A stretch of 20,000 bases of DNA from an uncultured virus (IMG/VR IMGVR_UViG_3300043425_000347) (Duplodnaviria > Heunggongvirae > Uroviricota > Caudoviricetes): IMG/VR virus record IMGVR_UViG_3300043425_000347; one strand, written 5' to 3'. Position numbers and translations under genes: made by a program. Under the pieces are notes generated by a model, which had not been told where the DNA came from, did not search any database, and was given only the letters and a program-made list of their open reading frames with translations. Below are positions 1-20,000 of the stretch, in pieces (the stretch's first letter is position 1; each line of letters begins with the position of its first letter).

Positions 1-653
1 TACAGGTACGGCGCATACGCAGCCGGGTTTGCAAGGATGTACGGATTGAGCGTACCCTCAATATACAGGATGGCTGCGGGGTTAGTCAATGTGCCATTGC
101 TCCACTGAAAGTACACACTGGCGTCGCCTGCGGTAACTGTGCCGCTGTTGTTGATGTCCCCAAGACTGCGACCGTCAATGGTTGTCAGCACAAACGCAGT
201 AAGGCCCGGATTTCGACCAGCCGAGCCTTGCAAAATACCCTGCGTCACGGCGGTGTAGTTGACCTGAAACGGGGCAACTGTTACTTGGCCGACCTCGCAA
301 AGCGCCACCAAGGTGTTGGGGGTCAGGCCGTCGTCGTACGCCCGGGACCCGCCAACCGGATTCCAGCCCCACTGAATGTCCCGGCTGCCGCCTGTCGGAA
401 AGCCTGCCACGTTGGGTCCGGCAGTGACGTATGTGGTGTCCCGGCGTGGGTTGCGCACCGCTTGCGGGTCGTCCACCGGGTACATGCCCAACTGCAACTG
501 CGGCTGATCGGGGTCCCAGCATGAGTCGCAGACCAAGAGGTTGTAGGTCTTGGTCTTGACGATCTCCTTGCGCAGCGCGGTGAGCTTGAAGCGGAAACCG
601 CATCGGTCGCACTGCGCAATCGAGTTCTTGGCACTGGCGAAGCGATTACCCAT
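1..653 (-). CDS. Conserved phage virion-associated protein with two CxxC motifs, partial (runs off window start); C-terminal extension with a dockerin/EF-hand-like loop
   Basis: Not in the ORF track. Manual translation from ATG 653 is open to base 1: MGNRFASAKNSIAQCDRCGFRF...LVCDSCWDPDQPQLQLGMYPVDDPQAVRNPRRD...QWGWNPVGG...GDINNSGTVTAGDA. The start directly follows the stop of the adaptor gene. Confidence 0.85.
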   Translation of the reverse strand, partial: MGNRFASAKNSIAQCDRCGFRFKLTALRKEIVKTKTYNLLVCDSCWDPDQPQLQLGMYPVDDPQAVRNPRRDTTYVTAGPNVAGFPTGGSRDIQWGWNPVGGSRAYDDGLTPNTLVALCEVGQVTVAPFQVNYTAVTQGILQGSAGRNPGLTAFVLTTIDGRSLGDINNSGTVTAGDASVYFQWSNGTLTNPAAILYIEGTLNPYILANPAAYAPYL

Positions 654-1352
654 TTAGGTCCCGCCTCCAAGGTATTGGCGGCGAGGCACAAAGCGCACAG
701 CCGCCTTCTCCCGATCTTCCTCAGACGCCAAGGCCCAAGCCTCGTCGTACTGCTGCTTGAGCACACCGAGGCGCTCAGTGCCGCCGGGCACCTTCAGGGC
801 CAGATAGTACGCCAGTCCGGCCACCATGCAGGGGATGAACCGGAACGGCATGTCCATCGTGTTGACGCCGTTGCCAGCGTCTTGGATGCGGCGCAAGCGC
901 CAGTACACAAACACGTAGGGTTGTGTGTTGTCTGGCACGGGCCAGACGGTGAATCTTGGGGTGTTCAAGCGCTCAATCCAGACCTGAATCGGGCGGGCTT
1001 GCTGCAGCTTGTTGGGGATCGTGGCGTAGGTGGAGACGCTGATCCGGGTGATGGTCAGGTCAGCTTGCGTCGATGCGCTACCTGCGCCAGTACGGATCAC
1101 ATGCTCCAGCAGGTCCACGGTGTCCGTTGGGAGTTCGTATGTTGCTTGGCCAGCTACCAGCGGGATAGAACCCTGCTCGTAGGTGAACATGTTCAGGCCA
1201 CGGTTGGCCCAGTCAGCAAACATCAGGTTCATTGACCGGCGGGCTGTGCGCAGGTCGTAGCCTGTACGCATCTCCGAGCCCACGCGCTCGAACGCTTCCT
1301 CAACGATTTCCGTCAGGTCGAGGTTGAACGATGATGTGCCGGAAGTTGTCAT
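654..1352 (-). CDS. Probable head-tail adaptor/head completion protein (podoviral)
   Basis: 232 aa. The N-terminus EIVEEAFER...YDLRTARRSMNLMFADWANRG and C-terminus PFRFIPCMVAGLAYYLA...LKQQYDEAW resemble podoviral adaptor proteins. Lies downstream of the capsid genes. Confidence 0.7.
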   Translation of the reverse strand: MTTSGTSSFNLDLTEIVEEAFERVGSEMRTGYDLRTARRSMNLMFADWANRGLNMFTYEQGSIPLVAGQATYELPTDTVDLLEHVIRTGAGSASTQADLTITRISVSTYATIPNKLQQARPIQVWIERLNTPRFTVWPVPDNTQPYVFVYWRLRRIQDAGNGVNTMDMPFRFIPCMVAGLAYYLALKVPGGTERLGVLKQQYDEAWALASEEDREKAAVRFVPRRQYLGGGT

Positions 1353-1582
1353 CTGAAGCTCGCTGTCTTTTTGGCGATGGTCTTGGGCTGGGCCACAAAC
1401 TGTTTGCCCGCCGCCTTACCAGCACGCTTGGCTCTTGTGGTGGCCGCATACTCTGCGGGGCTGAGCGATTTTATCGCCTTCTCCGGCAAATAACGCTCCC
1501 CAGTTTTAGAGGACGGCTTTCCGCTCTTGGTGCGCCATTTCTGGTCGCCCCAGTCTTTGAGGGATTGCTGAGGCGCTTTCAT
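1349..1582 (-). CDS. Small basic phage protein (77 aa)
   Basis: MKAPQQSLKDWGDQKWRTKSGKPSSKTGERYLP... The ATG at 1582 follows the upstream stop, and the stop overlaps the next start (ATGA). Confidence 0.75.
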   Translation of the reverse strand: MKAPQQSLKDWGDQKWRTKSGKPSSKTGERYLPEKAIKSLSPAEYAATTRAKRAGKAAGKQFVAQPKTIAKKTASFR

Positions 1583-1583
1583 G

Positions 1584-1859
1584 TCAGTCTCGGTAGCCAC
1601 CGCCAGCGGCTTTGTACTTCTTAGCCACAAGCTGGGCTTTACGGGCTGACCACTGGCCAGCACCGGTGCCGTGCGTTGCAGCAGCTTTGACTTGGCTCAC
1701 GATCCGCTTGCGCAGACCGGGCTTGGTGTAATTGCCAGCCGCATTGACTTTGCCGCCTTCAGCATACTGCGTGAAGTCGGTGTCATCCCGGCGTGCTTTA
1801 CGCACACCCTCGGGCATTTTGGATGGGAGGATGGCTCCCATGCCGCGACTGGCTCTCAT
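1584..1859 (-). CDS. Small basic phage protein with YAEGG motif
   Basis: 91 aa, tightly packed in the operon; contains NYTKP...GQWSARKAQL...YKAAGGGY. Confidence 0.75.
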   Translation of the reverse strand: MRASRGMGAILPSKMPEGVRKARRDDTDFTQYAEGGKVNAAGNYTKPGLRKRIVSQVKAAATHGTGAGQWSARKAQLVAKKYKAAGGGYRD

Positions 1860-1860
1860 G

Positions 1861-2067
1861 TCAGACCATCCTGCCTTTTGTGTGGCCCTTGGTCACGCAA
1901 CCATCCGCACGCGTGACACCGCCCTTGGCCATCTTTTTCGCGGGAGCAAACATCTTGTCCGCCATGTTCATGGCTTTTGTGGTGTGCCCCGCAGACGGAC
2001 GAGTCGGCTCATTGGCCATGTCCTCGTACATCTGCTTGACGGTTTTCATGCGTGGGGTATCGCTCAT
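1861..2067 (-). CDS. Small basic protein with C-terminal KMAKGGVTRADGCVTKGHTKGRM module
   Basis: 68 aa; shares its C-terminal module with the 2069-2260 product; 1-nt gaps to both neighbours. Confidence 0.75.
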   Translation of the reverse strand: MSDTPRMKTVKQMYEDMANEPTRPSAGHTTKAMNMADKMFAPAKKMAKGGVTRADGCVTKGHTKGRMV

Positions 2068-2143
2068 GTCAAATCATCCGACCTTTTGTGTGACCCTTGG
2101 TCACGCAACCATCAGCACGAGTCACGCCGCCCTTGGCCATCTT
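1861..2143. repeat. Imperfect 75-bp direct repeat (1861-1935 and 2069-2143) encoding the shared C-terminal module
   Basis: 66/75 nt identical; all changed codons are synonymous except the last sense codon (V/I). Confidence 0.9.
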
Positions 2144-2260
2144 CCTTGCGGGGGCTGGCCGGGGTGGGGTAGTGCTGGCAGCGTTGTACGCCTTTTCGGC
2201 GGCTTCGGCGGCCTTCTTGTCCGACATCATCTGGCGGGCTTCTTTTTCTGCGGGGCTCAT
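2069..2260 (-). CDS. Small basic protein with C-terminal KMAKGGVTRADGCVTKGHTKGRM module (63 aa)
   Basis: RBS AAGGAG lies 6 nt before ATG 2260 (MSPAEKEARQ...); shares 23 identical residues with the neighbouring product. Confidence 0.75.
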   Translation of the reverse strand: MSPAEKEARQMMSDKKAAEAAEKAYNAASTTPPRPAPARKMAKGGVTRADGCVTKGHTKGRMI

Positions 2261-2270
2261 GTTGCGCTCC

Positions 2271-2612
2271 TTATTTGCAGGCTTTGCCGCCGTAGGCCAT
2301 CTTGACCATGGTGCCCTTGGTCTTACCCTTGGACTCGATGCCACCGCCCTTGGCGTAGCCTTTGCCCTTGGCTTCGGCCATTTCGTGTTTGATCATGGAC
2401 TTGGGAGCGCCCTTCTTCTTCATGAAGGACACTTCCTTTTTCACCATTGCTTTGGACTCTTTCATATCGCCACCTTCTTTAAATTTGCGGCCCTTGTCCG
2501 CGTTGATGAACTCTTTGCCCACTGAGGCGGGCACCCCGGCCTTCTTGGCAAACGATGGGTTGTTGGCCACCGCCGCCATGAAATTGTGCTGTTTCTTACT
2601 TGTGCTCGGCAT
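2271..2612 (-). CDS. Small Lys-rich phage protein with three xxxGG motifs
   Basis: 113 aa, MPSTSKKQHNFMAAVANNPSFAKK...; contains FKEGG, YAKGG and MAYGG. Confidence 0.75.
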   Translation of the reverse strand: MPSTSKKQHNFMAAVANNPSFAKKAGVPASVGKEFINADKGRKFKEGGDMKESKAMVKKEVSFMKKKGAPKSMIKHEMAEAKGKGYAKGGGIESKGKTKGTMVKMAYGGKACK

Positions 2613-2799
2613 CGGGTTTCTTTCGACGGATCAACTCCGCAAAAGGCTTGCCCGTCACCATTTCTGCAATACGCATCAACGTCCAGACAGCACCAATCAA
2701 ACCAAACACAGGGGTGAGCATTTCTAAAAAAGCACCAATTGTGGCCGTCACAGACACAATATCCAGCACGTTCTTTGCGGTTTCGTGGTTCGCACTCAT
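2596..2799 (-). CDS. Small membrane protein (possible holin)
   Basis: 67 aa; long hydrophobic stretch (VLDIVSVTATIGAF...PVFGLIGAVWTLM) and a basic C-terminus. Confidence 0.6.
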   Translation of the reverse strand: MSANHETAKNVLDIVSVTATIGAFLEMLTPVFGLIGAVWTLMRIAEMVTGKPFAELIRRKKPDAEHK

Positions 2800-2800
2800 A

Positions 2801-3055
2801 TCAGCACTTCCAAGCCCGCAGGCTTTTGTTGATCCGCGAGTTGGGGTCTTTGGCCGTCTTCTCGCTGGTCAGCTTCTTTTTCATGCCCTCCATACGGGCG
2901 CAAAAAGAGTCGCGGCGTTTGCCGCCCTCGGGCTGGGGAGCCTTCAGGCCGGGCTTGCCGGGGTTCGCTTTGTTGTACGAGGCTCGCCCCTTGGCGTTCA
3001 AGCCACCCTTTTCGGACTTGCCCTCTTTGCGCTGCCATGCTGGAGTCTTAGGCAT
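2801..3055 (-). CDS. Small basic phage protein
   Basis: 84 aa MPKTPAWQRKEGKSEKGGLNAKGRASYN...SFCARM...SLRAWKC; overlaps the upstream stop. Confidence 0.75.
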   Translation of the reverse strand: MPKTPAWQRKEGKSEKGGLNAKGRASYNKANPGKPGLKAPQPEGGKRRDSFCARMEGMKKKLTSEKTAKDPNSRINKSLRAWKC

Positions 3056-3320
3056 AGAACACCGTCACTTTGGCGTTGGTCAGAGTAACGTAGGCGTCAG
3101 TCTGAAAAACGATACCGTCGGCTGGGATGACCATTGAAAAAGTCTCGCCGTTGGCCGAAGTGTTGATGGTCATAATGATGGTCCCACTGGCTCCGCCGTC
3201 CCGAAAGACAACAGAACCTGCGCTGGCTCCGGGCTCAATCAACGCGCCGCGAATACGCGTGCGCTGGTTAAACGCAGTACCTGACGCAGCCAGCGATACG
3301 GCTTTAATATCGGTTTGCAT
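3048..3320 (-). CDS. Small beta-rich putative virion protein (90 aa)
   Basis: RBS CAGGAG precedes ATG 3320 (MQTDIKAVSL...IPADGIVF). Confidence 0.75.
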   Translation of the reverse strand: MQTDIKAVSLAASGTAFNQRTRIRGALIEPGASAGSVVFRDGGASGTIIMTINTSANGETFSMVIPADGIVFQTDAYVTLTNAKVTVFYA

Positions 3321-3339
3321 AATCAATCTCCTGTAAAGC

Positions 3340-3355
3340 AGGGGCCGAAGCCCCT
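3340..3355 (-). terminator. Intergenic cUUCGg hairpin (weak terminator or RNA stabiliser)
   Basis: Minus strand AGGGGC-TTCG-GCCCCT followed only by GCTTT. Confidence 0.45.
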
Positions 3356-3363
3356 AAGATCAA

Positions 3364-3777
3364 TTAGGCAGTGCGGGTGAACACGTACGCTGTAGGGCTG
3401 GAAAACATGATCGTGTAACGAGCCAAGCCTGTAGCGCCAGCAGCGATTGTCAGGTCACCGAACGAACCTGCGGTGTCTGCAGCAGCCGACGACAAAATGG
3501 CGTTGGTGTTTACCGCGACGGTCACGGTGTTAGCGCCAGCGGTGTTGTCGATAAACAAGTCCATCGAGGTGCCTTGCGTGGCGTTCAGTGCAGCGCCCAG
3601 AGCAGTGCCTGTTGGCAGTGTGATGGTTGTGGCGGCAGCCGAAGTGGATGTGATGTAGCCAGAAGCAACTTGGGCTGCGGTGGCTGTAGCGGTGGCGTTG
3701 ATGGCTTGCGCTGTAACGTGGTCAACGATAAAACCGTTTTGCGATACAACTGGGCCGGAGAAGGTGGTGCGTGCCAT
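3364..3777 (-). CDS. Ala/Thr-rich putative virion structural protein (137 aa)
   Basis: MARTTFSGPV...ITLPTGTALG...; RBS GAGGA precedes ATG 3777. Confidence 0.75.
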   Translation of the reverse strand: MARTTFSGPVVSQNGFIVDHVTAQAINATATATAAQVASGYITSTSAAATTITLPTGTALGAALNATQGTSMDLFIDNTAGANTVTVAVNTNAILSSAAADTAGSFGDLTIAAGATGLARYTIMFSSPTAYVFTRTA

Positions 3778-3785
3778 GATAGTTT

Positions 3786-3858
3786 CCTCATGCGGTTGAG
3801 GCGTATCTGTCTGCATGACGTCGGCCCGGAGCCGTCAGATACACCGGAAAGTCCGGGG
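3786..3858 (-). ncRNA. Candidate structured 5' leader RNA
   Basis: 10-bp stem GGUGUAUCUG/CAGAUACGCC (its G-U pair works only on the minus strand), inner CGGC/GCCG hairpin, and a CCUCA/UGAGG hairpin covering the SD. Confidence 0.5.
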
Positions 3859-3865
3859 TTGGTGC

Positions 3866-3894
3866 AATATATCATTGCTCTGTGGCGTGGTCAA
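3866..3894 (-). promoter_or_regulatory. Sigma70-type promoter
   Basis: TTGACC (3894-3889), 17-nt spacer, TATATT (3871-3866) with extended TG; overlaps the 3' end of the HNH gene. Confidence 0.7.
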
Positions 3895-4474
3895 CGTGCT
3901 TGTTGGACTTTTTCAAGTTTTCTTCTTGGGTGATCACGCGCAGGTTCCACGGCACGTGCAGGCCGCAAACCGATTCACCGCGCAACGGCACGATGTGATC
4001 GACTACGTACTGCTCCCCAGTTGTCTGGGTCATGGTGATGGCGATCTGGTAAAGCTGCCGAATCTCGGACTTCTGTTTGCGCGTAAGCCACGGCGGTGTT
4101 GCGTCTCTGTGTTTACGGCGGCGGACTTTATTGTCGGCCAGCACCTGTGTTTTATTTGCTTCTTTCCACGCGTTGCGATATTCCCGCAGCACGGCGGCGG
4201 GTCGCGTAGCTGCAGCCTGAATTACTTGCTCACGGTTGTCCAAGTACCAGCCGTGCTTCTTCTCCCGCACCTCTTCCTTGCGGTTGTACTCCCTGAAGTA
4301 TTCCGCTCTGGTTTCTGCGGCTTGCTGCCACTCGACCTTCAGGCACTCGACGCACGCCCCTTTGGTTTTGCGCGGTGCAATGTGGCCATGCTTGCAAGGC
4401 TCGCCCGTGAAATAGTATTTGGCTCCTGCGGCCTTGGCCTCGGCTCGGGTTTTGGGTAGGTTTGTGGTGTCCAT
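3872..4474 (-). CDS. HNH endonuclease (probably free-standing homing type)
   Basis: C-terminal VDHIVPLRGESVCGLHVPWNL...EN HNH motif; N-terminal CKHGH...CVEC zinc motif; RBS CAGGAG. Confidence 0.85.
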   Translation of the reverse strand: MDTTNLPKTRAEAKAAGAKYYFTGEPCKHGHIAPRKTKGACVECLKVEWQQAAETRAEYFREYNRKEEVREKKHGWYLDNREQVIQAAATRPAAVLREYRNAWKEANKTQVLADNKVRRRKHRDATPPWLTRKQKSEIRQLYQIAITMTQTTGEQYVVDHIVPLRGESVCGLHVPWNLRVITQEENLKKSNKHVDHATEQ

Positions 4475-4538
4475 ATTGGCTCCTGTGACTTAGTAACAGG
4501 TAATGTACACGATCTGGCACAAAAAACAAGGGGGCAAG

Positions 4539-4563
4539 AAAAAAGGCCCCGAAGGGCCTTTTT
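4539..4563 (-). terminator. Rho-independent terminator after the major capsid gene (potentially bidirectional)
   Basis: Minus strand AAAAAGGCCC-TTCG-GGGCCTTTTTT. Confidence 0.85.
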
Positions 4564-4584
4564 GGAGTACTTTTAGTACTAGGT

Positions 4585-5517
4585 TCAGTTAGAACCGGAG
4601 CTGCCCCAGATACCCAATGGATCGGACCAGCCGAACGAATAACGCTCGCGGGCCTTGTAGCGGACGTTTCCGGTGTCGAAATCACCGTCCATGGAAGTGG
4701 CCAGAGCGGAACGCTCGAAGTGCTTCAGGCCGTTTGGAACGTCTGTGGTCAGGAACCAAGCGTTTGTGTCGGTCAAGAAGTGGTTGACGGTGTAGCCACC
4801 GGAGATGGTGCCCATCTGCTTGATAGCGTTGATGTCGTTATCAGCAGTAGCCACGCGCAGCTCGGTGTCAAGCAGACGCTTGGCAACGAACATCAGCGAT
4901 GGAGGGATCACCAACTTGACTGGCTTGGCAGCGATCAGCAGGCCGCGTTCATCAACCCAAGCAGCGATTTGGATCGTTGCGTTTTCCAGAGCGGTCTCGT
5001 TCAAGTCCACGCCGGTAGTTGGGCTGTTGAAGTTCACGCCGCCGCCCACGAGTGGGTGACCAACGCGAGTGCCGCCAGAGTTGTTGCCGAACAGGGAAAC
5101 GCCGTCGCCGCCGGGGAAAGCGCCAGAGAAGCCGTTGTTCAACACGGAGGCAGCTTTGACCTGCTTGGTGAAGGCCATACCGCGAGCCAGAGCCTTGGTG
5201 TAGCGGGCAGACAGACTGTCATACAGGTTGTCTTCCACAGCTTCTTCAGTGATGGAGAAGCCCAAAGCGATGGTTTCGTGGGTGTAGCGAGCAGTGAATG
5301 CTTCCTGCGCGTTGTCATAAGCAATGGCTGCGCCTTCTTGCTTGACAGGTGCAGCACCAAAGCCGGACAGCTTGGTTTCTTCTTCAAAGCTACGCTCCGA
5401 TTTCTCGGTTTCGTAGATTTCTTTGTGCTCTTCGCCGTAGCGTGCATATTCCAAACCGAACAAAGCGTTCAGACCGGGGAGCAGCTCTTTGAGCAGTTGT
5501 GCGCGTGAAATTGCCAT
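4585..5517 (-). CDS. Major capsid protein
   Basis: 310 aa MAISRAQLLKELLPGLNALFG...FSITEEAVEDNLY...GDFDTGNVRYKARERYSFGWSDP; strong RBS AAGGAG; followed by a terminator. Confidence 0.9.
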   Translation of the reverse strand: MAISRAQLLKELLPGLNALFGLEYARYGEEHKEIYETEKSERSFEEETKLSGFGAAPVKQEGAAIAYDNAQEAFTARYTHETIALGFSITEEAVEDNLYDSLSARYTKALARGMAFTKQVKAASVLNNGFSGAFPGGDGVSLFGNNSGGTRVGHPLVGGGVNFNSPTTGVDLNETALENATIQIAAWVDERGLLIAAKPVKLVIPPSLMFVAKRLLDTELRVATADNDINAIKQMGTISGGYTVNHFLTDTNAWFLTTDVPNGLKHFERSALATSMDGDFDTGNVRYKARERYSFGWSDPLGIWGSSGSN

Positions 5518-5530
5518 GGTACTTTACTCC

Positions 5531-6133
5531 TTAGATGCCGACGGCGTTGGTGTAGGCGTGAGCGCCGGGGTTGAACTTAACCAGCACGTCAGGGAAAGCA
5601 TCAGTCACTGGGGAAGCGAAACCGATGATCTTGAACGCGGCAGCGGTAGTCACAACGGTGTTCTCCAAAGCGCTGGTGGAGTTGCCAGTCTGGGTAGAAC
5701 CAGTGCTGGTGCTCTGTGCAGCGGCAAAGAAGGTGTTTGCGCCCAAAGCGGCTTGGGTGGTTGTGCCATCCAGCTGAGCTTGGAATGTGACGTTGGGGTC
5801 GGTGATCACGTATGCAGTCACCACGCCGGTTGTGCCGGAGGGGTAGTACTGAGCGTAAATCTGTTGACCTTGCGCGTTGATGTACGAGCAGCCAACAAAC
5901 ACACCCCAAGCACCCAGAGTGTTGCCACCGAGGTTGTTGGTCGTCAAGTCTGCGCCAGTGGCGGTCGACAGGGCGATGTAGCCGTTGGCGTTAATGATAA
6001 CGACTTGGCCATTGAAGATGTTGGATGCCAGACCTGCGGGATCAATCAGGAACTGACTTGTAGCGCCAGCATATGCCATGCCGTCGTTACGGTTTACGGC
6101 GCGAAGGCCGTATGGGGACTGAGTTGTTGCCAT
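5531..6133 (-). CDS. Probable capsid decoration/cement protein
   Basis: 200 aa, Gly/Thr/Ala-rich (PYGLR...GVFVGCSY...DPNVTF), immediately upstream of the capsid gene. Confidence 0.65.
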   Translation of the reverse strand: MATTQSPYGLRAVNRNDGMAYAGATSQFLIDPAGLASNIFNGQVVIINANGYIALSTATGADLTTNNLGGNTLGAWGVFVGCSYINAQGQQIYAQYYPSGTTGVVTAYVITDPNVTFQAQLDGTTTQAALGANTFFAAAQSTSTGSTQTGNSTSALENTVVTTAAAFKIIGFASPVTDAFPDVLVKFNPGAHAYTNAVGI

Positions 6134-6147
6134 TTAAGGACTCCTTG

Positions 6148-6606
6148 TTACTTTGAACCAGAACCAAACCCACCACCACGACTGGTCGATGACTTGCGGT
6201 CAGCGAACAGAGGCATGCGGGGGTCATTGTTTCGCATGAAACTGTTATCCACAGATTCCATCTGGGCTTGCGCTTGTTTGGCGTAATACTCGTCACGGGC
6301 TTGTGCGCGTTCACGTGGCATCTTGCAGAGCATGAGGCCGCCGAGTTCGACGTTTCCGGTCTTCGCATTACCCTCAAGCATAAGCTCGGGATGGTCCACT
6401 GCTTTTACCGGCTCCCAACCTTCACGCATCTTGGTAGACACGTTTGTGTTTTGGGGCTGACCAAGAACGTGTGTCGCAATCCAGCGATAAACCATTCCGG
6501 GTTCAGGTGTCGGGTCGGGCAGTGCGCTCGCAGGTGTATACACGTAGCGAGTAGTTTTATCGCGTGCCTCAAGTGCACGAGGGTTCCGGTTAGTTGTTTC
6601 AGCCAT
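6148..6606 (-). CDS. Phage head-morphogenesis-region protein of unknown function
   Basis: 152 aa with YRWI...EGWEPV...GGLMLCK; lies between the scaffold and decoration genes; RBS GGAG. Confidence 0.75.
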   Translation of the reverse strand: MAETTNRNPRALEARDKTTRYVYTPASALPDPTPEPGMVYRWIATHVLGQPQNTNVSTKMREGWEPVKAVDHPELMLEGNAKTGNVELGGLMLCKMPRERAQARDEYYAKQAQAQMESVDNSFMRNNDPRMPLFADRKSSTSRGGGFGSGSK

Positions 6607-7549
6607 TCGATTTCTCCAGTTTTGCTACTTCAGCAGCGTATTGCTGCGGGGTCAGTCCGTACTTTTTAGCCAACGCAGCTTGCGTAGGCGTAAGTTGGAT
6701 TTTTCTTGCTCCAGTCGAACGAGTCGCTGGCGCAACAACCGAGGTAGGTCGTCGGGAGCCATCGCCGGATTTCGGCCGGTCTTCCGCGCCACCGAAAACT
6801 TCGGGGAACGTAGACTTCATGCGAGCATCAATGCGCTCGAAGTAATCGTCAGAGCGGGGATCAACCCCGGAGTTGACTAGCTTTTGGTGCAGCCCTAGTG
6901 CAAAGCTGGTGACTTCCTCGTACCCCGGTGAACCGAACCACTGGTTTTTTGCCTGCCAGCGAGCAGTCTTTTCGTCCAGCTCTTGACGGGGTGCTTGGAT
7001 TTGTTGTGTTTGTACATCAGTTTCATCGACCTGTAAAGGTGCTGGCTTGAAATTTTTTGCAGCCTGCACTTTCATCTTGGCATCCATCAACGCATCTTGC
7101 GCTGCAATGACGCCGTCGGTGTCAAAAGCCTCTGTCGCTTCCTTGAGTTGACGCTTGGCCTTCTCAACTTCAGTCTCGGCCAGCGACAGCTGGGAAGCTG
7201 CGTACTGCTCCGTGCCGGTATTGACATACTGCTTGAGCTTTTTGTTTTCTTCGGCCATGTGCTGAGCAAGGCGTTCGAGCTCTTGCTTCTCGCGCAGCAG
7301 GGCTTCTTTGGCCCGGCGCTCGTCGTGACGTGCGTGGGTCAGCTCCTTGATGCGCTTTTTAACGCCGTCAGAGTACGACTCAATCTCATCATCAGTGGGG
7401 TCCGCCACTTCACGGTCCAACGGCTTGCGGCCACGGTCTTTTTCGGGGGTATCGTCAACGATCTCGACTTCGACTTCGTCGTCAGTAGAGACTTCCAGAT
7501 TGACGTTTTTGTCGTCATCCAGTTCGTCCGGGAACTTGTAAGCGTCCAT
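6599..7549 (-). CDS. Probable capsid scaffolding protein
   Basis: 316 aa; acidic N-terminus, long coiled coil, short helical C-terminus (LAKKYGLTPQQYA); synteny. Confidence 0.65.
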   Translation of the reverse strand: MDAYKFPDELDDDKNVNLEVSTDDEVEVEIVDDTPEKDRGRKPLDREVADPTDDEIESYSDGVKKRIKELTHARHDERRAKEALLREKQELERLAQHMAEENKKLKQYVNTGTEQYAASQLSLAETEVEKAKRQLKEATEAFDTDGVIAAQDALMDAKMKVQAAKNFKPAPLQVDETDVQTQQIQAPRQELDEKTARWQAKNQWFGSPGYEEVTSFALGLHQKLVNSGVDPRSDDYFERIDARMKSTFPEVFGGAEDRPKSGDGSRRPTSVVAPATRSTGARKIQLTPTQAALAKKYGLTPQQYAAEVAKLEKSNG

Positions 7550-7558
7550 TTCTGCTCC

Positions 7559-7993
7559 TTATGCGCGGGTATAACCGCGTGGGTCTTGCACAACACACTC
7601 AATCTGGTCGTCGTTCAGAACCCTGAACTCCTTACCAAACACCTTGAATCGCGTACCTGTATAGGTGCGCACGAGCACAAAGTCACCCTCTGTACACCAT
7701 GCACCCGAGGGGAACTTGGCAGGGTCTTTGTACGCGTCTGGTCCGACCCGAAGCACAAACAGCACGGTTGTCGCGTGTTCTTCAGCTCTCATGGTCGCAG
7801 CATCTCGAACGAGGTCGAGGGTCGTACCGGCGATTTTTTCATCGACTTCCGGCACAACGCACAGCAGCTTGTATCCCGTGGGTACGGGCAGTGCCGATGC
7901 TTTGGTTTCGTTGTCCGCGTCGGCCTCTGGGGCGTCAAGCGGCTGAATGTGTTTGGGCAGTGTGATGCCCGGAGGCAGAATGATTTCACTCAT
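7559..7993 (-). CDS. groES: GroES/Cpn10-like co-chaperonin
   Basis: PTGYKLL...VLRVGPD...GDFVLVRTYTGTRFKVFGKEFRVLNDDQI matches the Cpn10 fold pattern. Confidence 0.8.
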   Translation of the reverse strand: MSEIILPPGITLPKHIQPLDAPEADADNETKASALPVPTGYKLLCVVPEVDEKIAGTTLDLVRDAATMRAEEHATTVLFVLRVGPDAYKDPAKFPSGAWCTEGDFVLVRTYTGTRFKVFGKEFRVLNDDQIECVVQDPRGYTRA

Positions 7994-8180
7994 CTGATTG
8001 CTCTACTTTCTCTACAAGGTCGAGGAGGTGACGCTCTGCAGTCGCTAGGCCTTGAATCACGCCGCAGAGTTTTTGGTAATCGTCAAAAGAGCGACACATC
8101 CCACCCGCCAAGTCATCGGCGTAGTTGTTCATGTCGGTGCGTAATTTCTCGCGCAATACGCGTGCGAAGTCGGAGATCAT
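7986..8180 (-). CDS. Small phage protein (64 aa)
   Basis: Overlaps the portal stop and the GroES start; helical; contains FDDYQKLCGVIQGL. Confidence 0.7.
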   Translation of the reverse strand: MISDFARVLREKLRTDMNNYADDLAGGMCRSFDDYQKLCGVIQGLATAERHLLDLVEKVEQSDE

Positions 8181-10624
8181 TGGTTACCGGGACCTTTCCT
8201 TTGGTTTTGGGCAGCAGCCTGTTGTCTGCTTCTTGCGATGTCAACGCCCATGCGGACGCCGTCACGTTCTTGGTCAGCTTCCAGCTTGTCGGCCTTATAG
8301 GCAGCGTCAATCTGCAGCGCTTTTTCCTTGAGTTCCAGCTCGTCGGCTTTGGCTGCGGCGTCAATCTGGAGTTTCTTCTCCTTGAGCGCCAACTCGCCTT
8401 GTTTGATTTGCAACTCCTGCTGTTGCATTTGTACAACAGGGTCTTGCTGTTGCTGCTGCGCTTGCTGTTGAGCCGCTTGCGCTTGGCTTTGCTGCAACAC
8501 CTGCTGGGCGGCTTGGGCCATCATGCCGGACAGGGCGATCTCAATCTGAGGTGGCAGCTTCTCGTCTTCGGGAGGCAGGGGCATCCCCAACTGCTGCTCG
8601 ATCTTCTGGCGGTAGCCGAAGCCAACGTGCTCTGCGATGTGGGCCATCATGGCCGCTTGAATCTGCGGTGCGCGGGGGTTTTGGCCCACCAACTGCATGA
8701 TGATCGGGTCCTGCATGGCCGACATGTGCACTTGGATATGCGCCTGATGGTCTTGATACTGGAACGCCTTTAAGGGTTTACCCTTAAGTGCGTTCATGTT
8801 CTCTGACACTGGGTCGGTCGGCTTTTGGTCTTCTTCCAGCGGCACGAGCTTGTCGGCGTTTTTGATGCCCAGCACCTCCAGCATCCCCCGGTGCAGCTTG
8901 GGCAAGTCATAAATGTCAGGCGCAGACTGCGCCAACTGGATCACAGCCTGATACTGCACCACACGCTGGGACAGTGTGGCTGCGTTTGGGTCGCTCACGG
9001 GCAGGATGTCCACGTGGCGGTAGTCGCTCTTCTTGGCCCGTGGGCCTTGTTCGCCGTCCGGCTCGTAGGTGTACTCGTCGTCGGTGTAGTCGCGGATGAT
9101 GACTGCCAGCAGCTGGAGTTCTTGCTTCAGTGTGAAGTGCACACGGGCCTGAACAGCCGTCATGACCTTGAGTTGGCGCTCCAGCAAAGCCAGAGTTGAG
9201 CCCACAGGCGCGTTGGCACCCATGTCGCTGATCTTCATGTCAGCGGTCGCGGCGAACCTGCGGCCCTCTTCCACCACGGTGTTGAGCAGCTGGTACAAAG
9301 TCTGTGATGGGTCTTTGTAAGGCAGCGGTAAGATGTTGTCGCGGATATTGCCCGAGCCCACATCCACGTCGCGGAACTCACCCGGAGCGATCGGCGTGTC
9401 GTCGCCCTTGATCCGCAGACCACGGGACTTCAAACCGCCGGGCAGGTTGGACAGCGTACCTGCGTCGATCAACTGACGCATGAGGGACGTTGCGGAATTG
9501 GCAAACCCACCGATCAGGTGGAACAGACCGAAGCCATACGCCCCGAAGCCGGGGATGTACTGGTAGTGCACGAAGTGCTGACGCTTCAAGTGCAGGCTGT
9601 CGTCCTCGTTCCAGTTGCGGCGGATGGCCAGCACGGTGTTTGAGCCACGGATGTACGTGACCACGTACGGCAGCGCAATCCCAACAGGCTCACCGTCATC
9701 GTCCTTCTCGCACAGCGGGTCGCCCTTGAGCACCAAGTCCACGTGGCTCTCGCACAGCGTGAAGCGCTCGTCGTTCAGGTCGGCAAAGCCGGTCTCTTTG
9801 TCCTTGGCCTTGTTGATCTCGTCGATCGCCTTGTCGGGGGAGCCGATGTCTACGTCGCGGTAAAAGCCAGCCTGCTGGAGTTTGATGATCTCGTTTTCGG
9901 TCTTGCGCATGACGTGCGTGACGCGGTAGCAAGTCTGGATGTCCGAGGTGCCGTAGGGCAGCAAAATGTCTTCGGCAGGAATAAATACAGACGTTTGACG
10001 GCCAAAGTTGGGGTCGAAGTAGACCTTTTTGAACGCCGAGCCGGTGGCTGGCAAGCTCCACAGCATGCGCTCGTGCTCTGGGCGGAACTCCTGCATGACC
10101 TCCGTCAGCTGGAAATTCATGTCCTCTTGGACGCGCATGGCGGCGTCTTTCTTCTCAGGCGTCTCTTTGCCGATGATTTTGGTCCGTACGGGACCCATGG
10201 CAGGGAAGGTTTCCGTGATGGTTTCGCTCTGGAAGCGCACCACCGCCTCTGTGATCATCGGGTGGAACACGCCGGACGCGCCATCCCAAGGCTCTGTGCG
10301 CTCCTCGATCTGCAAACCCAAGAGTTTTAAGCCCGTGACGTAGGCTTTCTCCCACTCTTTGCGGGAGTTGCGGTCGTTCTCAATGTCCGAGACCAAGTCC
10401 GTGATCATGGTCGCCATCTGGTTCTCGGGCAGGTACTCGGCCAAGTTGGCATCGAAGTCGTCGATGCTGGGCTCGCCCTTCTCTATGCTGATCTCCACAT
10501 CACCCATGTCGATGTTCACAGCCTCCGGGTCCACGATCTCAATTTCGATCGGCTCTTCCATGTCGCCTGCGGCGTCGATGCCCATGGGCTGCTGGTAGAG
10601 GGCTTTGTCAATGTTGGTCGCCAT
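8177..10624 (-). CDS. Portal protein (podoviral, with long Q-rich coiled-coil C-terminus)
   Basis: 815 aa directly after terL; EPWDGASGVFHP, GSAFKKVYFD, LIDAGTLSNLPGG; C-terminal QAQAAQQQAQQQQQDP coiled coil. Confidence 0.85.
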   Translation of the reverse strand: MATNIDKALYQQPMGIDAAGDMEEPIEIEIVDPEAVNIDMGDVEISIEKGEPSIDDFDANLAEYLPENQMATMITDLVSDIENDRNSRKEWEKAYVTGLKLLGLQIEERTEPWDGASGVFHPMITEAVVRFQSETITETFPAMGPVRTKIIGKETPEKKDAAMRVQEDMNFQLTEVMQEFRPEHERMLWSLPATGSAFKKVYFDPNFGRQTSVFIPAEDILLPYGTSDIQTCYRVTHVMRKTENEIIKLQQAGFYRDVDIGSPDKAIDEINKAKDKETGFADLNDERFTLCESHVDLVLKGDPLCEKDDDGEPVGIALPYVVTYIRGSNTVLAIRRNWNEDDSLHLKRQHFVHYQYIPGFGAYGFGLFHLIGGFANSATSLMRQLIDAGTLSNLPGGLKSRGLRIKGDDTPIAPGEFRDVDVGSGNIRDNILPLPYKDPSQTLYQLLNTVVEEGRRFAATADMKISDMGANAPVGSTLALLERQLKVMTAVQARVHFTLKQELQLLAVIIRDYTDDEYTYEPDGEQGPRAKKSDYRHVDILPVSDPNAATLSQRVVQYQAVIQLAQSAPDIYDLPKLHRGMLEVLGIKNADKLVPLEEDQKPTDPVSENMNALKGKPLKAFQYQDHQAHIQVHMSAMQDPIIMQLVGQNPRAPQIQAAMMAHIAEHVGFGYRQKIEQQLGMPLPPEDEKLPPQIEIALSGMMAQAAQQVLQQSQAQAAQQQAQQQQQDPVVQMQQQELQIKQGELALKEKKLQIDAAAKADELELKEKALQIDAAYKADKLEADQERDGVRMGVDIARSRQQAAAQNQRKGPGNQ

Positions 10625-10632
10625 GTGTGTTC

Positions 10633-12165
10633 CTAGTAGTACGCCGCCCTGCGGCGCATGAATGTGCGGTCTTCCTGCTCGTCAGAGTCAAGGGGGATAA
10701 ACCCGCCCCGGCGGAAGCGTAACAGTGCTTGAGATGTGGTGTCAACGTAGTCGTCGTTCTCTCCGTTGGGGAACGATGCAACTTCCTCAATCACCTCGCG
10801 TGCCCACCGAGTGTCTGGAGCCCAGACCACGCCAGAGGCAAAAAGGTCCGCCACCGCGTTGAGCCGGACAATTTTATCGTTGCCGCGACTGGGGCTGAAC
10901 TCCTCGACCGGGATACCCACGGCCCGAAGCTCTTGGATCAGCGGCGCACCAGCGGCTTTCTTCTCAACAATGAACGCATCTGGCGACCACTCTTTATAGT
11001 GTTTGAGCGCAATCGCTTTCAACTCCGGGAACGCCATCCGGTCTTTGAACGCGTCCAGCAGGATCACCTGCGCCTGATCGCGCTCTTCCTCGTTGTAGAA
11101 CACCCCCCACGTGGTGCACGCAGAATAGTCAGCCGTGGTCTTGGCTTCAAACGCCGTATCCCAGCTCTGGATGATGTAGTCGCAGCGGGGCGGCTCATCG
11201 CCCTCCCATACCCGCCAAGACGTGCGCGAGATGATCGCTGCGCTGTTGCTGGTGGGCTGCTGCATGTACTGGGCGTTCCAGTACTGGGGGTCAATGCTGG
11301 CTTTTGTCGCCTTGAGGGTGGCCAGTGGCCACTGCTCTGGCCAGAGCGACTTCTCGTTGTCCGTACCCTCGTTGAGAATTGCGGGGAGTTCGACTATCTC
11401 CCACGGCTCAGCGTCAGGATTCTTGGCTTGGTAGTCGATCAGGCGTCCAGTCAGGTCCAGCTTGCCCCAGCGCGTCATCACAATGATGATCGCACCGCCG
11501 GGCATCAGTCGCTGCAGCGGCCCCGTCTGGAACCAAGACCACGCAGTGTCGAACGCCAGCCTTGAGTTGGCCTTAACGTCCTGCTCCGAGTGAGGATCGT
11601 CAATAACGAACAAATCAGCACCACGACCAGCAAGAGCGCCGCCGACACCAGCAGCATAGTACTGACCGCCAGCACTTGTAGACCACTTACCGGCAGCTTT
11701 TTGATCGTCGGCCACCAGTGTTTGTGGAAAAAGACCATGGTAGTCCTCGTCAGCCAGCAAATTTCGCACCCGGCGACCGAAGTCTTCCGACAAACCCGCC
11801 GTATGGGTGCCCATGATGATCTTCTTCTGGGGGAAGTTGCCCAAGAAGAACGCCGGGAACAGGTATGAGCTGAACTCAGACTTACCCATACGTGGCGCGA
11901 TGTTGATGATCACGCGTTTTTTGGTTCCGGCGATCACTTCGGAGAAGATTTTGGCCAGCTTCCTGTGGTGCGGCCCGATTTTGAAGCCCGGATACACGCT
12001 CTTGGCGAACTCGATCATGTCGGTTCGCGCCAGATTTCTCTGCTGGTGCTCCTGCGCCTTGTCCAGCAGCTCCAACGCCTCCAGCTTCTCGGCAGCCGTG
12101 AGCTTGCCAAGGTTTTTGAACAGCGCCGAGGCTTGTTCAGGCGTCAGTGGCGGGTTGGTCGTCAT
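10633..12165 (-). CDS. terL: Terminase large subunit
   Basis: Walker A-like APRMGKS, Walker B LFVIDDP, motif III VMTRW; nuclease domain SWDTA...IVEKKAAG...DDYVD. Confidence 0.95.
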   Translation of the reverse strand: MTTNPPLTPEQASALFKNLGKLTAAEKLEALELLDKAQEHQQRNLARTDMIEFAKSVYPGFKIGPHHRKLAKIFSEVIAGTKKRVIINIAPRMGKSEFSSYLFPAFFLGNFPQKKIIMGTHTAGLSEDFGRRVRNLLADEDYHGLFPQTLVADDQKAAGKWSTSAGGQYYAAGVGGALAGRGADLFVIDDPHSEQDVKANSRLAFDTAWSWFQTGPLQRLMPGGAIIIVMTRWGKLDLTGRLIDYQAKNPDAEPWEIVELPAILNEGTDNEKSLWPEQWPLATLKATKASIDPQYWNAQYMQQPTSNSAAIISRTSWRVWEGDEPPRCDYIIQSWDTAFEAKTTADYSACTTWGVFYNEEERDQAQVILLDAFKDRMAFPELKAIALKHYKEWSPDAFIVEKKAAGAPLIQELRAVGIPVEEFSPSRGNDKIVRLNAVADLFASGVVWAPDTRWAREVIEEVASFPNGENDDYVDTTSQALLRFRRGGFIPLDSDEQEDRTFMRRRAAYY

Positions 12166-12739
12166 CTGCGGGGGTGATTTCGGTGATGTCCGTGACTTCG
12201 GCGTCTGAGACGTTCATGAACTTGGCCAGCTTTTCTTTCAGGCGCTTGTCGATTTCGTCTTCGGTCATGTCGGTCTTCTTGACCTCGATCTTCTCAGTGA
12301 ACAGGCCCACCTCTGTGACCTTGCCCAAAAGCCCAAGCGCCTTCAGGCGGATGTTGGCGTTGGGGTTTTCACAGTCTTCCAGCAGTTTGGCCACGGCGTA
12401 CCCGCGCAGCTCCTTGGCTTGGTGGACAAATTCCCAGTCGTAGGCCGTCAGCATCCCCACCAGATGGCGCACAGCCGCAGGCGTCTCGATCTTGGAGACC
12501 ATTTCATGCTGCGTGGTGATGGGGGAGGCGGTGGTCATGGCCGAGAAAGTTTCCCGCGCCTGCTGCTTTTCCAACTCGGAGACCGCCGTTTCGGCGTCTG
12601 GGACTCCCATTTCCTTGAGCCAGTCATTGGTGCTGATCTTGCCGTTGAGAAGTTCAACGGGCGGTACCTTCTCCGCAGGAGACGGCGCTTGTGACTTTGG
12701 CAAAACTTCGGGATCGAAGTCAAGGAGGTGGTCTAACAT
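12137..12739 (-). CDS. terS: Probable terminase small subunit
   Basis: 200 aa, first gene of the arm and overlapping terL; contains a RLKALGLLGK...GLFTEKIEV motif. Confidence 0.65.
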   Translation of the reverse strand: MLDHLLDFDPEVLPKSQAPSPAEKVPPVELLNGKISTNDWLKEMGVPDAETAVSELEKQQARETFSAMTTASPITTQHEMVSKIETPAAVRHLVGMLTAYDWEFVHQAKELRGYAVAKLLEDCENPNANIRLKALGLLGKVTEVGLFTEKIEVKKTDMTEDEIDKRLKEKLAKFMNVSDAEVTDITEITPADDDQPATDA

Positions 12740-12771
12740 TTGGTCCTGACGGCTAAGGCCGGAGTTGCGGG

Positions 12772-12800
12772 TTGCTGTCCCGATGGCCGAAGTATATACT
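12772..12800 (+). promoter_or_regulatory. Sigma70 promoter for the candidate sRNA
   Basis: TTGCTG (12772-12777), 17-nt spacer, TATACT (12795-12800). Confidence 0.65.
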
Positions 12801-12820
12801 CACATCCGGCACTGGCGCAA
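12791..12820 (-). promoter_or_regulatory. Candidate late-operon sigma70 promoter
   Basis: Minus strand TTGCGC (12820-12815), 18-nt spacer, TATACT (12796-12791); about 50 nt upstream of terS. Confidence 0.5.
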
Positions 12821-12892
12821 CTTGTTGTTCCTTTGCTTTCTCCTTGGGTCAAGCGACCCTCTTTAGCCCCGGCCAAAAGCCGGGGTTTTTTT
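12807..12892 (+). ncRNA. Candidate trans-acting sRNA complementary to early-gene ribosome-binding sites
   Basis: Promoter upstream, terminator at the 3' end, no credible ORF. TTTGCTTTCTCCTTGGGT (12832-12849) is the reverse complement of ACCCAAGGAGAAAGCAAA, the consensus early RBS. Confidence 0.65.
12867..12892 (+). terminator. Rho-independent terminator
   Basis: CCCCGGC-CAAAA-GCCGGGG-TTTTTTT. Confidence 0.85.
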
Positions 12893-12942
12893 ATGCTTAG
12901 TTTTTTTCAAAAATTTTTAGAAATTTTTTGGGGCGGGCCGTG

Positions 12943-12961
12943 TTGTCAAAACTTAGACAAA
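12943..12961. promoter_or_regulatory. Operator-like inverted repeat, copy 1
   Basis: TTGTCAA-AACT-TAGACAAA; same arms as 19873-19891. Confidence 0.5.
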
Positions 12962-13211
12962 ACTGTGGCTGGATTTTTAAAATAATAGTTAGGTATTACA
13001 GAAGTAGTGGGAGCGGGTGAGGAACAGTGTTGTACTACGCGGCTGTGTTCGGCTCCAATAGTGGCCTATGGGGGTATGGTGGGGTCAGGAAAGTGGCCTT
13101 TTTGCATAGGAAATCGGGCTATCGAGGGCTATCAAACGGGGGTTGCCGGAAACTAGGGTTTGTCGAATGGGGACTGGCCCCAAGAGACACTCAACCCAAC
13201 GGAGAAATACT

Positions 13212-13622
13212 ATGTCGAAACTGACCATTCAACAATTTGCCTTCAACACTGGCGCAATGAGCCGCAAAGTGCGTGATGCTGCCGACCCCTTCCATGCGGC
13301 CTACCTTGGGGCGACACCTGAGCAACGCAAAGACCTGCGCCATCGCTGGATGCTTGGCCACCTTGAGGGCCAAGGCTTCAAGGGCGTAGAGAGAATTCTC
13401 TCTGAGGGCAAAGGCGCTGGGGCCAAGCCTGAGCACGTCAAGGCTATCGACCGGGCTTCGAGCGACTTCCGCTACATGGTCGTGCGCCCCGAGACCAAAC
13501 CCGCCGAGCCAGCCAAGTCCATGCGCCTGAGCCGTGACGTGCGTGCCGCTGCCGAAGCCTACCTTGCCCAGTTCGACAACGTGGCCGATGCAATCAAGGC
13601 TTTGCGTGCCGTGGCCAAGTAA
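13212..13622 (+). CDS. First early-arm protein (136 aa), unknown; C-terminus possibly ribbon-helix-helix-like
   Basis: RBS GGAGAAA before ATG 13212; C-terminal KSMRLSRDVRAAAEAYLAQFDNVADAIKAL. Confidence 0.75.
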   Translation: MSKLTIQQFAFNTGAMSRKVRDAADPFHAAYLGATPEQRKDLRHRWMLGHLEGQGFKGVERILSEGKGAGAKPEHVKAIDRASSDFRYMVVRPETKPAEPAKSMRLSRDVRAAAEAYLAQFDNVADAIKALRAVAK

Positions 13623-13623
13623 A

Positions 13624-13638
13624 TGCGAATGATTCTCA
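13624..13638. promoter_or_regulatory. Fur-box-like 7-1-7 inverted repeat
   Basis: TGCGAAT-G-ATTCTCA, preceded by AAA. Confidence 0.4.
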
Positions 13639-13735
13639 GAGAGATTTCTCTCTCGAATTCAACGGGCGGGGCTGGCCCGTTGTTCCTCCCCATGTCAAAC
13701 CACGCCTAGCCAGCGTGCCCTTTGGAGAAACAGCC

Positions 13736-13924
13736 ATGTTCTGCTACGCAGTATTTCACAACAACACCCAAGTCAGGGTGTACCCATACGACAGCGTGGG
13801 TAACGACTGGCAACGGGCGAGAGCACTCGCCATAGCCCTTGCTGAGAAGGCCGAGACAAACGGCTACCACTACACAGTCGAGCACTTCGGCGCGACTGAT
13901 GTTGGCAAAACAATCTGGAAATAA
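13736..13924 (+). CDS. Hypothetical protein (62 aa)
   Basis: RBS GGAGAAA before ATG 13736. Confidence 0.65.
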   Translation: MFCYAVFHNNTQVRVYPYDSVGNDWQRARALAIALAEKAETNGYHYTVEHFGATDVGKTIWK

Positions 13925-13936
13925 GGAGAAACTTCC

Positions 13937-14164
13937 ATGCGTAACCACAAGCAACCCCACATCGAGACCCTGTGCCAGTGGCGTGACCAAGCAGGCGCAC
14001 TCTGGTGCGCTCAGACCTACTACCCCAACGGCAAACGTGACACAACCTACACCATCCACCTCGTGAGCATGGTCGGCACCACCATCAGCATCCCCTGCGC
14101 CTCAGTCTCCCAGCTGTGGCACGAGGTCAACATCCGCCAGCAACAAGCGTTGCCCGGCTTTTGA
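13937..14164 (+). CDS. Hypothetical protein (75 aa)
   Basis: RBS TAAGGAGAAA before ATG 13937. Confidence 0.7.
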   Translation: MRNHKQPHIETLCQWRDQAGALWCAQTYYPNGKRDTTYTIHLVSMVGTTISIPCASVSQLWHEVNIRQQQALPGF

Positions 14165-14199
14165 GAGAGAATTCTCTCTGGCACAACTTTAGTTCACGC

Positions 14200-14500
14200 T
14201 TTTTGGGACTGTCCGAACCTCCATCGGGCGGACGCCCGAAAAGACAGCGTAAGTCGTTGATTTGTAAAGGCCTTTGTCTTTTCTTGTCCCCTCTATATAT
14301 ATCTATTAAATAATATAAAGATAAGGAAACTGTTTTTATATGTGTGGAGAAAAGCGTATGTTAAAAAAATTAAGTTCAGTCGTTGAGACCCCACAAAAAA
14401 TACAGCTAGGAGGGACAAGAACGTGGCCAGCCCAGTATCCATGCGGGTTTCCAGTGTCCAACACAGCGTCCGCGTGAAGGAGGGTCGGACACTTACTGCG
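14200..14500. other. Non-coding AT-rich region flanked by inverted repeats (possible replication origin)
   Basis: AT-rich core at about 14291-14406, bracketed by TTCTTGTCCC (14281-14290) and GGGACAAGAA (14412-14421). Confidence 0.4.
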
Positions 14501-14508
14501 TACAACAC

Positions 14509-14538
14509 AGATTACTTCGATGTAATCTCCTATACAAT
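14509..14538 (+). promoter_or_regulatory. 20-bp palindrome next to a TACAAT -10-like box
   Basis: AGATTAC-TTCGAT-GTAATCT (14509-14528); TACAAT at 14533-14538. Confidence 0.45.
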
Positions 14539-14578
14539 CGACAGGCCAACAACATCAACCCTCAAAACAGGAGCAATC

Positions 14579-15484
14579 ATGAGCGATCCGTACAAGAAAT
14601 ACGCAGGCTACGCCTACCGGGAACTGCGAAGCAAGCTACTGCGTGACGGCGAACCACCCGAAACAGTTGACCTGACCATCGCCAACATCAAGCTGCAACG
14701 CAGTGCCCAGAGCATTGCCAAGCGACAGAAGAAAGAGTCCGACAGGCAGTGGGGCGAAGTGATCGAAGCCCTGCAACATGAGCGCCGGATTGTGCGAAGC
14801 ATGGTGCGCTACAAGACCAAGACCCCAGCGCCTGAGCGTGACGAGTTCGTGCAGGCCTACTTCACTGTGCTTACCAAGCTGTACGAGAAGCTGGAAAAGC
14901 TGCGGCGCGTTGACCGGGAACTGCCCGAGCACTCGCACTGGACAGACTTTGTGCCCGAGCGCACCAAAGAAACCTTCCGCATAGCCGCTGACGAAGTGCC
15001 GCCCCGTGACCGGGCCAAGTTCAAGCAACCCTTCCAACGCACAAGCCCCATCGACCTGTGCAACAGACGAAGGGCACGACTCCTGCGCTACACACGGGCC
15101 ACCTTGGAGACAACCATCGTGCGGCAGGACGAAGACCCGGGCAACCCGAAGTTACCCCGCAAGGAGATGCTGTTGCGCGAAGCCATTAAAAGAGTGAACG
15201 CTTTGCCGGACAACGCCCACATACCCAACCATTGGGCGCAACTTGTGCCTGACCTGATGCGCTCGGATGATGACGACTCGATGCAGTCCGTGGTCAAGGC
15301 CAAGCCACCAAAGAGACGCGGCACGTTGACGCCTACCCCGATCAATGCAATGCCGATTGTGCAGAAGCTGACCGCAGACCTAGCGGAACAGCGCAAACAG
15401 CGGGCGCAGTTCATGGACCGCCAGTCTTTGGGCACAACGATCAAGCAACTGCTGGCCGTAACAGAAAAGCGCAATGACTCTTAA
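14579..15484 (+). CDS. Hypothetical basic, helical protein (301 aa)
   Basis: RBS CAGGAG before ATG 14579 (MSDPYKKY...); the longer start at 14423 lacks support. Confidence 0.75.
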   Translation: MSDPYKKYAGYAYRELRSKLLRDGEPPETVDLTIANIKLQRSAQSIAKRQKKESDRQWGEVIEALQHERRIVRSMVRYKTKTPAPERDEFVQAYFTVLTKLYEKLEKLRRVDRELPEHSHWTDFVPERTKETFRIAADEVPPRDRAKFKQPFQRTSPIDLCNRRRARLLRYTRATLETTIVRQDEDPGNPKLPRKEMLLREAIKRVNALPDNAHIPNHWAQLVPDLMRSDDDDSMQSVVKAKPPKRRGTLTPTPINAMPIVQKLTADLAEQRKQRAQFMDRQSLGTTIKQLLAVTEKRNDS

Positions 15485-15574
15485 CGAGAGAGACTTTCTC
15501 TCTGACTTGGCTGTGCTATGCCGCCCACACAGCCGAGCCTACCCCAACGGGCGGCAACCCAAGGAGAAACATCC

Positions 15575-15793
15575 ATGACAACACTGACCGGATCACAAAT
15601 CGAGGCGGCTCGCCTCTTGACCCTACGCCAGATGCTGAAGCTGGAGCTCAAAGGACTGAGCAAGTCCCGTGGGCCAACGGCCTACTCAACGCTCAAGATG
15701 ATGGGATGGAAAGGCACGAGAGAGAAAGTTCTCTCTGACCTTGACGCATGGCGTGATGACTTATTGACAACCAAAGGAGAAAGCAATGCTTGA
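15575..15793 (+). CDS. Hypothetical protein (72 aa)
   Basis: RBS ACCCAAGGAGAAA before ATG 15575 (MTTLTGSQI...LKLELKGL). Confidence 0.75.
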   Translation: MTTLTGSQIEAARLLTLRQMLKLELKGLSKSRGPTAYSTLKMMGWKGTREKVLSDLDAWRDDLLTTKGESNA

Positions 15794-15995
15794 TTACACA
15801 CCACACATGACAGAGAAACAACTCTACGAGGCAGCGTACAAGATGCGCCAAGGCGGCAGCTTTGCCTGCGCCATATCCGACGCGTTCTTTGTAGCAGACA
15901 AGAACAACCGCAAGAAACTGCTCTATGCGTTCGGCGATTTGTTCGTCGAGTTCGCACACACCCCATTCACACCAACCCAAGGAGAGCCAGCATGA
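15786..15995 (+). CDS. Hypothetical protein (69 aa)
   Basis: RBS AAGGAGAAAGCA; contains GGSFA...AFFVADKNN...LLYAFGDLF. Confidence 0.75.
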   Translation: MLDYTPHMTEKQLYEAAYKMRQGGSFACAISDAFFVADKNNRKKLLYAFGDLFVEFAHTPFTPTQGEPA

Positions 15996-16231
15996 ACGAA
16001 ACACAACAACACTTCTTCGCCGCAAGCGTAATGCAATGGGTGACAACCAACGAGACGCGAGACTTACCCGCACTGCTCGACCTCATGAACAAGGACGGGT
16101 ACACCTACAACCTGTTCCGTGTGCCCGGTAAGCACGACGCCACGTACAGCATCAAGATGTACCAGCCCCAAGTGGCGGGCACTGAGTGGCTCGGCACATT
16201 CACAGTACCAAAGAAGAAAGGACGCAAATGA
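15992..16231 (+). CDS. Hypothetical protein (79 aa)
   Basis: RBS ACCCAAGGAGA; ATGA overlap with the upstream stop. Confidence 0.75.
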   Translation: MNETQQHFFAASVMQWVTTNETRDLPALLDLMNKDGYTYNLFRVPGKHDATYSIKMYQPQVAGTEWLGTFTVPKKKGRK

Positions 16232-16455
16232 ACTACGACCTCAATACCAAGGACGGCATGAACAACGCCGTTAAGTGGACGCAAGCCATGTTCGACACTG
16301 TCAACGATGGCGGTGTGTGGGTGGTGCCGCGTTCAATGACGATGGTACGCATCAACAAGAAAGACCGCATCGCAACGATCGTCGTTGGCTTTGCCCCCGA
16401 CCCATCCCTACGCCAAGTCATCGAGGCTATGGGCTGGACTGTTGTCGTTGAGTGA
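16228..16455 (+). CDS. Hypothetical protein (75 aa)
   Basis: ATGA overlap; RBS AAGGA; MNYDLNTKDG...GGVWVVPRS. Confidence 0.7.
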   Translation: MNYDLNTKDGMNNAVKWTQAMFDTVNDGGVWVVPRSMTMVRINKKDRIATIVVGFAPDPSLRQVIEAMGWTVVVE

Positions 16456-16547
16456 GATCAAGAGAGAGTTTCTCTCTGACGCCTTGATGGGTGGCGGCCA
16501 TACCGGTATACCCATCATTCCAAACTTGAAACTAAGGAGAAAGCAAA

Positions 16548-17951
16548 ATGCCTACATGGAAAAATCTACGTGAAGCACACCAGTTTATGGACTACGTGTT
16601 CTTGAAAGCCGCACGCATCGTGTCCGATGGCGTGCATGAGCGCGTCCGCTACGGCGAGTACCGCACTGTTGTGCCGGGCCGTCCGTGGTTCAACCAGCAA
16701 CGCACACGTCATGCACTGCACCCTGCTGTGCACGAGATCATGACCGAGTACAAGTACCGCCCGCATAACTGGCATCAACTGTTGCTTGAGTGGCCACACA
16801 AGTCCATCACGGACCCCAACAGGCTGGCCTACACACGTGATGAGAAGTCAGCTATGCATGGCGGTGACAGCGACATCAAAGCGCAGGTGACTACCATCGG
16901 TAAGTATCTGACGCGTCACTTCCCTGACGCACCATCCAATCTTATCCGTGACGTTGCGGCCAAGTTCACATACGGCGGCTCGACCAGCATCACCAACGAC
17001 ATGGACAAGATGGTGTACGCAGTCATCAACGGCCCTCGCTCGTGTATGAGTAGCCACTTCGACATCAGGTGCGATGACGGCAAAACACGCCATCCCTACG
17101 AGGTGTATGACCCATCGCTTGGCTGGGGTATGGCTGTGCGCTCCGAGGAGGGTGAGGTGCTGGGCCGTTGCCTTGTGCATGAGAGCGATGAGGGCAAGGG
17201 GTTTGTGCGCTCATACAAACGTGAGCGTGATGCGCGTTCGCACTCTGGTGCTGACGAGGCCATCGAGGTGTACCTGCAAAGTCTCGGCTATGCCAAGTGG
17301 CGTGGCTGGCCTGAGCACGTGCGTATCATGCGCTATCCCCTGCGCCGTAACGGATTATTGATGCCATACATTGACGGCGGCAATCAGCACGTTGAGGAGG
17401 ACGACGATGTGTTGCGTATCAGTAGCTACGATGGGTGGGAGGCGTGCAGTACCAGCGGCATGATCAACGGCAACGAGCATACGTGTGAGGACTGCGGCGC
17501 TGGGTTCGACGATGACGATGGCGGCTGGACTGGTATCCATGAGGAGCACCATGTGTGCCAGCACTGTCTCGACAACGACTACACCTATGCGTACAGCCGC
17601 AGGGGTAACGAGTACTACATCCGCAACGACGATGTGGTCGAAGTCAATGGCTCGTGGTATGACATCAACCATCTGTCTGACAACAACATCGTCGAGTTGC
17701 ACGATGGTGAGTACGAGGACCTTGACAACGCGGTGTACATCGAGTCAGAGGGTGCGTACTACCACGTTGACGATGACGACATCTGCCACGCCGAGGACAC
17801 TGGCCGGTACGAGTTGAAACATGACTGCTGGCAGTGTGAGGAGTCACGCAACTGGTACACCGAGGACACCGACTACGTTGAAGTAGATGGTGACAAGTAC
17901 CACCCTGACCATGCGCCTGAGCAAGAGACCAACGACACTGAAACAAACTGA
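16548..17951 (+). CDS. Unknown protein with an acidic C-terminal CxxC-repeat region
   Basis: 467 aa; GPRSCM, LGRCL and PYIDG motifs, then CEDC, CQHC and CWQC in a D/E/Y-rich tail; RBS AAGGAGAAAGCAAA. Confidence 0.8.
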   Translation: MPTWKNLREAHQFMDYVFLKAARIVSDGVHERVRYGEYRTVVPGRPWFNQQRTRHALHPAVHEIMTEYKYRPHNWHQLLLEWPHKSITDPNRLAYTRDEKSAMHGGDSDIKAQVTTIGKYLTRHFPDAPSNLIRDVAAKFTYGGSTSITNDMDKMVYAVINGPRSCMSSHFDIRCDDGKTRHPYEVYDPSLGWGMAVRSEEGEVLGRCLVHESDEGKGFVRSYKRERDARSHSGADEAIEVYLQSLGYAKWRGWPEHVRIMRYPLRRNGLLMPYIDGGNQHVEEDDDVLRISSYDGWEACSTSGMINGNEHTCEDCGAGFDDDDGGWTGIHEEHHVCQHCLDNDYTYAYSRRGNEYYIRNDDVVEVNGSWYDINHLSDNNIVELHDGEYEDLDNAVYIESEGAYYHVDDDDICHAEDTGRYELKHDCWQCEESRNWYTEDTDYVEVDGDKYHPDHAPEQETNDTETN

Positions 17952-17964
17952 AGGAGAAACATCC

Positions 17965-19083
17965 ATGACAACACTCAACAAACAATCCATCCTGTACAAA
18001 ACCTTGGCACGTGCGCTGTCCATGATGCGCCCACACAACAGCGAGGGTACACGCCGCCTGACTGACTGGCTCGAACAGCGTGCCCCTGCTCATGCACGCA
18101 CACATCGTGATGGTGCGGGTAACCTGCACGTGGACACACGCATCAGCCCTACCAACCGGACGCTGTTCGTTGCACACGTTGACACTGTGCACCGCAAGGA
18201 AGGCCCCAACAAGATCAAGCAGACCAACACGCACTGGTACGCTGACGGGGCAGCTCTCGGTGCCGATGATGGCGCTGGCGTTGCGATGCTCATGCACCTG
18301 CTACACGCTGGCGTTGATGCTTACTATGTGTTCACGCAAGGCGAGGAGTGTGGCGGCATCGGTGCTACGCATCTTGCCAAGACCCAGAGAGAACTTCTCT
18401 CTGAGTTCGACCGCGCCATTGCCTTTGACCGCAGGGGTATCGACAGCGTCATCACGCACCAAGGCCGGGGTCGCTGCTGCTCTGATGCGTTTGCCGATGC
18501 ACTCAGCGCCGCGCTCAGTGCCGACGATACCCTGATGTACCTGCCCGACAGCACAGGTGTGTACACCGACACGGCCGAGTTCATTGAGGTCATACCCGAG
18601 TGCACCAACATCAGCGTGGGTTACTACTCTGAGCACAGCGACAAAGAGAAGCTGGACATCATCCACTTCCAAGCACTGGCTAATCGTGTGGCCAAGATCG
18701 ACTGGGACTCACTGCCCACCGACCGCGACCCGACTGTGGTTGAGACGATGGACTGGGGCCAGTGGGGGGTGTACTACCCCACGTCTTCGACGGGTGTCAA
18801 CTCTTCTTCTGCGTGGCACCACCTCAGTGATGACGATTGGGACTATGACTCGTACACCATCGAGCTTCAAGAGGCGCTGTACGATGCGCAGGCTGGCTCC
18901 AAGCAGTGGCTGATCGAGCTGATGTGCGAGTCCGTGTGGCCCGAGGACCCAGAGATGGCCGAGCGCCTGATCGACCGCAACAAGATAGACGAGCGCGTGC
19001 TCACTGCCGCACTCAAGGACAGCACCACATACGACCCGACAGTCGTGCTGGCCACAATTTTTGACCAAGCCTATGCGGCATAA
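17965..19083 (+). CDS. Zinc-dependent peptidase, M28/M20/M42 (MH clan) fold (372 aa)
   Basis: Metal-ligand motifs AHVDTV, LGADDGAG, GEECG, AFDR and a distal YSEHS; RBS AAGGAGAAA before ATG 17965. Confidence 0.85.
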   Translation: MTTLNKQSILYKTLARALSMMRPHNSEGTRRLTDWLEQRAPAHARTHRDGAGNLHVDTRISPTNRTLFVAHVDTVHRKEGPNKIKQTNTHWYADGAALGADDGAGVAMLMHLLHAGVDAYYVFTQGEECGGIGATHLAKTQRELLSEFDRAIAFDRRGIDSVITHQGRGRCCSDAFADALSAALSADDTLMYLPDSTGVYTDTAEFIEVIPECTNISVGYYSEHSDKEKLDIIHFQALANRVAKIDWDSLPTDRDPTVVETMDWGQWGVYYPTSSTGVNSSSAWHHLSDDDWDYDSYTIELQEALYDAQAGSKQWLIELMCESVWPEDPEMAERLIDRNKIDERVLTAALKDSTTYDPTVVLATIFDQAYAA

Positions 19084-19098
19084 CCTGAGGAGAAAGCA

Positions 19099-19410
19099 AT
19101 GACTGACGCACTAAAACCCAAAAGTTTCCACACAACAGGGCCGTGGCACTACCGCGAAGGCCACAACGGGGAGTTCCTTATCGCTTGTGAGTCTGGGGGG
19201 TTTGCACCCCTAGCGCGGGTCAAGGGAGACAAGCGCTCCACGCTGAAGGATGCCAAGGCAAACGCGTGCTTGATGGCCGCTGCCCCTGACCTACTGGCCG
19301 CACTGTACGCCATGATGGACAACTGTTACGACCCTGAAAGGGATGACGCCATCGTGCAGGCGTTTGATGCTGCACGCGATGCCATAGCCAAAGCGGAGGG
19401 GTTCAAGTGA
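19099..19410 (+). CDS. Conserved phage protein of the HTxGPW...ANAxLxAAAPDLL type
   Basis: HTTGPW and ANACLMAAAPDLLAAL motifs; RBS GAGGAGAAAGCA. Confidence 0.8.
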   Translation: MTDALKPKSFHTTGPWHYREGHNGEFLIACESGGFAPLARVKGDKRSTLKDAKANACLMAAAPDLLAALYAMMDNCYDPERDDAIVQAFDAARDAIAKAEGFK

Positions 19411-19535
19411 AATATCAAGGCCCACCTAAACCCATCCCTACGTATAGGGAGCCCATGTCCGACAGCACGCTGGCCATATGGTTCATCGTGCTGGCCGTGG
19501 CGTTCGTTGTGATTATGTTTTTAACTGGAGAATGA
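19407..19535 (+). CDS. Small single-pass membrane protein (42 aa)
   Basis: Not in the ORF track. GTG start overlaps the upstream TGA, RBS GGAGG; MKYQGPPKPIPTYREPMSDSTLAIWFIVLAVAFVVIMFLTGE; fills the intergenic gap. Confidence 0.6.
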   Translation: MKYQGPPKPIPTYREPMSDSTLAIWFIVLAVAFVVIMFLTGE

Positions 19536-19536
19536 C

Positions 19537-19848
19537 ATGAACTGTAAGAAAGGCGAACTCGCCATCATTGTGAGTAGCTCTTGTGGCAACGAGGGCAAGA
19601 TTGTGCAGTGCCTTGAGCTGCTGATAACGGACAGGTTTCTTGACACGGAGGGTAGACCGCACCGCCACATAAATGGGGTTCAGCCCGTATGGCGCATCGA
19701 CAGGCCCATCAACTTTGCAAACGCATTCAATACAGTACAGGTGATGTATTGCTCGGACGCAAGACTGCGCCCGTTGCGCGGCGACCTGAACGGGGATGAC
19801 ACTGAATCAACTACGGAGAAAAAGAATGAACTCGAAACCACTGCTTAA
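19537..19848 (+). CDS. Hypothetical phage protein (103 aa)
   Basis: MNCKKGELAIIV...NEGKIV...DARLRPLRG; RBS GGAG. Confidence 0.75.
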   Translation: MNCKKGELAIIVSSSCGNEGKIVQCLELLITDRFLDTEGRPHRHINGVQPVWRIDRPINFANAFNTVQVMYCSDARLRPLRGDLNGDDTESTTEKKNELETTA

Positions 19849-19865
19849 AAAAGTGAAAAAATCTA

Positions 19866-19895
19866 TTGACTTTTGTCAAGCGCTAGACAAATAAT
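19866..19895 (+). promoter_or_regulatory. Sigma70-like promoter overlapped by operator-like repeat, copy 2
   Basis: TTGACT (19866-19871), 18-nt spacer, AATAAT (19890-19895); TTGTCAA-GCGC-TAGACAAA at 19873-19891. Confidence 0.55.
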
Positions 19896-19916
19896 GCCCT
19901 TCCCAAGGAGAAAACT

Positions 19917-20000
19917 ATGAACATCGAAGCAAAGAAAACCACCCCGTGGATACCTGTCGGGCACCCCGACTTCAAGTGGACGTCAGGCGCTGACGTCCAG
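19917..20000 (+). CDS. Hypothetical protein, partial
   Basis: RBS CCCAAGGAGAAA; MNIEAKKTTPWIPVGHPDFKWTSGADVQ, open to the window end. Confidence 0.7.
   Translation, partial: MNIEAKKTTPWIPVGHPDFKWTSGADVQ

Follow-up and report, generated by a model that had tools for sequence, protein, structure and literature searches.

What is encoded in the short stretch that separates the two gene arms of an uncultured phage, and what might it do? The phage has a genome of ~62 kb with two divergent arms, and the window that we analysed is a stretch of 20,000 nucleotides around their junction. The plus-strand (early) arm carries genes for DNA polymerase A, an SNF2 helicase, a PD-(D/E)XK nuclease and a DUF927 primase-helicase-like protein, and the minus-strand (late) arm carries those for terminase, portal and capsid. 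The phage appears to be lytic because no integrase was found among 21 window proteins compared with PHROGs or among 36 proteins of G003 scanned with Pfam. The first late-arm gene (12137..12739, minus strand) encodes 200 amino acids, has no PHROG match and lies in the position of the small-terminase gene (terS). Upstream of it, in antisense orientation and at the arm junction, lies a small unit that a sequence-only reading had taken for a trans-acting RNA directed against the ribosome-binding sites (RBSs) of the early genes.

A predicted plus-strand RNA gene between the arms

A −35 hexamer, TTGCTG (12772..12777), and a −10 hexamer, TATACT (12795..12800), could be read from the plus strand, the latter inside the palindrome AGTATATACT (12791-12800). 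Because the −35 hexamer fits the consensus at only 3 of 6 positions, a consensus scan did not flag this putative promoter, and the support for it is comparative. Among 50 distinct relatives with the full unit, 48 kept the arrangement TTGnnn-17-TAyACw and the other 2 had an 18-base spacer; the hexamers were fixed and the spacer sequence varied. The arrangement TTGCTG-17-TATACT that had been read from the window was therefore both present there and kept in relatives. Its type is that of host sigma-70 promoters, as is that of the adjoining early promoter. In silico, the unit thus has a promoter of its own with conserved hexamers and conserved spacing, as expected of an independent bacterial-type sRNA gene.

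The predicted sRNA (12807..12892, plus strand) is ~86 nt long. Its 5′ end probably lies 7 bases (plus or minus 2) past the −10 hexamer, and in all 50 distinct sequences a conserved 5′ stem starts 1-2 bases past this position. Its 3′ end is the U run of an intrinsic terminator (12865..12892, plus strand), which has a 9-pair stem (12865-12887), 7 pairs of it G-C, and a T run (12886-12892; U7); the description of this terminator as strong was confirmed. The U run was 3′ of the hairpin on the plus strand in every relative, so that a same-strand Rho-independent terminator, a second mark of an independent bacterial-type sRNA gene, is also present. This DNA is GC-rich, which makes plain ORF-based calls uninformative, and genes were called with a self-trained codon model. 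No gene was called inside the unit, and close relatives are separated by 1- and 2-base indels within it, which would break a reading frame. We therefore agree with the earlier description of the unit as ORF-less.

The unit was found antisense-upstream of terS in all 76 relative loci with enough sequence, in addition to the window. A pattern search placed it there in 75 of 81 stretches; of the 6 misses, 5 were contigs ending short and 1 had the core variant UCGCUUUCUCC. With a covariance model, the unit was detected in 77 of 100 sources: every terS locus of sufficient length gave one match, and the 18 RBS-only loci and phage DSL-LC04 gave none. The window itself matched model R1 at 12807-12894 with 89 bits. 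Each of five complete genomes had exactly one strong copy. The relatives derive from freshwater samples; the terS relatives sampled were 80 of 296, and the structure and promoter counts rest on the 50 distinct sequences with the full unit. No match to window positions 12000-14000 was found when the phage collection was searched at the DNA level. G001, the nearest record, is a fragment of 3.5 kb that does not include the sRNA region.

The plus strand of 12807..12892 was predicted to fold with a minimum free energy of −34.5 kcal/mol (z = −3.5) into three hairpins, namely SL1, SL2 and the terminator. SL1 (12808..12837, plus strand), the 5′ stem-loop, showed double changes at 2 of its 9 pairs in addition to G-U wobbles, and its region carries insertions with extra hairpins in some relatives. 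SL2 (12846..12859, plus strand), GGGUC-AAGC-GACCC, showed both-side changes at 5 of 5 pairs across relatives and was absent from L082. The terminator stem had double (compensatory) changes at 8 of 9 pairs, and both-side changes were seen in 15 of the 23 pairs of all stems. In an alignment built with a covariance model from 14 close sequences followed by re-alignment, and therefore biased towards the structure of the model, 88.4% of cells were paired versus 72.4% in shuffles (0 of 500 shuffles reached the observed value), and the covariation score was 0.345 versus at most 0.076 for slid partners. MAFFT with RNAalifold recovered only five terminator pairs from the 50 distinct sequences because MAFFT misaligned the hairpins. 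The fold was better on the plus than on the minus strand in 48 of the 50, with a mean advantage of 6.6 kcal/mol. Covarying secondary structure without a conserved ORF, as expected of an independent sRNA gene, was thus found here. Taken together, the comparisons support a conserved, independently bounded and structured RNA gene on the plus strand.

Outside the terminator, the sole invariant block was a core, TGCTTTCTCC (12834..12843, plus strand). Mean column identity of the alignment was 35%, and the columns T28, G29, C30 and T32-C37 were invariant in the 50 distinct sequences, with one T optional; the invariant stretch is UGCUU(U)CUCC. Its UGCU forms the 3′ arm of SL1. The anti-Shine-Dalgarno seed, UUCUCCUU (12838..12845, plus strand), was predicted to be single-stranded, the mean unpaired probability of UU(U)CUCC being 0.67-1.0 in all 50. 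The sequence-only reading had a tract unpaired ahead of the GGGUC/GACCC hairpin. The predicted fold agrees, with UUCUCCUU unpaired between SL1 and that hairpin, but UUUGC is base-paired to the 5′ end. Since SL1 takes up the UUGC of the core, an extended pairing with a target could form only if SL1 opened.

Complementarity of the core to early start sites

The sequence ACCCAAGGAGAAAGCAAA is found on the minus strand at 12832-12849, opposite the core. Further copies with at most 3 mismatches were on the plus strand at 15770, 16530 and 19083, each directly 5′ of an ATG. Against these 4 matches, 0.02 were expected, and none of 200 shuffles had as many; the 12-mer AGGAGAAAGCAA occurred 4 times versus 0.10 expected. 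The core is therefore the reverse complement of an early RBS cassette, as had been claimed, and the weaker sites reported with it (15557-15569, 13194-13207, 19902-19913, 15975-15985, 13922-13931 and 17951-17959) were all found again.

Five start regions on the plus strand stood out as predicted targets. They are the RBS of the first early gene (ACCCAAcGGAGAAA, 13194..13207; duplex −18.5 kcal/mol, cofold ddG −14.5), the RBS ACCCAAGGAGAAA of a 72-aa gene (15557..15569; duplex −22.8), and the RBS cassettes of a 69-aa gene (15770..15787; duplex −24.2), a 467-aa gene (16530..16547; duplex −25.5 and the best cofold ddG, −16.7) and a 103-aa gene (19083..19100; duplex −28.0). Complementarity to the sRNA was retained by orthologous early genes at 46-60% protein identity. 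For example, orthologues of the 69-aa gene, 46-60% identical in amino acids, gave duplexes of −20.7 to −24.1 kcal/mol in all 5 other genomes, and those of the 72-aa gene −16.1 to −20.9 in 4 genomes.

In the window, a duplex of −15 kcal/mol or lower was predicted for 8 of 12 early but 2 of 20 late start sites. With a threshold of −18 kcal/mol, the early and late fractions were 6/12 vs 2/20, 18/39 vs 3/41 and 16/34 vs 3/46, and for the remaining sequences 19/40 vs 3/39, 12/39 vs 2/42 and 11/51 vs 5/44, so that early sites outpaired late ones in 6 of 6 genomes. When the flanks of the seed were shuffled with CUCC fixed, no shuffled seed matched the early-arm mean of the real one in five of the six sequences, and 2 of 200 did in the sixth. 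The same preference appeared in the cofold ddG of the complete sRNA in its folded form (p from 1e-3 to 2e-6), where the p-values overstate the support as the relatives share phylogeny and are not independent. By this measure the six best sites of the window were all early. These results agree with the expectation that early start regions pair better than late ones. The seed is accessible, conserved and complementary to start regions, with enrichment over non-targets, as expected of an anti-Shine-Dalgarno (anti-SD) RNA acting in trans.

The two arms differ in their Shine-Dalgarno (SD) flavour. GGAGAA within 22 bases of the start codon was found in 106 of 215 early-arm versus 12 of 232 late-arm genes, and 106 of 152 early versus 12 of 75 late sites bearing GGAG had it. 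The proposal that the seed matches an early-specific flavour was borne out by these counts. The early arm also has generally stronger 16S-type SDs, so the contrast in pairing partly reflects plain SD strength. In addition, the closest isolate, DSL-LC04 (terL 54% identical), had a weaker GGAGAA bias (10/32 vs 4/38) but no match to R1, and across 50 of its 61.5 kb no unit combining an anti-SD with a terminator was convincing. The flavour is therefore independent of the sRNA, as far as can be judged from a control that is imperfect in having nearly all its genes co-directional.

How much of the long matches is maintained could be judged from relatives with a different seed or flank. Exact copies of GGAGAAAGCAA numbered 3-7 per sequence, always on the early strand except for the complement of the sRNA gene. 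G002, G004 and G005 have a core shorter by one base, UUGCUUCUCC, but their GGAGAAAGCAA sites are unchanged (5-6 copies), and GGAGAAGCAA was not found in these three. The sRNAs of the G006 clade lack complementarity to ACCCAA in the flank 3′ of CUCC, but the ACCCAAGGAG sites are retained in these phages. Covariation of the seed with the early RBSs among relatives, which the sequence-only reading had led one to expect, was thus absent: neither the indel of a T in the core nor the flank of the G006 clade was mirrored in the cassettes. The 17-base matches must therefore be partly incidental. The conserved pairing is only ~8-9 bases, AAGGAGAA(A), by these comparisons. A pairing of this length would make the RNA a nearly generic anti-SD, which would pair with host mRNAs as well.

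Readings of the unit

The best reading, to which we give roughly an even chance, is that the RNA is a trans-acting anti-SD repressor of the early genes. Host RNA polymerase would start at the sigma-70-type promoter (12772-12800) and stop at the terminator (12865-12892), yielding an RNA of ~86 nt with the invariant single-stranded pyrimidine tract UU(U)CUCCU(U) on display between SL1 and SL2. The tract would pair with AAGGAGAA(A), the SD flavour of the early/replication arm that the late/structural arm avoids. This pairing would mask the ribosome-binding site and, in some genes, would reach the spacer and the upstream ACCC. The 30S subunits would be kept off the early mRNAs, which would then probably be exposed to decay. 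Overall, early protein synthesis would be slowed or shut off by a phage-encoded RNA alone, with the late genes spared.

Behind this reading are the in silico comparisons, which showed that the gene, its strand and its fold are conserved, that the seed is invariant and exposed, that the RBS flavour is specific to an arm and that early sites are preferred in the complementarity. From them we infer production of the RNA, its binding to early mRNAs, the direction and timing of its effect and any need for Hfq. Of the silencer first proposed, the conserved RNA gene and the early bias of its complementarity stand; the covariation of seed and targets does not. Its timing may also differ from that first proposed. 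The sigma-70-type sRNA promoter adjoins the early promoter, a promoter-like TAGACA-18-TAAAAT that overlaps the palindrome TGTCAAAACTTAGACA (12944..12983, plus strand) downstream of the sRNA terminator. The type and position of the sRNA promoter suggest that the sRNA is produced alongside its proposed early targets, and a simple late shut-off therefore fits poorly.

The terS side of the unit also has a possible promoter. A leftward promoter-like site, TTGCGC-18-TATACT (12791..12820, minus strand; −35 at 12820..12815, −10 at 12796..12791), points at terS and overlaps the −10 hexamer of the sRNA by 2 bases. The form TTGCnn-17..19-TAnAnT was kept in 42 of 45 distinct promoter regions and absent from the other 3, and its GCAA was at a constant distance from the −10, whether in a stem or a loop of the RNA. 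The −10 of the sRNA is palindromic, as AGTATATACT in the window and AGTGTACACT in relatives. The leftward site may work as a promoter, and its overlap with a palindromic −10 leaves room for a role in cis. In an extended reading, which we regard as doubtful, the early regulon would be defined by the SD flavour AAGGAGAAA, which the late genes avoid, and controlled as a whole by one ~86-nt anti-SD RNA. Because the sRNA promoter and the leftward promoter of the packaging/late operon would have the palindromic −10 in common, the late promoter could not fire whenever the sRNA promoter did, and a 50-bp switch would couple early silencing to late onset.

The unit might instead act mainly in cis on the late operon, either by competition with the leftward terS promoter, with polymerase binding at the common palindromic −10 being mutually exclusive, or as an antisense to a late-strand transcript from a start further upstream, in this second case through interference by convergent transcription or through RNA duplex formation and cleavage; its anti-SD look would then be secondary. 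We consider this unlikely. It would account for the palindromic −10, for the leftward arrangement in 42 of 45 regions with its constant GCAA spacing, and for the position of the gene exactly at the arm junction. Late-strand read-through antisense to the sRNA is plausible, because L036 and L053 have late-strand clusters of 3 and 6 tRNA genes that end 2 bases from the sRNA terminator, with no late-strand terminator between the clusters and terS. On the other hand, promoter competition alone selects neither covarying stems nor a terminator, and an antisense RNA is complementary whatever its sequence, which leaves the invariant single-stranded tract of 9-10 bases unaccounted for. No late-strand promoter was identified upstream of the unit in the window, none being convincing from 12893 to 13212, and the leftward site, which 3 of 45 regions lack, is the one with the poorer spacing (mostly 18). 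A role in cis is compatible with the trans model, and the two can coexist. A further reading, with a somewhat smaller chance, is a general anti-SD inhibitor chiefly of host mRNAs, which would bring about host shut-off or growth arrest, the early phage sites merely mimicking strong host RBSs. The conserved pairing, AAGGAGAA(A), is close to a generic strong SD, and the GGAGAA bias is found in the replication genes of a phage without the sRNA. The nearest Rfam models, both on the plus strand, are also suggestive: RF02837 (anti-hemB, Burkholderia RNA 7; 27 bits, E = 1.6e-4 on 301 bases) and the toxic-sRNA model RF02278 (24.1 bits, E = 0.007 on 301 bases), whose CU-rich unpaired tracts are complementary to RBSs according to the available part of PMC5688073 and one of whose members, ncS27, slows growth on overexpression according to that of PMC4603805. 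But these scores are far under the gathering thresholds of 49.5 and 50, respectively, and the RF02278 match is carried by UCUCC and the terminator. The best pairing being with the phage's own replication genes would be harmful to the phage, unless this pairing is the point, and the avoidance of GGAGAA in the late arm (12/232) would be expected if phage genes are subject to the RNA.

It is improbable that the pyrimidine tract binds a protein instead of serving as a pairing seed, so as to sequester or recruit ribosomal protein S1, Hfq or an RNA-binding protein of the phage. The tract is indeed invariant, single-stranded, U/C-rich and next to a hairpin, in an RNA that ends in a long U tail, and a precedent for control centred on S1 exists in its reading of early sites with GGA and A-rich sequence for T4 RegB (PMC1702504, in the part available). 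However, we could name no protein partner, and exact complementarity to an arm-specific RBS flavour would be a coincidence. We also considered an attenuated leader of the early operon; the terminator is strong (U7-U15), and a separate early promoter follows it. We find it hardly credible that the plus-strand sRNA is an illusion and that the motif works as a standby site for terS or as the RBS of a leader ORF translated from the minus strand. The cassette is a perfect SD on the late strand, an ATG or GTG is at the right distance in ~20 of the 50 distinct sequences (for example, L028, L074 and L104), and in L074 and L075 the frame continues into terS. But the start codon is not conserved, being AGG in the window and AAG, ACG or ACU in ~30 of the 50, and the frame is broken between close relatives by the indels of 1 and 2 bases and also by 30-40-base insertions. 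The promoter, U run and G-U wobbles are all those of the plus strand, and the codon model called no gene at the site. The leader ORF was rejected for its unconserved start codon and the indels in its frame.

Temporal control in lytic phages is usually ascribed to promoters, sigma factors, anti-terminators and a few mRNA-acting proteins such as RegA and RegB of T4. An sRNA whose seed mirrors the RBSs of a whole arm would, if the repressor reading is true, add a post-transcriptional, RNA-only layer to the timing of lytic phages. It would also give a reason for the differing SD flavours of early and late genes in one phage, and would be a compact natural design, one seed and a tagged class of RBSs, for switching sets of genes. 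Reporters could test the element directly without the natural host, because it is short, has sharp boundaries and occurs in at least 76 related environmental phage contigs. In the literature searched, including the accessible part of a 2025 review (PMC12197685), we found no lytic phage described as having an anti-SD sRNA that acts on a whole regulon.

Comparison with known systems

In its proposed mode the phage sRNA resembles the CU-rich sRNAs of Burkholderia, but it is not a member of their Rfam families. The double-hairpin ('toxic') sRNAs (RF02278: ncS03, ncS05, ncS27 and ncS62) and anti-hemB (RF02837) gave Rfam's best, sub-threshold, same-strand matches to the window, in which no match reached gathering level. 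In the accessible parts of two reports, unpaired CU-rich tracts covering RBSs are the supposed mode of action of the toxic sRNAs (PMC5688073), 55-80% of their predicted interactions are on start regions, and their overexpression slows growth (PMC5688073; PMC4603805). RF02278 members have two hairpins and CU-rich tracts, whereas the phage sRNA has three hairpins and, from SL1 to SL2, a single CU tract that is unpaired. The Burkholderia RNAs are encoded by bacterial chromosomal genes in 3-5 copies per genome. In contrast, the predicted phage sRNA occurs once in each phage genome, always at the arm junction, and has the phage's own early genes as predicted targets.

Small RNAs that act on an RBS are known from phages. 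One is sar of P22, an antisense RNA that masks a ribosome-binding site. Another is c4 of P1 and P7, which pairs around an RBS so that a phage gene is not translated, as outlined in the available part of PMC12197685. Both control one gene (ant), in temperate phages and for immunity, whereas here the phage appears lytic and the complementarity is arm-wide. The C4 model (RF01695) gave no Rfam match at E up to 10 in 12300-13400.

A parallel in effect would be found in phage T4, which is unrelated to this phage. RegA of T4 is a repressor of many early start sites. The site of the RegB/S1 system is 11 nt long and single-stranded, with GGA followed by A-rich sequence (PMC1702504, in the part available). 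As with RegB, the early mRNAs here would be selectively inactivated through a signature in their RBSs, which in this early arm is GGAG with AAA after it. A Pfam scan of 36 proteins of G003 (of 80 genes called) gave no RegB-like family. The effectors RegB and RegA are proteins, whereas the proposed effector here is an RNA; if the repressor reading is true, the sRNA would be an RNA analogue of T4 RegB/RegA.

The gap between the two gene arms

The window comes from a tailed phage. Its late arm occupies minus-strand positions 12739 to 1 and opens with a 200-aa gene in the position of the small terminase (terS), followed by large terminase, portal, GroES-like, major head protein and further structural genes. 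On the plus strand the early arm starts at 13212; it comprises small genes whose function is unknown, along with those for a 467-aa protein and a peptidase. The unit proposed by the sequence-only reading as an sRNA gene sits within the 470-base gap where the arms diverge. Its parts, all on the plus strand, are present as that reading described them: a promoter with -35 hexamer TTGCTG (12772-12777), 17-base spacer and -10 hexamer TATACT (12795-12800), a stretch of about 86 bases without a conserved ORF, the core TTTGCTTTCTCCTTGGGT (12832-12849), and a terminator (12865-12887) followed by seven T. A GGGTC/GACCC hairpin lies between core and terminator. A consensus promoter scan did not flag this promoter because its -35 matches just 3 of 6 positions; the sole flag was TAGACA-18-TAAAAT at 12954-12983. 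The complement of the core and three near-copies ahead of early start codons make 4 matches, against 0.02 expected.

Other conserved elements share this gap. Directly after the terminator, phased A and T tracts (TTTTTTTCAAAAATTTTTAGAAATTTTTT, 12893-12931), conserved in the close clade, probably form bent DNA or serve the early promoter as an UP-like element. The palindrome TGTC-N8-GACA has two copies in the window, TGTCAAAACTTAGACA (12944-12959) and TGTCAAGCGCTAGACA (19874-19889), each overlapping a -35-like sequence (TAGACA or TTGAC) ahead of early genes; in relatives the palindrome is perfect, TGTCTAACATTAGACA, and follows the sRNA terminator. We regard the palindrome as a candidate operator for an early-gene regulator, and its count alone is weak (2 matches versus 0.47 expected; 15 of 200 shuffles reach 2). 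In the leader of about 220 bases between early promoter and first early gene, strongly conserved G-rich blocks, TGGGAGCGGGTG.GGAACAGTGTT and GGGGGTAyGGTGGGGT (13005-13090), are separated by variable sequence; they have no Rfam match and may act as a structured leader or bind a protein.

In IMG/VR the terS protein has 296 relatives, and we analyzed the window together with the best 80 of these loci (63-93% identity). A simple pattern on the strand opposite terS (in order TTGnnn, 16-18 bases, TAyACw, core TGCTT(T)CTCC, T run) recovered the unit in 75 of the 81 terS-upstream stretches. Five misses were contigs ending within 100 bases, and the remaining one, locus L056, had the core variant TCGCTTTCTCC. 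Among the 50 distinct unit sequences the promoter spacer was 17 bases in 48 and 18 in 2; the hexamers were fixed across relatives while the spacer sequence varied. A covariance model trained on 14 close sequences gave 77 matches in 100 sources, one per terS locus with enough sequence, and exactly one strong match in each of five complete relative genomes of 61-67 kb (G002-G006). It had no match in 18 loci holding only the RBS cassette, the ribosome-binding sequence complementary to the core, nor in DSL-LC04, the closest isolate phage. The original observation is confirmed, and the unit is very probably a real, conserved, plus-strand sRNA gene.

Predicted fold and exposed tract

The window RNA is predicted to fold into a 5′ stem-loop (SL1), single-stranded UUCUCCUU, a second hairpin (SL2) and the terminator (-34.5 kcal/mol, z = -3.5). 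The same four-part layout was predicted for all 50 distinct sequences except L082, which is without SL2; in some relatives extra hairpins are inserted into SL1. For 48 of the 50 sequences the plus strand gave the more stable fold, with a mean advantage of 6.6 kcal/mol, as expected from G-U wobbles; the Wilcoxon p = 1e-9 overstates this contrast because the sequences share ancestry. In an alignment of 52 distinct rows fitted to the covariance model, which favours the structure, 88.4% of cells were paired versus 72.4% in shuffles (0 of 500 as high), and the covariation score was 0.345 versus at most 0.076 with slid partners. Double-sided changes occurred at 15 of 23 pairs (SL2 5/5, terminator 8/9, SL1 2/9), with additional one-sided C-G to U-G changes in SL1. 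The first paired base lay 1-2 bases past the start inferred from the -10 in all sequences.

Reading the cassette as the RBS of a translated minus-strand ORF was rejected. The cassette is a perfect Shine-Dalgarno sequence (SD) on the late strand; the start codon is not conserved, with ATG or GTG following in about 20 of 50 distinct sequences, AGG in the window and AAG, ACG or ACU in the remaining sequences, and indels break the frame. Such 1- and 2-base indels within the unit separate close relatives, so that neither strand has a conserved reading frame.

Mean column identity in the 50-sequence alignment was 35%, and the only invariant columns outside the terminator were T-G-C-(T)-T-T-C-T-C-C. 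Within this core, UGC is predicted to pair with the 5′ end of the RNA, closing SL1; UU(U)CUCC and the next U are predicted to be unpaired in every sequence (probability 0.67-1.0). Stems that drift with compensating changes, beside an exposed tract that stays frozen, are what usually marks a base-pairing seed. We consider it likely that the sRNA acts through this tract as an anti-SD seed.

Predicted pairing with early genes, and alternatives

Genes were called with a self-trained codon model in the window and the five complete relatives; every genome had two divergent arms with the sRNA at their junction. The plus arm of G003 (scan of 36 of 80 called genes) encodes NinX, an M28-like peptidase, DUF3310, a resolvase-like protein, DNA polymerase A, a PD-(D/E)XK nuclease, an SNF2 helicase and a DUF927 protein, which identifies it as the early/replication arm. 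The scanned proteins included no integrase. The late arm of G003 contains a 3192-aa protein (27960-37538; L112 7960-17538, minus strand), very large for a 62-kb phage, whose sole Pfam match is LPD38, near the C-terminus.

Of 215 early-arm genes, 106 had GGAGAA no more than 22 bases from the start codon, compared with 12 of 232 late-arm genes; given GGAG, the next two bases were AA at 106 of 152 early sites versus 12 of 75 late ones. AAGGAGAAA and the exposed UUUCUCCUU are exactly complementary. Each sequence has 3-7 exact copies of GGAGAAAGCAA, all of them downstream of the sRNA on the early strand; its sole other copy is the complement of the sRNA gene. Of the 26 IMG/VR loci that bear the 18-mer ACCCAAGGAGAAAGCAAA (L001-L026), 21 have it letter for letter as a stop-RBS-start junction, TAACCCAAGGAGAAAGCAAATG; L009 is without the ATG and the other 4 are sRNA genes. 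The cassette is unusually frozen between genes and phages in these loci.

With each genome's own seed, early start regions outpaired late ones, as had been claimed. Duplexes of -18 kcal/mol or lower were formed by 6/12 early and 2/20 late regions in the window, 18/39 and 3/41 in G002, 16/34 and 3/46 in G003, 19/40 and 3/39 in G004, 12/39 and 2/42 in G005, and 11/51 and 5/44 in G006. Seeds with shuffled flanks (CUCC fixed) reached the real early-arm mean in 2 of 200 shuffles in G006 and in none in the other five sequences. The contrast held in co-folding of the whole folded sRNA (p 1e-3 to 2e-6), where the six best window sites were all early, in line with the expected ranking. Orthologous early genes retain complementarity despite protein divergence: the 69-aa gene starting at 15786 gave duplexes of -20.7 to -24.2 in all six sequences at 46-60% identity.

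Several results stand against pairing in trans with early ribosome-binding sites. The expected covariation of seed and targets failed: the shorter core UUGCUUCUCC of G002, G004 and G005 is not mirrored at their sites, which include 5-6 copies of GGAGAAAGCAA each and zero of GGAGAAGCAA. In the G006 clade the flank after the seed is CUCCUAUUGG, mismatched to the ACCCAAGGAG sites retained there. Thus the 16-17-base matches reported for the window are present but partly incidental, drawing on the SL1 3′ arm and SL2 5′ arm; the conserved pairing length is 8-9 bases. SDs of the 16S type are generally stronger in the early arm. DSL-LC04, with no detectable sRNA copy, has a weaker GGAGAA bias (10/32 replication-region versus 4/38 structural genes), and one of its sites reads GGAGAAAGCAAAATG. 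The sRNA promoter is host-type and adjoins the early promoter; from this arrangement, the sRNA is probably made alongside its proposed targets rather than late. That the phage's own early mRNAs are the main targets is a prediction for which we find the case evenly balanced.

The unit could also have a cis role in late-operon control, through an overlapping leftward promoter, an antisense late-strand transcript, or both. Its -10 lies inside a perfect palindrome, AGTATATACT (AGTGTACACT in relatives), and a promoter-like TTGCGC-18-TATACT is aimed at terS and would yield a 45-base leader. Such an arrangement is retained in 42 of 45 distinct promoter regions, the GCAA of the leftward site staying equally far from the -10 regardless of whether an RNA stem or a GNRA-type loop contains it. 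Because their -10 hexamers share two bases, the two promoters could not be occupied simultaneously. In L036 and L053, late-strand tRNA clusters of three and six genes end two bases from the sRNA terminator, with no late-strand terminator between cluster and terS; these two phages are likely to make a late-strand transcript antisense to the sRNA. Neither leftward promoter nor antisense transcript accounts for the covarying stems or for a tract that stays both exposed and frozen, and we therefore rank these cis features as additions to pairing in trans, not replacements.

These tRNA genes (L036 2008-2319, L053 1748-2355; Pro, Tyr, Asn, then Thr, Ser, Ser) form a cassette between an AT-rich tract and the sRNA terminator, preceded by conserved AAAAACTCGGGTACACT; the window is without it. 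In one relative, L073, ARAGORN found a tRNA-like gene with a four-base anticodon (caag) adjoining the sRNA unit (2186-2258). Between terS start and sRNA -35 (window equivalent 12740-12771), L036, L041, L043 and L046 have an insertion of about 35 bases with its own hairpin (CAGCAAC...GTTGCCTG). In the distant clade, a 6-bp inverted repeat (GCGCAT...ATGCGC) carries the terS AUG in its 3′ arm.

Comparison with known systems

No gathering-level Rfam match was found anywhere in the window. The two best matches of a relaxed search, both on the plus strand at 12829-12894, were anti-hemB (27 bits; gathering score 49.5) and Betaproteobacteria toxic sRNA (24.1 bits; gathering score 50), and both rest on UCUCC plus the terminator. 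Burkholderia CU-rich sRNAs are short RNAs whose unpaired CU-rich tracts are the reverse complement of RBSs, with 55-80% of predicted interactions at start regions and slower growth upon ncS27 overexpression (PMC5688073, PMC4603805). The phage sRNA works alike on paper, yet is not a member. In the literature searched, review PMC12197685 included, we found no description of a regulon-wide anti-SD sRNA in a lytic phage; c4 of P1/P7, as that review presents it, masks one RBS (PMC12197685). The closest system in function is T4 RegB with S1. Its inactivation of early mRNAs takes place at a single-stranded site of 11 nt comprising GGA and an A-rich stretch (PMC1702504). The early-gene tag is alike, here GGAGAAA, but its reader is a protein in T4 and would be an RNA here.
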